From an uncultured delta proteobacterium (lineage in GTDB: Bacteria > Desulfobacterota > RBG-13-43-22), in NCBI GenBank assembly GCA_963790475.1, contig CAWBOS010000015.1, forward strand, positions 192,001 through 256,000: a stretch of DNA of 64,000 nt, written 5' to 3'. Below are positions 1 through 64,000 of the stretch, in pieces. How positions within the stretch are numbered: the first letter of the stretch is position 1; the number at the start of each line of letters is the position of its first letter. The notes under the pieces are model-generated. The model was not told the origin of the DNA. It was given only the letters and a program-made list of their open reading frames with translations, and did no database searches. Made by a program: the position numbers and the translations under genes.

Positions 1-672
1 GGTGGTCAGGAAAAAAGTCTCTTCCATCGCCTCGCTGATGGATCTAAGGTTTCCTTTTTCTTTCATCCCCCAGAAAAGGGTTCCTTTGGCGATGGTCAAT
101 TGATAACAGGACAGGTGTTCGGGATTAAAAGCCAGGGCCTTATTCAGACCGGCCAACCATTCCTCCTTCTCCTGTCCCGGAAGACCGTAGATAAGGTCTA
201 TTCCAAGGTTAGTAAAACCAGCTTCCCGAATCCAGTCTATTGCTTTTTCTGCCTCACTTGCGGTATGTCGTCTTCTTAGAAATAACAACTCCTGTTGGTC
301 AAAAGATTGAACTCCCAGACTGATCCGGTTGACCCCCAAATCGCGATACGTTTTTAATTTAGAAGGATTCAAATCATTGGGATTGGCTTCGAGGGTGATC
401 TCCGAGCCGGGATCAAGAGAATACCTTTCCCGGATTAGGTTTAGGAGGCTCCCGATCTGTTGTTCGGAAAGTCCTGACGGGCTCCCCCCGCCCAAATAGA
501 GGGTATCAAAGACGCGGAATCGGTCTTGATATATTTCAAATTCCTTTTTAAGGGCATCCAGCCAGCGAGGAATCAAAGAATGATCCGTATGAGAATAAAA
601 ATCACAATAGGGGCATTTGCTCTGGCAGAAGGGGACATGAAGGTAAAGTCCTGAGGGGATATCGCCTGTCAT
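1..672 (-). CDS. hemW: Radical SAM heme chaperone HemW (HemN-like), 3' end outside window
   Basis: Manual minus-strand translation from ATG at 672: MTGDIPSGLYLHVPFCQSKCPYCDFYS (CxxxCxxC), later TLYLGGGSPS, ITLEANP, RISLGVQSF; downstream of lepA. Confidence 0.9.
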   Translation of the reverse strand, partial: MTGDIPSGLYLHVPFCQSKCPYCDFYSHTDHSLIPRWLDALKKEFEIYQDRFRVFDTLYLGGGSPSGLSEQQIGSLLNLIRERYSLDPGSEITLEANPNDLNPSKLKTYRDLGVNRISLGVQSFDQQELLFLRRRHTASEAEKAIDWIREAGFTNLGIDLIYGLPGQEKEEWLAGLNKALAFNPEHLSCYQLTIAKGTLFWGMKEKGNLRSISEAMEETFFLTT

Positions 673-718
673 TGTGGTTTCAGAAAAAGGTCTCAAGACA
701 ACTTGTAACCTGAAGTTT

Positions 719-1165
719 TTAAACCAATCTACTCGATTTTTTGTAAAACCTTTTTTCAAGGTAACAGGTAATGGCCATTCGACTGGCCTCAAAATGCGGG
801 CTTGGCAGGTGCGTTGGATCCACCCACACCCACCCTTCACATTTTTCCGGCTCCATGATTTTTAGCTCACCGGAAAATTCCTGAACAAGTAATATAATCG
901 AAATATAATGTAACCCCTCGTTGCGATAAGTCTCCAAATTATTAGTGACCGTGATTACTTTCGGATTTTTAATATCAAGATCCGTTTCTTCCTTGATTTC
1001 TCTTTTCGCTCCGGCCTCGAATGTTTCACCCATGTCAAGATTTCCACCTGGGATGGAATAGTAGGGTGCGTGGCTGCCTTTTCTTTTGCCTGTCAGGACC
1101 TTTCCGTCGTGGTTTACGATAATAACGCCTATTCCAACTCTCGGTCTGTGTTTTGAGTCTGACAT
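719..1165 (-). CDS. NUDIX hydrolase (MutT/NUDT15-like)
   Basis: Nudix box GGNLDMGETFEAGAKREIKEETDL; EPEKCEGWVW motif. Confidence 0.9.
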   Translation of the reverse strand: MSDSKHRPRVGIGVIIVNHDGKVLTGKRKGSHAPYYSIPGGNLDMGETFEAGAKREIKEETDLDIKNPKVITVTNNLETYRNEGLHYISIILLVQEFSGELKIMEPEKCEGWVWVDPTHLPSPHFEASRMAITCYLEKRFYKKSSRLV

Positions 1166-1273
1166 ATGGTGATAAATTTTACTTAAAAGTTTTCGTATAA
1201 CGTTTCCCTAAGGAGGCACTCGGGCAACAGCGACCAAGCCTTAAAGGTACAACATTACGATAACAATAATACA

Positions 1274-3070
1274 TCAATCCGTATCCGATTTTAAGACGGC
1301 TACAAAGGCGCCCTGGGGGATTTCCACCGAGCCGACCATCTTCATCCGCTGTTTACCTTTTTTCTGTTTTTCGAGGAGCTTTCGCTTTCGGGTGATATCC
1401 CCGCCGTAACATTTGGCAGTGACGTCTTTCCGAAAGGCGGAGATGGTTGAACGGGCGATGATGGTCCCGCCGATGGCCCCCTGAATGGGGATCTTGAACA
1501 TCTGCCGGGGAATTTCATCCTTCAGCCGGTCGCAGATCTGCACCGCCCGGGTCCGGGCCCGGTCTCGGTGGACCATCAATGATAGGGCATCCACTTTCTC
1601 GCCGTTGACTAAGATATCCAGTTTCACCAGATCGCTGGTCCGATATCCGATCAGCTCGTAATCAAAAGAGCCGTATCCCCGGGTCAGACTTTTCAATTTG
1701 TCGTAAAAATCATAAATGACTTCGGCCAGGGGCAGGTCGTATTTGAGTTCCACCCGGCCCGGTGTGGGATAGTGCATCTGGGGGTTGGTCCCCCGGCGTT
1801 CCCGGCACAGGCTCATGATATTGCCCAGATAGGTATCGGGGATCATAATGGTGGCCCGGATAAAAGGTTCTTCGGAGTAGTCGATGGTCATGGGGTCGGG
1901 ATAGTATTGGGGGTTGTCGACAATGACCGTTTCCCCGTCCTTGAGGTGATAGCGGTACTGGACACTGGGCACGGTCATAATGATAGACTGGTTATATTCC
2001 CGTTCCAGACGCTCCTGGACGATTTCCAGATGGAGCAGCCCGAGGAAACCGCAGCGAAATCCCTGCCCCAGGGCAGCGGAAGAATCCTTTTGATAGATCA
2101 GGGCCGCATCATTGAGCTTATATTTTTCCAGGGCCTCAGTCAGCGATTGATAATCCTCGGAGGAAATAGGATAGATGGAGGAAAAGACCACCGGTTTGAC
2201 TTCTTTGAACCCGTGTAAAGGGGCTGGGGCCGGATTATTGTCCAGGGTAATGGTGTCGCCGATCCGGGTGTCGCTGACGGTTTTAATGCCGGCGATTAGA
2301 TACCCCACCTCGCCGGCGGAAAGCGCCTTCCTCGGTTCGCGAACCAATCGGAAAAGCCCCACCTCTTCCACCAGGTAGGTGGCTCCAAAAAACATCAAGC
2401 GGATGGTGTCCCCCGGATGGACTGATCCATTGAATATCCGGCAACTGACTATAGTCCCGCGGAAGGGGTCATAATGGGCATCAAAGATCAGGGCAGTCAA
2501 GGGGACATCGGGGTCCCCTGTGGGCGGGGGAATCCGCTCAGTGATGGCTTCCAGGATCTCCTCGATCCCGATCCCTTCCTTGGCCGAACACAGAAGGGCC
2601 GAATCGGAATCCAGGCCCAGATCGATTTCAATCTCTTCCTTGACCCGTTCGATATCCGCCGAAGGCAGATCGATCTTATTTATTACCGGAATGATGGTCA
2701 GGTCCTGTTCCACGGCGGCATACATATTGGCCAGGGTCTGGGCCTGCACCCCCTGGGCGGCATCGATTAACAGCAGCACCCCTTCGCAGGAGGCCAGGGC
2801 CCTGGAAACCTCATAGGAAAAATCCACATGCCCCGGTGTGTCGATCAGGTTCAGATCGAATTCTTCCCCTTTTTTGTTGATATAGGGAAGGGTAACGGTG
2901 TTGCTCTTGATGGTGATGCCCCGTTCCCGTTCGATGTCCATGGTATCCAGGATCTGGTCGCGGAACCCCCGCTGATCCACCAGACCGGCGTATTGAATCA
3001 AACGGTCGGCCAGGGTGGACTTACCGTGATCGATATGGGCGATAATGCTGAAATTACGTATCTGTTTCAT
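1274..3070 (-). CDS. lepA: Translation elongation factor 4 LepA
   Basis: [35 protein letters not shown]-terminal [21 protein letters not shown]; 598 aa. Confidence 0.99.
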
Positions 3071-3081
3071 AAGGTTGAAAA

Positions 3082-3177
3082 GGGTTCGAGGATTCGAGGG
3101 GTCAGGGGTTCAAGTTTTTTTGATTTCTTTTCACTCCGCCTTGCGGTCCTTGAAACCTCGACCCCATGACCCCTGAA
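3082..3177. repeat. Palindromic element built from 8-bp units, copy 1
   Basis: GGGTTCGA GGATTCGA GGGGTCAG GGGTTCAA ... TTGAAACC TCGACCCC ATGACCCC; related copy at 6482-6561. Confidence 0.75.
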
Positions 3178-3178
3178 T

Positions 3179-3622
3179 TTAAGGGTTTAAAAGTTTGAAT
3201 CCCAGGTCCGATTCCAATTTACGCAGGGCCGTGGTCTCCAACAGTTCTATAAGCACAACTTCGGCTATCTGCCAGACCTTTACCCCGGTTCGGACACAAC
3301 CGGTTATGGTGACATCTTTCCGGCCTCCGGCCACATGCATATGCAGCATCGGTTTTCCCTCGTCATCCGGAAACAGGGTCCCGGTCCCGACGATCTCATG
3401 AACATCATTCAGTTCATAGGTCATGGGATTCACCGGTGTGGCCCGCCCGTCTTCCGGGCCGACCACTAGGCGGCTTTGCCTGTCGGCCCCGCCGAGAACG
3501 ATCATAAATGCGGCCTTGATTCCCTGACCGGCGGCAAAGTGTTCAAGAGTTTCGTGGAGTATTTCCCCGTCTTCCAGCCGAATGACAAAAATGCGTCCTT
3601 GTTTGGCCTGTGAATATTTCAA
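3179..3622 (-). CDS. PPC/DUF296 domain protein
   Basis: GRIFVIRLEDGE, EIVGTGTL, PMLHMHV motif, GCVRTG. Confidence 0.85.
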   Translation of the reverse strand: MKYSQAKQGRIFVIRLEDGEILHETLEHFAAGQGIKAAFMIVLGGADRQSRLVVGPEDGRATPVNPMTYELNDVHEIVGTGTLFPDDEGKPMLHMHVAGGRKDVTITGCVRTGVKVWQIAEVVLIELLETTALRKLESDLGFKLLNP

Positions 3623-3780
3623 GTTTAATTACCTTAAAGATTAAAATCGGGGATGAACTCAGAAGGAACAGCCGCTTGGAAGTAAGATACTACAAATAGG
3701 TGAAAAACGAAAGAATTAATTTTCTCCAAGTATTGTTTTTCCCTTGAACTTTTCATGATGGGGCTTTTTAATGGAACTTG

Positions 3781-3843
3781 TCTGACAAGAAATTCAAAAA
3801 GGAGGGGCAAAAGGCCGCCGCGCCCCTTGTCTTTCTGTTAGCC
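3781..3843 (+). other. Degenerate attC-like site upstream of the TA cassette
   Basis: TCTGACAAGAAA...GGGGC-loop-GCCCC...TTTCTGTTAGCC; R''-like and GTTAGCC R'-like ends, about 63 bp. Confidence 0.45.
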
Positions 3844-3855
3844 GAGCAAATCGAT

Positions 3856-3908
3856 TTGACTTACATAGTGATGTGGATTAGAATAGCTATAAAAACCCAC
3901 ATTATTAT
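3856..3908 (+). promoter_or_regulatory. Sigma70 promoter of the TA operon with overlapping inverted-repeat operator
   Basis: TTGACT(3856)-17 bp-TAGAAT(3879); ATAGTGATGTGG (3865) / CCACATTATTAT (3897) imperfect inverted repeat. Confidence 0.7.
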
Positions 3909-3919
3909 AGAGGTGCCCT

Positions 3920-4153
3920 ATGAGAACCATTCAGATGACCCTTGACGATGATCTTGTCAAAGCGGTCGACCGCGTTTCAAAGGAACTCCGCACCAGCCGC
4001 TCTGCCTTCGCCAGAAAGGCGCTTCGTGACGCGCTTGCCCGTTATAGTCGTGACCAACTGGAACGTAAACATCGTCGGGGGTATGAACGGTACCCGGTTA
4101 CTGCCGATGAGTTCTCTGTTTGGGAGAGTGAGCAAGCTTGGGGTGATGAATGA
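3920..4153 (+). CDS. Ribbon-helix-helix (CopG) antitoxin, MazE/NdoAI-like
   Basis: MRTIQMTLDDDLVKAVD...SRSAFARKAL RHH motif, acidic tail; 4-nt overlap with toxin gene. Confidence 0.88.
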   Translation: MRTIQMTLDDDLVKAVDRVSKELRTSRSAFARKALRDALARYSRDQLERKHRRGYERYPVTADEFSVWESEQAWGDE

Positions 4154-4461
4154 AACACGGTGAAATACGGTGGTACAAATTTATATCTCCGGATAAGAAA
4201 AGGCCGGCTCTCATCCTAACACGAGATTCCGTTATAGAATATCTTGGTGAGGTGACTATCGCCCCCATTACAACTACAATCCGTAATATACCGTCTGAAG
4301 TGTTTCTCTCAAAAGCCGAGGGCATGCTTCAAGAATGCGCTGTCAATTGTGACCACTTGCAAACAATTTCGAAGGGGAAAATTGGGGCATTGATCACTAC
4401 CTTAACGCCCGGGAAAATGGCTGATGTCGGCCGTGCAATCCGCTTTGCCCTCAATATCTGA
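4150..4461 (+). CDS. mazF: PemK/MazF family endoribonuclease toxin
   Basis: GEIRWY, KKRPALILTRD, VTIAPITTT, VNCDHLQTISK. Confidence 0.92.
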   Translation: MKHGEIRWYKFISPDKKRPALILTRDSVIEYLGEVTIAPITTTIRNIPSEVFLSKAEGMLQECAVNCDHLQTISKGKIGALITTLTPGKMADVGRAIRFALNI

Positions 4462-4519
4462 CCAGGAGCGGCCAACAAGGCGCTGACACAGATTGGTCCG
4501 AATACGGAGGCTCTAAGAT

Positions 4520-5012
4520 TTGGCCGATCGACAATTAACCCATACGGGCGAAAGATTTCCATGGCTTTTCTTGGGACTGACTTATGGACTTTCTTGGCCT
4601 ATTTGGGTTCCCTTCATACTATCCGGCAAAACAGTAAACAGTCCGGTTCCTTCTCTGATTATTGCCTGCTCCGTACCGAGCCTGGTAGGAATTCTACTAA
4701 CCTATTTAACTTCTGACAGCGCCGGTAGAGTTGATTCCTGGAAACGCGTTGTCAGCTTCAAGTTAATTGGGTTAAGGTGGTACGCTGTTATTTTCTAATA
4801 CGCATCGCAGCATCTTATCGGCGGTCTTCATGCATTTCATGTTCAATTCAACCTATGGAATCATTCAGCAAGATGGCCAACCGATACCGTCGAGCACATT
4901 TGCGGCCAACACGATAATTATTGCCTTAACCGCCGGGATTGTTATCAGCCTGTGGGGATGCAAAACCATGATGTTCTGTGGTGACGGCCGGGAAGACGTG
5001 AAGGACGCCTAA
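4520..5012 (+). pseudogene. CPBP (CAAX/Abi) intramembrane protease, internally deleted remnant
   Basis: N-terminal piece FLGLTYGLSWPIW...IGLRWYAVIF and C-terminal piece SILSAVFMHFMFN; central catalytic EE motif absent. Confidence 0.6.
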
Positions 5013-5081
5013 TAAACCATCAAATTCAAGAGGAGACTTGAGTGAAATAGGGACCAAGCCCTATAGAAGAACGATATGAAT

Positions 5082-5142
5082 TCCTAATAAAGTGCTCAAG
5101 ATACCGGTTAAAAAGCGCTGCCCCTTTAGCTTTCCGTTAGAT
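5082..5142 (+). other. attC-like integron cassette recombination site
   Basis: TCCTAATAAAGTGCTCAAG...TTTAGCTTTCCGTTAGAT: R' GTTAGAT fits GTTRRRY; L'' GCTCAA pairs with L' TTAGC leaving one extra base; 61 bp. Confidence 0.6.
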
Positions 5143-5195
5143 GTATTTGACAATAAGTGAGTTTGTAAGAATTTTTATAAGAAGGATTTATCCTC

Positions 5196-5614
5196 ATGAA
5201 ACCGGAAGAAATAAATTATAAAGGCTATCTGATCAGCAATAATAAAAATTTGTTATCGCTCGAAAGAATTCATGAGTTTTTATCGCGCTCATACTGGGCC
5301 GGTCAAAGATCAAAAAAGAAATTGCAGAATCAATCAAAAATTCAGAATGTTTTGGAATATATCTCAAAAATGACCAGGTGGGATTTGCCCGGATTGTTAC
5401 CGACTATTCCGTTATGTATTGGTTATGTGATGTGTTTATAGATGAAAACCACAGAAAACAGGGATTAGGGAAAAAACTGATAGAAACAATCGTAAATCAA
5501 GAGGAATTTAAGAACCTGACAGGCTTTCTGGGGACTTTGGATGCTCATCGGCTATATGAAAAGTTTGGCTTTCAAAAAGATCCGGATAGACTCATGAGGA
5601 TAAAAATTAATTAA
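5196..5614 (+). pseudogene. GNAT acetyltransferase, frameshifted in an A-run near 5312-5320
   Basis: ORF 5196 (IHEFLSRSYWA) continues in another frame as GFARIVTDY...DVFIDENHRKQGLGKKL...AHRLYEKFGF. Confidence 0.8.
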
Positions 5615-5857
5615 ATACTATTAACTGCGGGACGATGAGCCTGGACCCCGGCTTCCGCCGGGGAGACGGCTATAAGAAGTTTGGGGTTTTGTTCCGGCGA
5701 CGTCGTAAACCCAAAGGAGGATAATTTTGATTCTGGGGGAGGATGAAAAACAGGTTCTTTTGGAAATGATTAGAAAGCTAAACAACATATAATTGTGACA
5801 TTTAGAAAACAATCATGGCGGAATAAATAAGAGAAAAAAAGAATAACGGGGAGTCCT

Positions 5858-6463
5858 TTAGCCCACAGCAAGGTTGTCCCGCAGATGGGCCGTTTCGTTC
5901 AGGCTGGCCACCGAACGCTGCCCTTTTCCGGAAGCCAAAAACCGATTGATGCTGGTATATTCCGGGGCGAAAAACAAGTTAGGTCTACTAAGGCCGAGGA
6001 CATGGGCGGCCCACAGATTGATAACCCCGCCGTGGCAAACTACAGCCACCCGATTTCCGCTGTTTTGAGAAATGATTTGTTCAAGGCTGGCCACCACTTT
6101 TTTTTGAAAGTCTTTCAGGTCATATAGGGCTCCGAAACCACCATCCACCAATTTCCGCCAGCTTTCATAATCTTTGGATCTTAGTTCTTCCAGAGGGATA
6201 TAGACCGAGGATCGATTGTCGAATTCCATAACCCCCGGTTCGATGCGGATTTCGATTCCTTTGACATTGGCCAGGGCCTGGGCAGTCATTTTGGCCCGAT
6301 TCAAGGGACTGCTGTAAAGGACATCCAGGTGTTCCGATTCCATCCAACGCGCCAGTTTCCGGGCCTGTTCGATTCCTGTTTCGCTTAATCCCGGATCGGC
6401 TGGGCTGCCGTCCTGTTTTTCGACCCTTAAGGGTAAGGCATGACGAATTAATATGAGTTCCAT
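5858..6463 (-). CDS. Histidine phosphatase (phosphoglycerate mutase family)
   Basis: LILIRHA, LYSSPLNRAKMTA, VVCHGGVI; start moved to ATG 6463 behind a GGGAG RBS. Confidence 0.9.
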   Translation of the reverse strand: MELILIRHALPLRVEKQDGSPADPGLSETGIEQARKLARWMESEHLDVLYSSPLNRAKMTAQALANVKGIEIRIEPGVMEFDNRSSVYIPLEELRSKDYESWRKLVDGGFGALYDLKDFQKKVVASLEQIISQNSGNRVAVVCHGGVINLWAAHVLGLSRPNLFFAPEYTSINRFLASGKGQRSVASLNETAHLRDNLAVG

Positions 6464-6481
6464 ACTATCTCCCTTTAAAAA

Positions 6482-6561
6482 GGGTTCAAGGAGACAAGGG
6501 GTCAAGTGAAAGGCGTAGAAATAAAACCCTTGAACCCTCGAATCCTTGAACCCTTGACCCC
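6482..6561. repeat. Palindromic element built from 8-bp units, copy 2
   Basis: GGGTTCAA GGAGACAA GGGGTCAA ... TTGAACCC TCGAATCC TTGAACCC TTGACCCC. Confidence 0.75.
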
Positions 6562-6569
6562 TGCTTTTT

Positions 6570-8126
6570 TTACATCAACCCTTCCCAGACCGCCCTCTCC
6601 TGGCCGTAAGGATCATCATTCACTGTAATCTCTTTATCGAAAATGACAGTCGCCCTTTTGTTAACTGAGTAAGGGGACAAGGCCGGAATAGCCGGATTGT
6701 TTGGATTTCCGGTTCTGGCAAAAGCGATCCAGGTATCCATCATGGCCCCGCTGAGAGTTTCAGTTTCCGCGTCCCGTTTGGGAAAGATTCCCACTTCGGT
6801 ATTCAATAGGACACCGAAAACAAACCCCAGTTCCAGGGCGTGCATGGCCCCGTATTTACCCCCCCTGAATGGGCTTTGCCAGGTAAACAGATACATATAG
6901 GTATTTTTTTGATGCTGGCTTTGGGCCTCAGCAAGACGGACGGAGGGGATTCGAAAGGTGTAATCAGTGGTGATGGCGTCCATAATCTCTCTGGAGGTTT
7001 CTTTATTGCCCCGGTAAATTTCAAGGAGCTTTTCATTCCATTGCTCCTCTTTCCCAATCAAAGTAACCAGTTCTTTTAGGCCTTTCCTCAGACCGGCTTC
7101 ATCCATTTTTTCAGCTTCGGGATTTAACAAATTCCAAAGTTTCGTTTCGTTGAGATTGGACCCGGCGAAAACGGAGATCTCTTTGGCATACCCTTTTCTT
7201 AGGACCTCTAAAGGATGATCCGGTAATACTTGTTTATCAACAACCGGCCCTAAGCGTAACGGCCGGTCTTCTGTAAATCCCCCCGAAGCAGGCATAATGG
7301 CTGTCTGGGCTTTCAGTAATGCATCAACGGAAATCCGTCGCAGGGTCTTGAGATCCCCTTTTCGGAGGGCTAAGATTTTGATCAGATTTTCATGGGCCCG
7401 CATCGCCGCCTCCGGATTCATCCCCAGGGGATGAGCCGCTCCCGATTGCAAAATAGCCCGGTGGAATAAACCTTTGGCCGAAGGCATGGCCAGCAGGGCA
7501 GCTATGGCAAATCCACCGGCCGATTCCCCAAAGATGGTAATGTTATCCGGGTCTCCTCCAAAATGAAAAATGTTCTTTTTCACGAACCGAAGGGCGGCCG
7601 CCATATCCAACAATCCAACGTTTGAACTCGCTTCCGGCTCGTCGGGCCAATATAGAAACCCAAGGACCCCCAGCCGATAGTTGATGCTTACCACCACCAC
7701 GTCCCCTCTCAAGGCCAACCGGGAACCGTCAAGGGAAGCTCCCGTACCGGTAACAAATGCCCCGCCGTGAATGAAAAATAGAACCGGGCGTTTTGAGGAG
7801 TCAACAGCAGGGGTCCAGATATTCAGGGTCAGGCATTCCGCCTCGTTTTGGGCCCTCTGCCCTCCGAACAAGGCTTCCAGATTAGAAGGGGCTTGCGGCG
7901 CTATCGAGCCGTATTCCAAGGCATCCCGCACACCGGTCCAGGGTACCACGGGAGCCGGAGGGTTGAAACGGAGATGTCTAACCGGGGGTGCGGCGTAGGG
8001 AATTCCTTTAAATTTGATGATGCCTCTTCGACCGTAACCCCGAACTTTACCGTTTGAAGTTTCAACAACAGGTTCTTTTTCCATAGGCGATTCCTCTCCT
8101 TTTATCAACTTTCCAGGTCCTGTCAT
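6570..8126 (-). CDS. Type B carboxylesterase (PnbA-like)
   Basis: FKGIPYAAPP, ECLTLNIWTP, FIHGGAF, FGESAGG (GxSxG), AMHALEL. Confidence 0.93.
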   Translation of the reverse strand: MTGPGKLIKGEESPMEKEPVVETSNGKVRGYGRRGIIKFKGIPYAAPPVRHLRFNPPAPVVPWTGVRDALEYGSIAPQAPSNLEALFGGQRAQNEAECLTLNIWTPAVDSSKRPVLFFIHGGAFVTGTGASLDGSRLALRGDVVVVSINYRLGVLGFLYWPDEPEASSNVGLLDMAAALRFVKKNIFHFGGDPDNITIFGESAGGFAIAALLAMPSAKGLFHRAILQSGAAHPLGMNPEAAMRAHENLIKILALRKGDLKTLRRISVDALLKAQTAIMPASGGFTEDRPLRLGPVVDKQVLPDHPLEVLRKGYAKEISVFAGSNLNETKLWNLLNPEAEKMDEAGLRKGLKELVTLIGKEEQWNEKLLEIYRGNKETSREIMDAITTDYTFRIPSVRLAEAQSQHQKNTYMYLFTWQSPFRGGKYGAMHALELGFVFGVLLNTEVGIFPKRDAETETLSGAMMDTWIAFARTGNPNNPAIPALSPYSVNKRATVIFDKEITVNDDPYGQERAVWEGLM

Positions 8127-8208
8127 TAATGGATTTTAAAAAGACCAATACCAACCCCGGTTGCAGGAGTGGAATGCCCCCGGAACCGGGAGGAGAAAGA
8201 TGAATGGA

Positions 8209-8430
8209 TTAGGATTTGTGGCGGAAGACAATCAGTCCATGAGAAAGGTCATATAAAGAAACACCCACAGTCACTTTATCCCCCTCGATCACCCGGATTT
8301 TAAAACGCTTCATCGTGCCGCAGAGTTTGGCGGTGATGGTGGTTCCGTTTTCCAAGGTTATCAAGTAGTTTCCCCCCCCGGTGGCTTTACTGACTTTGCC
8401 TTCGAATTTGGCTAGGTCGTCTTTAGACAA
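8209..8430 (-). CDS. infA: Translation initiation factor IF-1
   Basis: SKDDLAKFEGKV...KIRVIEGDKVTVGVSLYDLSHGLIVFR; TTG start at 8430 behind AAGGAG. Confidence 0.9.
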   Translation of the reverse strand: MSKDDLAKFEGKVSKATGGGNYLITLENGTTITAKLCGTMKRFKIRVIEGDKVTVGVSLYDLSHGLIVFRHKS

Positions 8431-8566
8431 TAATTCCAACTCCTTTGTTGAACCCAGATATTTGATGGACTTATAAAAAGGCCATCAACAGGGTCCCGGT
8501 CCTGTTTCGTAAAAAATCGTTTTTTTATTTTTTACAAAATATCAGGTTTATACTCGGTTAGAATGC

Positions 8567-8601
8567 AAAAAGCCTGCAACCGGTTAGCCGGTTAGCAGGC
8601 T
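8567..8601 (-). terminator. Intrinsic terminator after the RRM gene
   Basis: AGCCTGC AACCGG ttag CCGGTT a GCAGGCT hairpin followed by a T-run on the minus strand. Confidence 0.65.
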
Positions 8602-8642
8602 AATTGCAGATTTTTAACAGTGTTTTTCAAGACAAGAAAGGA

Positions 8643-9011
8643 CTACCAGCGGCTTCGGCCTTGCGAACCGCCGCTACGGCCCCCTCCTCCGCCGCGGCCA
8701 CCCTTGCCTTTACCACCACCGCCACCCGGACCCCCGCGGAAACCTCCTCCGCCTTCACGAGGCACTTGGGGACGGGCCTTGGAAACGGTTAGGGTACGCC
8801 CTTCGTATCCGCTGCCATTCAAGTTTTTTATGGCTTCGTTCGCTTCTTGTTCACTGGCCATTTCCACGAACCCGAATCCTTTGCTGAGACCGGTTTCCCG
8901 ATCGGTTATCACCTTGGCGGATTCAACCGTTCCGTAAGGTGTAAAAATCTGGGAAAGGATTTCATCGTTCACAGAATAAGGGAGACTACCTACATACAAT
9001 TTGTTGGACAT
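8643..9011 (-). CDS. RNA-binding protein, RRM domain with Gly-rich tail
   Basis: RNP2 KLYVGSL, RNP1 KGFGFVEM, GGR-rich C-terminus. Confidence 0.95.
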   Translation of the reverse strand: MSNKLYVGSLPYSVNDEILSQIFTPYGTVESAKVITDRETGLSKGFGFVEMASEQEANEAIKNLNGSGYEGRTLTVSKARPQVPREGGGGFRGGPGGGGGKGKGGRGGGGGRSGGSQGRSRW

Positions 9012-9262
9012 GGGACCTCCTTAAAGGTTTATGTCCCTTAAAGAGGTCTTAAGCTTCATGGCCGGGAACTCTTTAAAGGCGGGGTAAATTTTTACCTTAT
9101 TTATACCATATTTTGTTTTCCGATACAACCCTTTTATTAGAACAGTCTCCCGGGTCTCAAGATGGGGGGCCAAAACAAATATTCCTGATAACCGCGAAGG
9201 GCATTACGAACCATACGGAATTCACTTCCATATATCCGTTGTTTATAAAGAGTATCTGGGGT

Positions 9263-10762
9263 TTATTTTTTCGCCGGTTTGCTTAAGGCCTCGCGGTCCC
9301 CGCCGCTCATCCCGGCAATGTACTTGACCAGTTTCTTACGGGATTCAATGTCATATTGGGTGGTAATGGCAATCTGTTCCATGATCGGAGAGCCGCCGCC
9401 ATGGTAGGCCCCCATTCTTTGCACTCCGCCGGCCGATGAGCACAGTACATCACCCAGGTACCGCCAGAACTGAGCCTGGTCCTCCACCGGCATCTTCGGA
9501 TTCCTTTTGGTGTATTTAAGAAGCAGATCTTTAATATCTTTATTCATGAAATCCTTTTCATGGGGGAAGGTGGCTACCACACCGCCGGAGAGATCGCAAA
9601 GGATTTCCGCTTCACGGAATACCGCCTCTCCCGTCAGACAGCGGCCGACATTACAATAAATCGAATGGGGAATGTAGGAACCGGGACCGTAGGGAACAAA
9701 TCCTACGCCGGGCATGTAAACCTCGGCTTTTCCCATACTGGAAGCCGTATATCCGGCAGCGTAGCCCAATTCGGTGATCATGATCACCTCGGCCAGCTTT
9801 TCCCGGACATGGGAGGCCTTATGAATGTTGTTCACCTCGGCCGCCAGGGCCGCGGTCCCCAACAGGATATCACCGAGACCCGGTTTGCAGCCCGAATAGG
9901 AATGCCGATGGAACAAGGCAAACAACAGGGCCATCGTACCTCCATGCTGCCATTCTCCGGCTAAAAATACCCTTTCCCAGGGCACAAAGCAATTGTCAAA
10001 GATCAGATAGGAATCGGTGGCTCCCTGGGAAAAGCCGCGGGGGAAATTATCCCTCTTCCTGAAGTTGCGGACGGTGACGACTTGTTTCATTCCATCCCAG
10101 TCAGCGGGAACGGCGAAGGAAACGGCATAGTCCTTATCTTCGGGGCGTAAGGCTCGGGTGGGAACCACCAGTACTTCATCAGCCACTGAAGCCTCTGAAA
10201 TGTGCAGCTTGCATCCGCTGACCACGATCCCGTCTCTCCGTTTTTCCATGATCCGCAGATAGGCTTCTTTGTTCTCCTGATCGGCAGGCCTGGCCAACCG
10301 GTCGCCCTTGACGTCCGTCTGGGCGCAGCAACCTACCAAATCTTCGGTCTGGAAGCGGGTCAACCATTTTTTGAAATTCTCATGATATTGGGTGGCGCCG
10401 TTGTTTTGTTTGTCCGCCTCATAGGAGACATTGTAAATCGAATTAGTGGCATCAATGCCCATGCAGCGTTGGATGCACCCTCCCACCTTGCCGCAAAGCA
10501 AACGGGTCATATCCTGTTTCTTGTGCAGGTCATCGGTATTCTGATGGATGTGGGTAAATCGGCTGATCCGCTCCCCTGTCAGATGAGAGACGGCGGTCAA
10601 CAAATCCTGGTTTTCAGGCTTTAATGTCTCATCAAAAGTGGTGCCGATGGTATTGAGACAGTCCTGCTGCTTCTCATCCAGCCGGTCGATCAATTCGCCG
10701 TCGCAATAGATATTTCGTTTCAGCTTGCTCAAGCCTTGGAAATACAGTTCCTTGGTTCTCAT
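9263..10762 (-). CDS. 4-hydroxybutyryl-CoA dehydratase (AbfD)/HpaB family flavoprotein
   Basis: CIQRCMGID and HRHSYSGCK (Cys/His Fe-S ligand pattern of AbfD), TDVKGDR, HGGGSP. Confidence 0.85.
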   Translation of the reverse strand: MRTKELYFQGLSKLKRNIYCDGELIDRLDEKQQDCLNTIGTTFDETLKPENQDLLTAVSHLTGERISRFTHIHQNTDDLHKKQDMTRLLCGKVGGCIQRCMGIDATNSIYNVSYEADKQNNGATQYHENFKKWLTRFQTEDLVGCCAQTDVKGDRLARPADQENKEAYLRIMEKRRDGIVVSGCKLHISEASVADEVLVVPTRALRPEDKDYAVSFAVPADWDGMKQVVTVRNFRKRDNFPRGFSQGATDSYLIFDNCFVPWERVFLAGEWQHGGTMALLFALFHRHSYSGCKPGLGDILLGTAALAAEVNNIHKASHVREKLAEVIMITELGYAAGYTASSMGKAEVYMPGVGFVPYGPGSYIPHSIYCNVGRCLTGEAVFREAEILCDLSGGVVATFPHEKDFMNKDIKDLLLKYTKRNPKMPVEDQAQFWRYLGDVLCSSAGGVQRMGAYHGGGSPIMEQIAITTQYDIESRKKLVKYIAGMSGGDREALSKPAKK

Positions 10763-10863
10763 TTTTTCTTCCTCCTTCTTTTAGCCCTTAGAATAATTAT
10801 AAAAATAATGGGTGATGATGGATAATGTCAAGGAAAACCTTCAGGGCGATCTCTTAAGGTAAT

Positions 10864-10899
10864 GGACTCTCTATTGAGCCAGTTGAGAGTCCTTTTTTT
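10864..10899 (+). terminator. Intrinsic terminator-like hairpin
   Basis: GGACTCTC...GAGAGTCC followed by a T-run. Confidence 0.5.
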
Positions 10900-10900
10900 C

Positions 10901-10986
10901 TTAACAGGTCAGTCCCGCCTGGCGGGATTGCCTTAGCTTGAAATCAGTTGAGGTCAGTCAGGCCCCGGGCGGGACTGACCTGTTAA
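10901..10986. repeat. 86-bp element with perfect 19-bp terminal inverted repeats (REP/MITE-like)
   Basis: TTAACAGGTCAGTCCCGCC ... GGCGGGACTGACCTGTTAA. Confidence 0.7.
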
Positions 10987-11037
10987 ATGAGGAATTCGAT
11001 TTGGCTGAACTTTGGCCAGATGATCCGTTTTCGCTGA

Positions 11038-11361
11038 TCAAAATAAAGTCTGGAGCCATTGTTTCACTTCGGGCGTCAAAGGATAAACACCTTTGGCGTG
11101 ATTGCAGCAGACCCAGAATTGCCGGGGGAGTTCAAGCTCATAAAGGTTTTCCGCCCCGTCTTTGGTCATCTTTTGCAAACGGACCTTATAAGGTTCCTGC
11201 CAGGTATCAATCGAAAAATAATAAGTTTCCTTTTCCGGATCGCCGTACCTTCCCGAATATCCGGTGTTCCCCCATTCCAGATAGCAGGCCACGGCATCGG
11301 CCGGCCCCATGTCCCAGTCAATCGAAATATCTTTAAACCTGGATAATTCAGCCACCTTCAC
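11038..11361 (-). CDS. DVU0772-family protein
   Basis: IDWDMGPADAVACYLEWGN and YYFSIDTW motifs. Confidence 0.7.
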   Translation of the reverse strand: MKVAELSRFKDISIDWDMGPADAVACYLEWGNTGYSGRYGDPEKETYYFSIDTWQEPYKVRLQKMTKDGAENLYELELPRQFWVCCNHAKGVYPLTPEVKQWLQTLF

Positions 11362-11367
11362 TCTCCT

Positions 11368-11811
11368 TCAATACTTTAATTCCCTGGATCCCAGGGACCG
11401 ATTCTCCTTCACCCGACCTCGCCTTTTCTTTTCAGCGATTCTTTCTTCCTGAACCCTTCGGGGAATCCGGGTCTTTTTTCTAAACCGTGGTTTGATCAAT
11501 GATTGGGCCAGCAATTCGACAAAACGTTGTAAGGCCAATTCCCGATTGACGGCCTGACTCCTGGTTTGTTGAGCGTTGACCCAAAGGACACCCGCTTTAT
11601 TAATGCGGGTGGACAGTTTCTTAAGGATCTGCTGTTTCTCTTCTTCTGAAAGACTGGGGGAGTTAAGGATATCAAACCAGAGGGTGATCCGGGTACTGAC
11701 CTTGTTGACGTTCTGCCCCCCGGCCCCGCTGCTTCGGGAAGCGGTAAAATATAGTTCGTCTTCGGGGATAGAAAGCCCTTCGGTAATTTTGACGGTCGGT
11801 TGTCTATTCAT
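11368..11811 (-). CDS. arfB: Alternative ribosome rescue peptidyl-tRNA hydrolase ArfB
   Basis: RSSGAGGQNVNKV (GGQ), RSQAVNRELA, basic tail KKRRGRVK. Confidence 0.93.
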   Translation of the reverse strand: MNRQPTVKITEGLSIPEDELYFTASRSSGAGGQNVNKVSTRITLWFDILNSPSLSEEEKQQILKKLSTRINKAGVLWVNAQQTRSQAVNRELALQRFVELLAQSLIKPRFRKKTRIPRRVQEERIAEKKRRGRVKENRSLGSRELKY

Positions 11812-12036
11812 CGTCTATCTGCGGATTCAGGCCATTAACAATCTCGAACCTGTACCGGACCTTAAACGGCCTGTCGGGAATAAGGCCAATCATTCAAAAA
11901 AGGCTTATTCCTGAAAGAGAAAACAGTTAACCTGACCTTGCCCGACAGACCTATTTCAAAAAACAGCCCATGAAAATATCTTTTGACAATCTCTATCCTA
12001 ATCTATTAATAAATATTACTTCAATATAAAAATAAT

Positions 12037-13245
12037 TTGAGCTTCCCTTCCATATATAAAGGAGCCTTTATGTTTATTGTTTGTCAAGAAAAATCCGGGA
12101 ACCTTAATAAAATGCTCAAAGGTAGTTTCCTGGCCCTTATGGTTCTCTCTACCTTGGGTCTCCAGGCTTGTTCCGACAAGAACAACGAGGCTTCCAAAGC
12201 CAGAAAAGAAAGGGTGGTGCCGGTTATGGTAACCACCGTAGAAGAGAAAACAGTTCCGGTACAGCTCACGGCTATCGGCAATGTGGAGGCCTATTCAACG
12301 GTGGCCATCAAATCTCGGGTCACCGGGGAGCTGAAGAAGGTCCATTTTCAAGAAGGCCAGGACGTGATCCGCGGGGCCTTGCTCTTTACTATCGATTCCG
12401 AGCCTTTTGTAGCCGATCTAAGAAAGGCTCAGGCCAATTTGGCTCGAAATATAGCCTTGGCCAAAAAGGCCGAAGAGGATCTCCGGCGCTATGCGGATCT
12501 CGTTAAGAAAGAATATGTCAGTCAGGAACAATATGATCAGGTGGCCACCAATCTGGACGCCCTGAAGGCCCAGATCAAGGCCGACCAGGCGACAGTGGAG
12601 ACTGCCCGTCTGCAAGTCAGTTACTGTTCCATTCAGGCCCCCATATCCGGCCGCACCGGTGCCTTGTTGGTCAACCAAGGGAATCAAGTTAAGGCCAATG
12701 ATGACACCAAGAATCTGGTCGTCATTAATCAGGTGCAGCCGGTCTATGTTACTTTTTCCCTACCGGAACAGGCCCTATCAGAAATTAAGAAATATTCGGT
12801 CGGCGGAAAGCTGAAAATAAAAGCCCTTCTTTCCAAGGAAGAGCAACCCGAAGAAGGCCTGCTGACTTTCATCGATAATACTGTGGATAAGACAACCGGT
12901 ACCATCCGCTTGCGGGGGACCTTCCCCAATAAGGAAAAAAGATTGTGGCCAGGGCAATTCGTCAATCTAATTCTGGGCCTGACCTCCCAACCCAATACCC
13001 TGGTCGTTCCTTCCCAGTCGGTCCAGACGGGAATGGACGGACAATACGTCTTTGTGATCAAACCGGACCTGAAAGCCGAAAATCGTCCGGTGACTGTCGG
13101 ACGAAGCCTGGACGGCTTTATGGTCATTGAAAAAGGGCTGAAAGCCGGAGAGATGGTGGTGACCGACGGTCAATTCCAATTGGTTTCCGGAACCAAGGTC
13201 CAGATCAAAAAGGGACTGGATCAAAAAGGGGCGGCCCGTCCATGA
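12037..13245 (+). CDS. RND efflux periplasmic adaptor (MdtA-like); likely start 12070
   Basis: LQAC lipobox-like sequence, lipoyl motif VHFQEGQDV, IQAPISGRTG, LWPGQFV. Confidence 0.93.
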   Translation: MSFPSIYKGAFMFIVCQEKSGNLNKMLKGSFLALMVLSTLGLQACSDKNNEASKARKERVVPVMVTTVEEKTVPVQLTAIGNVEAYSTVAIKSRVTGELKKVHFQEGQDVIRGALLFTIDSEPFVADLRKAQANLARNIALAKKAEEDLRRYADLVKKEYVSQEQYDQVATNLDALKAQIKADQATVETARLQVSYCSIQAPISGRTGALLVNQGNQVKANDDTKNLVVINQVQPVYVTFSLPEQALSEIKKYSVGGKLKIKALLSKEEQPEEGLLTFIDNTVDKTTGTIRLRGTFPNKEKRLWPGQFVNLILGLTSQPNTLVVPSQSVQTGMDGQYVFVIKPDLKAENRPVTVGRSLDGFMVIEKGLKAGEMVVTDGQFQLVSGTKVQIKKGLDQKGAARP

Positions 13246-16200
13246 ATATCGCCGAAACTTTTATACGCCGCCCGGTCATGACCACCCTGGTCATGATGGG
13301 GATCTTGATTTTCGGGATTATGAGCTATCGGTTGCTGCCGGTAAACGATCTGCCCAATGTGGATTTTCCGACCATCCTGGTCTATGCCGGCCTGCCCGGA
13401 GCCAGTCCGGAGACCATGGCCGCAGCCGTTGCCACCCCCCTGGAAAAGGAATTTTCAACCATTGCCGGTCTGGATTCCATGTCCTCCAGCAATGGCCAGG
13501 GCGTTTCCCAAATCACCCTGCAATTCAATTTGGAAAGAAATATCGATGCGGCGGCCCAGGATGTCCAGTCGGCCATGGCCAAGGCCGCCCGACAACTTCC
13601 TCCTGGTATGCCCGTCCCGCCCTGGTTTCGAAAGGTGAATCCGGCCGATCAGCCGGTGTTGTTTTTGAATTTAAAGTCTTCCCTGGTTCCTCTTTCGGTG
13701 GTTGATGAGTACGCCCAGACCGTCGTTGCCCAACGGATTTCCATGATCAGCGGTGTGGCCCAGGTTACGGTTTACGGCTCCCAAAAATATGCGGTCCGCA
13801 TCCAGCTCGACCCCAAGGCCCTGGCCTCCCGGGGCCTTGGCATTGATGAGGTGTCCAATGCTATTATTAACGGAAATGTCAACCTGCCTACAGGAGCCCT
13901 TTCCGGCAAGCACCAGGCCCTGACCATACTGGCCTCCGGCCAGCTCTACGATGCCGAGGCCTACCGGCCCATGATCGTGGCCTATCGCCAGGGCGCCCCG
14001 GTCCGTCTGGATCAGATAGGCCGGGTCCTCAACAGCGTCGAAAACGACAAGGTGGCCGGCTGGTATATTGATCAGCGCTCCATCGGCCTGGCCATCCAGC
14101 GTCAGCCCGGGACCAATACTATTGAAGTGGTGGACAATATCAAAAAACTTCTACCCTCTTTCCGGTCCCAGTTGCCGGCCTCGGTGGAGCTGATCACCAT
14201 GTTTGACCGATCGGAATCCATCCGTGACTCGGTCAATGATGTCAAGTTGACCTTGATCCTGACCATTTTCCTCGTCGTCTTTGTGATTTTTTTCTTTCTG
14301 CGCAATCTGTCGGCCACGATTATCCCCAGTCTGGCCCTACCCATGTCCATCGTCGGGACTTTCTCCGTGATGTATTTTATGAACTTCAGTTTGAATAACC
14401 TGTCCCTGATGGCCCTGATTCTGTGTGTCGGGTTCGTGGTCGATGATGCGATTGTCATGCTCGAAAATATCGTCCGCCACATGGAAGGAGGGGAACCTCC
14501 CCATGAGGCCTCTCTGACCGGATCCAAGGAGATCAGTTTCACCATCCTTTCCATGACCCTTTCTCTGGCCGCGGTGTTTATTCCGGTCCTTTTTATGAGC
14601 GGTATCCTGGGCCGGTTATTCCGGGAATTCGCCGTCACGATCATGGCGGCCATACTGGTCTCCGGTGTTGTTTCCTTAAGCCTGACCCCCATGCTCTGCA
14701 GCCGTTTCCTGCGTCCTCCCCAAAGCCAGCATCATAACCGGATTTATTGGGCCTCAGAACGTTTCTTTGCCGGTATGCTCAAGGTCTATGATTGGAGTCT
14801 CAAAAAGGTCTTGAATCATCGCCGGGCCACCATGATCGTAACCGCTCTTTTGCTCCTGGCCACCATTTATCTATTTTCAGTTTCTCCCAAAGGGTTTATC
14901 CCCAGCGAAGACACCGGCCAGATCAGCGGGATTACCGAGGCCGCCCAGGGGATTTCCTTTGATAGCATGGTCCTTCATCAAAAAGCCCTGGCCGATATCG
15001 TTCAAAAAGACCCCAATGTGGCCTCCTTCACTTCTTCCGCCGGGGCCGGCGGCCCCAGCGCCACCGGGAATGCCGGCCGAATGTTCATTCGTCTGAAACC
15101 AAGGGCGAAGCGTCTCTTGAACGCCGATGAGGTGATTCAATCCTTGCGGGCCAAATTGGCGGGTGTTCCCGGGATACAGATTTTTCTTCAAAACCCTCCC
15201 TTGATTCGGATCGGCGGGCGCTTGACCAAAGGGATGTATGAATTCACTCTGCAGTCTCCGAATACCCAGGAACTCTACCGCTCAGCCGTGCTTCTGGAAT
15301 CCAGGATGCGAACCCTGACTGAACTCCAGGATGTGTCCAGTGACCTGCAGATCAAAAACCCTCAGATCAATATGGACATAGACCGGGATAAGGCCACGGC
15401 CCTGGGGGTTACCGTGGCCCAGATTGAAGATGCCCTGTATTCGGCCTATGGCGACAGGCAGGTTTCCACGATCTATGCCCCCAATAATCAATACATGGTC
15501 ATCATGGAGCTGGAGCCACAGTACCAGATGGATCCGGCGGCCCTGTCTCTGCTTAATGTCCGCTCTAATACCGGTCAACTCGTTCAACTGGATTCTGTGG
15601 CCCGGATAAGCCGCAGTGTGGGTCCATTGGTGGTCAACCATTCGGGACAGCATCCTTCGGTGACCATCTCCTTTAACCTGAAACCCGGGGTGGCTATAGG
15701 TGACATCGTAGACAAAGTTGAAAAATTGGCCCGTAACGTCGTGCCCTCGGTCATCACCACCAGTTTTCAGGGATCGGCCCAGGCCTTTCAATCTTCCCTG
15801 AAAGGATTATGGCTCCTGCTGATTCTGGCCATTCTGGTCATCTATATCGTTTTGGGGATCCTCTATGAAAATTTTTTCCATCCCATAACTATTCTTTCCG
15901 GCCTGCCTTCAGCGGCCTTCGGGGCCTTACTGACCCTGCTCATCTTTAAGACCGAGTTGAGCATCTATGCCTTTGTCGGGATCATCATGCTCATCGGTAT
16001 CGTCAAAAAGAATGCCATCATGATGATCGATTTCGCCCTTGAAGCCCAGCGATCGGAAAGAAAGAGCCCGGCCGAGGCCATTTATCAGGGTTGTCTGATC
16101 CGTTTTCGTCCCATCATGATGACCTCTATGGCCGCCTTTATGGGCACCCTGCCGATTGCTCTCGGCTTCGGGGCCGGGGCCGAATCCCGACGTCCTCTCG

Positions 16201-16325
16201 GCCTGGCGGTGGTTGGGGGCTTGGTGTTCTCCCAACTTTTGACCCTCTACATCACCCCGGTTTTTTATCTTTACATGGAATCGTTTCAGGAAAGAATCAA
16301 AAAATGGAAGGGAAAGAAAGGATAG
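13242..16325 (+). CDS. RND efflux permease (MdtB/MdtC-like)
   Basis: FIRRPVMTTL, GFVVDDAIVMLEN, GIVKKNAIMMIDFA, RFRPIMMT; 1027 aa. Confidence 0.96.
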   Translation: MNIAETFIRRPVMTTLVMMGILIFGIMSYRLLPVNDLPNVDFPTILVYAGLPGASPETMAAAVATPLEKEFSTIAGLDSMSSSNGQGVSQITLQFNLERNIDAAAQDVQSAMAKAARQLPPGMPVPPWFRKVNPADQPVLFLNLKSSLVPLSVVDEYAQTVVAQRISMISGVAQVTVYGSQKYAVRIQLDPKALASRGLGIDEVSNAIINGNVNLPTGALSGKHQALTILASGQLYDAEAYRPMIVAYRQGAPVRLDQIGRVLNSVENDKVAGWYIDQRSIGLAIQRQPGTNTIEVVDNIKKLLPSFRSQLPASVELITMFDRSESIRDSVNDVKLTLILTIFLVVFVIFFFLRNLSATIIPSLALPMSIVGTFSVMYFMNFSLNNLSLMALILCVGFVVDDAIVMLENIVRHMEGGEPPHEASLTGSKEISFTILSMTLSLAAVFIPVLFMSGILGRLFREFAVTIMAAILVSGVVSLSLTPMLCSRFLRPPQSQHHNRIYWASERFFAGMLKVYDWSLKKVLNHRRATMIVTALLLLATIYLFSVSPKGFIPSEDTGQISGITEAAQGISFDSMVLHQKALADIVQKDPNVASFTSSAGAGGPSATGNAGRMFIRLKPRAKRLLNADEVIQSLRAKLAGVPGIQIFLQNPPLIRIGGRLTKGMYEFTLQSPNTQELYRSAVLLESRMRTLTELQDVSSDLQIKNPQINMDIDRDKATALGVTVAQIEDALYSAYGDRQVSTIYAPNNQYMVIMELEPQYQMDPAALSLLNVRSNTGQLVQLDSVARISRSVGPLVVNHSGQHPSVTISFNLKPGVAIGDIVDKVEKLARNVVPSVITTSFQGSAQAFQSSLKGLWLLLILAILVIYIVLGILYENFFHPITILSGLPSAAFGALLTLLIFKTELSIYAFVGIIMLIGIVKKNAIMMIDFALEAQRSERKSPAEAIYQGCLIRFRPIMMTSMAAFMGTLPIALGFGAGAESRRPLGLAVVGGLVFSQLLTLYITPVFYLYMESFQERIKKWKGKKG

Positions 16326-16716
16326 AAAAAGGAGCAAGGGAGGGACATACCGACGAGGAAACAAAATAAGATAAATCCTCAATCCCTGGATTATCGGCAT
16401 CAAAACTTACCTCAACAGACCCCAGGGTAAAAGGTTCGATGGGCCTTCAACGTTTGTAGAGTCTCCAGCCCGTATCAGTTGACCGCCTTCTCTCGCCTTA
16501 CTTTCCGGACGATATCCAAAGCCTGCTCATAGGTTATTTCCATTTCTGCCACAATAATAAATTGGAATAAGATTCAAGAGCAGACCTGCCTCCTTAATGC
16601 TATAAGGAAATGGTTCTTGGAGAGAAGACGCCAATTCTTGGTTGCCAATTCTTTGAAACCAAGTTATATTTAATCTGACAGTATTTGAGCTTATCGGACC
16701 TAATTGAGTTAATATT

Positions 16717-17151
16717 ATGATGAAAATTCTTGGTTTGGATTTGGGGAGCAAGACCATCGGGGTGGCCATCAGTGACGATCTGTTCCTCACCGCCCAGGTG
16801 TTGACTTCTATCAAAAGGACCACTCTGGAAAAAGACCTGGCGGTTATTGTGAGCCTGGTGGACGAATATGGGGTGGAGGAGATGGTGGTCGGCCTGCCGA
16901 TCAATATGGACGGAAGTAGCGGCGAATCGGCCCGCAAGGCCGAATCGTTCATCGACAAACTCCGGGAAACCCTCCCCATCAGGATCATCCCCTGGGATGA
17001 ACGCCTTTCTACCGTGGCCGCGGAACGGATCCTCCTGGAAGGAGACCTCAGCCGGAAAAAGCGACGCAAGGTGATCGACCGGCTATCGGCCGCCATCATT
17101 CTCCAGGGTTATCTGGACAGCCGGCCCCGGGAAAATGGACGGCCCCTTTGA
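16717..17151 (+). CDS. ruvX: RuvX/YqgF nuclease
   Basis: ILGLDLGSKTIGVAISD, VVGLP, WDERLSTVAAE, IDRLSAAIILQGYLD. Confidence 0.95.
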   Translation: MMKILGLDLGSKTIGVAISDDLFLTAQVLTSIKRTTLEKDLAVIVSLVDEYGVEEMVVGLPINMDGSSGESARKAESFIDKLRETLPIRIIPWDERLSTVAAERILLEGDLSRKKRRKVIDRLSAAIILQGYLDSRPRENGRPL

Positions 17152-18155
17152 AAAGGTACGGGGTCCTTTTTCTTCTGGTTTTCCTCGTTTCGGGGACTCT
17201 CTTGTGGGACAGTTTTTCCCGATTCTTATCTCCCCCGCCGGTAAAAAGCCCCGCGGTTCAGACCATTCGAATCCTGCCCGGAATGAGCCTTCAAGCCATC
17301 GCCCTTCATCTGAATCGGGAAGGGATTATTCAGGACCCCTATAAATTCATGGTCCTGGCCTGGATCAAAGGTCAGGGTAAGAAAATCCAATGGGGAGATT
17401 TTGAATTTTATCCCGGGATACCCCCCAGGCTTCTCTTATATTATTTAACCACCGGCAAAACCATGTTGAAACGGGTAACGATCCCGGAAGGATTTACCCT
17501 GCAGCAAATCGCCAAGCGTATTTCGGAAGAAAATCTGGTGGAAGAAAAGACCTTTTTGGCTTCAGCCCATGACCCCCGATTTTTGGAGGAGCTGGGCATT
17601 GACGGGCAATCCCTGGAAGGTTATCTTTTCCCGGATACCTATATTTTTAAGCGTGGGATGAGTGCCCAGACCATCCAGAAAAAGATGGTCCATAGGTTCA
17701 AAGAAGTTTTTACTGAACTTCAAGACCGGGAGGGTTTTTCAAGCCCGAAGGATATGAAAAAGGCGGTTATCCTGGCCTCCATCGTGGAAAAAGAAAGCGG
17801 GCTTCAAAGCGAAAGGCCTTTAATCGCCTCGGTCTTTTATAACCGGCTTAAGAATGGAATGGCCCTGCAAAGTGATCCCACGGTTATTTACGGCATCAAA
17901 GATTTTAACGGCGACCTGACCAAAAAAAATCTGCAGACGCGAACAGTCTACAATACTTACCTCCAACCCGGTTTACCCCCCGGGCCTATTGCCAACCCGG
18001 GCAAGGATTCCCTGCGGGCAGTTCTATCACCGGCCAAAAGTGAATATTTTTATTTTGTCTCCAAGAATGACGGCAGCCATTATTTTTCAAAAAATCTGAA
18101 GGATCACAACCGGGCGGTTGCCCGATATCAGCTTTCAAGAAAAGAAACGCACTAA
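17148..18155 (+). CDS. mltG: Endolytic transglycosylase MltG
   Basis: N-terminal TM helix, VTIPEG, LEGYLFPDTY, LASIVEKE, LQSDPT, GLPPGPIANPG. Confidence 0.95.
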   Translation: MKRYGVLFLLVFLVSGTLLWDSFSRFLSPPPVKSPAVQTIRILPGMSLQAIALHLNREGIIQDPYKFMVLAWIKGQGKKIQWGDFEFYPGIPPRLLLYYLTTGKTMLKRVTIPEGFTLQQIAKRISEENLVEEKTFLASAHDPRFLEELGIDGQSLEGYLFPDTYIFKRGMSAQTIQKKMVHRFKEVFTELQDREGFSSPKDMKKAVILASIVEKESGLQSERPLIASVFYNRLKNGMALQSDPTVIYGIKDFNGDLTKKNLQTRTVYNTYLQPGLPPGPIANPGKDSLRAVLSPAKSEYFYFVSKNDGSHYFSKNLKDHNRAVARYQLSRKETH

Positions 18156-18215
18156 TCCTCCGGCAAAAAAAATCGAGCCAATCTTATTTGTGTCCTACAA
18201 GAAAGGAACCCTTCC

Positions 18216-18467
18216 ATGAATCCGGGAAATCATACCCACGATTTTGTCAATCAATATCAAGGGCTGGTCGGCTTCGGCCTGGACCGGGAAACCGACGAAA
18301 AATCCCTGATGGTTTACCTGCAAAAATTCTCTGATGATGAATTTTTGAAGACCCTGATTCCCCGACTGAAGGATGAAGAAATCCAGGAAATTTTAGAAAT
18401 CATATCCCGCCTCCTGAGAACCCATTTGAAAGAAAAAGAATATCACCGGCTGTTTCTCAAGGAGTGA
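18216..18467 (+). CDS. Small conserved hypothetical cytoplasmic protein
   Basis: AAAGGA RBS; acidic helical 83-aa ORF ending EYHRLFLKE. Confidence 0.7.
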   Translation: MNPGNHTHDFVNQYQGLVGFGLDRETDEKSLMVYLQKFSDDEFLKTLIPRLKDEEIQEILEIISRLLRTHLKEKEYHRLFLKE

Positions 18468-18958
18468 TAACCTCGAAGTTGCATAAAAATTGATCTATGA
18501 AATATTACCAATAAAAAACAGTTTATTTTGATGAATTCAGAATCGGTGCCAAAACTCACACGAGGTGAAGGTAAATTTTACTAACAGATAGATCAACTTT
18601 AATGTCACCTCGAGGATAACCCCCCTTTTTCTTTGGCCCTTTCCATTGAAACAAACCCTACGGCCGGATCTGTTTTCTCAGGAGCGAAGAGGACATTTTT
18701 CCTTGCCCCCCTTCACTTTTAGATAAGGGGAAGGGAGAGAAGAGGTGGGAAGATGAAAAGGACGAAAGCGAGAAGAAAGGAGGAAGGCCCAAAGGAGAGG
18801 ATTTAAAGGGAAGTCGGTTAATTTATTAAGAACGGGAAGACGAGGGAGGGGGAATGAGAACCTGTATTAGGGAGAATACCAGACCGAGAGAAAAAGCTAT
18901 CCCCTGAGGTTTTAAGAAAATTAGGAAGATGAATCGGGGTAACCATAGGGGGAAAGGT

Positions 18959-20158
18959 TTAAGGGGGAGATACGATGGCAGCGATCAACCCTTGGCCAGA
19001 AAGAAGCTGTTGAATAACGGCTAAGACTTGTAAGCGGGCCTGGGAGGCGAACTTAGGCAAGGAAAGTTTTAAGATGCCAATAGAAAGGACGGAGAGTGTT
19101 CGAGTGGTGCCATGCCGAGCCGTTCGCCTGGGGATTTCCACAAAAGCCCTTACGAGTTGGCTGTCGGCGGTACTACCCAAAGCCAGACAAAGCAAATAAC
19201 TGAGAGAGAAGGCCAAGAGTAAACGAGTAAGGCGCGGAGCGGGATTATCATGAACAAAAACCATGCCCCGGATACCCAGGTGGGTTTTCCAATCCCGGAA
19301 GCCTTGTTCAATAGACATGCGTTTGGCGTAGAGGGCGACGATTTCTTCCGCAGACTCGGGCGTATTGGCCGGAACCAGGAGATACCAAGGTTCTTGATAG
19401 CCTTTCCCATAAAAGATGATTAGATCCAGCGGTTCCTTTTCTTTAGAATGATAGCGGATCGAGTAGCGTTGGATCTGACCGGGTTTGACCGAGAGCCGCC
19501 CGAGGGCGATAGGTTCCCCTTTTCGGTAAACCAGGACATTTTTTTGGGCTCGAACCAGGAAAGGGATTCCCTCCAAGCCCAGTTTCATTAAGAGACCAAT
19601 GCGAGCGTAGCCCCGGTCCATAATCAGCCAGGGGCGCTGCTTAGCCGGGAAACAGCTCATAACCGCTAAGATCAAGGCGTGTTCCAAGATGTTTTGGCTT
19701 TTTTGAATACGAGAATAAGTGAAGCAAGAAAAAGCTACGGGTATCACCCGCCCCTCAAAGACCAAACCGATCAGCAAGGTGGGAATGCCCCGGATAGAGG
19801 TCTGATCCAGGATGAGAGGGATCGGTCCGGGGAGATGGGTTCCATTGGCCAAGGCCACCAACAGGGGGATCATGACTTCCGGAGTAAATCTCGGATTGGC
19901 TAAAAATCGGTAGAGTCGCTGCTCTCGGGTTTTGGGGCCCAGGTCTAAGGGTAAGCATCGGGCTAAAGCGGCTTTGGAAAGCCAGCCATTAGAACCTCGT
20001 GCCCCGCTAAAAAGGGTCAAGATCGCATAGGTAACCAAGGCAATATTTTTAAGAATAGAGATCCGAATAATCCCTTGATAGGTCAATAGAAGGGTACAGA
20101 GTTTCAGGAGCAACTCATCGTGGACAATACGTTCCCGATTAGAGGCTTTATGGATCAC
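18959..20158 (-). CDS. IS4-family DDE transposase
   Basis: LILDQT, LIMDRGY, YAKRMSIEQGFRDWK (YREK motif). Confidence 0.92.
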   Translation of the reverse strand: MIHKASNRERIVHDELLLKLCTLLLTYQGIIRISILKNIALVTYAILTLFSGARGSNGWLSKAALARCLPLDLGPKTREQRLYRFLANPRFTPEVMIPLLVALANGTHLPGPIPLILDQTSIRGIPTLLIGLVFEGRVIPVAFSCFTYSRIQKSQNILEHALILAVMSCFPAKQRPWLIMDRGYARIGLLMKLGLEGIPFLVRAQKNVLVYRKGEPIALGRLSVKPGQIQRYSIRYHSKEKEPLDLIIFYGKGYQEPWYLLVPANTPESAEEIVALYAKRMSIEQGFRDWKTHLGIRGMVFVHDNPAPRLTRLLLAFSLSYLLCLALGSTADSQLVRAFVEIPRRTARHGTTRTLSVLSIGILKLSLPKFASQARLQVLAVIQQLLSGQGLIAAIVSPP

Positions 20159-20484
20159 TTACTCGATACCTGAAAGGTGTTGGGGGCCGTACGTATCAAC
20201 CCCTGGTTCTGGTGGACTTTTTTAACCAAAGCGCTGACCAAAGATTCACGATCCAGCGTTACGCCGTGTTTGGCTTTAACCTGATTAATGATTTCGGAGA
20301 TATGAAGAGGTTGTTTGGCCTTTTGAAGTATGTCTATGGCCATATAGATATTAGACATACCTTGCCCCTGGTTGAGCTTAGTCTTTCCGGATTTTGGATT
20401 CTTGAATTGGCGAACTACACGAAGTTGGGCTGACAATATGGACTCAAAAAAGGAAAGGAATTCTTCGGGCAGTTTATTTTCCAT
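20155..20484 (-). CDS. Winged-helix (HARE-HTH-like) protein inside the IS
   Basis: AIDILQKAKQPLHISEIINQV...SLVSAL...IRTAPNTF; AGGAGG RBS; stop overlaps the transposase start. Confidence 0.7.
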   Translation of the reverse strand: MENKLPEEFLSFFESILSAQLRVVRQFKNPKSGKTKLNQGQGMSNIYMAIDILQKAKQPLHISEIINQVKAKHGVTLDRESLVSALVKKVHQNQGLIRTAPNTFQVSSK

Positions 20485-20666
20485 GGGCACCCTCCTGAGT
20501 TCAATTGAGCCAGAGCCTACCATGAATATATATGTATGTCAACTAAATAATAACATACATTAATTATTCTTGAAAAATAAGCCCTTATCTAAAAGTGAAG
20601 GGGGGCAAGGACATTTTTCCCCTTGACCTTCCCTCCTTTCCCGTTTTATACTCCCTGTCAACGCCC

Positions 20667-21632
20667 ATGTATCTCTATTTTCTTTTCCGGAAAATTGTTT
20701 TTTCCCTGATGGTGTTGATAGGAATCGGGGTAATCATCCTCCTGGTCCGGTTTTATTGGGGGACCTCTGAGGAACAGCCGGCTGCCAAATTTCCAGTTCA
20801 ATCGCCCACCCGGCAGGAAACAGGAAAACCTTCTTCCCTTTTAGAGGAAAAACCCGATTTTCTGAAAGATCAGGACTTGGCAAACAAAACCGAGCCGCCC
20901 CCCTCCGGGCCGGCTGAGGATTCCGAACGTCGGTTATCGGCCGTCCTTTCTACCAACACGGAGCCCAAACCGACGGGTCCACCTCCACCCATCGAAAAGA
21001 AGCCGCCCCCTCCTGCTCCGATGCCCGAAACCAAAGCCGTCGTCGCCCCCCCGCCTAAGGAGATTAAAAAAGAGCCTCAGGCCAAAGAGGTTAAGAAAGA
21101 GACCAGGCCCAAGGAGTCGGCTAAAAATACCAAACCTACTCCCCCGGATTTAAAAAATTCCGAGTCAAAGAACAGCGTTCAACAAGCCGACAAAAAAACC
21201 GTGATGGTGAAAGCCGGGGATTCTATCTATACCATCGCCGAGGAACACTATAAGGTGTCCAATACCTCGGTGGTGGACCGGATAATGGAATTGAATCCTA
21301 ATATAGCCAATCCCGACCTTTTGCCGGCCAACCAGAAAATCAGGCTGCCGGAAATTACCGAGGAATCCCTGGTCATCCAATCCTCAGATGCTTCGGTTAG
21401 AGTTCGACTAGGAACCTTCATGAAACCCGAATTCGCCTCTTTTTTAAAAAGGCACCCAGCTTTACAAGGAAAGGAGATTGAAATTAATCCCTGGAAGACC
21501 CCCTCCGGGCGGACCTTGTACCGGGCAACGGCCGGCAAATTTAACAGCCGGGAAGAAGGACTGGAAGTAATTCGCAAGTTAAAAGAGCAGGGGTTGTCCC
21601 CCTATTTTGAAGGATTCAAAAAGAGAAATTAG
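20667..21632 (+). CDS. Membrane-anchored LysM plus SPOR-like domain protein with Pro/Lys-rich linker
   Basis: N-terminal TM helix, VKAGDSIYTIA...NPDLLPANQKIRLP (LysM), YRATAGKFNSREEG; TTGACC-18-TATACT promoter at 20623-20652; ORF-track start lies in the IS TIR so was moved. Confidence 0.8.
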   Translation: MYLYFLFRKIVFSLMVLIGIGVIILLVRFYWGTSEEQPAAKFPVQSPTRQETGKPSSLLEEKPDFLKDQDLANKTEPPPSGPAEDSERRLSAVLSTNTEPKPTGPPPPIEKKPPPPAPMPETKAVVAPPPKEIKKEPQAKEVKKETRPKESAKNTKPTPPDLKNSESKNSVQQADKKTVMVKAGDSIYTIAEEHYKVSNTSVVDRIMELNPNIANPDLLPANQKIRLPEITEESLVIQSSDASVRVRLGTFMKPEFASFLKRHPALQGKEIEINPWKTPSGRTLYRATAGKFNSREEGLEVIRKLKEQGLSPYFEGFKKRN

Positions 21633-21748
21633 AACCTGAAAACACCGCCCCCCTGGAAGCCCACCGAAACCGTCGGCTGAAATTGATTGGCCGGGACAAC
21701 TGTCGCTTGATTATTATCTCCAGAAAATCATCCTGACCTCTATCCCCT

Positions 21749-21892
21749 CGAGAGCTCTGAAAAATGTTTAGTTTTGTTCAATATCAAGGAAGAAGAAAAT
21801 TTTAACCCCAGGAATACATCTAGTATTTCGAGGATTAAAATTTGAATCTGACGATGAGATTGGGAAAAAGGGGATGTTTTTCAAAGCTCTCG
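21749..21892. mobile_element. MITE-like element (~144 bp)
   Basis: Terminal IR CGAGAGCTCTGAAAAA / TTTTTCAAAGCTCTCG; internal palindrome AAATTTTAA..GAATAC..GTATTTC..TTAAAATTT; non-coding. Confidence 0.7.
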
Positions 21893-21895
21893 CCT

Positions 21896-22351
21896 ATGAT
21901 TGCCTATCAACTTTCCATTTTTGCGGAGAATAAACCAGGGGTGCTGGCCCGGATAACCGGCGTTTTGGCCAAAGCCAAGATCAGCATTCGGGCGACGACG
22001 ATATCGACTTCCGACACCTTTGGGGTCATCAACCTGATTGTGGATGATCCCCAAAGAGGGAAAGCCGTGCTGACCGAAGCTGGAATAACCGTGCATTTGC
22101 GCAACGTGCTGGCCGTTCTCATCCCCGACCGGCCAGGCGGTCTGGATAATTTGGCGCAGTTGCTTTATCACGAGGGCATCAATATCAACAATGCCTATGG
22201 CTTTGTTCTGGAATCCGCAGAAAAGGCCGTCTTTGTCGTGGAAGTTGAGGAGATTGACAAGACAGAAAAATTATTGGAAAAGAACGGATTCCAGACGCTG
22301 GATCGGACGCCTTATCAGCCATTGAGCCATTCCATTAGTTCTATTACATGA
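21896..22351 (+). CDS. ACT-domain protein (two ACT repeats), possible 3' frameshift
   Basis: YQLSIFAENKPGVLARIT, DTFGVINLIVDDP, IPDRPGGL, ININNAYGF. Confidence 0.85.
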   Translation: MIAYQLSIFAENKPGVLARITGVLAKAKISIRATTISTSDTFGVINLIVDDPQRGKAVLTEAGITVHLRNVLAVLIPDRPGGLDNLAQLLYHEGININNAYGFVLESAEKAVFVVEVEEIDKTEKLLEKNGFQTLDRTPYQPLSHSISSIT

Positions 22352-22590
22352 AATACTGATCAGGCCGGTCCTGACCTATATACTTTTTCTGACAGAAAGT
22401 TCCAAAATCAATAGCGATCTGAATCCTCTAAAACCTACAAATCTTCCGAAAACATAGCCACACAAAACAAAGATTACCGTTGAAATCGCGCCACAAAGAT
22501 GCTCAGTTGACGTGGAGGCTCCCGCTGCCAATATATGAAGTTTAGCCGGCAATCTTTAAGGCTGAATTACACGCAGAGTCATTTCTCGGG

Positions 22591-24762
22591 CTAAGCGGCT
22601 GTTTTGTAAAGCACGGAGGCAACGATCTCCTGGATTTCCTTCGGAGTAGTGGCACTGAGGGCCTCCTTGGCCAGGGCTTCCGCCTGATCTATTGTGATCT
22701 GCCGGATGGCGTGACGCACGCCGGCAACTTGAAATGGATTCATACTAAGGGCCCTGACGCCCATTCCTACCAACAGGCAGGCTACCGCCGGATCGCTTGC
22801 GGTTTCCCCGCAGACGGATACCGCCACCCCTTGGTTCACCGCTGCTCGGACTATCTGCTCTGTTGCCCTTAGCACGGATGGATGAAAAAATGAAAGAACC
22901 CCGGGCTGCCAATGGGATCCACGGTCCATGGCCAAAATGGAGAGGGTGAGATCGTTAGTCCCAATGCAGACAAAATCCACGATTTGCAGAATTCCATGGA
23001 TATCAAAGGCCGCTGCAGGGGTCTCGATCATGGCCCCGATTGGCGGGCGCTTGGGGAATTGATCGCTTTGTAACATTTCTTCAACCAAGCAGCGCGCCTC
23101 ACTTAGGTCGGCCACGCCCATGACCATGGGGAACATGATTTTCACATTTCCCCCTTGGGCAGCTCGGAGGATTGCCAGGATCTGGGTGCGGAACATCGTT
23201 TTCTCAGAAAGAGAGTAGGCCAGACCGCGCAGGATTGGGCGCCAGGCCATATTTTTTGCAGCACGGTCAAAACGCGGTATCTTGTCCCCGCCGAGATCCA
23301 TCGTCCGGATGACAACCGGCAGCGGATCAAGCATGGCTGCCACCTCGGAATAGGCAGCAGTTTGAGCTTCCAGATTCGGCGGCTGTTCGGCCTCCAGAAA
23401 CAGAAATTCTGAGCGAAACAGGCCTATCCCGTCCAGGTTATACTCCAGAACTATGCCCGCCTCATCCGAGCGGCCGATATTCGCGTGCAACCCGATATTT
23501 ACTCCATCCATCGTTATACAGGGCAGAGCCTGCTTCCGCCCCTCTGCAGAGGCAATCAGGGCGGATTGCATCTTGCGCGTCGCAAAATGTGTCGCCTGGG
23601 CTACGGACGGAGCCACTGTGACAGTCCCCGTTTCCGCATCCACCAGCAAACGATCTCCAGAAGCCAGCAGCCTGGTTGCGTCCTCGATGTCGCAGACGGC
23701 CGGAATGTTTCTGGCCCGGGCCAGGATCGCGACATGTGACGCGGGACCCGTCCTCTCCGTGACAATGGCGGTTACATTGACCGAATTAATCAGTAAGGCA
23801 TCGGATAAAAGAAGTTCCTCGGCGACCAGAATGGTTCTGGGCGGGAGGTCGGTCAATCGGCTCGAGGTCCCTTCCCCTGAGGTTCTAAGGTTGCGCAGAA
23901 CCTGATGACCAAGGTCCTGCATGTCGGCACCGCGCTCCCGCATAAATTCCTGTTTCAACCCCTTGAGGCGCATTTCCATTTCTCGGACCTCTGCCAGAAC
24001 CGCATGTTCGACCCTGACCAGATCCTCTCCCACGCGCCGTTTGCATTTTTTCTGAAAGGAGGAATCATTGAGCATAGCCAAACGCATTTCCAGCAGACCG
24101 ATCTCAACGTCATCCTCTTGAGGCACAAACCGCTCCCGGATATTATTCAATTCTTGGATTGACGCCGCCAAAGCTCGGTCAAACCGGGCCACTTCTGAGT
24201 CCACATCCTCCTGAGAGATGCTTGGCTCCCCAACTGCGGATTCATGCCCGGATTGGTGGACAAAGGCCACTCCGTCCGCTAGGCCAGGGGAAATTCCCCT
24301 GCCTTGCAGTGTCGTGCCCACCAATCGGGTGAAGGCCCGGAGGTACTGCATCTCTTCGTCCTTTGTCGTAATGGCCTTCTTCATCTGTCGAGCCTCAGTA
24401 GCCTTTCGGCCTATCAGGTATACATACAAGGCTAAAGCGAGTACTTCGATTGCGGCATTGATGCTCTCAGTGGAAAGCAATTCATGTACATGCCAAAGAA
24501 TTTCAAAAGAGATTCTCAGCGTTGGAAGCAGAGCGGATAAGGCATAGGCCAGAATTTTTCTTTCCATCCAAGACGCCAGTCCGATCGGAACCAAATACAG
24601 GAGAGGAAAGTGGATATCTCGCCCTGTGGTAAAGTCAACAAACAATGTGACCAGAGCGATGAGTATGCAAATAGTCGATTGGTTTTTTTGAGTAACCTGG
24701 ACCACAAATCGCATAGCCCGTTTCATGGGCGCACTCCTCCTAATACTGGTAGAAAACAACAA
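22591..24762 (-). CDS. PEP-protein phosphotransferase (PTS Enzyme I) with an N-terminal multi-TM domain
   Basis: ASHVAILAR (phospho-His), GIGLFRSEFLF, RTMDLGGDK, MIETPAA, IGTNDL, VCGE; about 110-aa hydrophobic N-terminus. Confidence 0.9.
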   Translation of the reverse strand: MLFSTSIRRSAPMKRAMRFVVQVTQKNQSTICILIALVTLFVDFTTGRDIHFPLLYLVPIGLASWMERKILAYALSALLPTLRISFEILWHVHELLSTESINAAIEVLALALYVYLIGRKATEARQMKKAITTKDEEMQYLRAFTRLVGTTLQGRGISPGLADGVAFVHQSGHESAVGEPSISQEDVDSEVARFDRALAASIQELNNIRERFVPQEDDVEIGLLEMRLAMLNDSSFQKKCKRRVGEDLVRVEHAVLAEVREMEMRLKGLKQEFMRERGADMQDLGHQVLRNLRTSGEGTSSRLTDLPPRTILVAEELLLSDALLINSVNVTAIVTERTGPASHVAILARARNIPAVCDIEDATRLLASGDRLLVDAETGTVTVAPSVAQATHFATRKMQSALIASAEGRKQALPCITMDGVNIGLHANIGRSDEAGIVLEYNLDGIGLFRSEFLFLEAEQPPNLEAQTAAYSEVAAMLDPLPVVIRTMDLGGDKIPRFDRAAKNMAWRPILRGLAYSLSEKTMFRTQILAILRAAQGGNVKIMFPMVMGVADLSEARCLVEEMLQSDQFPKRPPIGAMIETPAAAFDIHGILQIVDFVCIGTNDLTLSILAMDRGSHWQPGVLSFFHPSVLRATEQIVRAAVNQGVAVSVCGETASDPAVACLLVGMGVRALSMNPFQVAGVRHAIRQITIDQAEALAKEALSATTPKEIQEIVASVLYKTAA

Positions 24763-24998
24763 GAATCAAAGTAATCCACAAAAAATGCAAAATTTCCTTT
24801 TGTTTTATTGTCCACCTAATAAGCCTCTGGGAAAGGAACGGATGCCTGGTAATTTCTTAATCTTCCTACCAGGAAAATAGGAGGAGACGAAAGGATCATA
24901 GGGAATCCCCTCCGTCCTTTAAGGGAATCGATGACCATTGTTTTCGTTTATTGATGTAAGAGGCGAATAAATTAGAAAGGTTAAATCAAAAAAGTACC

Positions 24999-26108
24999 TC
25001 AACTCCTGGAATAGATGCCAGAGTCCTTATCGAACGCCTCAATAACCTCATCGGATAAGCTCGGACGAACTTCCTCCAAGATACGCCTAACGGTTTCCGT
25101 GGTAACGAAGTATTCCTGCTTGTTGGTCAGCTCCTGTTCAAAAGCAAACTGAGCGACTCGCTCAAAAAGATATTGGATGTCTGCCGGTGTAAAGCGGGCG
25201 ATTTGTCTGTTAATCTGATCCACATCAACATCGCCCTGATTCACTCTGGAGAGATAATATTGGAGGACGGTTTTTCTCTCATCCTCGGTCATCCCCCCCA
25301 CCGGAATGATGCAATCGAATCTTCCGGGACGAAGGAGTGCCGGATCCAAGTCTCGAATGTAATTAGTGGCACATACCAGCAAAGCCTTGTTCGCTCCGTT
25401 TTTAAAGAGCGCCACTTGTTTCAATAGTTCATTGGTTATGGATTTGTCAATTCGGTCTGCATTATCCCTGCTACCGGCAATCTCTTCGAATTCGTCAATG
25501 AAAATCACGGCTTCCTCCAGATCTCTGGCCTTCTCCATAATCATTCTCAAATTTGCACCCACTTTTTCCACTCCCTGGACCATAAGCATGCTGGGCACAA
25601 CTTCTATATACCACCAGGACAGGATACCGGCTATGGCTTTGACGAAATGAGTCTTCCCCGTGCCCGGAGGACCGAAGAATATAATGGTCTTGGGTGGAAC
25701 GACACCATGTTTTTTCGAAAGGTCACTCTGGGTAAGAGGGAGGATAATCCTCCTCTGGACAAGTTGTTTGGGCGGTTGCGAATCGGAGATGGTGTCCCAT
25801 ATTTCCCGACTGATAGTCAGTCCACCCATTTCTTTCAGCAGGTCCATTCGTTTGTAGTTCATGAATTCATTGAGTGCCTGTTCCTTGTTTTCCAGAAAGT
25901 CGATGCAGGCAACGCGCAAACCCACATCGCGCCCAAGTTTTTCAGAAAGGAGCCATTTATGCTGCAAGATCTTCGGCCACAGATCGAAAGCCAGCTCTGG
26001 CTCAAATTTTGCCCCGCTGATCTCAAAGATCTTGCTCATGCATTCCTCAGGCTCCATAGTTTGTTCGATGTCATGACTCATATAACACCTCCTAACCCGA
26101 CACGACAT
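24999..26108 (-). CDS. AAA+ ATPase with N-terminal DUF4032-like domain
   Basis: GPPGTGKT, IFIDEFE, ATNY..LDPALLRPGRFD; ILQHKWLLSEKLGRDVG. Confidence 0.88.
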   Translation of the reverse strand: MSCRVRRCYMSHDIEQTMEPEECMSKIFEISGAKFEPELAFDLWPKILQHKWLLSEKLGRDVGLRVACIDFLENKEQALNEFMNYKRMDLLKEMGGLTISREIWDTISDSQPPKQLVQRRIILPLTQSDLSKKHGVVPPKTIIFFGPPGTGKTHFVKAIAGILSWWYIEVVPSMLMVQGVEKVGANLRMIMEKARDLEEAVIFIDEFEEIAGSRDNADRIDKSITNELLKQVALFKNGANKALLVCATNYIRDLDPALLRPGRFDCIIPVGGMTEDERKTVLQYYLSRVNQGDVDVDQINRQIARFTPADIQYLFERVAQFAFEQELTNKQEYFVTTETVRRILEEVRPSLSDEVIEAFDKDSGIYSRS

Positions 26109-26230
26109 TGTCGAGTTGTCCTCGAAATCCCACCGCCTTTAAACCGCTGCGTGTATCCTAAGTAATTTGTTTTTAAGGAATTTTCTTCGGACGGAAGTAG
26201 GATAAGCTTATTTGATCAGAAATTGGAATT

Positions 26231-26335
26231 TGATAGAAAAAATTATAAAACAAGGAAAAGACAATATCAAGAAGAAAAACAGTGACGAAGGGTAAGGGGA
26301 CATAAAGGGTCTTCTGACCGAAACGGGGTAGTGAA
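26231..26335 (-). promoter_or_regulatory. Repeated promoter element, copy A
   Basis: Minus strand TTGATA-17-TATAAT; aligns colinearly with 47468-47572. Confidence 0.65.
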
Positions 26336-26371
26336 GGCATGGACGATAACGTTTAATGGTTGAAAAGATGA

Positions 26372-26403
26372 AAGAGGGGGATTAGCTCAAAATCCCCCCT
26401 CTT
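26372..26403 (-). terminator. Intrinsic terminator after the DUF2934 gene
   Basis: GAGGGGGATT-loop-AATCCCCCCTC stem with T-rich tail on the minus strand. Confidence 0.6.
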
Positions 26404-26422
26404 GTTTTCTCAGGGGGAAATA

Positions 26423-26761
26423 TTATTTCTTTTCCGCCGGAGCCGCAGGAGCTTCTTCTTTCTTGGGGCCAGCTTTTTTTGCCTTCTTTACTACCTTTTT
26501 CTTTTTGACCGGTTTCTTTTTCTGGCTCGTTTCTTTAACAGTGGTCTCTATTACATTTTTTGCTGGGTCTGTTTTCGCTGTCTTGGTCATTTTATCTTTC
26601 TTTATTACATTAACTGATTGATATGATAGGACAATTCTTTCCGCCTCAAGCCAATGGTCAAGATCATGGCCGTGGGAATAGCCGCTCTTCATAAAAATGT
26701 CATAAGCTACCTTGGCGATTTCTCTATGCAGATTTTTTCCGGGCACAAGAACACCTCCCAT
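26423..26761 (-). CDS. DUF2934 domain protein with Lys/Ala-rich histone-like tail
   Basis: EIAKVAYDIFMKSG..HGHDLDHWLEAER; KKKKVVKKAKK tail. Confidence 0.8.
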   Translation of the reverse strand: MGGVLVPGKNLHREIAKVAYDIFMKSGYSHGHDLDHWLEAERIVLSYQSVNVIKKDKMTKTAKTDPAKNVIETTVKETSQKKKPVKKKKVVKKAKKAGPKKEEAPAAPAEKK

Positions 26762-26843
26762 TCTTTGAAATTTAAGAACATCTTGATTATATAGGAACCA
26801 TCGTTTTTTTTATGGCCATTAGAAAACCCGGATAAACGCTATT

Positions 26844-27041
26844 TTATTCTTTTTTATCAGTCTTGTCCTTTTCAATTTCTTTGGGTTCAGATGGTAATTC
26901 CTTTTCATGACCACTTAACCCATCTTTAAGTTCCTTTATTCCTTGTCCCAGACTTTTGCCAATTTCTGGCAATTTTTTGGACCCAAAGACAAGAGCGGCT
27001 ATGATCAAAACAACTAATAGATCCTGATCCAGACCAAGCAT
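26844..27041 (-). CDS. tatA: Twin-arginine translocase TatA/TatE subunit
   Basis: LLVVLIIAALVFGSKKLPEIGKSLGQGIKELK. Confidence 0.92.
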   Translation of the reverse strand: MLGLDQDLLVVLIIAALVFGSKKLPEIGKSLGQGIKELKDGLSGHEKELPSEPKEIEKDKTDKKE

Positions 27042-27508
27042 AAATACCTGCCTTTTCTGACCTACTTTATGAAAAAAAGATTAATATAACTTCTTGTTTA
27101 TCTTCGAATAAGTATACCTATATGGCTTTGCACTCAACATTGATTACGTATGTAGTATACACCATTTTCAAACTTTTTGAAATGAGGCTTTAAGCAATCG
27201 GTGAGTATCTCCATTAACGGTTAAAGAATCATAGTATTCTAATTTCTTTTTAATGAAGCCACCGGGAGACTTTATGTGTCAGTGTATGCAGTGTATGCGG
27301 GGAGAAAGGAGGCGATCTTACAACGGAGAAAAGAGAAAAAACGATTGACCTTGGAACGTAGGAAGCGATACAATTTCAACCCAGGCAACAATAGCCCGGA
27401 TCAGCGTCAGGTTGCAAACTCAGCCTAGAGAAATTTGTCCATTTTGGCCTGACGACATTGATAGGCTTGTTTTGCTATTAACCACTAACAACGAAAGAGA
27501 GGCAGTCT

Positions 27509-28039
27509 ATGCGTTTCACAAAGATCTTCATCTTCTTAACTTTAAGTCTGGCCATTAGTTTTTGGGGTTGTACGAAGAATCAGAAGAGTGAGGCACCTAA
27601 ACAGCAACAGATTATTAAGAACCTGGTTCCACCTAAGGTGGAAATTAAGGGACCGATATTTGGGGTGGAAATCACTGATCTTGCAGTCACTATGACCGTA
27701 GACACCAATTCTAAAGAAGTCGTCGAGACCCCGAAGCTCGGGGGTCATATCAAGATCACCAATAAATCAGAAAATGTTTTGGACATCCAGGCGCTTACTC
27801 TCGAATATCTGGATGAAGCCGGAAAGGTCATTCCTTTTGGTTCTGGAGAGAAAATAGCGACAGTTAATCCGTTTTGGAAGGCCCTTCAGCCTGGAGAAGC
27901 TACCGAAGGGTCTTTGGACGCTACCATCCCAAGAAAAGCTGCCAAGGAAAAGGCCCTTGGAAAGGTGCAAGTCAACCTGGTCTATGTCCCCTCTCTTCTT
28001 AAACGAGAAACGCTGAGTTTGCCAGAAAAAGTTGAATAG
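27509..28039 (+). CDS. Putative lipoprotein of unknown function
   Basis: Signal peptide ending FWGC; GAGG RBS; TTGACC-18-TACAAT promoter at 27345-27374. Confidence 0.75.
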   Translation: MRFTKIFIFLTLSLAISFWGCTKNQKSEAPKQQQIIKNLVPPKVEIKGPIFGVEITDLAVTMTVDTNSKEVVETPKLGGHIKITNKSENVLDIQALTLEYLDEAGKVIPFGSGEKIATVNPFWKALQPGEATEGSLDATIPRKAAKEKALGKVQVNLVYVPSLLKRETLSLPEKVE

Positions 28040-28184
28040 CGCCAACCTTAATCCATGAGGCTAAAGAGGGAGGCCATTTTTACTGCCCAGAGGAATAGAT
28101 AGCTTCACTTACAATGGTGAAAACAAATAGACCCGAAAATCTTTGCTGCAGTGGTCCAGGGTCAAAAAAGAAACTCGCCCATTT

Positions 28185-28415
28185 TCAGCCTACCCAGGGC
28201 CACTGCCAGGCTTCGTAAAATACGGGTTCCCTGAATCCGGTTCGAAAGACGAGCCCCAATTGGGAGCCGACCATGACGCCAATGGCCAAAAAGTTCGTCT
28301 GGTGTATCCCATACGTCAAAATTCCGGTCAGGGCCATATTGGCCAGGATGAAATGAGGGGTGGCCGCAGCGATGTCGACAGGAAAACGGAGGAGATAAAC
28401 CAAAGCCGGCACAAG
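28185..28415 (-). pseudogene. TauE/SafE (TSUP) transporter fragment
   Basis: VPALVYLLRFPVDIAAATPHF..., LAIGVMVGSQLG; 5' part lost at the hairpin at 28427. Confidence 0.6.
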
Positions 28416-28426
28416 AAGGTTAAATC

Positions 28427-28464
28427 TTAAACTAATCCACCGACAAGGTCGGTGGGTAGTTTAA
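28427..28464. repeat. REP or IS200/IS605-end-like palindrome
   Basis: TTAAACTAATCCACCGAC AAG GTCGGTGGGTAGTTTAA. Confidence 0.55.
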
Positions 28465-28495
28465 TAGCCAAATAATTTCAAGTCCCTTTTATTGA

Positions 28496-28803
28496 GTCGA
28501 GTAGCCCGGGGAAATTTCACCCCCAGGCACTCACAGATCCGGACGTGACAGTCTCCCGTCATCCGGCTCCTATCATCCAGTTGCCTTTTAAAGCAACTTT
28601 AGCTTGCTTCCTGGCTCCTCCCATCTCTGGTTGACCAAAAGGCAAGGACCGATGATCCAACCCCTTCGCTCCATTCCTATTACAGAGACTTCAACACTAC
28701 TACGAGTTGGTCGTCCCTGTGCCCCGCGTCGGTACTGTCATTCTCATGGTTTCCTCCACTTGAATTTCTCCCTTATCATCGGGACGACAGGTTCCCGCAT
28801 TCC
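28496..28803 (-). mobile_element. Group II intron remnant: 5'-truncated and lacking the RT ORF
   Basis: Minus strand DV GAGCCGGATGACGGGAGACTGTCACGTCCGGATCT, DVI GGGGTGAAATTTCCCCGGGCTACTCGAC, upstream DII/DIII-type CGTAGTAGTGTTGAAG..GTAAT..GGAGCGAAGGG. Confidence 0.88.
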
Positions 28804-29181
28804 GGATTTCAATCGGAAATTGATAGGATTGAAGATATACACTCGGGTTTCTCTCCATACCCGGTCGAGTTCCGGATATGTTTTATCAAGGGCTGAAACG
28901 CATTCTAAGTCGAAAATAAAAATTCTTAATATCATTATTTTAGCGTTCCAACTAGTTGCCTGGTCCGACCCTAAATCAAAATTCGATAAAATACTATAAG
29001 TTTCATTATAAAATACAGGAATGGCCTTATTTTTTTATCTTTTTGAAATTGAGATAATAGGAATATTTTCGAAGGGCAAGGTTTCGGGGCTCATTTGAAA
29101 AATCAAGACTAGCGCTGGATTCAGAGAACAACGGTTTCGTATTTTTCCCATTATTAAACCCAAAAATAGGAGAAAGTTATC

Positions 29182-30594
29182 TTGATCAACCGCAAATATT
29201 ATTACTCTATTTTGATCATGGTTGTTCTTTTTGGGGCAACCTCGATCACCCCGGCCTGGACCGCACAAAAACCCGTTGATTTAAGCACCGCCATTATCCA
29301 GGTAGCCAAAGAAAATCTTTCTAAGGTTGTCTATGTTGAAGTGAGTGAAAGCAGGGAAGTAACGAATCCTATGCTGCCTTTCCAAAATGACCCCTTCTTT
29401 CGTCACTTCTTTGGCGTTCCCAGAATGCCTAAGAAGTTCAAACAGGAAACCAAGGGGCTGGGATCGGGGATGATCATCGATTCCAAAGGCAACATTCTAA
29501 CCAACTACCATGTGGCCGGAGGGGCGACAAAAATCGAAGTTACCCTGGCCGATGGCAGTAAGTACCCGGCCCGTTTGGTGGGAGGGGATCCGAAGACCGA
29601 CCTGGCGGTAATCCATATCTCACCCAAGGAAAATCTCCCCTATGTCACTTTTGGGGATTCGGACCAGATGGAAGTAGGCGAATGGGTGGTGGCCATCGGC
29701 GCCCCTCGGGCCTTGGAGAAATCGGTAACCCAGGGGATTATCAGCGCCAAACATCGGACTGGAATATCGGATCCGACCAGTTATGAGGACTTTCTCCAAA
29801 CCGATGCCCCCATCAACCCGGGCAACAGTGGCGGACCCCTTCTCAATCTAAATGGTCAGGTCATCGGGGTGAACGCCGCCATAGCCACCGAGTCGGGTGG
29901 TTTTGAAGGAATCGGCTTCACCATTCCAGGTAATATGGCTCAATACGTTGCCAGAACTATTATAGCCCACGGAAAAGTGGAACGAGGTTGGCTGGGGGTA
30001 TCCATCCGTACTCTGACTCCGGAATTGGCCAAGTCTGTTCAAGCCAAGGGCCTGACAGGGGCGCTGGTAGTGGAAGCGACCAAAGGGGGACCGGCGGATA
30101 AGGCAGGGATAAAAAAGAACGATGTGATCATTGCCTATCGTGGGAAAGAGGTAACCGGCGTCAATGAATTCCGAAATAAGGTGGCCGAGACTCCCATCGG
30201 TACGGAAGCCAAGATTACGGTTCTCAGGGACGGAAGAAAAGAAGAATTAACGGTAAGAATCGGAAGTCTGGAGGAGTCCACAAAGCTCCTCTCTATCTCG
30301 GTCGAAGAGCGTTTAGGTATAGAGGTCAGATCTCCCCATTCCTCGGAGGTAACCAAATACGGCCTGAATGAAAATCAAGGGGTTGTCATTATTAAGGTTG
30401 ATCCGAAAAGCCCCCTTAAAGAGGCCGGTTTTGAGACGGGGGACATAATCCTGGCCATAGAAAATCAACCCATTCACAACCTGGAGGGCTTTGTTGATTT
30501 GGTAAGTCTTTTAAAACCAAAAGCGAAAATATCCATCCTCGGTCTTGATCACCGGACCGGCAATACGGGTGAGGTTCAGGTTACCGTTAGGTGA
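29182..30594 (+). CDS. HtrA/DegP-family serine protease with two PDZ domains
   Basis: Signal peptide; TNYHV, DLAVI, INPGNSGGPL; RGWLGV then two PDZ domains. Confidence 0.95.
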   Translation: MINRKYYYSILIMVVLFGATSITPAWTAQKPVDLSTAIIQVAKENLSKVVYVEVSESREVTNPMLPFQNDPFFRHFFGVPRMPKKFKQETKGLGSGMIIDSKGNILTNYHVAGGATKIEVTLADGSKYPARLVGGDPKTDLAVIHISPKENLPYVTFGDSDQMEVGEWVVAIGAPRALEKSVTQGIISAKHRTGISDPTSYEDFLQTDAPINPGNSGGPLLNLNGQVIGVNAAIATESGGFEGIGFTIPGNMAQYVARTIIAHGKVERGWLGVSIRTLTPELAKSVQAKGLTGALVVEATKGGPADKAGIKKNDVIIAYRGKEVTGVNEFRNKVAETPIGTEAKITVLRDGRKEELTVRIGSLEESTKLLSISVEERLGIEVRSPHSSEVTKYGLNENQGVVIIKVDPKSPLKEAGFETGDIILAIENQPIHNLEGFVDLVSLLKPKAKISILGLDHRTGNTGEVQVTVR

Positions 30595-30674
30595 TAGGTT
30601 TTGTTACAGGCAATGTTCGGGAGATCGCCCATTCCGAAATAAGGCAGGGGTATTGAAGCATCAGGAGAGAACTC

Positions 30675-32258
30675 GTGTATCTAAAAAAGATAATAAGCTT
30701 TTTTCTGGCTTTCTTTATTCTGGGCCTCTCTCCGATCGTGGTAAAAACAATTAATGGCCAAGACAAACCAAAGGAGAGGTCACGCCCGTCTGAAAAACCG
30801 ATGGGAAAAAAGGCGACTCCGGAACTTCCTCCTGAGCCGAAACTTTCGATTACTCATCACTTCATGGAGGTTAACGGCAAACCTCTGAGTTACACGACCA
30901 CCACAGGTTCCATCCAGTTAAAGGATGAGGCCGGAAAGGTCAAAGCACAGCTCTTTTTTATTGCTTATGTAAAGGATGGAGAACAAATCAAATCCGGGAG
31001 GCCTATTACCTTTGCTTTTAACGGAGGGCCGGGGGCGGCTTCGGTCTTTCTGCATCTTGGTGCTTTGGGCCCCAAACGTGTCCTCCTGGGAGATGATGAG
31101 GCCCTGCCGCCACCTTACCGATTGGTGCCGAATGAATACACCTGGCTGACTTTTACCGATCTTGTATTTATTGATCCTGTGGGTACTGGTTATAGCCGAG
31201 CCGCCTCGGGGGTTGACCCAAAGGAATTTTATGGACTGAAGGGAGATATTCAATCGGTTGGGGAAGTTATCCGGATTTATGTGACAAGATATAAACGGTG
31301 GTTGTCGCCGAAATTTATTGCCGGGGAAAGTTATGGCACAACGAGAGCAGCCGGCCTGTCCGGCTATCTCCAGAATAAAGTAGGTATGAATCTCAATGGC
31401 CTTATCCTCATTTCAGAAGTCCTGAACTTTCAAACGATCGCTTTCACTCCTGGAAATGACCTGCCTTATATCTTATACCTTCCTTCGTACGCACTGACCG
31501 CGCTCTATTATAGAAAATCTTCTCTTGTCTTGCCGACCGATTTAGTAAAATTCCGAGAAGAAGTGGAAAGGTATGCCCAGAGAGAATACTTGTTGGCCTT
31601 GGCTAAAGGAGATGGACTCTCGGATGAAGAGAAGGCCGAGGTGATTGACCGAATGTCAAATTTTACCGGCCTCCCGAAAAAATTTTTACAGAATTCCAAC
31701 TTACGTATCAGTAATGATGTCTTCGTTAGAGAACTGCTTCGAGATGAGAATAGGATTATCGGTGTTTTGGATTCGAGAATTAGCGGAAACTATCGAGTCC
31801 ATGACTTTGTGGAGGACCCCAGCGTTTTTTTAGTGATCGGCCCGTTAGTGGCTACCTGGAATGACTACGTGAGGAATGAATTAAAGTATGAGTCGGAAAT
31901 ACCCTATATGATTCTGTCCGAAAAGGTGAATGAGTCATGGGATTGGAGCCCCCCCGCTTCAAAAGGACCGGGTTATGTAGATGTCGCCAAGACTTTACGG
32001 CAGGCTATAAATGAGAACAAATTCTTGAAGGTTTTTATAGCCAGCGGTTATTATGATTTGGATACACCCTATTTTGCCACAAGATATACCGTCAGTCATT
32101 TAGGACTTCCAGCGAATTTACGAGATAACATTATCGTCGAGTATTATGAAGCAGGACACCAGATGTATACTCATTTGCCATCTCTCAAAAAACTTTCCGC
32201 CGATGTGGCTGGATTCTTCGATAAGGTAATTCCGGATGAATCCAAACCCTCAAGGTGA
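30675..32258 (+). CDS. Peptidase S10 serine carboxypeptidase, secreted
   Basis: FNGGPGAAS, IDPVGTGYS, GESYGT, YEAGHQMY. Confidence 0.93.
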   Translation: MYLKKIISFFLAFFILGLSPIVVKTINGQDKPKERSRPSEKPMGKKATPELPPEPKLSITHHFMEVNGKPLSYTTTTGSIQLKDEAGKVKAQLFFIAYVKDGEQIKSGRPITFAFNGGPGAASVFLHLGALGPKRVLLGDDEALPPPYRLVPNEYTWLTFTDLVFIDPVGTGYSRAASGVDPKEFYGLKGDIQSVGEVIRIYVTRYKRWLSPKFIAGESYGTTRAAGLSGYLQNKVGMNLNGLILISEVLNFQTIAFTPGNDLPYILYLPSYALTALYYRKSSLVLPTDLVKFREEVERYAQREYLLALAKGDGLSDEEKAEVIDRMSNFTGLPKKFLQNSNLRISNDVFVRELLRDENRIIGVLDSRISGNYRVHDFVEDPSVFLVIGPLVATWNDYVRNELKYESEIPYMILSEKVNESWDWSPPASKGPGYVDVAKTLRQAINENKFLKVFIASGYYDLDTPYFATRYTVSHLGLPANLRDNIIVEYYEAGHQMYTHLPSLKKLSADVAGFFDKVIPDESKPSR

Positions 32259-32307
32259 AGGGCCGAAAAAGTCCTTTATTGGAAATTTGTTAAGGAGGTA
32301 AATAGTT

Positions 32308-32871
32308 ATGAAAGATCTCAAATCCTGTCGGATAGGTTCCGCTTTCATGATCTTTCTTCTCTTTACGCTTTTGTCGGCCTGTGGCCCGGTCATTTCCAAA
32401 AATTTAAGGACCCGGGCTGATTTGGATCTTACTTTTCAAGAAGTTTTTCAGAAACCTGAAGCCTACAAGGGGGAAATCGTCATCTGGGGTGGAGAGATCA
32501 TTCAGACGATAAATCAGAAGGAAGGAACTACTCTCATTGAAATCTCTCAAAGGTCATTGGATTGGCAGGAAGAGCCTAAGGAAGAGAGTTCTTCCGGGGA
32601 CAGATTCTTAGTTCTCGTTGAAAAATACTTGGACCCTTTTATTTATCGGAGGGGCAAGGAAATTACGGTAGCCGGGAAGATTATCGGAGAAAAAACCAAA
32701 CTTCGGGGTGAGGTGGAGTACCACTATCCTTATCTTCTGGCTAAGCGAGTTTTCCTGTGGAGAGAAAATTACCCCTATTATTATTATCCATATATGCCAG
32801 GCTGGTTATATAATCCCTTGTTGGGGGATTGGGATGATGACTGGTCGGAGGATTGGGATTATCCCTGGTAG
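32308..32871 (+). CDS. Slp-family outer-membrane lipoprotein
   Basis: LSAC lipobox, VIWGGEII, RFL...YLDP.IY..GKEITVAG, YHYP. Confidence 0.88.
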   Translation: MKDLKSCRIGSAFMIFLLFTLLSACGPVISKNLRTRADLDLTFQEVFQKPEAYKGEIVIWGGEIIQTINQKEGTTLIEISQRSLDWQEEPKEESSSGDRFLVLVEKYLDPFIYRRGKEITVAGKIIGEKTKLRGEVEYHYPYLLAKRVFLWRENYPYYYYPYMPGWLYNPLLGDWDDDWSEDWDYPW

Positions 32872-33011
32872 AATTCAGACTGATCATTCATGGTTGCAAA
32901 GAAATCCTTTAAAAGCCTTATGAAAAATGGGCTGCCCTTAAGGTAAAGATATGATCAAAGTAACTTCCATTAAGGAAGTAACAATCAAATAGTAAAATCC
33001 TAACCTCAAAT

Positions 33012-33046
33012 CAAAAAGGCAGGGTCCATTGGCTCTGCCTTTTTTG
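33012..33046. terminator. Bidirectional intrinsic terminator
   Basis: AAAAAGGCAGGGTC-loop-GGCTCTGCCTTTTTT. Confidence 0.65.
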
Positions 33047-33081
33047 TGCAAATTTCAATTCATACTTGCTAATGCGAACAC

Positions 33082-33318
33082 ATGCTAATGGCCAACATTT
33101 GTAGATATTCATGGAATGAGGATTGCAGGGCGCTCATCCTGACTGTGGGCACCGATTTGGTGCTGGTATCTTTCAATGCGACATTCGGTCTTCCCGGGGT
33201 CTCCCGGCTCCCCCTGAAAGTGGCCGTCTCCATCCCCATACTCTCCCTGTGTGCCGTTTTTCTGGTGAAGGACCTTGTCAAGGCAGCCTTGCTTAGAAAG
33301 TTTTGGCGGCAGCCCTGA
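33082..33318 (+). CDS. Small hydrophobic hypothetical protein
   Basis: 78-aa ORF with two hydrophobic stretches; no family recognised. Confidence 0.35.
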   Translation: MLMANICRYSWNEDCRALILTVGTDLVLVSFNATFGLPGVSRLPLKVAVSIPILSLCAVFLVKDLVKAALLRKFWRQP

Positions 33319-33459
33319 GTGAGTGTCTTTTCGATGGGGAAGCAAGGTTGAGTCGATATTTTTCAAGTTTGGCGAGGGGAGATGGAGACCAGTAGATTCA
33401 GGCTGGAATTTTGTTTTAGGGAAACCGTCTCACGGTAAGGTAATTTTTTTGGAGATGAA

Positions 33460-34717
33460 ATGACTTTCGATCGCCCAGCATGGTTTATAGGCAGTGTACC
33501 CTGGCTTTTTGCCACTCGAATTGTACGAAGCTTTTCACAGGCCATGCTGGTCATTGCTTTTCCGCTGTATATTTCCGCTGCCGGTTATTCCACTTTACAG
33601 GTAGGATATCTGCTTTCCTTTGCCTTGGCGGGTTCAGCCGGAATGACCCTCCTTGTTGGTATTTTTTCCGACAAGTATGGGCGCAAGCCTCTCCTCACTA
33701 TAATCGCCTTAATGGCGGCAATAGGGTCGGCGGTCTGCGCACTGACTACCCGGTTCTGGGTCTTAGCCCTTATGGCGGCCATGGCCTCTGTGCGCGGTGG
33801 CGGAGCAGGGAGCGGCGGGGGATTTGGACCGTTCTACCCCGCCGAGCAAGCTTTAATCGCCAGCAGCGGCTCGGACGAAAACCGTAATACCATCTTTTCC
33901 TCTTTATCGCTGGTCAGCGTGCTGGCGGGTGCTGCAGGCTCCGCGGTGGCGGTACTGCCCGGCATTCTTCAGGGGCACTTTGAAACAAGTATCATCAACT
34001 CCTATCACCCAGTCTTTTGGATTGCTGCCTTGGCGAGTCTGACGGTATTTTTTCTAACCCTCCCTATTCGGGAAAGGCCTCAACTTCCTTCTACCAAGCC
34101 TAAAATCGAAGAAAACAAAATCTCAACCGGTAATTTAATCGCCCGCTTGTGGCTCACCAACGGCATAAATGGTTTTGTTATCGGCATTGTCGGGCCTTTC
34201 CTGACCTACTGGTTTGCCGTGCGTTACGGGGTGCGGTCCATGGAAATAGCTACGCTCTACACCGTGGCCAATCTGCTGACCGCCATATCTTATTTATCGG
34301 CTCCGGGTATTGCTAAACGGCTTGGATCGGTTAATGCCATTGTTTGGACGCGTCTAGGGACGGTGGTACTCATGGCGGGAATGGCCCTGGCCCTCAACCT
34401 TTTTCCTGGCCTCTCTGGCCTATACCATCCGGGTCATGGTGAACTCAATTAGCATGCCGATCCGGCAATCGTTTGTCATGGGCGTTGCCGCAGAACGAGG
34501 CCGCTCTAAGGTAGCGGCTATTGGCAGTCTGCCAGCCCAGGCCATCGGTATGGTCGTACCGACTATTGCCTCCCACCTGATGCACAGCATATCGGAGGTG
34601 GCCCCTATATGGTTGGTAACCGCTGCCCTGGCGGTTAATGCCAGTTTTATTCAGTCTTTTTTTCAAAAACATCAAACCGCCCGAAGAACAATAATGCCAA
34701 CCACCAGACCAAGATGA
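33460..34717 (+). pseudogene. MFS transporter, frameshifted near 34390
   Basis: Motif A GIFSDKYGRKPLL; the C-terminal TMs continue in ORF 34436-34717. Confidence 0.8.
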
Positions 34718-34901
34718 TCCCTTATTTATGATACGAAAATGGAAGTTTACAATGAGGGTTGTAATTTTTTGTACATTTAAATCACCAATTGGAGTGTATA
34801 ATGAAAATAATTGTTTAAATGTTATTCTGGTTCTATAAGGAAACTCTGGGAAGACCGTATTATCTATAAAAGAACTTAAATTATCAGTGCACTAGCGGAC
34901 C

Positions 34902-37793
34902 TTGAAGATGAAGAGAAGGTTGCTGAATGAGTTCTTGGGAATCCTAAAAATTTCTTTTCCGGATGAACAGGAATCAAATCTTCGGACCGGCGCCTTGGCC
35001 GGGGGGATGAGGGGGAGACCTTCAGCTTTTATCTGCGATCAAAAGGGGAGTGAACCTATGTTATTTCATTACCGTCCGATTAGAGGATTGAGAAGAGAAA
35101 TGAAGGGGAGCGAAAAAAGACGGGGCCCGTTTTTTCTAAGACCTCCTTTGATCAGACTGGTGGCCTTCCTGTTTTTAGGGACCATTTCCCCCCTCGGTAA
35201 TGTTCAGGCTGAGGAAAATGTCCTGCGGGCGACCCTGGCCAACGGGCTCAAGATCGTCATTGTGCGGAATGCCTTGACCCCGGTGATCACCACCGTGGTC
35301 AATTATCAGGTCGGTTCCAATGAAGTTCTCGAAGGGTTTCCGGGAATGGCCCATGCCCAGGAGCATATGATGTTCAGAGGAAGTCCGGGTCTTTCGGCCG
35401 ATCAACTGGCCAACATTATCGCCGCCACGGGCGGTAGGTTCGATGCAGACACCCAGCAGACCGTGACTCAATATTACCTTACGGTTCCGGCCGAAGACCT
35501 GGATGTCGCCCTGCACATAGAAGCTATTCGGATGCGGGGCGTTCTGGACAGCGAGAGACTCTGGGCCCGGGAAAGAGGGGCCATTGAACAGGAAGTAACC
35601 CAAGACCTGTCCGACCCCGAGTATGTGTTTTATACCAAAGTGCTCTCTCGTTTATTCAAAGGGACTCCCTATGCCCATACCCCGCTGGGAACTGTTTCCT
35701 CTTTCAACAAAACCAGCGGGGTAATGCTTAAGAAATTTTACGATACCTGGTATGCCCCGAACCATGCCATCCTGGTGATTGTCGGAGATCTGGATCCCCA
35801 AAAGGCCTTGGCTCAGGTTAAAAATATCTTCGGCTCCATTCCGGCCAAAAAAACTCCCCGGCGCCCCGTAATTCGTCTCACACCCGTAAGGCCTGAGACA
35901 CTTCATTTCAAGACTGACCAATCCTATGGGTTGGTTATGATCTCTTTCCGTCTGCCCGGTTACGGTAACCGGGACTATCCTGCTACTCAGGTGCTGGCCG
36001 ATATCCTGAGCAATCAACGCGGTAATCTCTTCGCCTTGGTTCCTGAAGGCAAAGCCCTTTTCACCAATTTCAGTCTGGACACGCTTCCCGGGGCCGGGTT
36101 GGGATATGCGGTGGGGGCTTTTCCAAAGGGAGCGAAGGCCTCGGTCCTGGTCGGAGAGATGCGGAACATCTTGACCGTCTATGCCAAAAAAGGGTTTCCC
36201 GTCGATTTGTTGGAGGCCGCCAAACGAACCAGATTGACCGCATCCGAATTGCAGAAGAATTCGATTTCCGGGTTAGCCATGGCTTGGTCCAAGGCACTGG
36301 CCGTACAGGGGCTCCAATCTCCACAAGATAGGATAAAGGCCATCCAGGATGTTTCCCTGGCCGATGTAAACCGTGTAGCCAAAAAATATCTGAGGTTGGA
36401 CCGGGCTATCGTGGCCGTCCTTACTCCTGAGGTCTCCGGAAAGCCTGCTTTTTCTAAATCCCGGAACCACCTGGAATCCTTCGCCCCCAAAAAAGTCAGA
36501 CCGGTCAAGCTGCCCGATTGGGCCGAAAAAGGCCTCAAAAGGCTTGCCATACCGCCTTCCACAGTTCATCCGGTGGTTACCTTCCTGCCCAATGGCTTGC
36601 AATTAATCGTTCAGCCCGAATCAGTAAGTAACACCATAAGTGTCTACGGACATATCAGGAACAAGGCCGATCTGGAAACTCCCCCGGACAAGGAAGGCGT
36701 CAATCAGGTCTTGAGCCAACTTTTTCCCTACGGATCGACTTCTCTTGACCGCATCTCCTTTCAGAAAGCCCTGGATGAAATCGGAGCCAGCGAGTCAGCA
36801 GGGACGGATTTCGGCCTCCAGGTATTGGCCGACCATTTTGAACGGGGCGTCGAGCTTCTGGCCGACAATCAGCTCCACCCCGCTTTGCCTGAAAAGGCCT
36901 TCAAAGTCGTTCGCCAACAGGTGGGTGCCATTGTGGCCGGCCTGCTTCAAAGTCCCGATTACCTGACCACTCGGGCCCTGGCCTCCGCCCTCTTTCCCAA
37001 GACCGATCCGACCTTGAGACAGGCCACGCCGGCTTCTGTTTCCGCACTCACCCTTTCTGATGTATCGGAATACTATCAAAAAGTTTTTCGTCCTGATTTA
37101 ACCGCCATAGTGGTCATCGGCCGGGTAACCCCTGAAAGAGCCGGGGCGGTTATGGAAAAATACTTCGGCTCCTGGAAGGCGACCGGGCCCAAGCCTGAAA
37201 TACTCCTGCCCTCAGTGCCTCCCAACAAACCTTCGGTGGCCGGGGTACCCGATGCCAGTCGAATTCAGGATTCTGTTACCTTGGCCGAGACCATCGGCCT
37301 AACCCTGTCCAATACCGACCGCTATGCCTTGGAATTGGGTAATCATGTCCTTGGCGGTGCTTTTTACGCCACCCGTCTATACCGGGACCTCCGTGAAGAG
37401 ACGGGCCTGGTCTATTATGTCTCTTCCTCTTTCGATGTGGGACAAACCCGCTCTTTGTACCAGGTCAACTACGGTTGCGATCCGAAAAACGTACCCAGGG
37501 CCAGGGCAATTGTGGAGCGTAATCTCAAGGCAATGCAGGCCTTGCCTGTCTCTCCGCAGGAATTGCACCAGGCCAAAGCGCTCCTGCTCAGGGAAATCCC
37601 TCTCTCTGAAGCCAGCACAGACAGCATCGCCGCCGGACTCATTTACCGGGCCACTCACGATCTCCCCCTCGATGAACCCACGGTGGCCGCCCATCATTAC
37701 GTGCAGATCACCGCTGAGCAGGTCCAGACGGCTTTTTCCACGTGGCTCCGCCCGGAGGATCTGGTCGAAATAACCGAAGGACCTCCCCGATGA
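34902..37793 (+). CDS. M16 (insulinase/pitrilysin) zinc peptidase with two fused halves; real start probably near 35100
   Basis: Inverted zincin GMAHAQEHMMFRGS, LANGLKIV, WYAPNHAILVIVGD, RLYRDLREETGLVY. Confidence 0.92.
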   Translation: MKMKRRLLNEFLGILKISFPDEQESNLRTGALAGGMRGRPSAFICDQKGSEPMLFHYRPIRGLRREMKGSEKRRGPFFLRPPLIRLVAFLFLGTISPLGNVQAEENVLRATLANGLKIVIVRNALTPVITTVVNYQVGSNEVLEGFPGMAHAQEHMMFRGSPGLSADQLANIIAATGGRFDADTQQTVTQYYLTVPAEDLDVALHIEAIRMRGVLDSERLWARERGAIEQEVTQDLSDPEYVFYTKVLSRLFKGTPYAHTPLGTVSSFNKTSGVMLKKFYDTWYAPNHAILVIVGDLDPQKALAQVKNIFGSIPAKKTPRRPVIRLTPVRPETLHFKTDQSYGLVMISFRLPGYGNRDYPATQVLADILSNQRGNLFALVPEGKALFTNFSLDTLPGAGLGYAVGAFPKGAKASVLVGEMRNILTVYAKKGFPVDLLEAAKRTRLTASELQKNSISGLAMAWSKALAVQGLQSPQDRIKAIQDVSLADVNRVAKKYLRLDRAIVAVLTPEVSGKPAFSKSRNHLESFAPKKVRPVKLPDWAEKGLKRLAIPPSTVHPVVTFLPNGLQLIVQPESVSNTISVYGHIRNKADLETPPDKEGVNQVLSQLFPYGSTSLDRISFQKALDEIGASESAGTDFGLQVLADHFERGVELLADNQLHPALPEKAFKVVRQQVGAIVAGLLQSPDYLTTRALASALFPKTDPTLRQATPASVSALTLSDVSEYYQKVFRPDLTAIVVIGRVTPERAGAVMEKYFGSWKATGPKPEILLPSVPPNKPSVAGVPDASRIQDSVTLAETIGLTLSNTDRYALELGNHVLGGAFYATRLYRDLREETGLVYYVSSSFDVGQTRSLYQVNYGCDPKNVPRARAIVERNLKAMQALPVSPQELHQAKALLLREIPLSEASTDSIAAGLIYRATHDLPLDEPTVAAHHYVQITAEQVQTAFSTWLRPEDLVEITEGPPR

Positions 37794-38215
37794 GCAGAAA
37801 AAATCCCTGCCCCCTTAGGAAACCTGGATTCTGGTTTTCTCGGAAATAAAGGGAAAGGGCGAATTTTGACTATTATTGAATGATTCAAAACGAATGATCT
37901 GCTCGGCCATTAATTTGGACAACTGACCAATTTCCAAGGATTTTTAACGTTTATCTGCCAAAAGGGTGCCTCCCCTATGGAGAGCCAGTTAAAACCAGTC
38001 CCTTTGGGTTCTGTTGATTATTGACCTGGTTTACCTGAAAAATTCAAAAAAATACCAGCTATTATATCTCATTATACAACATTGACCTTATTTATTCTCT
38101 CAAAAGGATCATTAAAATTGTCCAAGTAATAACAAAATCAAAAATAATAGATCACTTAAACGGTCCGAGGTTAAACCCTATTTCTCAATACTCGGTCGAG
38201 GAGGGAAATAAAATA

Positions 38216-38462
38216 ATGAGACAAGCTATTAATGCTGCGGATAACTGGTTATATTCGAAGATGGAATTAATTGACTGTCCCCATCAGCCTGGAAATCTTA
38301 AAATATCAAAGAGTCCCTGTCCGAAAAGGTATCAGTTCTGAAAAGACGACTCTGGAAACGCTCAGCCAGGCCGATCTTTTTTTTCTTTATACTGTAGGAC
38401 AAGGCCTTTTACGATGCAAGACCTGCCTCAATGATGGGAAAATACCGCAAAAGAACTTCTGA
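38216..38462 (+). pseudogene. Small Cys-containing hypothetical protein, frameshifted
   Basis: GAGGAGG RBS; MRQAINAADNW...DCPHQPGNLKISKSPCPKRY, then other frame ...FLYTVGQGLLRCKTC. Confidence 0.4.
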
Positions 38463-38810
38463 AAAAGTTTTAGGCAGAGATAAAAAACCAATTACTGGTT
38501 GGGTTGTGGGTAGAATTCTCCGAGATTATTTTTAGAAGATCCGGAACAAGAACGACTCGGGCAATATTTATCTTGAAGGAGGTCCTCGGACTCAATTACC
38601 AACCATATAAATCCTCTTCAATAAGCCACGGGGGCCGGATGAACAATTATTGATATCGGTGCTTTTATGATCATTTTTTCGGTATTAACAAATGGTGCAG
38701 GTCTTCAGGCTCCAGACAGGTTAAGCATTTCTACAACACGTTAAGAATTGAGTTACTTATTAGACATATCCAGAGCTGTAGTCTTACCTTATGGATAGGA
38801 AAAGGAATTT

Positions 38811-39671
38811 ATGTTGGACCGCCGGAAACATTTCCTCTTTATTGTGATCATGGTCATACTTTTTAATGCGGCAGCAATTGCATCGGTCTGGGCGACACAA
38901 AACCCCATTGATTTAAGAACCGCCATCATCCAGGCAGCCAAAGAAAACCTCTCCAAAGTAGTCTATGTTGAAGTTATTGAAAGCCGGGAAGTGGCGAATC
39001 CTATGCTGCCTTTCCAGAACGATCCATTTTTTCAGCATTTCTTTGGCGTTCCACAAGTGCCCAGGAAGTTTAAACAAGAAATCAAAGGACTGGGCTCTGG
39101 GATTATCATCGATGCCCGAGGTTACATTTTAACTAACTATCATGTGGCCGGAGGAGCTACAAAAATGGAAGTTACCTTGGCTGATGGCAATAAATACCCT
39201 GCCCTTCTGGTGGGAGGTGATTCCAAAACCGATTTGGCAGTAATCCATATCTCCGCCAGGGAAAGTCTTCCATACGTCACCTTTGGGGATTCCGACCAGG
39301 TAGAGGTTGGGGAGTGGGTAGTGGCCATTGGGGCCCCCAGGGCCTTGTCCCAATCGGTGACCCATGGAATAATTAGCGCCAAACATCGGCGCGGCATAAT
39401 GGATCCGACAGGTTACGAGGACTTCCTTCAAATAGATGCTGCCATTAATCCTGGAAATAGCGGGGGGCCTCTTCTTAACCTCTACGGACAGGTCATTGGG
39501 GTAAACGCGGCCATCGCCACCGAATCGGGCGGTTTTGAAGGGATTGGCTTCACTATCCCAAGCAATATGGCCCGATATGTGGCCAGATCCCTTATTGCCC
39601 ACGGCAAGGTGGAACGGGGTTGGTTAGGGATAATCCAGCGGATTCTTGATTACCTGAAATCGGGGCTATAA
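38811..39671 (+). CDS. HtrA paralog lacking PDZ domains
   Basis: Closely similar to the 29182 gene up to VERGWLG, then a short unrelated tail and stop; catalytic triad intact. Confidence 0.85.
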   Translation: MLDRRKHFLFIVIMVILFNAAAIASVWATQNPIDLRTAIIQAAKENLSKVVYVEVIESREVANPMLPFQNDPFFQHFFGVPQVPRKFKQEIKGLGSGIIIDARGYILTNYHVAGGATKMEVTLADGNKYPALLVGGDSKTDLAVIHISARESLPYVTFGDSDQVEVGEWVVAIGAPRALSQSVTHGIISAKHRRGIMDPTGYEDFLQIDAAINPGNSGGPLLNLYGQVIGVNAAIATESGGFEGIGFTIPSNMARYVARSLIAHGKVERGWLGIIQRILDYLKSGL

Positions 39672-39882
39672 CAGTCATTCGGAGACCCTCCCCTAAAAGA
39701 CATTTTTTAATAGATACAAGGAAGAAGAGTGAATTGACCCGGATACGTTCGGGAGCAGCCAACCACGGATTATGAGGAGCCACGGCCTACGTTTCCGGCA
39801 AAGCCGGTCAATATATTTCCGAAGATTTAAGAAACAAGTCTCTGAAAGAGAACGGTTGACCATGAAGGTGATAGGTTGAAAA

Positions 39883-42330
39883 ATGGATAAGAGGGCAATA
39901 AAGGTCCGTATGGATTATCCTATTAAGAACACCAAAGAATATAGAGACCTTCCTCTGGGGACGATTCTTAACTCTTTGAAGACCTCCATGGTTGGGCTGG
40001 CGGAATCCGAAGTCGAAAGCCGTCTGGAGCAATTCGGTTATAACGAAATCGTTGAGAAAAAGAAAAATCCTTTTCTGGATTTTCTGTTGCGTTACTGGGG
40101 ACCAATGCCCTGGCTGTTGGAACTGGCCATGGTGCTTTCCTTTGTCTTGAAACATGACCTTGAAGGAATAATTATTTTTGTACTTCTCACGGTCAATGCT
40201 GTCATAGGCCATCTGCACTCCCAGGGTTCACAAAGGGCCGTCGAGCTTCTCAAAAAAAAGCTGGCCATTCAGGCAAAAGTCATGAGGGACGGGAAATGGG
40301 TGGTAAAGGAGGCCAGAGAGATCGCACCGGGAGATGTTATCGAGGTCGGACTGGGTGATATCGTTCCGGCGGATGCGGTGATGCTCAGCGGAGAACTTTC
40401 CGTTGATCAATCGGCCCTGACCGGAGAATCCCTGCCGGTGAAGACCCACCCCTCAGATATCCTCTATTCCGGCTCTGTCGTGGGACGAGGCGAGGCCAGC
40501 GCTCTGGTGGTCAATATCGGCGCCAATACCTATTTCGGAAAAACAACGGAATTGGTCAAGATAGCAAGGCCCAAATCCCATCAGGACGAAGTGATGATGG
40601 CCATAGTCAAAAATATGATGGTTCTGGGCATAGCCGCCTCCCTCTTAGTTTCCGCCTTTGCCCTGGTGATCCATACTGGTTTTCTGTTAATACTAACCTT
40701 CGTTGCGATCTTCCTGATGGGGGCGGTCCCTGTGGCCCTTCCGGCCGTTCTGACCATAGTCCAGTCCGTTGGGGCCATGGAGTTGGCTAAAAGGGGGGCG
40801 CTGGTGACCAGACTGGCTTCGATCGAGGATGCGGCCTCCATTGATGTTCTTTGTCTCGACAAGACTGGTACTATAACCCAGAACCGATTATCGGTCACCG
40901 ACAGCCTTCCTTTTCCCGGATATAAATCGGATGATGTTATCGCCCTGGCCGCATTGGCCTCTCGGGAGGAAGGCATGGACATCATAGATCTTGCGGTTAT
41001 GGAATATGCACAAAAAAATAAAATTGATTTTAGCAATTACCGGCAGACCGAATACACCCCTTTCAACCCAACCGTTAAAAGAACAGAGGCGATAATCGAA
41101 GCAGCAGGCCGGCGCTTTCGGGTGGTTAAAGGCGCAGTCCAGATAGTCCTTCCCTTATGCCGGGGAATAGACCAGGAGGTGCGGAAGAAGGCAGACCGGA
41201 TGACGGAAGCTTTGTCCCGGAAAGGATTCAGAACCTTAGCCGTGGCCCGATCGGAAGGGGATGACCTGAATGATCTCAAGCTGGTGGGCTTGCTGCCTTT
41301 GGCAGATCCGCCCAGACCCGAATCGAAGCGTGTCATCGAGGAAGCAAGAAGACTGGGGATAAAGCCGATGATGCTTACCGGTGATAATATCGCCATTGCC
41401 AGAGAGATCGCCCTTCAGGCTGGCATCGGCAGTAATATTATCCGGATGGTGGATATCGAGGGTTTGAGCGAAGATAAGCGGATCAAGTTGGTCGGAGATA
41501 GCGATGGTTTTGCCGAGATATACCCTGAGGATAAGTACAAAATCGTCAAACTTCTCCAATCCCGGGGCCACATGGTCGGGATGACCGGTGACGGGGTCAA
41601 CGATGCACCGGCCTTGAAACAGGCCGAGATGGGAGTAGCCGTGAGCAATTCAACCGATGTGGCCAAGGCCTCAGCCAGCGTGGTTTTGACCGAACCGGGA
41701 ATCGGCGTCATTATTGATACCATAACCATAAGCAGGCAGACTTATCAACGCATGCTCACCTGGGTTTTAAACAAGGTCACTAAGGTTATTGAATTTGTCG
41801 GTTTACTGACCTTGGGTTTCTTCTGGCTCCATGAAATTGTACTCTCTCTTCTTGGCATGGCGCTGCTGGTATTTGCCAATGATTTTGTAACCATGTCCCT
41901 GGCAACCGATCATGTAAAGTATACGCCCAGTCCTAACCGGTGGAATGTCAGGAATATTACTCTGGCTTCGGTCGTTCCGGGTATGCTCCTGGTCCTGGAA
42001 GGCCTGCTGGTAATCCTGATGGGTTCGAACTATTTTCATCTGGAAGGGGAAAAGTTGCGCACCCTGGTCATGCTGAATCTGGTGTTCAATAGCCAGTTCC
42101 GGGTACTTATTGTCAGAGAGCGGAGACACTTCTGGTCCTCACTTCCGGGCCGGGAATTGCTGCTCCTGAGTTCAGCAACCCTAATCGGCTTTGCCCTGTT
42201 GGGCCTCTATGGTATCCTTGTTCCATCCGTCAGCCTGCCACAGGTCTTTGCTGTTCTGGGGTTCTCCGTCCTCTTCACGCTCGGGATTGATTTTCCCAAA
42301 TACTATCTGTTCAGAAAATTCGGCTTGTAA
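39883..42330 (+). CDS. Plasma-membrane-type proton-efflux P-type ATPase (P3A)
   Basis: WGPMPWLLE, DQSALTGES, PVALPAV, DKTGT, DPPR, TGDGVNDAPALK, ND in TM6. Confidence 0.9.
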   Translation: MDKRAIKVRMDYPIKNTKEYRDLPLGTILNSLKTSMVGLAESEVESRLEQFGYNEIVEKKKNPFLDFLLRYWGPMPWLLELAMVLSFVLKHDLEGIIIFVLLTVNAVIGHLHSQGSQRAVELLKKKLAIQAKVMRDGKWVVKEAREIAPGDVIEVGLGDIVPADAVMLSGELSVDQSALTGESLPVKTHPSDILYSGSVVGRGEASALVVNIGANTYFGKTTELVKIARPKSHQDEVMMAIVKNMMVLGIAASLLVSAFALVIHTGFLLILTFVAIFLMGAVPVALPAVLTIVQSVGAMELAKRGALVTRLASIEDAASIDVLCLDKTGTITQNRLSVTDSLPFPGYKSDDVIALAALASREEGMDIIDLAVMEYAQKNKIDFSNYRQTEYTPFNPTVKRTEAIIEAAGRRFRVVKGAVQIVLPLCRGIDQEVRKKADRMTEALSRKGFRTLAVARSEGDDLNDLKLVGLLPLADPPRPESKRVIEEARRLGIKPMMLTGDNIAIAREIALQAGIGSNIIRMVDIEGLSEDKRIKLVGDSDGFAEIYPEDKYKIVKLLQSRGHMVGMTGDGVNDAPALKQAEMGVAVSNSTDVAKASASVVLTEPGIGVIIDTITISRQTYQRMLTWVLNKVTKVIEFVGLLTLGFFWLHEIVLSLLGMALLVFANDFVTMSLATDHVKYTPSPNRWNVRNITLASVVPGMLLVLEGLLVILMGSNYFHLEGEKLRTLVMLNLVFNSQFRVLIVRERRHFWSSLPGRELLLLSSATLIGFALLGLYGILVPSVSLPQVFAVLGFSVLFTLGIDFPKYYLFRKFGL

Positions 42331-42605
42331 ATCCAATCGTCATCGCTGGGGCCGGTCTTTATGATCATCGGACTTAAAACTCCAACCAACAGATCAAAAT
42401 TTCTTCCTCTTCTTTACGGAATTCGGAAAAATTCTCGTTGTGGCAGCTAAAATGGCTTCGGTGGCTTTCACTTAATATATTAATTCTTAATGATATTTCG
42501 ACTCTAATCGAATATCTACTACTACGCAGAATCAGGGTCTTGAAAATTAAACGATTACAAAAGGAAATATGGCAAAAAGGGAGAGCCGACCCCCTCGATG
42601 ACCTA

Positions 42606-44590
42606 GCCCATCTTCCGCAGTTTGGAGAAAAAATCAAGAAAAACGTGATGAATTTTCAGGAATTGTTAAATGATTTCAAGTCCTGATCTTTGAAAATTGG
42701 ATGTAGTGAAGACCACCCCCTTGCCAGGTGCTGTGGGAACGGAGATAATGGGGTTATGTATCTCCGGCGTGCGACCAAAAAGAAAGGTGGAGCGGAGTAC
42801 GAGAGCTGGCTTTTAGTTGAGTCGGTCCGTACTGCCCGAGGGCCCCGTCAGCGAGTAGTGGCGACGATAGGGAAACTTCCTGGCCTTGATCGGGAAGAGC
42901 GGATAGGTTGGGAGGAGATCGGACGGATTCTTTCCGGAAAGCCTCTACCTGGACCTGAACTGTTTGAGCAGGGGGAAGACCCCCCATCTTGGGCCACGGT
43001 CAATATCCATGGCGTAAGCGTCGAGCGACTCAGAGGCTTCGGCGATGTCTATTTGGGGTTGCTTTTGTGGAACAAACTGGGGCTTGCCAGGTTCTGCCGA
43101 GATCATATTCCTTCCAACCGGGAAGAGATTCCTTGGTCGATCATGGCGTCTATTTTAGTTCTTGGACGCTTTTGCGCCCCATCGTCGGAATTACAGATGG
43201 CCGAGTTTTGGTATGGCCAGACGGCCTTAGACGATCTGCTGGGAGTGGCCGACTATAAGATCAATGAGGATCGGCTTTATCGTGCCCTGGATGCCTTGCT
43301 TCCCCACAAGGATGCCTTAAGCCGTCACCTTCAGGAGCGTTATGGGGAACTGTTCGGCAGTAGCTTTGATTTTTTGTTTTATGACATAACCTCCACCTAT
43401 TTTGAGGGGACCGCCAAGGGCAATGCCCAGGCCAAGAGGGGTTACAGCCGGGACAGTCGTCCAGATTGTCCCCAGGTCTGCATCGGCCTGGTGGCCACCC
43501 GAGAGGGCTTTCCCATAGCCTTTGAGGTTTTTGACGGCAATCGACCGGATGTTACGACGACCCAAGAGATGGTTCAGATGATGGAGGCCAAATACGGCCA
43601 AGCCAACCGGATCTGGGTTATGGATCGCGGCATGGTGAGTGAGGAGAATCTGGAGTTTATGCGCAAAGTCGGTGCCCGCTATTTGGTCGGCACCCCAAAA
43701 GTGATGCTGAAGAAGTTTGAGCAGCAGCTTTTCGAACAGAACTGGGAAGCGGTCCAACCTGGTGTTGAGGTCAAGCTCTGTTGCTCGCCGGAAGGAACGG
43801 ATGAAATCTTTGTCCTGTGCCGGTCTCAAGGCCGGAAGGAGAAAGAAAACGCCATTCTAAACCACTTTTTGACCCGACTGGAAAGCCAACTGGATCACCT
43901 GGCCCGCCAGGCCGAAACCGGCAAGCTCCGAGACAAGCAGAAAGTCGAGCGGAGAATAGGGCGACTGCTGGAACAAAATAAACGTGCGGCCTCGTTGTTC
44001 AATATTACAGTCATAGAGACCGGTACCGGAAAAGACGCACCGCTTTCCCTAGAAGTCAAGAAGAACGAACAACGGCAACAGTGGGCCTTGGAGACCGGCG
44101 GTAGCTACATCCTGCGCACCAACTGGACCGAAAGTGACCCGAAAGTCCTATGGAATACCTACATCCAACTGACGGAAGTGGAAGATTCATTCCGTACCGA
44201 GAAACATGATCTGGGAATGCGACCGATCTTCCATCAAAAACAGGAACGGACCCAGGCTCATATCCTGGTCTGCTTCTTGGCGCTGACTATGTGGCGAACG
44301 CTCCAGCAATGGATGAAAGCCTCGGGACTCGGTACCGCCCCAAGAAAGCTGTTGGAGGAGTTGCGGGAATTGAAATCTTTGGATGTGCTACTACCGGCGC
44401 GGGAGAGAACCCTCCGGCTCAGAATGGTGGCTACTCCCTCAAAGGAACTCAAAGTGCTGCTTCAGAGATTGAAAATTCTGCTCCCCAACAAACCAAAAAT
44501 TATTGAAAATGTAGTGAAGAAAATGCCCTAATTCTTGTCGTAACTATTTGATATCGCGTCTTCCATGCTTTCTAACTGCGGAAGATGGGC
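42606..44590 (+). mobile_element. Complete IS1634-family element
   Basis: TIR GCCCATCTTCCGCAGTT / AACTGCGGAAGATGGGC, flanked by TA on both sides. Confidence 0.9.
42756..44531 (+). CDS. IS1634-family transposase
   Basis: FYDITSTYFEG, GYSRDSRPDCPQV, VMDRGMVSEENL, VEDSFRTEKHDLGMRPIFH. Confidence 0.95.
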   Translation: MYLRRATKKKGGAEYESWLLVESVRTARGPRQRVVATIGKLPGLDREERIGWEEIGRILSGKPLPGPELFEQGEDPPSWATVNIHGVSVERLRGFGDVYLGLLLWNKLGLARFCRDHIPSNREEIPWSIMASILVLGRFCAPSSELQMAEFWYGQTALDDLLGVADYKINEDRLYRALDALLPHKDALSRHLQERYGELFGSSFDFLFYDITSTYFEGTAKGNAQAKRGYSRDSRPDCPQVCIGLVATREGFPIAFEVFDGNRPDVTTTQEMVQMMEAKYGQANRIWVMDRGMVSEENLEFMRKVGARYLVGTPKVMLKKFEQQLFEQNWEAVQPGVEVKLCCSPEGTDEIFVLCRSQGRKEKENAILNHFLTRLESQLDHLARQAETGKLRDKQKVERRIGRLLEQNKRAASLFNITVIETGTGKDAPLSLEVKKNEQRQQWALETGGSYILRTNWTESDPKVLWNTYIQLTEVEDSFRTEKHDLGMRPIFHQKQERTQAHILVCFLALTMWRTLQQWMKASGLGTAPRKLLEELRELKSLDVLLPARERTLRLRMVATPSKELKVLLQRLKILLPNKPKIIENVVKKMP

Positions 44591-44729
44591 TAAAAGGGAA
44601 AGGTTGAGTTGGGATGTTTTCTCGAAGTCTTATTTTGGATGAAAATTAATACCATTCCTCAGAGAAATTTCCATAGAATTTTGAGGATGAAACCTGGCCT
44701 CGGACTTCGGCCGCGGCCCGCCTGGACGG

Positions 44730-45275
44730 TTATTTTGAAACGATATATCTGAAGAAGCAGGCGTCGTCGCCCCCGGAGAGGAACTTGGTGATCTCGATGG
44801 TAAGATCGGGATTATAGCCAAAAAGAATCGCCCGGTCGATCCATTTGCAATAGTAGTGGAAATAAGGTTCCAGGCCCAGGTCACAGGCCCCGTCCCGGAT
44901 GAAGCATCGATTGATTGTCAGGGTGAGGTCCTTCCCCTCGATGTTCGGGACGGACGTGTTCGCCGCCGAGGTATCCAGGTCCATATGAACCAGGAAGTTC
45001 TTGAAGGAGAGGGCCAGCCCCCGGGCCTTCACTTTTTCGGCGATCCGTTTGCCCCTCCTCCACCCGAAATCCTCCACGGCTTTTTTGATGATCGCCTCCC
45101 CCTTCCCGATGCCCACCTCGTCGATCACGGTCTTGGCCAAGACCGCAAACATCTGACCCATCAAGGCCGGCATCGGGGTAATAGTCCGGCCGGAGAGCTC
45201 TGCCCTTTCCTTCATCGCCTCTGCCAGGTAGTCCCAGGAAAGGCCCTCACTCTTTTCTTTTTGAATCTCGTCCAT
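44730..45275 (-). CDS. L-2-amino-thiazoline-4-carboxylic acid hydrolase-like (V4R-like) protein
   Basis: AVEDFGWRRG, RCF, YCKWIDRAILFGYNPD, LSGGDDACFFRY. Confidence 0.75.
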   Translation of the reverse strand: MDEIQKEKSEGLSWDYLAEAMKERAELSGRTITPMPALMGQMFAVLAKTVIDEVGIGKGEAIIKKAVEDFGWRRGKRIAEKVKARGLALSFKNFLVHMDLDTSAANTSVPNIEGKDLTLTINRCFIRDGACDLGLEPYFHYYCKWIDRAILFGYNPDLTIEITKFLSGGDDACFFRYIVSK

Positions 45276-45287
45276 GGAAGTCCTCCT

Positions 45288-45626
45288 TTATGGTTTTCTC
45301 ACGACCAGATCTTTGACGACCCGGTCAGGGCTGATGGGCTCGATAGTCACATCCCCCTTCAGCTCCGTTTGGCATAGGAGTCCCGCCTTTCCATTGATCC
45401 TGCCTGTGCACCGGCCGCAGACCCCGAGGGTGCAGGCTGCATGGTCGAAATAAGCGATAGTCGGATCGAGGTGATGGTAGATGTAGTCCAGTGCGTTCAT
45501 GACGCTCATCCCCGTATCGAGGGGAACGGCATAGTCCCGATACGAAGGGGTCTTGTCCGTATGCGGATCAAACCGAAAGAGGTGTACCGTGATCAAGCTC
45601 TGTTTCATAATGGCCTTCCCCATCAT
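45288..45626 (-). CDS. Stand-alone 2Fe-2S protein (SdhB/FrdB N-terminal domain only)
   Basis: FRFDP, SVMNALDYI, ACTLGVCGRC...LLCQ; no 4Fe-4S domain. Confidence 0.85.
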   Translation of the reverse strand: MMGKAIMKQSLITVHLFRFDPHTDKTPSYRDYAVPLDTGMSVMNALDYIYHHLDPTIAYFDHAACTLGVCGRCTGRINGKAGLLCQTELKGDVTIEPISPDRVVKDLVVRKP

Positions 45627-45631
45627 ATCGA

Positions 45632-47425
45632 TTAGTGCTTCCCGCCCGTGTCCGAGTGGGAGAGCATGAGGCGTTTCATCATTTCCAGATAATCGGCGCT
45701 TCCGGCCGGCGGGGTGTCGGCACCGGCGGTAACCGGACGCGTTGTGACGGCAAATAAACCGTCCCGAAAGGTCACGATTGATTCTTTAAGCCAAGTGTCA
45801 TTGTCGGTTTTCGGGTAATCCTGACGGAAGTGGACACCCCGGCTCTCGGTGCGCTCCAGTGCACTCCTGGCTGCCGCCAAGAGCAGGTGGACAATGTTTG
45901 GTAACTCCAAGGCGTCAAGCCATTCCTTATTGTAGGCGCGCGTCTTCCCGGTCACGGCCAAAAAGGGAAGCTCGTCATTCTTTACTCCCTCAAGGAGGGC
46001 AATGAAGTCCCTGAGCTCTTTTTCGGTGCGGATGGGGCCGAGGTGCCTGTGGGCGGCCTCCTGTACTCTGCGCCGGAGGGCGCCGGGTCTCCGTCCCGTT
46101 TTTCTCTTCAGGGGGGCTGAAATCCCGGACTCATGACGGGCAAAGGTATCGGTAGAATGCTTTGAGGTTGCGATTTTCGCGGCGTAGTCGGCAGCGTTCC
46201 TACCGGCATCCCTCCCCTGAACAAGCATCTCGGTGATCGCTGAAAAGACCCGGTTTGCCCCGAAGGCGCCCAAGCAGCACTCTCCTGCGGCAAAAAGCCC
46301 CTGGATGGTTGTCTCGAAGCGTTCGTTGACCACGATCCCACCGTCAAAATATTCCACCGCGGGACCTACCTCGACCGGCTCGTTTTGTTCGAGCATCAGC
46401 GTCCATCGGGTGAGGTCAAGGGCCTTGTACTTCCAGTTGGGGAAGATAAAACCGCCGATCGCCTTCATGGTATCCCAGGGAACATCACCCCTGCTGTAGT
46501 GGACGCCGCCGTTCTTAAAGCCCCGCCCGGCCGCGGCCTCTTTGGCCGAGACGTGGGACAGGAAGCTCTTGTTCCATTCGGTGGTAGTGCCGATCCTGAC
46601 GACATCGGGGTCGTATCCGGCGAGGATGTCTTCTCCCCGGTTGTTAGTGAGGCGTCCCCCGGCAATCAGAGATAGCATATAGGGGGCGATGCTGCCCCGC
46701 CACATTGGCGGATCGTAGAAGACATTGCAGCAGAAAGTGATGAACTCCATATTGCCGATGTCCGCACCCGCCTTGTGGGCGATAGCGATCCCCTCACCGG
46801 AGAGATCCCTCATGCCGGTGGTAGGCTCAAACGCCTTGTGCCAACCCCCGGTGGCCATCACCACGGACCTGGCCCGAATTCGTAAAAAATCGCCCGTCAT
46901 GATGTCCAGCGCAACCCCCCCGACAACCCGGCCGTCCTCCACTACCAGGTCAAGGAGGGCCACGTTTTCGATGAGCGTGACGCCCAACCTTCGCGCCCGT
47001 TTCAGGAGGACATCCATAATCTTGGTACCGGAGGTAAAAATCATCCTCTGGTCGGAGGTCTTGATATCGATACCCCATTCGATGAGCTCTTTCAAGCAGC
47101 CGGGGGCGGCGGCGATGTACTGATCGACAAGACGTCGGTTGTTGAGGTGCCACCCTTGGGTGACGATGTCGTTGTATACCTTTTCGCGGCTGTCGTTGGG
47201 ATCTCCGGTCAAACCTTCAATTTCGCTCATGCTCCTCCCGTCCAGCGTAAAATCGGCCCCCGCCATCGGGGAGGCCCCGGAACGGGCGAGTGGCCCCTTG
47301 GAGAGGAGGATCACCCCCGCGCCACGCTCGACGGCGCAAATGGCGGCCCTAAATCCCGCCCCCCCGCCTCCGACGACGAGAACGTCGATCGAGAGATCAA
47401 GAGCCTTATGGTTACCGGTTCCCAT
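45632..47425 (-). CDS. FAD-dependent oxidoreductase of the SdhA/FrdA/NadB superfamily, non-canonical active site
   Basis: VVGGGGAG, VVMATGG, GLFAAGEC, GANR, ESRGVHFRQDYP. Confidence 0.88.
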   Translation of the reverse strand: MGTGNHKALDLSIDVLVVGGGGAGFRAAICAVERGAGVILLSKGPLARSGASPMAGADFTLDGRSMSEIEGLTGDPNDSREKVYNDIVTQGWHLNNRRLVDQYIAAAPGCLKELIEWGIDIKTSDQRMIFTSGTKIMDVLLKRARRLGVTLIENVALLDLVVEDGRVVGGVALDIMTGDFLRIRARSVVMATGGWHKAFEPTTGMRDLSGEGIAIAHKAGADIGNMEFITFCCNVFYDPPMWRGSIAPYMLSLIAGGRLTNNRGEDILAGYDPDVVRIGTTTEWNKSFLSHVSAKEAAAGRGFKNGGVHYSRGDVPWDTMKAIGGFIFPNWKYKALDLTRWTLMLEQNEPVEVGPAVEYFDGGIVVNERFETTIQGLFAAGECCLGAFGANRVFSAITEMLVQGRDAGRNAADYAAKIATSKHSTDTFARHESGISAPLKRKTGRRPGALRRRVQEAAHRHLGPIRTEKELRDFIALLEGVKNDELPFLAVTGKTRAYNKEWLDALELPNIVHLLLAAARSALERTESRGVHFRQDYPKTDNDTWLKESIVTFRDGLFAVTTRPVTAGADTPPAGSADYLEMMKRLMLSHSDTGGKH

Positions 47426-47467
47426 GATACCTCCGATTAAGGATGGTTATAGATAAGAACTTATTTT

Positions 47468-47572
47468 TGATGGGAACAGTATAAAATGAGACAAATACAG
47501 GATCAAGAAGAAAAATTGGGAAAACGGGATAAGTGACTGAAGGGGTCTTCTCAAGAAAATGGGACTTGTGAA
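47468..47572 (-). promoter_or_regulatory. Repeated promoter element, copy B
   Basis: Minus strand TTGATC-17-TATACT; shares TATAAAA-N15-ATCAAGAAGAAAAA-N27-GGGTCTTCT with copy A. Confidence 0.65.
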
Positions 47573-47645
47573 TAGTTTTCTATGTTGTAATGACGGAGAC
47601 ATATCAGTCGCCTTCATTACCCACCCGTTCGAACAATTTCAAAGA

Positions 47646-47681
47646 GACCAAAGCCCCAAGCCATTCTTGGGGCTTTTGGTC
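47646..47681. terminator. Terminator-like hairpin
   Basis: GACCAAAGCCCCAAG ccatt CTTGGGGCTTTTGGTC. Confidence 0.6.
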
Positions 47682-47709
47682 GATTCCAAGTTGAAAAACC
47701 TGATTGGTC

Positions 47710-47922
47710 CTACTGAATGAGGGTTGAGCCCCAATTGAATTTGTAGTTCACACCAACCACTATTCCGTTCGATTGTGCGTTTATGTCGGATGACCTCTGT
47801 GCAATAGGGAAAGTGACAGTGTAGTCAGGTGTGTTGTTGTACCGATATTCGACGAAAGCACTCCAGTTAGGAGCGAAGCCGTACTCGATACCCCCACCAA
47901 TTGTCCACCCGGTCCTGTCCGT
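47710..47922 (-). pseudogene. C-terminal fragment of an Omp25/RopB-like outer-membrane beta-barrel
   Basis: Manual translation TDRTGWTIGGGIEYGFAPNWSAFVEYRY...IVVGVNYKFNWG; no start codon. Confidence 0.75.
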
Positions 47923-47957
47923 CTATGGGGGATGCAACCTCCAAACCACTATTTAAA

Positions 47958-50120
47958 TCAAACCAAAAGAATTGAAAATACGGCGAGCGCCAACATCGCT
48001 TTTGTCGTTATATCGATGCCTGCCACGGGGATTAATATCAATCCGGCGAGGAGTGAACCTGCACACCCGCCGAGGAGGTCCGCCGAATACAAGGATGAAA
48101 TCACGCTCTTTTGATCTTGAATTTCATAAATGCTGACATAGGCGAAGATACCCGCCACTAAAATTCCTACTACGGCCAGGAGCAATGCAGTCAGGGCTAA
48201 ACCGGATGAAGCGCTCAGCGTTATTTTCATGGTTATGATAAGGGAAAGTAGCACGAATCCAACCAGCAGGCCAACCCCATACCATCTTGCCCGTTTTCGC
48301 CGATTCCTTAAACGGACTATGGATTGATTGATGGCCATTGACCCCAGGGCGAGCCCGGCCATGAAACTCATCAGCAGAATCCCTAGGTCCTGGTAGAGCA
48401 CGCCATGTTTCGCCTGATAGTATAGAATGAGAATCGTTTCCAGCACCATTCCTATGAAGCCGGCAACAGCCACCAGCAAAACACGACGCAAAGACGGCCG
48501 GAGTCGGCTGAGCAGAAAAGCGATGGGAAAACAAATAGTCACCACATATCGAAATGAAGACCTTACCGTCCCTTTGTCAATGAAGGAAGAAAAATCCGAC
48601 CAAGAGATGCGGGGGAAGAACTTAGAAAGCCAGATCATGAAAGCATACCGGTAGCATGCCGGTCTCAAGTCTGTATTCGGCTGCGCCGTTTCTCTCCGCA
48701 ACAAATTCCCGATTTCAAAGAACCGATCGTTATTAAAGAGATATTTAATATAGTTGGCAGAAATTAATCTGGTCCTGAGCCTCCTTTCCTGGAGGCGGCG
48801 GGACATTGCCTCCGGCAGGCCTGACAGAGGATTGCGGGAAGCAGTCACGACATTCGTCGTTCCCGGCAGAAAAAGCACATTGGTAAAAACCGATGTGAGA
48901 GCGCGGTAAATACTTGCCGTACGCCACAGTAACTGAGGACTCCACAGATTCTCGGCCGAGCGGAGCCTGAAGGCCTGGATACCCCCGGAATTCAGTTTTG
49001 CCGCGCACTGTTCAAAAAATTCCCTGGTGTAGAATCGGTTTGTTTGTCCCGATTGCGGTTCCGGCATACCGACCAATATAAGATCGTATGTTCCGCTTTC
49101 TTTAAGAAACAATCGGGGGTCGGCAAAGATGATGCGGACCCGTGGATCCTCGAGCGATTTTTGAATGTCGTCGGGGAGATGCCTGGAAATGAGCTCCAGC
49201 ATCGCCGGATTCAGTTCGACGTAGTCGATTTTTTCCGGACCATGCTGAAGCATTTCTCTTACGGTTCCTTCAATCCCCCCGCCGAGGATCAGGACCTGCC
49301 GCGGATTCTGATGCTGGAGGGCGGCGAGATGGACAAAATATTCGGCCTCTGTTCCTTCCGTCTCAAAGGCCAGGGCATCATTTTCAAAAACAGATATCTG
49401 ATCATAGAGCCTGCTGACGGAAACTCTGCCGTAGGGAGTATCCCTGCTTTCCACCAGGTTGGGGTGGTTCCAGAGGGTCATCTGCCGGTCGAGGAAAGGT
49501 GCGATCCATAGAAGCATCAAGAAAATACCGGCCAATAGGCCCCCTGTCCATCGCCGGGGGGATATTCCGGCCCCTCTCAAAAAGAATAGGGGAACGATAG
49601 CCAGGGCCAGGCCACACACTAAGGCAATCGTGAAATTCTGTACCCCCCATTTGAGGAATAGAGTGGCAAACAAACCGCCGATCAGTCCCCCGGCGCTTTC
49701 AATGGCGTAAGCCACGGCCAGCGTTTTGTCGCTTGATACGTATCTTTTAGCCGACCACTGGAATAAAAGGCCGGACAACAGTCCCGTAGGGAGGAGAGAT
49801 AGGACTACAATCATCAATTGTTGAAGAAGTGAAAGATAAGCGCCGGGCACACCGCCGACCAGGATTCGGCTGGCACGGATGAATATCACCTCCAGAGGAA
49901 GGGTGACAGCGAAGATCATAAAAAGAAAAGCAAGGTGATGAAGGGATGGAAAATAATTCCGGCGGCCGATCAGGGCACCCGAGGCAGTCCAGAACAACCA
50001 CAGGCCAAGGGAAAAAAGGTAAATCAGCTCAACCCCATAGAAGGCAACGTTCAATTCCCGCATCAGAACAACCTGACCGAGAATGGAAATCAGCCCTACG
50101 GAGAGGAGTGGGATGATCAT
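47958..50120 (-). CDS. Polytopic membrane protein with a spermidine-synthase-like (class I SAM-binding) domain
   Basis: About 7 N-terminal TMs, DTPYGRV, VLILGGG, DYVELNP, ADPRLFL, NRFYTREFF, C-terminal TMs with LYSADLLGG. Confidence 0.85.
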   Translation of the reverse strand: MIIPLLSVGLISILGQVVLMRELNVAFYGVELIYLFSLGLWLFWTASGALIGRRNYFPSLHHLAFLFMIFAVTLPLEVIFIRASRILVGGVPGAYLSLLQQLMIVVLSLLPTGLLSGLLFQWSAKRYVSSDKTLAVAYAIESAGGLIGGLFATLFLKWGVQNFTIALVCGLALAIVPLFFLRGAGISPRRWTGGLLAGIFLMLLWIAPFLDRQMTLWNHPNLVESRDTPYGRVSVSRLYDQISVFENDALAFETEGTEAEYFVHLAALQHQNPRQVLILGGGIEGTVREMLQHGPEKIDYVELNPAMLELISRHLPDDIQKSLEDPRVRIIFADPRLFLKESGTYDLILVGMPEPQSGQTNRFYTREFFEQCAAKLNSGGIQAFRLRSAENLWSPQLLWRTASIYRALTSVFTNVLFLPGTTNVVTASRNPLSGLPEAMSRRLQERRLRTRLISANYIKYLFNNDRFFEIGNLLRRETAQPNTDLRPACYRYAFMIWLSKFFPRISWSDFSSFIDKGTVRSSFRYVVTICFPIAFLLSRLRPSLRRVLLVAVAGFIGMVLETILILYYQAKHGVLYQDLGILLMSFMAGLALGSMAINQSIVRLRNRRKRARWYGVGLLVGFVLLSLIITMKITLSASSGLALTALLLAVVGILVAGIFAYVSIYEIQDQKSVISSLYSADLLGGCAGSLLAGLILIPVAGIDITTKAMLALAVFSILLV

Positions 50121-50125
50121 AGACG

Positions 50126-51691
50126 CTATTTGAATTCAGATTCACTAAATACTACGGCCTGAAATGTTGACAGTTGGGCGTGTTGTTTCCAGCATCCCGT
50201 AATCAGGCCGGCCTTGAGGCAGAGATTATCGAGCAATTCTTCACGCTTCCAGCCCTGTTCTGAGGCCACCTGGGGAAGGAAGACGGTGGAATGCTCGTCT
50301 TTGCTCAGGAGAACACCATCCCGCCCGACAACGATATCTCCGGCGCCGGATACTGGCCTCAAGGGGGTCAGAACCGATATTTCAATATCAATTTCATTGA
50401 GTTCATCGGCGGATAGAGGGCTGAAACGTCTATCGTTCAGTGCTGACTGGACGGCCATGGTCCCGACCAGTTTACAGAGGGGCTCATCACCGATGATTCT
50501 GCCGATACACCCGCGCAGTTCGCCCTTTTTCCTGAGTGTGACGAAAACCCCTTGCGGATTCTGCAGATGGGGAGGAAAACCTCTGGCCAAAGGAACCGTA
50601 TCCGTTAAAAGGAGTCGGGATAGGGTTTCCCTGGCCAAGTGAAGCAGGGCCTTCTTATCGGCAGGCCGAAGCTCGCCCGTTGCGGGAGCCGTAGATAATC
50701 GACTTTGGGTGTCACCCCTTATTTTACCCTCTTCCCTGGTCAAGACAACAGCGCCATATCCGACCACACGCGATCGATCGGACATGACGGATGAATCTCC
50801 TGAGTTCGCATAGCTAACGACAACCCCACGTACGGCGCCGAGCCATTTAGCGGCCGCCATGGCGGCCATGATGGGCGCCTCTCCGCAGGCGCAGGTAACG
50901 AGTTGGGCAATACGCCGATCCATTTGGGCCTGGATAGTCGCCTGCAATAAAGCCGGGTCCAACTTGGTCATGATCTCGAGGGTTTTCTTATCAACGGCAG
51001 AGGCATCTTTTGCATTCGGGTAGTGCGAAAGATCGGAACTGGCAACGATCAGGGCCCGTTTGTTCTTTATGGTTTTGGCCAGGGCCTGACCGAAACGGGT
51101 GCACAGAGGTATTGAAGGTGAGCCAACCACCGCGGGAACAATGCGGGCCTTCGGAAAGAGAACCTGGATAAAAGGCACGATAACTTCAACGGAATGCTCC
51201 TGTTCGTGAAGCGATTTATCCAAGGTGCAATCGGCAGGATCCGCCTCCATAAGCGCAGAGACGACCTCTCGATCGATCGCTGCGGTTCCCAGAGGCGTAC
51301 GGAAGCCTTTTCCCGGGTAGAGAGACACTTTTTGGAACGAAGGGCTGGTGTGGTTTGTTCCTAAGATAATGACCACGTCATATTTTTGATTGCTAACCTG
51401 CTGGAATCCGTCAGCACAAATTTGACCGGAAAAGATATATCCGGCGTGGGGAACAATAATGGCCACAGGGCTTTTAACTTTGACAGGAATCGCATCCTGA
51501 AGGAATTTTTCGATAGCGAGTTTCAACCTGGAGGGGGAATCGGAATAGAACTTTCCGGCAACGACCGGGGCGCGAACTTCGGCATCAGAAGCCTTCTCTG
51601 CCTGACAGGCCGACGCAAAGCCGAGACCAATGACGATCAGTATCAGACACCAGGGCATGATTCTCATTTCCAGCCACCTCCTCACCTTCAC
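50126..51691 (-). CDS. amrB: AmmeMemoRadiSam protein B (MEMO1-like) fused to protein A (AMMECR1-like), with N-terminal signal peptide
   Basis: RAPVVAGKFY, PHAGYIFSG, EHSVEV, ASSDLSHY, YANSGD, VVGY; GVFVTL..GELRGCIG, DRRF, FLPQVA. Confidence 0.93.
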   Translation of the reverse strand: MKVRRWLEMRIMPWCLILIVIGLGFASACQAEKASDAEVRAPVVAGKFYSDSPSRLKLAIEKFLQDAIPVKVKSPVAIIVPHAGYIFSGQICADGFQQVSNQKYDVVIILGTNHTSPSFQKVSLYPGKGFRTPLGTAAIDREVVSALMEADPADCTLDKSLHEQEHSVEVIVPFIQVLFPKARIVPAVVGSPSIPLCTRFGQALAKTIKNKRALIVASSDLSHYPNAKDASAVDKKTLEIMTKLDPALLQATIQAQMDRRIAQLVTCACGEAPIMAAMAAAKWLGAVRGVVVSYANSGDSSVMSDRSRVVGYGAVVLTREEGKIRGDTQSRLSTAPATGELRPADKKALLHLARETLSRLLLTDTVPLARGFPPHLQNPQGVFVTLRKKGELRGCIGRIIGDEPLCKLVGTMAVQSALNDRRFSPLSADELNEIDIEISVLTPLRPVSGAGDIVVGRDGVLLSKDEHSTVFLPQVASEQGWKREELLDNLCLKAGLITGCWKQHAQLSTFQAVVFSESEFK

Positions 51692-52929
51692 ATCCAGACA
51701 CCGGCAATCTTATGGTTGCAGAACTTACAGTGACCGCCCTTCACATTCATCTCCAGAATGAAGAAATTCTGTCTTTCCACGACGATTTTTTTGCAATTCG
51801 GACAGTAGGTGTGATTACCCGGATGACCCGGTACATTTCCGACATAAGGATAATGAAGGCCTCTGTTAAGGGCCGTGTCACGGGCACGTTCCAGGGTGGC
51901 AACGGGTGTGGGCGGGAGACTGAGCAGTTGATAGTCGGGATGAAAACGGGTGAAGTGGATCGGGACGTCTGGACCGACTTCCCCCAATATCCAGTTGATC
52001 AACTCCAGGAGCATTTTATCGGAATCATTTAATGTCGGAACGACCAGATTAACGATTTCCAGATGGATGCGGCTTTTGGCTATCTTTTTGATGCTTTTCA
52101 GCACCGGCCTCAGTTCCGCTCCACAGACAGAACGATAAAATTGATCGCTGTAACCCTTAAGGTCAATCTTAATGGCGTCAAGCACTTCGCACATTTCAGC
52201 CAGAGGCGCCTCATTCATGAAACCGCAACTGATCAAAACAGACCGCAGCTTCTGCTTTTTCGCCTCTCGGGCGATGTCCGTCAGGTATTCCGTAAAGACG
52301 GTCGGTTCATTGTAGGTAAAGGCAATGACGGTTGCCTTACTGTCGGAAGCAGCCCTGCTGATCTGCGCCGGCGCCGTATAGGGAACCTTATAATCTTCCG
52401 GCGAGGCCTGGGAGATTTCCCAGTTCTGGCAGAACTTACACTGAAGCGGGCAACCGGAGGTCGCCAGAGAGTAGGCTGCGGCCCCCGGCAGGAAATGATA
52501 GAAAGGCTTTTTTTCTATTGGATCGATATGGATGGATATGGGACGGCCATAGACGAGGCTGCGCAGCTCTCCTTTTATGTTTATTCGAGCGCGGCATTTA
52601 CCCCTCTGTCCGCTTTCGATAACGCATCCGTGAGCGCACAAGAGACATTTAACGATGTTGGCCTGATGGCGATAGGACTTTCCCTTAAGACTTTCCGGAT
52701 TATTGTGGCAGGCTGAACAATCGGCTTTCGCCGAGGCTACCGAAACCCAGTAACGTGCTACGGGAGCGGAGGCGATGATTTCATCTATCTGATTACGCGC
52801 CAGGGCCGCGCCTGAGCCATCGCCAAACAAAAACGCCTTCCAAAGCGGATCGGACAGAACCATACCGGCCCCGCCGGTTATCGAGGCCAGCTTGGCTGCC
52901 AGAGTTAGAAACTTACGTCTTGAGATCAT
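51688..52929 (-). CDS. amrS: AmmeMemoRadiSam radical SAM enzyme with Tat-like signal peptide
   Basis: CLLCAHGC..GKC, DPIEKKPFYHF, GCPLQCKFCQNWEISQ, FTYNEP, HFTRFHPDY, YVGNV, CPNC; N-terminal SRRKFL. Confidence 0.94.
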   Translation of the reverse strand: MISRRKFLTLAAKLASITGGAGMVLSDPLWKAFLFGDGSGAALARNQIDEIIASAPVARYWVSVASAKADCSACHNNPESLKGKSYRHQANIVKCLLCAHGCVIESGQRGKCRARINIKGELRSLVYGRPISIHIDPIEKKPFYHFLPGAAAYSLATSGCPLQCKFCQNWEISQASPEDYKVPYTAPAQISRAASDSKATVIAFTYNEPTVFTEYLTDIAREAKKQKLRSVLISCGFMNEAPLAEMCEVLDAIKIDLKGYSDQFYRSVCGAELRPVLKSIKKIAKSRIHLEIVNLVVPTLNDSDKMLLELINWILGEVGPDVPIHFTRFHPDYQLLSLPPTPVATLERARDTALNRGLHYPYVGNVPGHPGNHTYCPNCKKIVVERQNFFILEMNVKGGHCKFCNHKIAGVWM

Positions 52930-52974
52930 GATACCCTTGAAGGATTTCCTCGCCAGCGTTCGTTTTGTTTTATG

Positions 52975-53065
52975 GATAGTATAAGGGAAATATCAACTGC
53001 AAGTCAATGAGAAGAAATGGGAAGGCAAGGAGGCGGGGGTCTTAGGAGGAAAATGTAGTTCTGGA
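52975..53065 (-). promoter_or_regulatory. Repeated promoter element, diverged copy C
   Basis: Minus strand TTGACT-18-TATACT; plus strand TCAATGAGAAGAAATGGGAA...GGGGTCTT...GAAAATG. Confidence 0.45.
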
Positions 53066-53374
53066 ATTTGCTAACAAAAGGGGATTAAGGTAAAGGAAGA
53101 AGCCTCCAAGAAAATTTGTCTGCTATAACCGATTGAATTTTATACATTAACCACTACTCTTGTATTCATATTTGCTTGACATATAAGAGCCCTATCCCTA
53201 TACTCGGCTCAGAAATACTATCAGGTTCATAAGAAGAAACGAATGACTGTTAAGGTTCATTATCATTACCTGGTCGTCATTGAAAGCCGGAGTCCGGGAA
53301 TTAAACATTTCTCAGATAAGGCGGAATATCATTTCAATTATGAGAACGGCAGATAATTAAGGAGAGAGAGTTTC

Positions 53375-55207
53375 ATGGAATTTAAATATGATGTAAGAGA
53401 TTTAAAGTTTATTCTAAAAGAATGGCTGCCCACGGATGAAGTGACCGCCTGTGATCGATTCAAAGAGACCTTCAGTGTCGACGATGTGGATATGCTTTTA
53501 ACCGAAGGTTATAAGGTGGCCCGGGAAATCATTAATCCGATCAACGCCCCGGGGGATAAGATCGGGGTCAAATTCGAAAACGGCCAATCCATCCCTCCGC
53601 CGGGATTCAAAGAGGCCTACCAATTCTTACAACAGAACGGTTGGGGCACCAGCAGTGAGTGCATCATGGTGGAAACGGGAATGCCCTTGATCATATACAA
53701 AGCCATCTTCGAAATGAACACCGCCGCCTGCACATCCCTCATGTCGGCGATCAAGCTGACCAGCGGGGTATCCAACCTTCTGCTCCGCTTCGGGAGAGCA
53801 AAAGGACAAGTACCTCTTCCTTCCCAAGTTGTTCTCCGGCGAATGGCAGGGAACCATGTGCATCACCGAGCCGAACTACGGCTCCGACGCCGGAGACATG
53901 ATTTCCAGATCCTTTCCTACGGATGATCCGCACCTGTTTAAGATCAAAGGCACCAAGATGTTTATTACCTGCGGCGACCAGGGCCAGTGTGAAAACACGA
54001 TTCATATGGTCCTGGCCAGGACCCAGGGAGGGGCTCCGGGTTCGGCCGGTATCGGGCTTTACATCGTTCCCAAGATATGGGTTAACGAGGACGGTTCTTT
54101 GGGAGAACCCAATGATGTGACCACCATCGGCCTGGAACATAAAATGGGTCTCAAAGGTCAGGCCACGGCCCTGCTCAATTTCGGTGAAAACGACCGGTGT
54201 TACGGTATCCTGGTCGGCGACTCCTCCGGACGAGAAGGGTGTGTCCAAGGGATTGTCCATGATGTTTCACATGATGAATGAATCCAGGATCGGTACAGGC
54301 CACAACTCGAATTCCCAGGCGGCCGCATCTTACTATTACGCTTCCCAGTACGCCACGGAGCGGATTCAAGGCCGGCCCTTTCGGCATCCGGGACGCCGAA
54401 CGGGTTCCTATCATCCAACACGAGGACATCCGCAGGATGCTCCTGGACATGAAGGCCCATGTGGAAGGAATCCGGGCCATGACCTTCAAGGGTTTTTATT
54501 ATCTCGATATCCAGGCCAACAGCAGCGATCAAGCCAAAGCCAAACAGTGCGGCCAGTTTGCTGAAATATTAACCCCTCTGGTTAAGGGGTACGGCAGCGA
54601 AGCCTCCCTGGGGGTTATTGCCCAGGCCATGCAGGTTTTCGGCGGCGTGGGCTACACCCAGGAATATCCCGTGGAACAATACCTGCGGGACTCGAAGATT
54701 CTGACCATCTGGGAAGGGACCACCTACATTCATGCTCAGGACCTCATCAACCGCAAAATGCGAATGGACGGCGGGAAACCCTTCAAGGACTGGATGGCCG
54801 GCATCAAGGCCTTTATTGATTCCAATGCCAAGGCCGAGGGGTTCGAGAAAGAAATGGACAAGCTCGCCCGGGGTTACCAGTGTCTGGCTGAGGTGGTGGC
54901 CATCTACGATTCCTGGTACAACAACCTGGAAGTTAAACGTCCTCTCATACCGCTTTATGCCGTACGGGCCTTATTCGTCTGCGCCCAGGTGAAAGTAGCC
55001 AAATGCCTTATGGAGCATGCTCTGATCGCCAAAGAAAAGCTGGTTCGAGCTGAAGGCGTTGAGGCTACCTTCTACCAGGGAAAAATCGCCTCGGCCCGTT
55101 ATTTTCTGAACAACATCCTGCCCAATGTGTATTTAACAACGGAAATAATCAGAGATGCGGATACGACTGTCCTGGATTGTCCCGGGGAAGCATTGATCGT
55201 CAGATAG
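53375..55207 (+). pseudogene. Acyl-CoA dehydrogenase split by three +1 frameshifts
   Basis: Consecutive ORFs carry GTMCITEPNYGSD, GTKMFIT, EHKMGLKG, MFHMMNESRIG, QVFGGVGYTQEYPVEQYLRD, IWEGTT. Confidence 0.88.
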
Positions 55208-55236
55208 GCTTAGGTGAATTCTTCGGATTTGATTCG

Positions 55237-56187
55237 ATGAAAGATTTGGCCCCTACAGATAACTCCTCATTCTCCGATGAAACAGGACAATATGAATACC
55301 TGTTTCGATTGAATCGGGCCATCGATTATATCCAAAAGCACTATGACGAAAATTTGAACCTGACAAAACTGGCCGAGATCGCCTGTTTTTCAAAATATCA
55401 TTTCCATCGCCTATTCAGAGCAATAGTGGGTGAAACACTCAGCGGCTTTGTGCGACGTTTCCGTCTGGAAAAAGCGGTCCACAAACTCATATTGGAAAAA
55501 CACAAGTCCATAACTGACATCGCTCTCGATTGCGGATTTTCGAGTTCGCAGAATTTTGCCAAGGCCTTCAAGTCCTATTTTGGCGTCAATTCCACTTTTA
55601 TTCGGAAAAAATTTTGCTGGAAAATTATCGAAAATAAGGAGGAAAACAGGGAAGCTCTCCAGAGATCCATGATTCAATCCCGATGGGTGATAAAAAACAG
55701 GGTGGAATCAGAGACCATTTCGGTAAGAATCTCGGATATCCCCTCTTACCAGGTAGCCTATATCCGGAGGATCGGCCCTTATCAGCCGGAAAGGATGACC
55801 CCGGTTTTTTCCCGACTGTTGCAATGGGCGGCCTCCAGAGGGTTATGGAATGGAAATTCCATTCTGATAGGGACGGTGTGGAATAATCCTCGGATAACTC
55901 CCGAAGATAAATGCATCTGTGATGCCTGCATCATGGTCCCTGAATCCCTGAGATTCACAGAAGGGATTAATATTCAATCTTTACCGGGAGGGAAGTTTGC
56001 GGTCTATCGTTGTCAGATCGGACCCCAGGATTTTCCTGAGGCCTGGATGCGCTTGATTTCTCTTTGGCTGCTGTCCAGTGATTATCAACCGGATGACCGT
56101 CCTTCTTATGTTTTATATCATGATGGTGGACCTCCTCCTTTAAAACCCTGGATTGTCGATCTCTGCCTGCCGATAAAGCCCTTGTGA
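55237..56187 (+). CDS. AraC-family regulator with GyrI-like effector domain
   Basis: ACFSKYHFHRLF, SITDIALDCGFSSSQNFAKAFK, VAYIRRIGPY, LPGGKFAV. Confidence 0.92.
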   Translation: MKDLAPTDNSSFSDETGQYEYLFRLNRAIDYIQKHYDENLNLTKLAEIACFSKYHFHRLFRAIVGETLSGFVRRFRLEKAVHKLILEKHKSITDIALDCGFSSSQNFAKAFKSYFGVNSTFIRKKFCWKIIENKEENREALQRSMIQSRWVIKNRVESETISVRISDIPSYQVAYIRRIGPYQPERMTPVFSRLLQWAASRGLWNGNSILIGTVWNNPRITPEDKCICDACIMVPESLRFTEGINIQSLPGGKFAVYRCQIGPQDFPEAWMRLISLWLLSSDYQPDDRPSYVLYHDGGPPPLKPWIVDLCLPIKPL

Positions 56188-56418
56188 GCTGATAACTCAA
56201 GTAATTTTCTCATAGATATTTCCTTGAAACGATCTGTACTCCGAATACAAATCGCAAGATTTTTAACCAAGACTACCCGCCTGGCGTCCTAAAAACAAGA
56301 ACGGGAAACAAAAAAAGCAACAATCGACAAGAATTACTTTTAGAAATCGTCTATATTACAAAATACGTTCCTTATACCCCCCGATGCCGCAAAAGCCAGG
56401 GATGCCGCAGATACAAGC

Positions 56419-57084
56419 ATGTTCATGAAAAGATTCCTAAAACCCATAGCTGGTCTCTTGGTCCTGGTGGTATTAACCTGGACGATCAAGTATTATATCC
56501 TTGCCCATTACTTCAATCTTGAGACCATCCGCTCTATAGTGCAATCCCTGGGTCCTTATGGCCCCCTGGTTTTTATCGGCCTGTGCATAGCTGCGGTACT
56601 CTTCCATTTACCGGAGGTTGTCTTTATTGCCATCGGCGGTGTCTTGTTCGGCGGGACGGGAGGGTTTGCCCTGGGCTGGATAGGCTCGACCGCCGGTTCG
56701 ACCTGCTCCTTTCTGCTGGCCCGCTATTTCCTGCGGGAGGCCTTGCAGCGGGCCGTGTCCTCCCGGTTTAAGCGCATCCAGGCCCTGGACGAGCGTCTGG
56801 AACGCCGGGGCTTCCAGACCGTGCTGGCCCTTCGTCTTATGCTTTTCATGGCCCCGCCGCTTAACTGGGCCATCGGGGTGACACGGGTGCGCTTTCGGCA
56901 TTATATCTTGGGCTCGGCCCTGGGTGTTATACCCTGTATCGCCGTTACCTCCTACGCCGCCGATTCCATTGTCCGGGCCGGTTCCTTTTCCGCCGCCTTC
57001 ACCTCCGGGACCCTCTTGCTCCTTTCCCTCGTCCTCCTCCTGGTAATCCTGAGCTCAATCGCCGCCTCCCGGTTCTTTCGCTGA
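56419..57084 (+). CDS. TVP38/TMEM64 (DedA superfamily) membrane protein
   Basis: GGVLFG, FLLARY, VLALRL, NWAIGVTRVRFRHY. Confidence 0.9.
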   Translation: MFMKRFLKPIAGLLVLVVLTWTIKYYILAHYFNLETIRSIVQSLGPYGPLVFIGLCIAAVLFHLPEVVFIAIGGVLFGGTGGFALGWIGSTAGSTCSFLLARYFLREALQRAVSSRFKRIQALDERLERRGFQTVLALRLMLFMAPPLNWAIGVTRVRFRHYILGSALGVIPCIAVTSYAADSIVRAGSFSAAFTSGTLLLLSLVLLLVILSSIAASRFFR

Positions 57085-57242
57085 TTCTCATTTGGGAAAT
57101 CCACCGGCAAGGCCAATTTGAAATGAAGGAAGTAAATTAAAAAAGAAATTATGGACAAGAAATAATTTTAAGAATGGTCTAAGTTGAACCAACTTTATTC
57201 GAAATGAGTTCCAGGAACGTCTAAGGTTAAGAAGGGAATCCT

Positions 57243-57911
57243 ATGAAATTCGTGAAGTCATTGGAAGAGATACAAGCTTTTAGAAGTAAAACAGCCGAGT
57301 TTTATGATGCCGAAATGCTGCTGGTTCTTTGGGAAACAAAACCCGAGATCATTGCCGGACTTCTTCCCTGGCCCTTGACACCGGCCGAGTATCCCTTGGT
57401 CTCAGCCTTTGTGGCCAATTATCCCCGTACCAATTTTGATGTAGTCTAGAAAATGGCGGATATCCATTTCTCCAAAGACGGAGAATTAATTAAAGGGTGG
57501 ACCGAACGACGCGGGATTAGATTCATGGAAATTCAAGCTAAACTGACCGGAAAGTTCAATGATCCCCAGTCTCAGGATTTTCTGATGGGGAATATCAACA
57601 GCGACGGTTCCATCAAAAGGACTTCTTTTCTATTTAAACACTTTCCGGCCCCCGAGGGGGATGGGTTCGATTTCAATCCGAGACTTATCAGGCAGGAAAC
57701 GGTTTTCAGACCTAAAGTGATCCAGATGGGTGAAGGGAAAATAATTCTCAGACCATCCGACTATGACCCCTGGGCCGAGGCGGAGGTTGTGAAAATGCTT
57801 GGAGCCGTTTACCTGGTGGGAGACAATTCCATGCTGGAGGGAAAGATCCTGACTGAAGTCGATCCCTTGAAATTCGCGCCCCATGCTTTTTTGAAATGGG
57901 ATATGAAATAA
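57243..57911 (+). pseudogene. Acetoacetate decarboxylase family protein with internal deletion and in-frame stop
   Basis: WETKPEIIAGLLPWPL N-terminus, TAG at 57447-57449, then KMADI...; the central GRE..GxPK segment is missing. Confidence 0.7.
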
Positions 57912-57927
57912 TGAAAGAGAAAAGATT

Positions 57928-59332
57928 ATGAAAACAAGCAACACCATTCTTATCGCTGTCATTGCCGGTATACTTTTTTTAAGCGGCGGATCCTGGTCAG
58001 TCGGGGCATCTGCCCTTACGCCGACAGAAATCCGCGCCATCACAGAAGAGGCCACCATCTGGGGCTTCCCGATCGTGGCCAATTACAAGTTACTTTCCAT
58101 GGTCTTCGACCCAAGATCACCCCTGTACGGGCGTTTCAATATCCTCCGTCACCGCAGGTCTCTGAACACGGCCAAAGACAGAACGGTCGTGGGCCCTAAC
58201 AACGATACGGTCTATAGTATTGCCATCCTGGATCTGGGATCCGAACCGATGGTCTTCCATGTGCCGGACATGGGCGGGCGCTACTATGCTTTTCAATTTA
58301 TTGACCTGGAGGCCACCAACATCGGCTACATCGGCACCAGGGCTACCGGGAACCAGGAAGGGTGGTATGGCGGCCACCGGACCCAATTGGCACGGACAGC
58401 TCCCCTCAAAAATCCTCAAGGCGATCCCTTGCCCTAGCCGCTTTGTCCTGGTCCTCGGGCGCACCCTGGTGAACGGAGAGAGCGACCTGCCGAATGTGGT
58501 AAAGATCCAGGACCAATATGAGCTTATGCCCTTAAGCAGGCTGACCGGGACTCCGGCCCCGAAGCTTCCGACGCCGGATATTATTCCCTATGATGCGCAG
58601 AAAGTCAGGACCCTCGACTTCTTCAATTACCTGAATCTCCTTATCCAGTTTCAAAATTTTGGCCCCGATGAGCAGGCCCTGCTTAGGAAATTCACCGTTA
58701 TCGGCATCGCCCCCGGCAAGCCCTTCGACCCGGCTTTACTCGACGAGCCTACACGCCGGGCGATGGAGGAAGGCCTGCGGGCGGGCCTGGCCAAGATCAA
58801 CGGTCCCAAGATCGGCGATCTGAAGACACCCAGGCGACTGGTCAACGGTTGGTTACAACCTCCCAACGCAGGAAATTCTTTTGGGGGCGACTATCTTATG
58901 CGGGCGGTCGTTTTTGCCAAGGGGCCTTATGGAAACGACAAAGAAGAAGCCCGATATACCCGAGCTTATGTTGACGGCGGTGGACAGCCCTTGGACGCCG
59001 CCAAACATCGTTACGTCTTGCGCCTGTCCAAAGAAGACATGTCCATGCCCAAATACTTCTGGTCCGTGACCATGTATGATCCCAAGGAAGGACAGTTGGT
59101 GGAGAATCCTATTAACCGTTATTCGATCAGCAACCGGACCCCCGGCCTGAAGTATGGGGCGGATGGCTCCCTGACCATCGTCCTTCGGCACGATTCACCC
59201 GGGGAGGACCAGGCCGGCAACTGGCTGCCGGCCCCCAAGGGACCTTTCTATTTGTCCATGCGGATCTACGGACCGAAAGGGGATGTACTCAGCGGAAAAT
59301 GGGCACCACCACCTGTGATGCGCGTGGAGTGA
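57928..59332 (+). pseudogene. DUF1254/DUF1214 exported protein, frameshifted near 58365
   Basis: VVGPNNDTVYS..LDL..EPMV, GTRATG; FWSVTMYD, NPINRYSI, NWLPAPKGPFYLSMRIYGP. Confidence 0.85.
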
Positions 59333-59353
59333 TGAGCACGAAAAATATATACA

Positions 59354-60895
59354 CTACCGCCTGAAAACGATTTTCCCGCCGATAATGGTCATCTCCACTT
59401 TGATATCCTTGATCGCTTCTTCAGGAACCGTAAAGGGATTATCGCGCAGGACCACCAGGTCGGCCAGTTTCCCCGGTGCGATCATACCTTTTTGCTGTTC
59501 GTCAAAAGAACTTCGGGCAGCCATACCAGTAACCATGGCCAGGGCCTCATAGACACTTATCTTTTCTTTTTCCAAAACAATCCCGCCGCTTTTCGACTTC
59601 CGGGTAATCGCCCCATAGATCCCGGCCAGAGGGTTGACCGGGGCAATCGGGGCGTCCGAACCAGCGGCCAGGGAGACGCCGTTTTTCATCAGGGTGCCGA
59701 AGGGATACAAATTTTTTAGCTGAGAAGGATTAACAGATTTAAGATACCTCTCGCCGCTGAAATAGATAAAAGCGGGATTGGAAACAACCATGATCCCGGA
59801 TGAAGCGATTCGTTCAGCCAAGTCAGGCGGACACACCGAACAATGCTCGATCCGATGCCGGAGATCCTTGCGGGGATAAATTCTCTGAGCTTGTTCAATA
59901 GCGTTGCAGGCAGCTTCAATAGCTGTTTCTTCAAGGGCATGGATGGCCGCCTGCTGACCTGCCTTGTGTATGGAGAGTACGACTTCGTTCAGCTCCTCTT
60001 GAGTTGGAAAAAGTTTGCCGGTGGTTTCATCGAGGACGATTTTTACCCCTCCGGGCTTAAGCTGGTTTTTGTCTTTTGTCATTGGGAACTGACTGGACTG
60101 ATATTCCTCAAAACCTTTCCAGCCGAGCATAATCACCACCCGACTGTCCAAAAAACCATCGGCCTTCCATCCTTCAAAAGACCGCCAACGCTCCACATCG
60201 TTTCTGGAAGAGGCGTCTTGAAAACTGGTGATGCCTGCCTTAATCAATACCTGATTGGCCAGCTTCACCCCCTGATCGAGTTGCCCTTTAGCCAAAGGCG
60301 GGATTAAAGATGAGAGGAAATCACCCTGTCCGAAAAAAACACCGGTTGGTTCTCCTGTTTCCAAGTCCCGTTCCATTAACCCACCTGAGGGATCCGGGGT
60401 CTCTATAGTGATGTTCAGCAATGTTAAGGCCCGGGTATTTATAACCTGGGCATGTCCGGAACGATGGGTGAGTTTCACCGGGTGATCGGGGGCAGCCGCA
60501 TCAAGGTCCCTACGGTTGGGATCTCGTTGTTCCTCGAGAAAGGTCTCGTCATAACCGCCGGCCCGGATCCACGTCCCCGGCGGGTGCCTGAAAGATTCCC
60601 GATGAATTCTTTCCTGAATATGGGCAATAGAAGAGACGCCGTTTCCCGGGCTGATGTTCAAAGTGACCAGGCTTTCGGCCAAAGCACGAAGATGAAGGTG
60701 GGCGTCGATGAACCCAGGCAGAACGGTTTTTCCGTTTAGATCGACAACTCCAGTGCGGATATTTAAAAGCCCTTCAAGTTTGTCCCTGGCTCCCACAGCC
60801 AAGATACGTCCGTCTTTTATAGCCAGCGTATCGGCCCTGGGAAAATCAGGGTCCATGGTGACAATTGAGGCATTGGTTATATACAGATCGCTCAT
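59354..60895 (-). CDS. Amidohydrolase 3 family (YtcJ-like)
   Basis: PGFIDAHLH, AAIHA, RHRIEHCS, AGSDAP, GMIAPGKLADLVVL. Confidence 0.92.
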   Translation of the reverse strand: MSDLYITNASIVTMDPDFPRADTLAIKDGRILAVGARDKLEGLLNIRTGVVDLNGKTVLPGFIDAHLHLRALAESLVTLNISPGNGVSSIAHIQERIHRESFRHPPGTWIRAGGYDETFLEEQRDPNRRDLDAAAPDHPVKLTHRSGHAQVINTRALTLLNITIETPDPSGGLMERDLETGEPTGVFFGQGDFLSSLIPPLAKGQLDQGVKLANQVLIKAGITSFQDASSRNDVERWRSFEGWKADGFLDSRVVIMLGWKGFEEYQSSQFPMTKDKNQLKPGGVKIVLDETTGKLFPTQEELNEVVLSIHKAGQQAAIHALEETAIEAACNAIEQAQRIYPRKDLRHRIEHCSVCPPDLAERIASSGIMVVSNPAFIYFSGERYLKSVNPSQLKNLYPFGTLMKNGVSLAAGSDAPIAPVNPLAGIYGAITRKSKSGGIVLEKEKISVYEALAMVTGMAARSSFDEQQKGMIAPGKLADLVVLRDNPFTVPEEAIKDIKVEMTIIGGKIVFRR

Positions 60896-60986
60896 GGAGT
60901 AATAGGGGTAGCCAAGCTCATGAATTTTCCTGCAGGGTTCTTAGCTTCCTTTATTCAAAGACAGGCGAAGGCCTCAAGAAAGAAAA

Positions 60987-61550
60987 CTATTTCTTTAAAC
61001 CCTTACCAATGCTCCAGGCCCGGCCAAGATTTTCGCCAATAGACCAATACTGATTGTCCGGCATGGTTAAGGTAAACGGCTTTATTTTTTTTATATCCAG
61101 CTTACTGTCGGTCATGAATTTTTCTTCTGTGAAAACTTCTTTCGGCTCCCCAATGTAAATCGTATTAGTCGGCAACTTAACAGCCTGATACAAAATGCAA
61201 GACATCCCAATCGGGCATTCTTTTATCAATGGGGCATTTTTATTTTCACCATAAAAAACATCAAAGACCACCGATTTGTCGGTTTTGCTACCCGAAACCA
61301 ACCCGCAATAATCGGTCTTTTCAATTAACGAAACATCGGGAATATTGATGCTGAATTCTTTGTTTTCATCGATCCCTTTATTGGTATGATGCGCTCCTAT
61401 GGCTATGGCCATTAAAGGGGGCCTATTATTAACCCTTGAAATCCAACCCACAGCCATAAAATTGACTTTCCCCTTAAAAACAGTACCCACCAAAACCATT
61501 GGCATGGGATATAAAAACGCCGCACCAGTATCTAATTTAATTTTTCCCAT
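60987..61550 (-). CDS. Flavin reductase family protein (flavoredoxin-like)
   Basis: YPMPMVLVG, NFMAVGW, EFSINIP, DYCGLVSG, APLIKECP. Confidence 0.9.
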   Translation of the reverse strand: MGKIKLDTGAAFLYPMPMVLVGTVFKGKVNFMAVGWISRVNNRPPLMAIAIGAHHTNKGIDENKEFSINIPDVSLIEKTDYCGLVSGSKTDKSVVFDVFYGENKNAPLIKECPIGMSCILYQAVKLPTNTIYIGEPKEVFTEEKFMTDSKLDIKKIKPFTLTMPDNQYWSIGENLGRAWSIGKGLKK

Positions 61551-61838
61551 AGTTTTTCACTCCTTTTTTTGATGACCATCTGTCTGGATTAGAAACAAAC
61601 AAAAGGAATCAATACTCACGATTTAGTCTATGGTAGGGAAAGTACCTTTTGGTGTCAATCAGAATTACTGCTGTATACCTTTCTCTTTTTAAAAGCTGGC
61701 AGAGTCATCCCTTGTCCTTAGTATTTCGGGGTTAGCCCTTGTCATCAGATAATACTTCTGTTAAAATGTTTTAAAATTTGATAGTAAAAAATAAATTAAC
61801 AGGTTCAACCGATTTAACCTCAGGTAATTACATCAAAA

Positions 61839-62249
61839 ATGAAGACCATCCACAAAATAATTCACGGCGATTGCAGGCAGATGAACCTTGTGGCCGATGA
61901 ATCGGTTCATCTGATTATCACTTCTCCTCCATATTGGCAACTTAAAGATTATGGAACAAACGATCAAATCGGCTACCATGAAACTTATGAGAGCTACATA
62001 AATAATCTGAGCCTTGTCTGGAACGAATGTCATAGAGTTTTACAACCTGGTTGTCGTCTCTGCATAAACATTGGCGATCAATTTGCTCGTTCAGTTTACT
62101 ATGGACGATACAAAGTGATCCCCATCAGAACCGAAATTATCAAGTTCTGTGAGACGATCGGTTTTGACTACATGGGAGCGATAATCTGGCAAAAAATTAC
62201 AACAACTAACACGACCGGCGGCGCGACCATCATGGGAAGTTTTCCCTAA
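61839..62249 (+). pseudogene. N4/N6 DNA methyltransferase (beta class), 3'-truncated
   Basis: IIHGDCR, HLIITSPPYW catalytic motif; ends after MGSFP, and the C-terminal SAM-binding FxGxG motif is absent. Confidence 0.85.
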
Positions 62250-62308
62250 TCTTGAAATGAAATCCTGATATGCGATTAATTTGAATATAAAAAAAGGAAA
62301 TTTAATAT

Positions 62309-62452
62309 ATGGAAGAATATAAATGCGAACATTGTAAAGGAATAGTTCAAATAACTATATTAGAAGATACTGAAAAGGAGACAGATCCAATTATAGAATT
62401 CTGTCCCTTCTGCGGGATGTCAAAATATTATCCGAAAGAAATAGAAGTTTGA
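62309..62452 (+). CDS. 47-aa zinc-ribbon-like microprotein
   Basis: AAAGGA RBS; MEEYKCEHCKG...EFCPFCGMSKYYPKEIEV; below ORF-track cutoff. Confidence 0.6.
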   Translation: MEEYKCEHCKGIVQITILEDTEKETDPIIEFCPFCGMSKYYPKEIEV

Positions 62453-62463
62453 ATTGGTTAAAG

Positions 62464-63477
62464 TTAAACTTCTTCTAAATACAAAATGCTATCTCTTACA
62501 TAATACTCTACAAAAATAATATTATTTTCCCTCAAGGCGTCAAGTTGTTTACATAGATTATTGTAATTTTCAAAAATTATTTGTCTAAATTTGCTATTAT
62601 CTTTATCCCTTAAAAAGATTAAATAAAAATTAAATCTCTCTATGTTCTTTGATTCGATTCGATCTGAAAACAAGGAATAGCATAAATGCTTTCTAATTTC
62701 CTTTTCAATCTGGAGGATAATGCTATTTGACAATTTATCCTTTTTTAATTCAAGAACATTTATATTGTTTTTATTTAGAATTGCAATATCTGAAGGGTAA
62801 GCATTCCCAAAAATAAATTGATTGTGGACATTCGATGATCGTATCTGATTATTTCTGTATTTTCCTAACAATTTGTCGATGTTTTTATATGCTTCGCTAT
62901 CGATTCTTTTGAGACTTAAAATTATATAGGATTCTAGGTCACTTTCTGAAGAAAAAAAGTGTTTTTTATCCAATTTATTTTTATCCCATAAGTATTTACA
63001 ATTAACATCGATTATACTACCGGGTAATTCCGAGTATGCCCAATGGTTATGATCTAGACCAAAATGTTTAAAAGTTTCAAATATTGCCTCACCTTCTTCT
63101 TGGGTTAAACATATACAATGCAAATGCTTATTTTGTTGGATCAGATTTATTAATCCAAAATAAAATCTTTCATTTTTTGATTCGATTCCGTTTATATATA
63201 AATCTGTTTCTTCAATTTGTTTTATTTTTTCGATTGGCTTCAGTCGAATACGGTAGAAATAACTCTGTTGTGGATAAATGATAGTTTTATTATGAAAAAG
63301 TTCTTTTAATACTGTAAATGGGCCGAAAAGGGTTTGCGATTTATAGTTGAATTGAGAAAGATAAATTATATCACCTGCGTTTACATTGGCTAACCAATTG
63401 GATTGGGTTGACCCATATGTTAAAAACTTAATACAGTCTTCTGCGAACTTAGTTGTTGTGACAATATAATGCCTCAT
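62464..63477 (-). CDS. Putative DCD/EVE-like plus NucS-like PD-(D/E)xK nuclease
   Basis: N-terminal VNAGDIIYL..FNY..TLFGPF...YRIRL; C-terminal SESDLE...SDIAIL...VLELKKD; very AT-rich. Confidence 0.6.
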   Translation of the reverse strand: MRHYIVTTTKFAEDCIKFLTYGSTQSNWLANVNAGDIIYLSQFNYKSQTLFGPFTVLKELFHNKTIIYPQQSYFYRIRLKPIEKIKQIEETDLYINGIESKNERFYFGLINLIQQNKHLHCICLTQEEGEAIFETFKHFGLDHNHWAYSELPGSIIDVNCKYLWDKNKLDKKHFFSSESDLESYIILSLKRIDSEAYKNIDKLLGKYRNNQIRSSNVHNQFIFGNAYPSDIAILNKNNINVLELKKDKLSNSIILQIEKEIRKHLCYSLFSDRIESKNIERFNFYLIFLRDKDNSKFRQIIFENYNNLCKQLDALRENNIIFVEYYVRDSILYLEEV

Positions 63478-63534
63478 ATTATATGAACTAGCAAAAGGCG
63501 GAGAATTTGTCTAGAAGTAAATTCTTGGACCTTA

Positions 63535-63925
63535 TAATGTGAAACCAACTGACAGAAGGATGGTGGGAGTATTAATTCCTGAATGTCCGACCCAAAGAAC
63601 TTCTGGAAGAGTTAGGTAGGGAACTCTATATCAAAATAACCGAAATAATCCGGGCCGAATGGAGCAAATCACGGAGCAAGACTTAATAGACTATAATTGG
63701 GTTAGTTGGTCATTGACCGCACATTTGATGGGTACATAACCCAAATCGAGACCATCTAGGGACAGTTAGAAAAGTAATTCCAGGTTAAGATTGAACCTGC
63801 CCCCCCACCAATGGGACAGGCTTTTTAAAGTGGACTTTTTTATAAAAATCAAAGACAGCTATATCGGGATACAAATAAAACCTATCCATCAAGGGATATA
63901 GTTATCACAAATCTTCAAAGAACCG
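63535..63925 (+). pseudogene. MjaI-family restriction endonuclease remnant
   Basis: Manual translation LVIDRTFDGYITQIETI*GQLEK*FQVKIEPAPHQWDRLFKVDFFIKIKDSYIGIQIKPI with in-frame stops. Confidence 0.7.
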
Positions 63926-63969
63926 GAGGCTGGCCCTAGTTTTCTAAATACTTAAGAAGGAGGATTGCC

Positions 63970-64000
63970 ATGAGTGAATCACGAGGGGTTGCCATCGTAA
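63970..64000 (+). CDS. Start of next gene, possibly an SDR oxidoreductase (partial)
   Basis: AAGGAGG RBS then MSESRGVAIV. Confidence 0.4.
   Translation, partial: MSESRGVAIV

Follow-up and report, generated by a model that had tools for sequence, protein, structure and literature searches.

We sought to determine whether a three-gene AmmeMemoRadiSam operon from an uncultured delta proteobacterium could operate outside the cytoplasm, as an earlier note made from the DNA letters alone had proposed. The operon lies within a 64,000-nt stretch of contig CAWBOS010000015.1 (positions 192,001 to 256,000), which we call the window and in which all positions below are counted. The Memo/AMMECR1/radical SAM trio has long been enigmatic, and its human homologs are linked to disease. 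Radical SAM enzymes are regarded as confined to the cytoplasm; they depend on iron-sulfur assembly, on SAM and on a strong reductant. We know of no description of SAM-dependent radical chemistry on the outer side of a cell membrane. The features on which the question turns are the following.

51688-52929, minus strand: amrS, 413 aa, AmmeMemoRadiSam-family radical SAM enzyme (TIGR04337, invariant cysteines, AlphaFold2 fold)
52798..52929, minus strand: Tat-like leader of AmrS, residues 1-44, ending in A-L-A
52666..52719, minus strand: CxxCH and His88, candidate heme c site, within a 33-residue insert of AmrS
50126..51667, minus strand: amrB-amrA fusion (Memo-like plus AMMECR1), 513 aa from ATG 51667 (family matches, AGGAGG)
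51605..51667, minus strand: signal of AmrB-AmrA (Sec-type or lipoprotein), ending at the FASAC box
47958-50120, minus strand: gene 3, 720 aa, 14-helix MFS-fold membrane protein with an inserted spermidine-synthase-like domain
48570..49472, minus strand: the spermidine-synthase-like domain of gene 3, residues 217-517, predicted to be periplasmic and to be the AmrS dock
52978..53007, minus strand: candidate sigma-70-like promoter, its distance to the start of amrS being about 48 nt on the upstream side (TTGACT, 18-nt spacer, TATACT; 10/12 matches)
47650..47676, minus strand: terminator-like hairpin about 280 nt past gene 3 (11-pair stem with 6 G-C pairs, weak T tract)

The coordinates first given for the three ORFs, which all run in one direction on the minus strand, were reproduced. 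AmrS starts at the earliest start codon of its open frame. The amrB-amrA frame is open from GTG 51691 (50126-51691, 521 aa); however, ATG 51667 has AGGAGG 9 nt upstream and coincides with the start position of homologs, so that the gene most likely begins there, is probably 513 aa long, and follows amrS after a 20-nt spacer. The tight coupling proposed earlier is retained as the 5-nt gap between amrB-amrA and gene 3, whereas the 4-nt overlap between the first two genes hinges on GTG 51691. Some public gene calls begin at internal methionines, as in AmrS homolog P0009 and AmrB-AmrA homolog P0121. Scans of the region for promoters and terminators gave site counts not above those of shuffled sequences, and both listed sites are candidates. 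An all-against-all ORF comparison over 80 loci found no recurrent neighbors beyond the three genes in the subclade of the window.

AmrS is readily assigned to its family: it matches TIGR04337 over residues 89-412 at 361.2 bits (cut-off 220) and PF04055 at 66 bits, and its cluster motif CxxxCxxC (Cys160/164/167) is invariant in 83 sequences, which by sequence places it in the radical SAM superfamily. Two further four-cysteine motifs, Cys95/98/102/112 and Cys376/379/401/404, are also invariant. The AlphaFold2 model (mean pLDDT 91) has pyruvate formate-lyase (PFL) activase 3cb8 as its nearest solved fold, with a TM-score of 0.79 over the target.

Ahead of this core lies a leader with S-R-R-K-F-L at residues 3-8 and A-L-A at residues 42-44. 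The consensus of a Tat signal is S/T-R-R-x-F-L-K, with a segment of weak hydrophobicity and then an A-x-A site behind it; in this leader the most hydrophobic 12-residue segment has a mean Kyte-Doolittle value of only about 1.6. Among the 120 best homologs, the set used here for both AmrS and AmrB-AmrA, 118 carry the RR motif and the remaining two are different start calls, while an RR leader is found at 52 of the 80 genome loci used for locus counts, in many phyla. In most homologs conservation extends past RR to a run rich in glycine and to an S-D-P segment, and codons 26-44 show six synonymous and no non-synonymous changes against each of two orthologs, indicating translation of the leader and purifying selection on it. 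In the AlphaFold2 model it forms a helix (residues 4-25) and a low-confidence linker to about residue 45 (pLDDT below 50 at residues 38-42), after which the chain packs on the core with a pLDDT of 96. The curated Tat model TIGR01409 gave 8.4 bits (E 2.9), below its cut-off of 16.7, and searches of Pfam and NCBIfam with the leader alone returned only this and two other sub-threshold matches, to the Rieske Tat signal PF10399 (E 0.2) and a Tll0287-like family (E 0.1). Among related AmrS leaders, 27 of 53 match TIGR01409 at E <= 0.05, six match a formate dehydrogenase Tat model and one a hydrogenase small-subunit model; the genome itself has two TatC matches (251.4 and 154.8 bits). The twin-arginine-like start claimed in the earlier note is therefore present and conserved, and its reading as a Tat signal is a prediction with partial support, fitting the consensus while falling short of the curated model. 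At the other genome loci the AmrS N-terminus is Sec-like and devoid of RR (15/80) or the AmrS ORF itself has no leader (13/80). Five of the loci without a leader have the N-terminal strand that AmrS lacks at the end of an upstream ORF, and this ORF begins with a hydrophobic segment or contains an FMN-binding domain.

The second protein matches TIGR04336 at 243 bits (cut-off 26) and TIGR04335 at 170.1 bits (cut-off 99), with Memo and AMMECR1 domains at 199.7 and 167.2 bits, and retains all of the MEMO1-aligned His, His, Asp/His and Cys positions. Its hydrophobic start and FASAC box, also part of the original proposal, outlast the move of the start codon to ATG 51667, and a hydrophobic N-terminus is found in 116 of 120 homologs and in all 37 fused relatives from genome loci. 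A PROSITE-like lipobox pattern fits this protein and 94 of the 120 homologs. AmrB-AmrA is probably exported by Sec and lipid-anchored, and signal peptidase I may instead cleave it after A-S-A.

Gene 3 had been described as a polytopic membrane protein with a SAM-binding, methyltransferase-like domain. Its membrane character was borne out, and the methyltransferase label gives way to an MFS fold with a spermidine-synthase-like domain, which fits better. The AlphaFold2 model (pLDDT 87.5, pTM 0.88), from which the helices were counted, has 7 + 7 helices with the domain inserted between the halves; a topology based on hydropathy only was dropped, as it missed helices. Structural matches include MFS transporters at Z 25-29 (9kqa at Z 29.0, 324 residues aligned, rmsd 3.2), with many other MFS chains at Z 21-28, and SpeE 1uir at Z 30.4 (rmsd 2.2, 271 aligned). 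The match to PF01564 reaches 77.5 bits, and all curated SpeE equivalogs stay below cut-off (116.4 vs 472, 98.6 vs 260 and 87 vs 249.55 bits), as does the fused MFS/spermidine synthase model NF037959 (29.2 vs 40). The glycine motif (GGG), Glu302 and Asp334 are retained in alignment with the nucleotide pocket. The acidic catalytic motif of SpeE, D-x-x-D-P (D-L-T-D-P in 3anx), is replaced by G-M-P-E-P, the Glu of which is not conserved among 24 homologs. In all 24 of these the short loops opposite the inserted domain are richer in Lys/Arg (9-27 vs 3-8), and by the positive-inside rule applied to the structure model the domain is predicted to face the periplasm. A predicted complex of mature AmrS with this domain scored 0.89, against 0.00 for the best of three controls, thereby passing a mark that 58 of 80 solved complexes attain, as against 2 of 110 mismatched pairs; from run to run its contacts agree at 93% or more, with a partner pLDDT of 86 or above. 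AmrS is thus predicted by modeling to dock on the outward domain, using a face of family-invariant residues beside its cluster loop, and the opposing face of gene 3 shows conservation no higher than elsewhere in the domain (0.48 vs 0.50).

The three genes co-occur across phyla as well as within the organism's own family, a point that the earlier note had suggested checking. Among the 21 genomes of that family, all five full-length leader-type AmrS genes adjoin AmrB-AmrA and gene 3, and a gene 3 relative is present in 8 of the 9 genomes whose AmrS frame is extended and in none of the other 12. Distant AmrS relatives are fused to, or lie beside, electron modules of the FMN_bind, Fer4_5 (NapH-like) and DsbD_2 types. 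In natural fusions AmrS comes after FMN_bind, NapH-like and DsbD_2 parts, and the loop charges suggest that an extra helix after the last Lys/Arg-rich loop would set it on the FMN side, although in at least one such fusion (P0258) the positive charge is greater behind the anchor helix, an arrangement that would suit an orientation toward the cytoplasm. Elsewhere in the same genome there is a second AmrS, leaderless and split by a frameshift, and a second AmrB-AmrA (contig C6) with a conserved start and no leader; together they serve as a control for the leader-type set. This second AmrB-AmrA has an extension ahead of the conserved start, and its candidacy as an exported protein was rejected, as orthologs start further in and three of six have an in-frame stop 8-12 codons upstream. 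Frameshifts also occur elsewhere in this assembly. The earlier argument that export would speak against a nucleic-acid target accordingly holds for the leader-type paralogous set only, because the genome keeps the leaderless AmrS and the second AmrB-AmrA, to which it does not extend.

An additional feature, newly recognized in this analysis, is the AmrS insert of 33 residues with Cys71, Cys74 and His75 (CxxCH) and the conserved His88. Exactly one CxxCH is present at the insert in 63 of the 120 homologs, followed 13 residues on by His in at least 61 of these 63; the other 57 have a shorter insert without CxxCH. By locus, the CxxCH insert occurs at 20 of 80, all 20 with an RR leader. A CxxCH followed at constant distance by a His is the textbook arrangement for bis-His heme c, and the genome holds two matches to cytochrome c assembly genes. 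No Pfam cytochrome family matched AmrS residues 1-93 at E <= 10, and model confidence for the insert is moderate (about 70). Apocytochromes are usually exported unfolded via Sec; AmrS has the CxxCH and the distal ligand of a c-type cytochrome, whereas its leader is Tat-like, a clash with the usual route. We therefore regard Cys71/Cys74/His75 with His88 as a candidate covalent heme site.

Overall, we consider it probable that the operon is an outward-facing variant of the AmmeMemoRadiSam system. The computational checks proposed in the earlier note spoke for export, the N-terminal extensions being conserved in homologs and translated, and the start of AmrS not lying further in. The conserved leaders, the linkage, the outward domain of gene 3, the complex model and the fusions all point this way, and the missed TIGR01409 cut-off points against it. 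AmrS would fold and gain its iron-sulfur clusters in the cytoplasm and be exported by Tat via its 44-residue twin-arginine leader; AmrB-AmrA would leave by Sec and probably receive a lipid anchor; and gene 3, through its putative adenosyl-binding domain on the periplasmic side, would grip AmrS by the active-site face, the complex modifying a small molecule or lipid that the MFS part lets through or presents. More speculatively, electrons in this subclade may reach AmrS via heme c at the CxxCH, relatives may use outward-facing FMN_bind, NapH-like or DsbD-like modules in place of heme, and gene 3 may also carry SAM to the outer side. Further points count against export. Neither SAM nor low-potential reductants are known outside the cytoplasm, the Sec-like N-termini without RR are hard to square with an iron-sulfur enzyme, the AmrS ORF is leaderless at 13 of 80 loci, and a c-type heme site behind a Tat leader departs from the Sec route usual for apocytochromes. 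A fully self-sufficient periplasmic machine, in which Tat-exported AmrS would acquire heme after export, be wired to the periplasmic cytochrome pool, seat its active site against the outward domain of a SAM-exporting MFS protein and be handed SAM or substrate by that protein, we regard as unlikely.

The same cytoplasmic confinement of SAM and reductants favors a relay across the membrane, in which AmrS would stay in the cytoplasm, possibly tethered to the inner face through its leader, and modify a small molecule there; the MFS part would export this molecule, and the outward domain of gene 3 and the exported AmrB-AmrA would complete the work outside. The sub-cut-off leader and the transporter fold of gene 3 agree with such a relay, as does the fact that AmrB-AmrA bears a signal wherever present while 13 of 80 AmrS ORFs are leaderless, although at five of these the missing strand is supplied by an upstream ORF of the kind described above. 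The near-invariant RR motif, the CxxCH insert, which makes sense only outside the cytoplasm, the predicted dock on the Lys/Arg-poor side and the placement of AmrS on the FMN_bind side in fusions all oppose it, and we give it little credence. If AmrS is exported, its leader might alternatively stay uncleaved, as a Tat-inserted anchor at the outer face beside gene 3, with CxxCH binding a metal or a further iron-sulfur centre instead of heme. Cleaved signals are not usually conserved so far past RR. Tat substrates receive their cofactors in the cytoplasm, a route better matched to an iron-sulfur or metal site than to heme c, and the insert is modeled with just moderate confidence. On the other hand, the hydrophobicity of the leader is low for a stable anchor, there is an A-x-A site ahead of the ordered part, and the bis-His pattern is accompanied by assembly genes; we find this version quite doubtful. 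Hardly any weight is left for an annotation artefact, in which the real starts would lie downstream and the leader-like sequences would be untranslated or due to chance. Internal-methionine gene calls and the frameshifts of the assembly could be cited in its favor, but it is contradicted by leader amino acids conserved across phyla with synonymous changes in close orthologs, by Met1 being the first start codon of the AmrS frame, and by the AmrB-AmrA signal, which survives the corrected start.

The outward-facing reading concerns a large, multi-phylum AmrS branch in which export signals are conserved and which has a transporter-like partner of its own as well as electron modules that face outward. 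It would make it necessary to ask how the periplasm is supplied with SAM and electrons, would give the trio a tractable handle in a membrane or envelope substrate and a defined complex, and yields a directly testable prediction in the heme-like insert. Were the self-sufficient periplasmic machine true, it would for the first time take both SAM-dependent radical chemistry and a SAM supply line out of the bacterial cytoplasm, and AmrS would be a natural Tat substrate with heme c, in an anaerobe. In the literature covered we found no paper on such an operon; a 2019 J Biol Chem study by Burroughs et al., which is said to link Memo contexts to nucleotide-base and isoprenoid modification, lay outside it. 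Phrase searches for periplasmic, exported or secreted radical SAM enzymes returned no paper, a search for periplasmic SAM gave, among the matches listed, only "periplasmic sam..." as in "samples", and one for Tat with CXXCH gave nothing related.

Comparison with known systems sets these features in context. Classical iron-sulfur Tat substrates, such as hydrogenase small subunits and formate dehydrogenases, likewise bear a twin-arginine leader on a cofactor-loaded redox enzyme, but they work without a cytoplasmic co-substrate, whereas a radical SAM enzyme spends SAM at each turnover. PFL activase (PDB 3cb8, 8fo0), the closest to AmrS in solved fold and sequence, binds a protein-loop substrate across its cluster-side face, the same face with which AmrS is predicted to bind gene 3; AmrS differs in its two four-Cys motifs and leader and reaches only 57.8 bits against the activase cut-off of 231.75, and no glycyl radical enzyme was found near the operon. 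With SpeE (PDB 1uir, 3anx) gene 3 shares the fold, the glycine motif and two acidic nucleotide-pocket residues, in contrast to its sub-cut-off scores against SpeE and NF037959, its replaced catalytic motif and its inserted, predicted outward-facing domain. GoSAMT proteins, putative plant Golgi SAM transporters, are MFS proteins proposed to bring SAM into a non-cytosolic compartment; they are eukaryotic, have no fused enzyme domain and resemble gene 3 at the superfamily level (bioRxiv 10.1101/2021.07.06.451061). In flavinylated extracytosolic systems (Meheust et al. 2021, PMC8238504), NapH-like and DsbD-like parts of the kind that adjoin or fuse with distant AmrS relatives occur, and cytochromes and flavinylated parts substitute for each other, an interchange that fits the CxxCH in this AmrS and FMN_bind in its relatives. 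The main text of that paper has no Memo, AMMECR or "radical SAM", and the operon in the window, unlike those systems, contains none of the FMN_bind, NapH-like or DsbD-like modules. Closest of all is the canonical AmmeMemoRadiSam system (TIGR04337, TIGR04336, TIGR04335), all three models of which are passed here above cut-off, with the invariant Cys motifs, MEMO1-aligned ligand positions and AMMECR1 domain held in common; compared with it, AmrS has an 88-residue N-terminal extension consisting of the leader and the CxxCH insert, and the operon adds an export signal on the fused AmrB-AmrA and the MFS/spermidine-synthase-like partner.

The operon that the earlier note had described at 47958..52929, and taken to be exported to the envelope, comprises three minus-strand genes between a promoter-like site and a terminator-like hairpin; in our site scan, neither kind of site was commoner than in shuffled sequences.

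52978-53007, minus strand: promoter-like site, at one end of the three-gene set
51688-52929, minus strand: amrS, matching TIGR04337, the AmmeMemoRadiSam radical SAM enzyme model
50126-51691, minus strand: amrB-amrA fusion, Memo and AMMECR1 domains, matching TIGR04336 and TIGR04335
47958-50120, minus strand: gene 3, with a Spermine_synth domain
47650-47676, minus strand: terminator-like hairpin, at the other end

AmrS scores 361.2 bits against TIGR04337 (cut-off 220), the match beginning only at residue 89. The fusion protein passes both of its TIGR models and combines a Memo domain (199.7 bits) with an AMMECR1 domain (167.2 bits); its AmrB domain retains all positions aligned to the His, His, Asp/His and Cys sites of MEMO1, which are metal ligands. 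The gene 3 product matches Spermine_synth at 77.5 bits, misses all curated spermidine synthase cut-offs by far, and reaches 29.2 bits with the ‘fused MFS/spermidine synthase’ model, under its cut-off of 40. The 5-nt gap ahead of gene 3 noticed earlier is present; the 4-nt overlap between the first two genes, also reported, hinges on a GTG at 51691. Because AGGAGG lies 9 nt upstream of an ATG at 51667, and homologs start at the same point, the AmrB-AmrA protein probably comprises 513 aa and follows amrS after a 20-nt spacer, leaving its signal and FASAC box unchanged.

Both N-terminal extensions are conserved. Among the 120 AmrS homologs that match best (66-100% identity), 118 start with the twin-arginine (RR) motif, the other two being different start calls, and Met1 of the window's AmrS is the earliest start codon in its open frame. 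Codons 26-44 of the leader carry six synonymous and no non-synonymous changes relative to two orthologs (87-88% identity), and codons 1-25 show one change at second codon positions, a pattern indicating that the leader is translated and under constraint. The AlphaFold2 model of AmrS (83 sequences, mean pLDDT 91) consists of a helix at 4-25, a low-confidence linker with pLDDT <50 at 38-42, and a core on which the segment around A-R-Y-W (58-61) is packed with pLDDT 96, an arrangement consistent with cleavage just behind the A-L-A that ends at residue 44. The leader noticed earlier is thus real; what speaks against it is its match to the curated Tat model TIGR01409, only 8.4 bits (E 2.9) with a cut-off of 16.7. 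Among 53 RR leaders from the window and related loci, 27 match that model at E <= 0.05, the best at 1.1e-05, and the leader in the window is not one of these. The genome contains two TatC matches. The hydrophobic signal proposed for AmrB-AmrA holds with the corrected start: the N-terminus is hydrophobic in 116 of its 120 best homologs and in all 37 fused proteins from the 80 related loci described below, and a PROSITE-like lipobox pattern fits the window's protein and 94 of the 120.

Gene 3 was modelled by AlphaFold2 from 24 sequences (pLDDT 87.5, pTM 0.88) as two sets of seven helices with a soluble domain (about 222-500) between them. In a fold search against 48,161 solved chains, the soluble part resembled spermidine synthase 1uir (Z 30.4, rmsd 2.2, 271 aligned) and the membrane part resembled MFS proteins, namely VMAT2 9kqa (Z 29.0, rmsd 3.2, 324 aligned) and others such as SotB, NarK and FLVCR (Z 21-28). 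The earlier description as a polytopic membrane protein with a SAM-binding domain is therefore borne out in its 14 helices and SpeE-like fold, and needs amendment in that the membrane part is of MFS type and the active site is altered: aligned with Thermus SpeE, gene 3 retains the glycine motif, Glu302 and Asp334, whereas the acidic catalytic stretch is replaced. All 24 homologs share Arg336, Arg362 and Asp484, and we read the domain as probably adenosyl-binding, rather than an aminopropyltransferase. Taking the modelled helices as membrane spans and counting Lys and Arg in short loops, we obtained 9-27 such residues on the N-terminus side and 3-8 on the opposite side in all 24 homologs; since the soluble domain is on the Lys/Arg-poor side, it is predicted by the positive-inside rule to be periplasmic.

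We also modelled mature AmrS (45-413) together with the gene 3 domain (217-517), using our own alignments, in three runs and with three controls. The pair scored 0.89, 0.90 and 0.89, the best control 0.00; the score mark is attained for 58 of 80 solved complexes, as against 2 of 110 mismatched pairs, a rough calibration since our own alignments were used. The runs share at least 93% of contacts, with partner pLDDT of at least 86. The model supports binding of AmrS to the gene 3 domain; no solved complex of such a type is known to us. The modelled AmrS interface is the face beside the cluster loop, including the invariant Gln168, Asn169 and Trp170 straight after Cys167, as well as Tyr206, Pro298, Pro331, Tyr333, L-P-P-x-P (338-342) and 366-368, with a mean conservation of 0.76 versus 0.66 for the rest of the core. 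On gene 3 it would involve the N-terminal hairpins (236-257), Asn391, Tyr457, Arg466 and Phe501, leaving the nucleotide pocket unused, and conservation there is not higher than in the rest of the domain (0.48 versus 0.50). If the gene 3 domain both binds AmrS and lies in the periplasm, AmrS must lie there as well; the two strands of evidence, topology and complex model, do not depend on the leader.

The same genome contains a second AmrS on contig C12 (519439-520430; also read as L002 1145-2157 and L097 5428-6440), which is leaderless and begins at the family's N-terminal strand. Its reading frame is broken in two near residue 120; relatives carry intact orthologs (338-348 aa) in the same neighbourhood. 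In G016, another genome with the leader-type operon, the leaderless copy is also broken, while those of G009 and G013 are not. A second AmrB-AmrA, on contig C6 (L088 1663-3171), is of a type present in most genomes of the family. Its 39-codon upstream extension with an ATG is signal-like, and a similar open extension is found in G015; we rejected it as an exported protein, as the extension is not conserved. Because the conserved start lies further in and an in-frame stop lies 8-12 codons upstream in three of the six orthologs read, the conserved form has no signal. With the C12 AmrS leaderless and the conserved C6 form signal-less, the leaders are specific to the operon containing gene 3.

A scan with one genome per species yielded 80 related loci from Desulfobacterota-like, Acidobacteriota, Latescibacterota, Ignavibacteria-like, Fibrobacter-like, Aminicenantes, Omnitrophota, Planctomycetota, Chloroflexi and other lineages; by our own rules, the AmrS N-terminus has an RR motif in 52, is hydrophobic without RR in 15, and is neither in 13. 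Of these loci, 36 extend at least 4.5 kb to either side; 22 of the 36 contain gene 3 relatives (15 of 24 with RR, 1 of 5 hydrophobic, 6 of 7 with neither) and 20 contain AmrB-AmrA. The organism's own order comprises 21 genomes, all of one family, five of which carry a full-length leader-type AmrS, in each case adjoined by AmrB-AmrA and gene 3 on the same contig and strand, so that the suggested co-occurrence is found in five of five. Nine genomes have an extended open frame for AmrS, and 8 of them also carry a gene 3 relative, compared with none of the 12 that lack such a frame, these genomes being kin and not independent; among the four intermediate extended frames, the one read, that of G002, has an RR motif. 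As only five of the 21 genomes carry the operon, it may be mobile or often lost. In a survey of clusters at 50% identity, the core motif was present in 135 of the best 150 representatives, 77 with a short leaderless N-terminus and 58 with an extended one, including 29 with RR within the first 60 residues. An intein interrupts the radical SAM domain in four AmrS cluster representatives (P0305, P0331, P0344 and P0362), and all of these but P0344 have a LAGLIDADG endonuclease domain too.

Downstream of the operon, 44730-47425 (minus strand) encodes a 597-aa flavoprotein of fumarate-reductase-like type, a small 2Fe-2S protein of 112 aa and a 181-aa protein resembling ATC hydrolase, none of which recurs beside the operon in related loci, and a DDE-type transposase gene (PF01609) lies at 42690-44531 (plus strand), about 3.4 kb away. 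The divergently transcribed acyl-CoA dehydrogenase gene at 53375-55207 (plus strand) is in three overlapping frames (53375-53926, 53829-54281 and 54278-55207) with the middle and C-terminal domains in separate ORFs, i.e. a pseudogene or assembly indel errors. In a close relative (L028 7001-11990, 80% identity), all three operon genes are in many short frames, representing a decayed copy or a low-accuracy assembly.

Electron supply may be reflected in an insert of 33 residues that separates the A-R-Y-W strand from the first Cys motif; it contains exactly one CxxCH in 63 of the 120 best AmrS homologs, with a His 13 residues further on in at least 61 of them; the remaining 57 have inserts of 10-18 residues and no CxxCH. 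CxxCH is present in 20 of the 80 loci, from several phyla and all with RR leaders, and the genome has two cytochrome c assembly matches. The insert is a candidate bis-His heme c site. Apocytochromes are usually exported via Sec, which clashes with a Tat leader and heme c in one protein. Neighbors in distant relatives include FMN_bind proteins, FMN_bind + Fer4_5 (NapH-like) membrane proteins, DsbD_2 proteins and Tat-leader DUF362 proteins, and several AmrS-related proteins are fusions:

P0243, P0260: DsbD_2 + AmrS
P0244, P0261: FMN_bind + Fer4_5 + AmrS
P0246: FMN_bind + AmrS, single N-terminal helix in front
P0274: all four parts (DsbD_2, FMN_bind, Fer4_5, AmrS)
P0255: CBM_11-like domain + AmrS, N-terminal membrane helix
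P0257: beta-propeller + AmrS, N-terminal membrane helix
P0287: signal + Memo + AMMECR1 + AmrS

Past the last Lys/Arg-rich loop, which holds a C-x3-C-P motif, P0261, P0244 and P0274 have one further helix, which by our hand reading of loop charges would put AmrS on the FMN_bind side; P0255 and P0257 hint that some lineages may have a substrate that is a glycan or lies at the surface. According to Meheust et al. 2021 (PMC8238504), NapH-like proteins whose FMN-binding domain is extracytosolic form a modular path for electrons across the membrane, and cytochromes and flavinylated parts can stand in for one another; the main text of that paper contains no Memo, AMMECR or ‘radical SAM’.

Some observations do not fit. 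The 15 related AmrS with Sec-like N-termini lacking RR are mostly beside DsbD_2, not gene 3, and pose a difficulty, as we cannot explain iron-sulfur maturation after Sec export. In P0258, more positive charge follows the anchor helix than precedes it. Five of the loci whose AmrS ORF is leaderless encode the counterpart of the A-R-Y-W strand at the C-terminus of an upstream ORF, which has a hydrophobic N-terminal segment or an FMN-binding domain:

L031: 6334-7032
L060: 6409-6999
L065: 5221-5430
L062: 6244-7005
L032: 6304-6801

The core starts at, or a few nt before, the upstream stop (overlap of 8 nt in L031 and L060, and a few nt in L065), and each looks like a split gene, perhaps with co-export of its parts.

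Taken as a whole, we consider it reasonably probable that AmrS, a lipid-anchored AmrB-AmrA and gene 3 form an outward-facing complex, which would act on a molecule transported or presented by the MFS part of gene 3. Given such a complex, heme at the CxxCH of AmrS has slightly less than an even chance, and a role of gene 3 in SAM supply seems rather unlikely, the sole precedent found being a proposed import of SAM into the Golgi by MFS proteins of plants (bioRxiv 10.1101/2021.07.06.451061). Gene 3 might itself be the AmrS substrate, by analogy with PFL activase, which AmrS resembles, and since AmrS is predicted to bind gene 3 via the substrate face of the enzyme; we rate this lower.

By titles and abstract openings, the literature mentions ‘AmmeMemoRadiSam’ only in passing, and articles joining radical SAM, twin-arginine and periplasmic include, by title and abstract, none on an exported AmrS, one only citing a radical SAM neighbour gene. 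No paper was found in which radical SAM is directly qualified as periplasmic, extracytoplasmic, exported, secreted or extracellular. Burroughs et al. 2019 may cover such contexts; a paper naming AMMECR1, radical SAM and Memo cites them for the ‘Memo-Ammecr1 systems’. The operon is a variant of the known, uncharacterised AmmeMemoRadiSam system.
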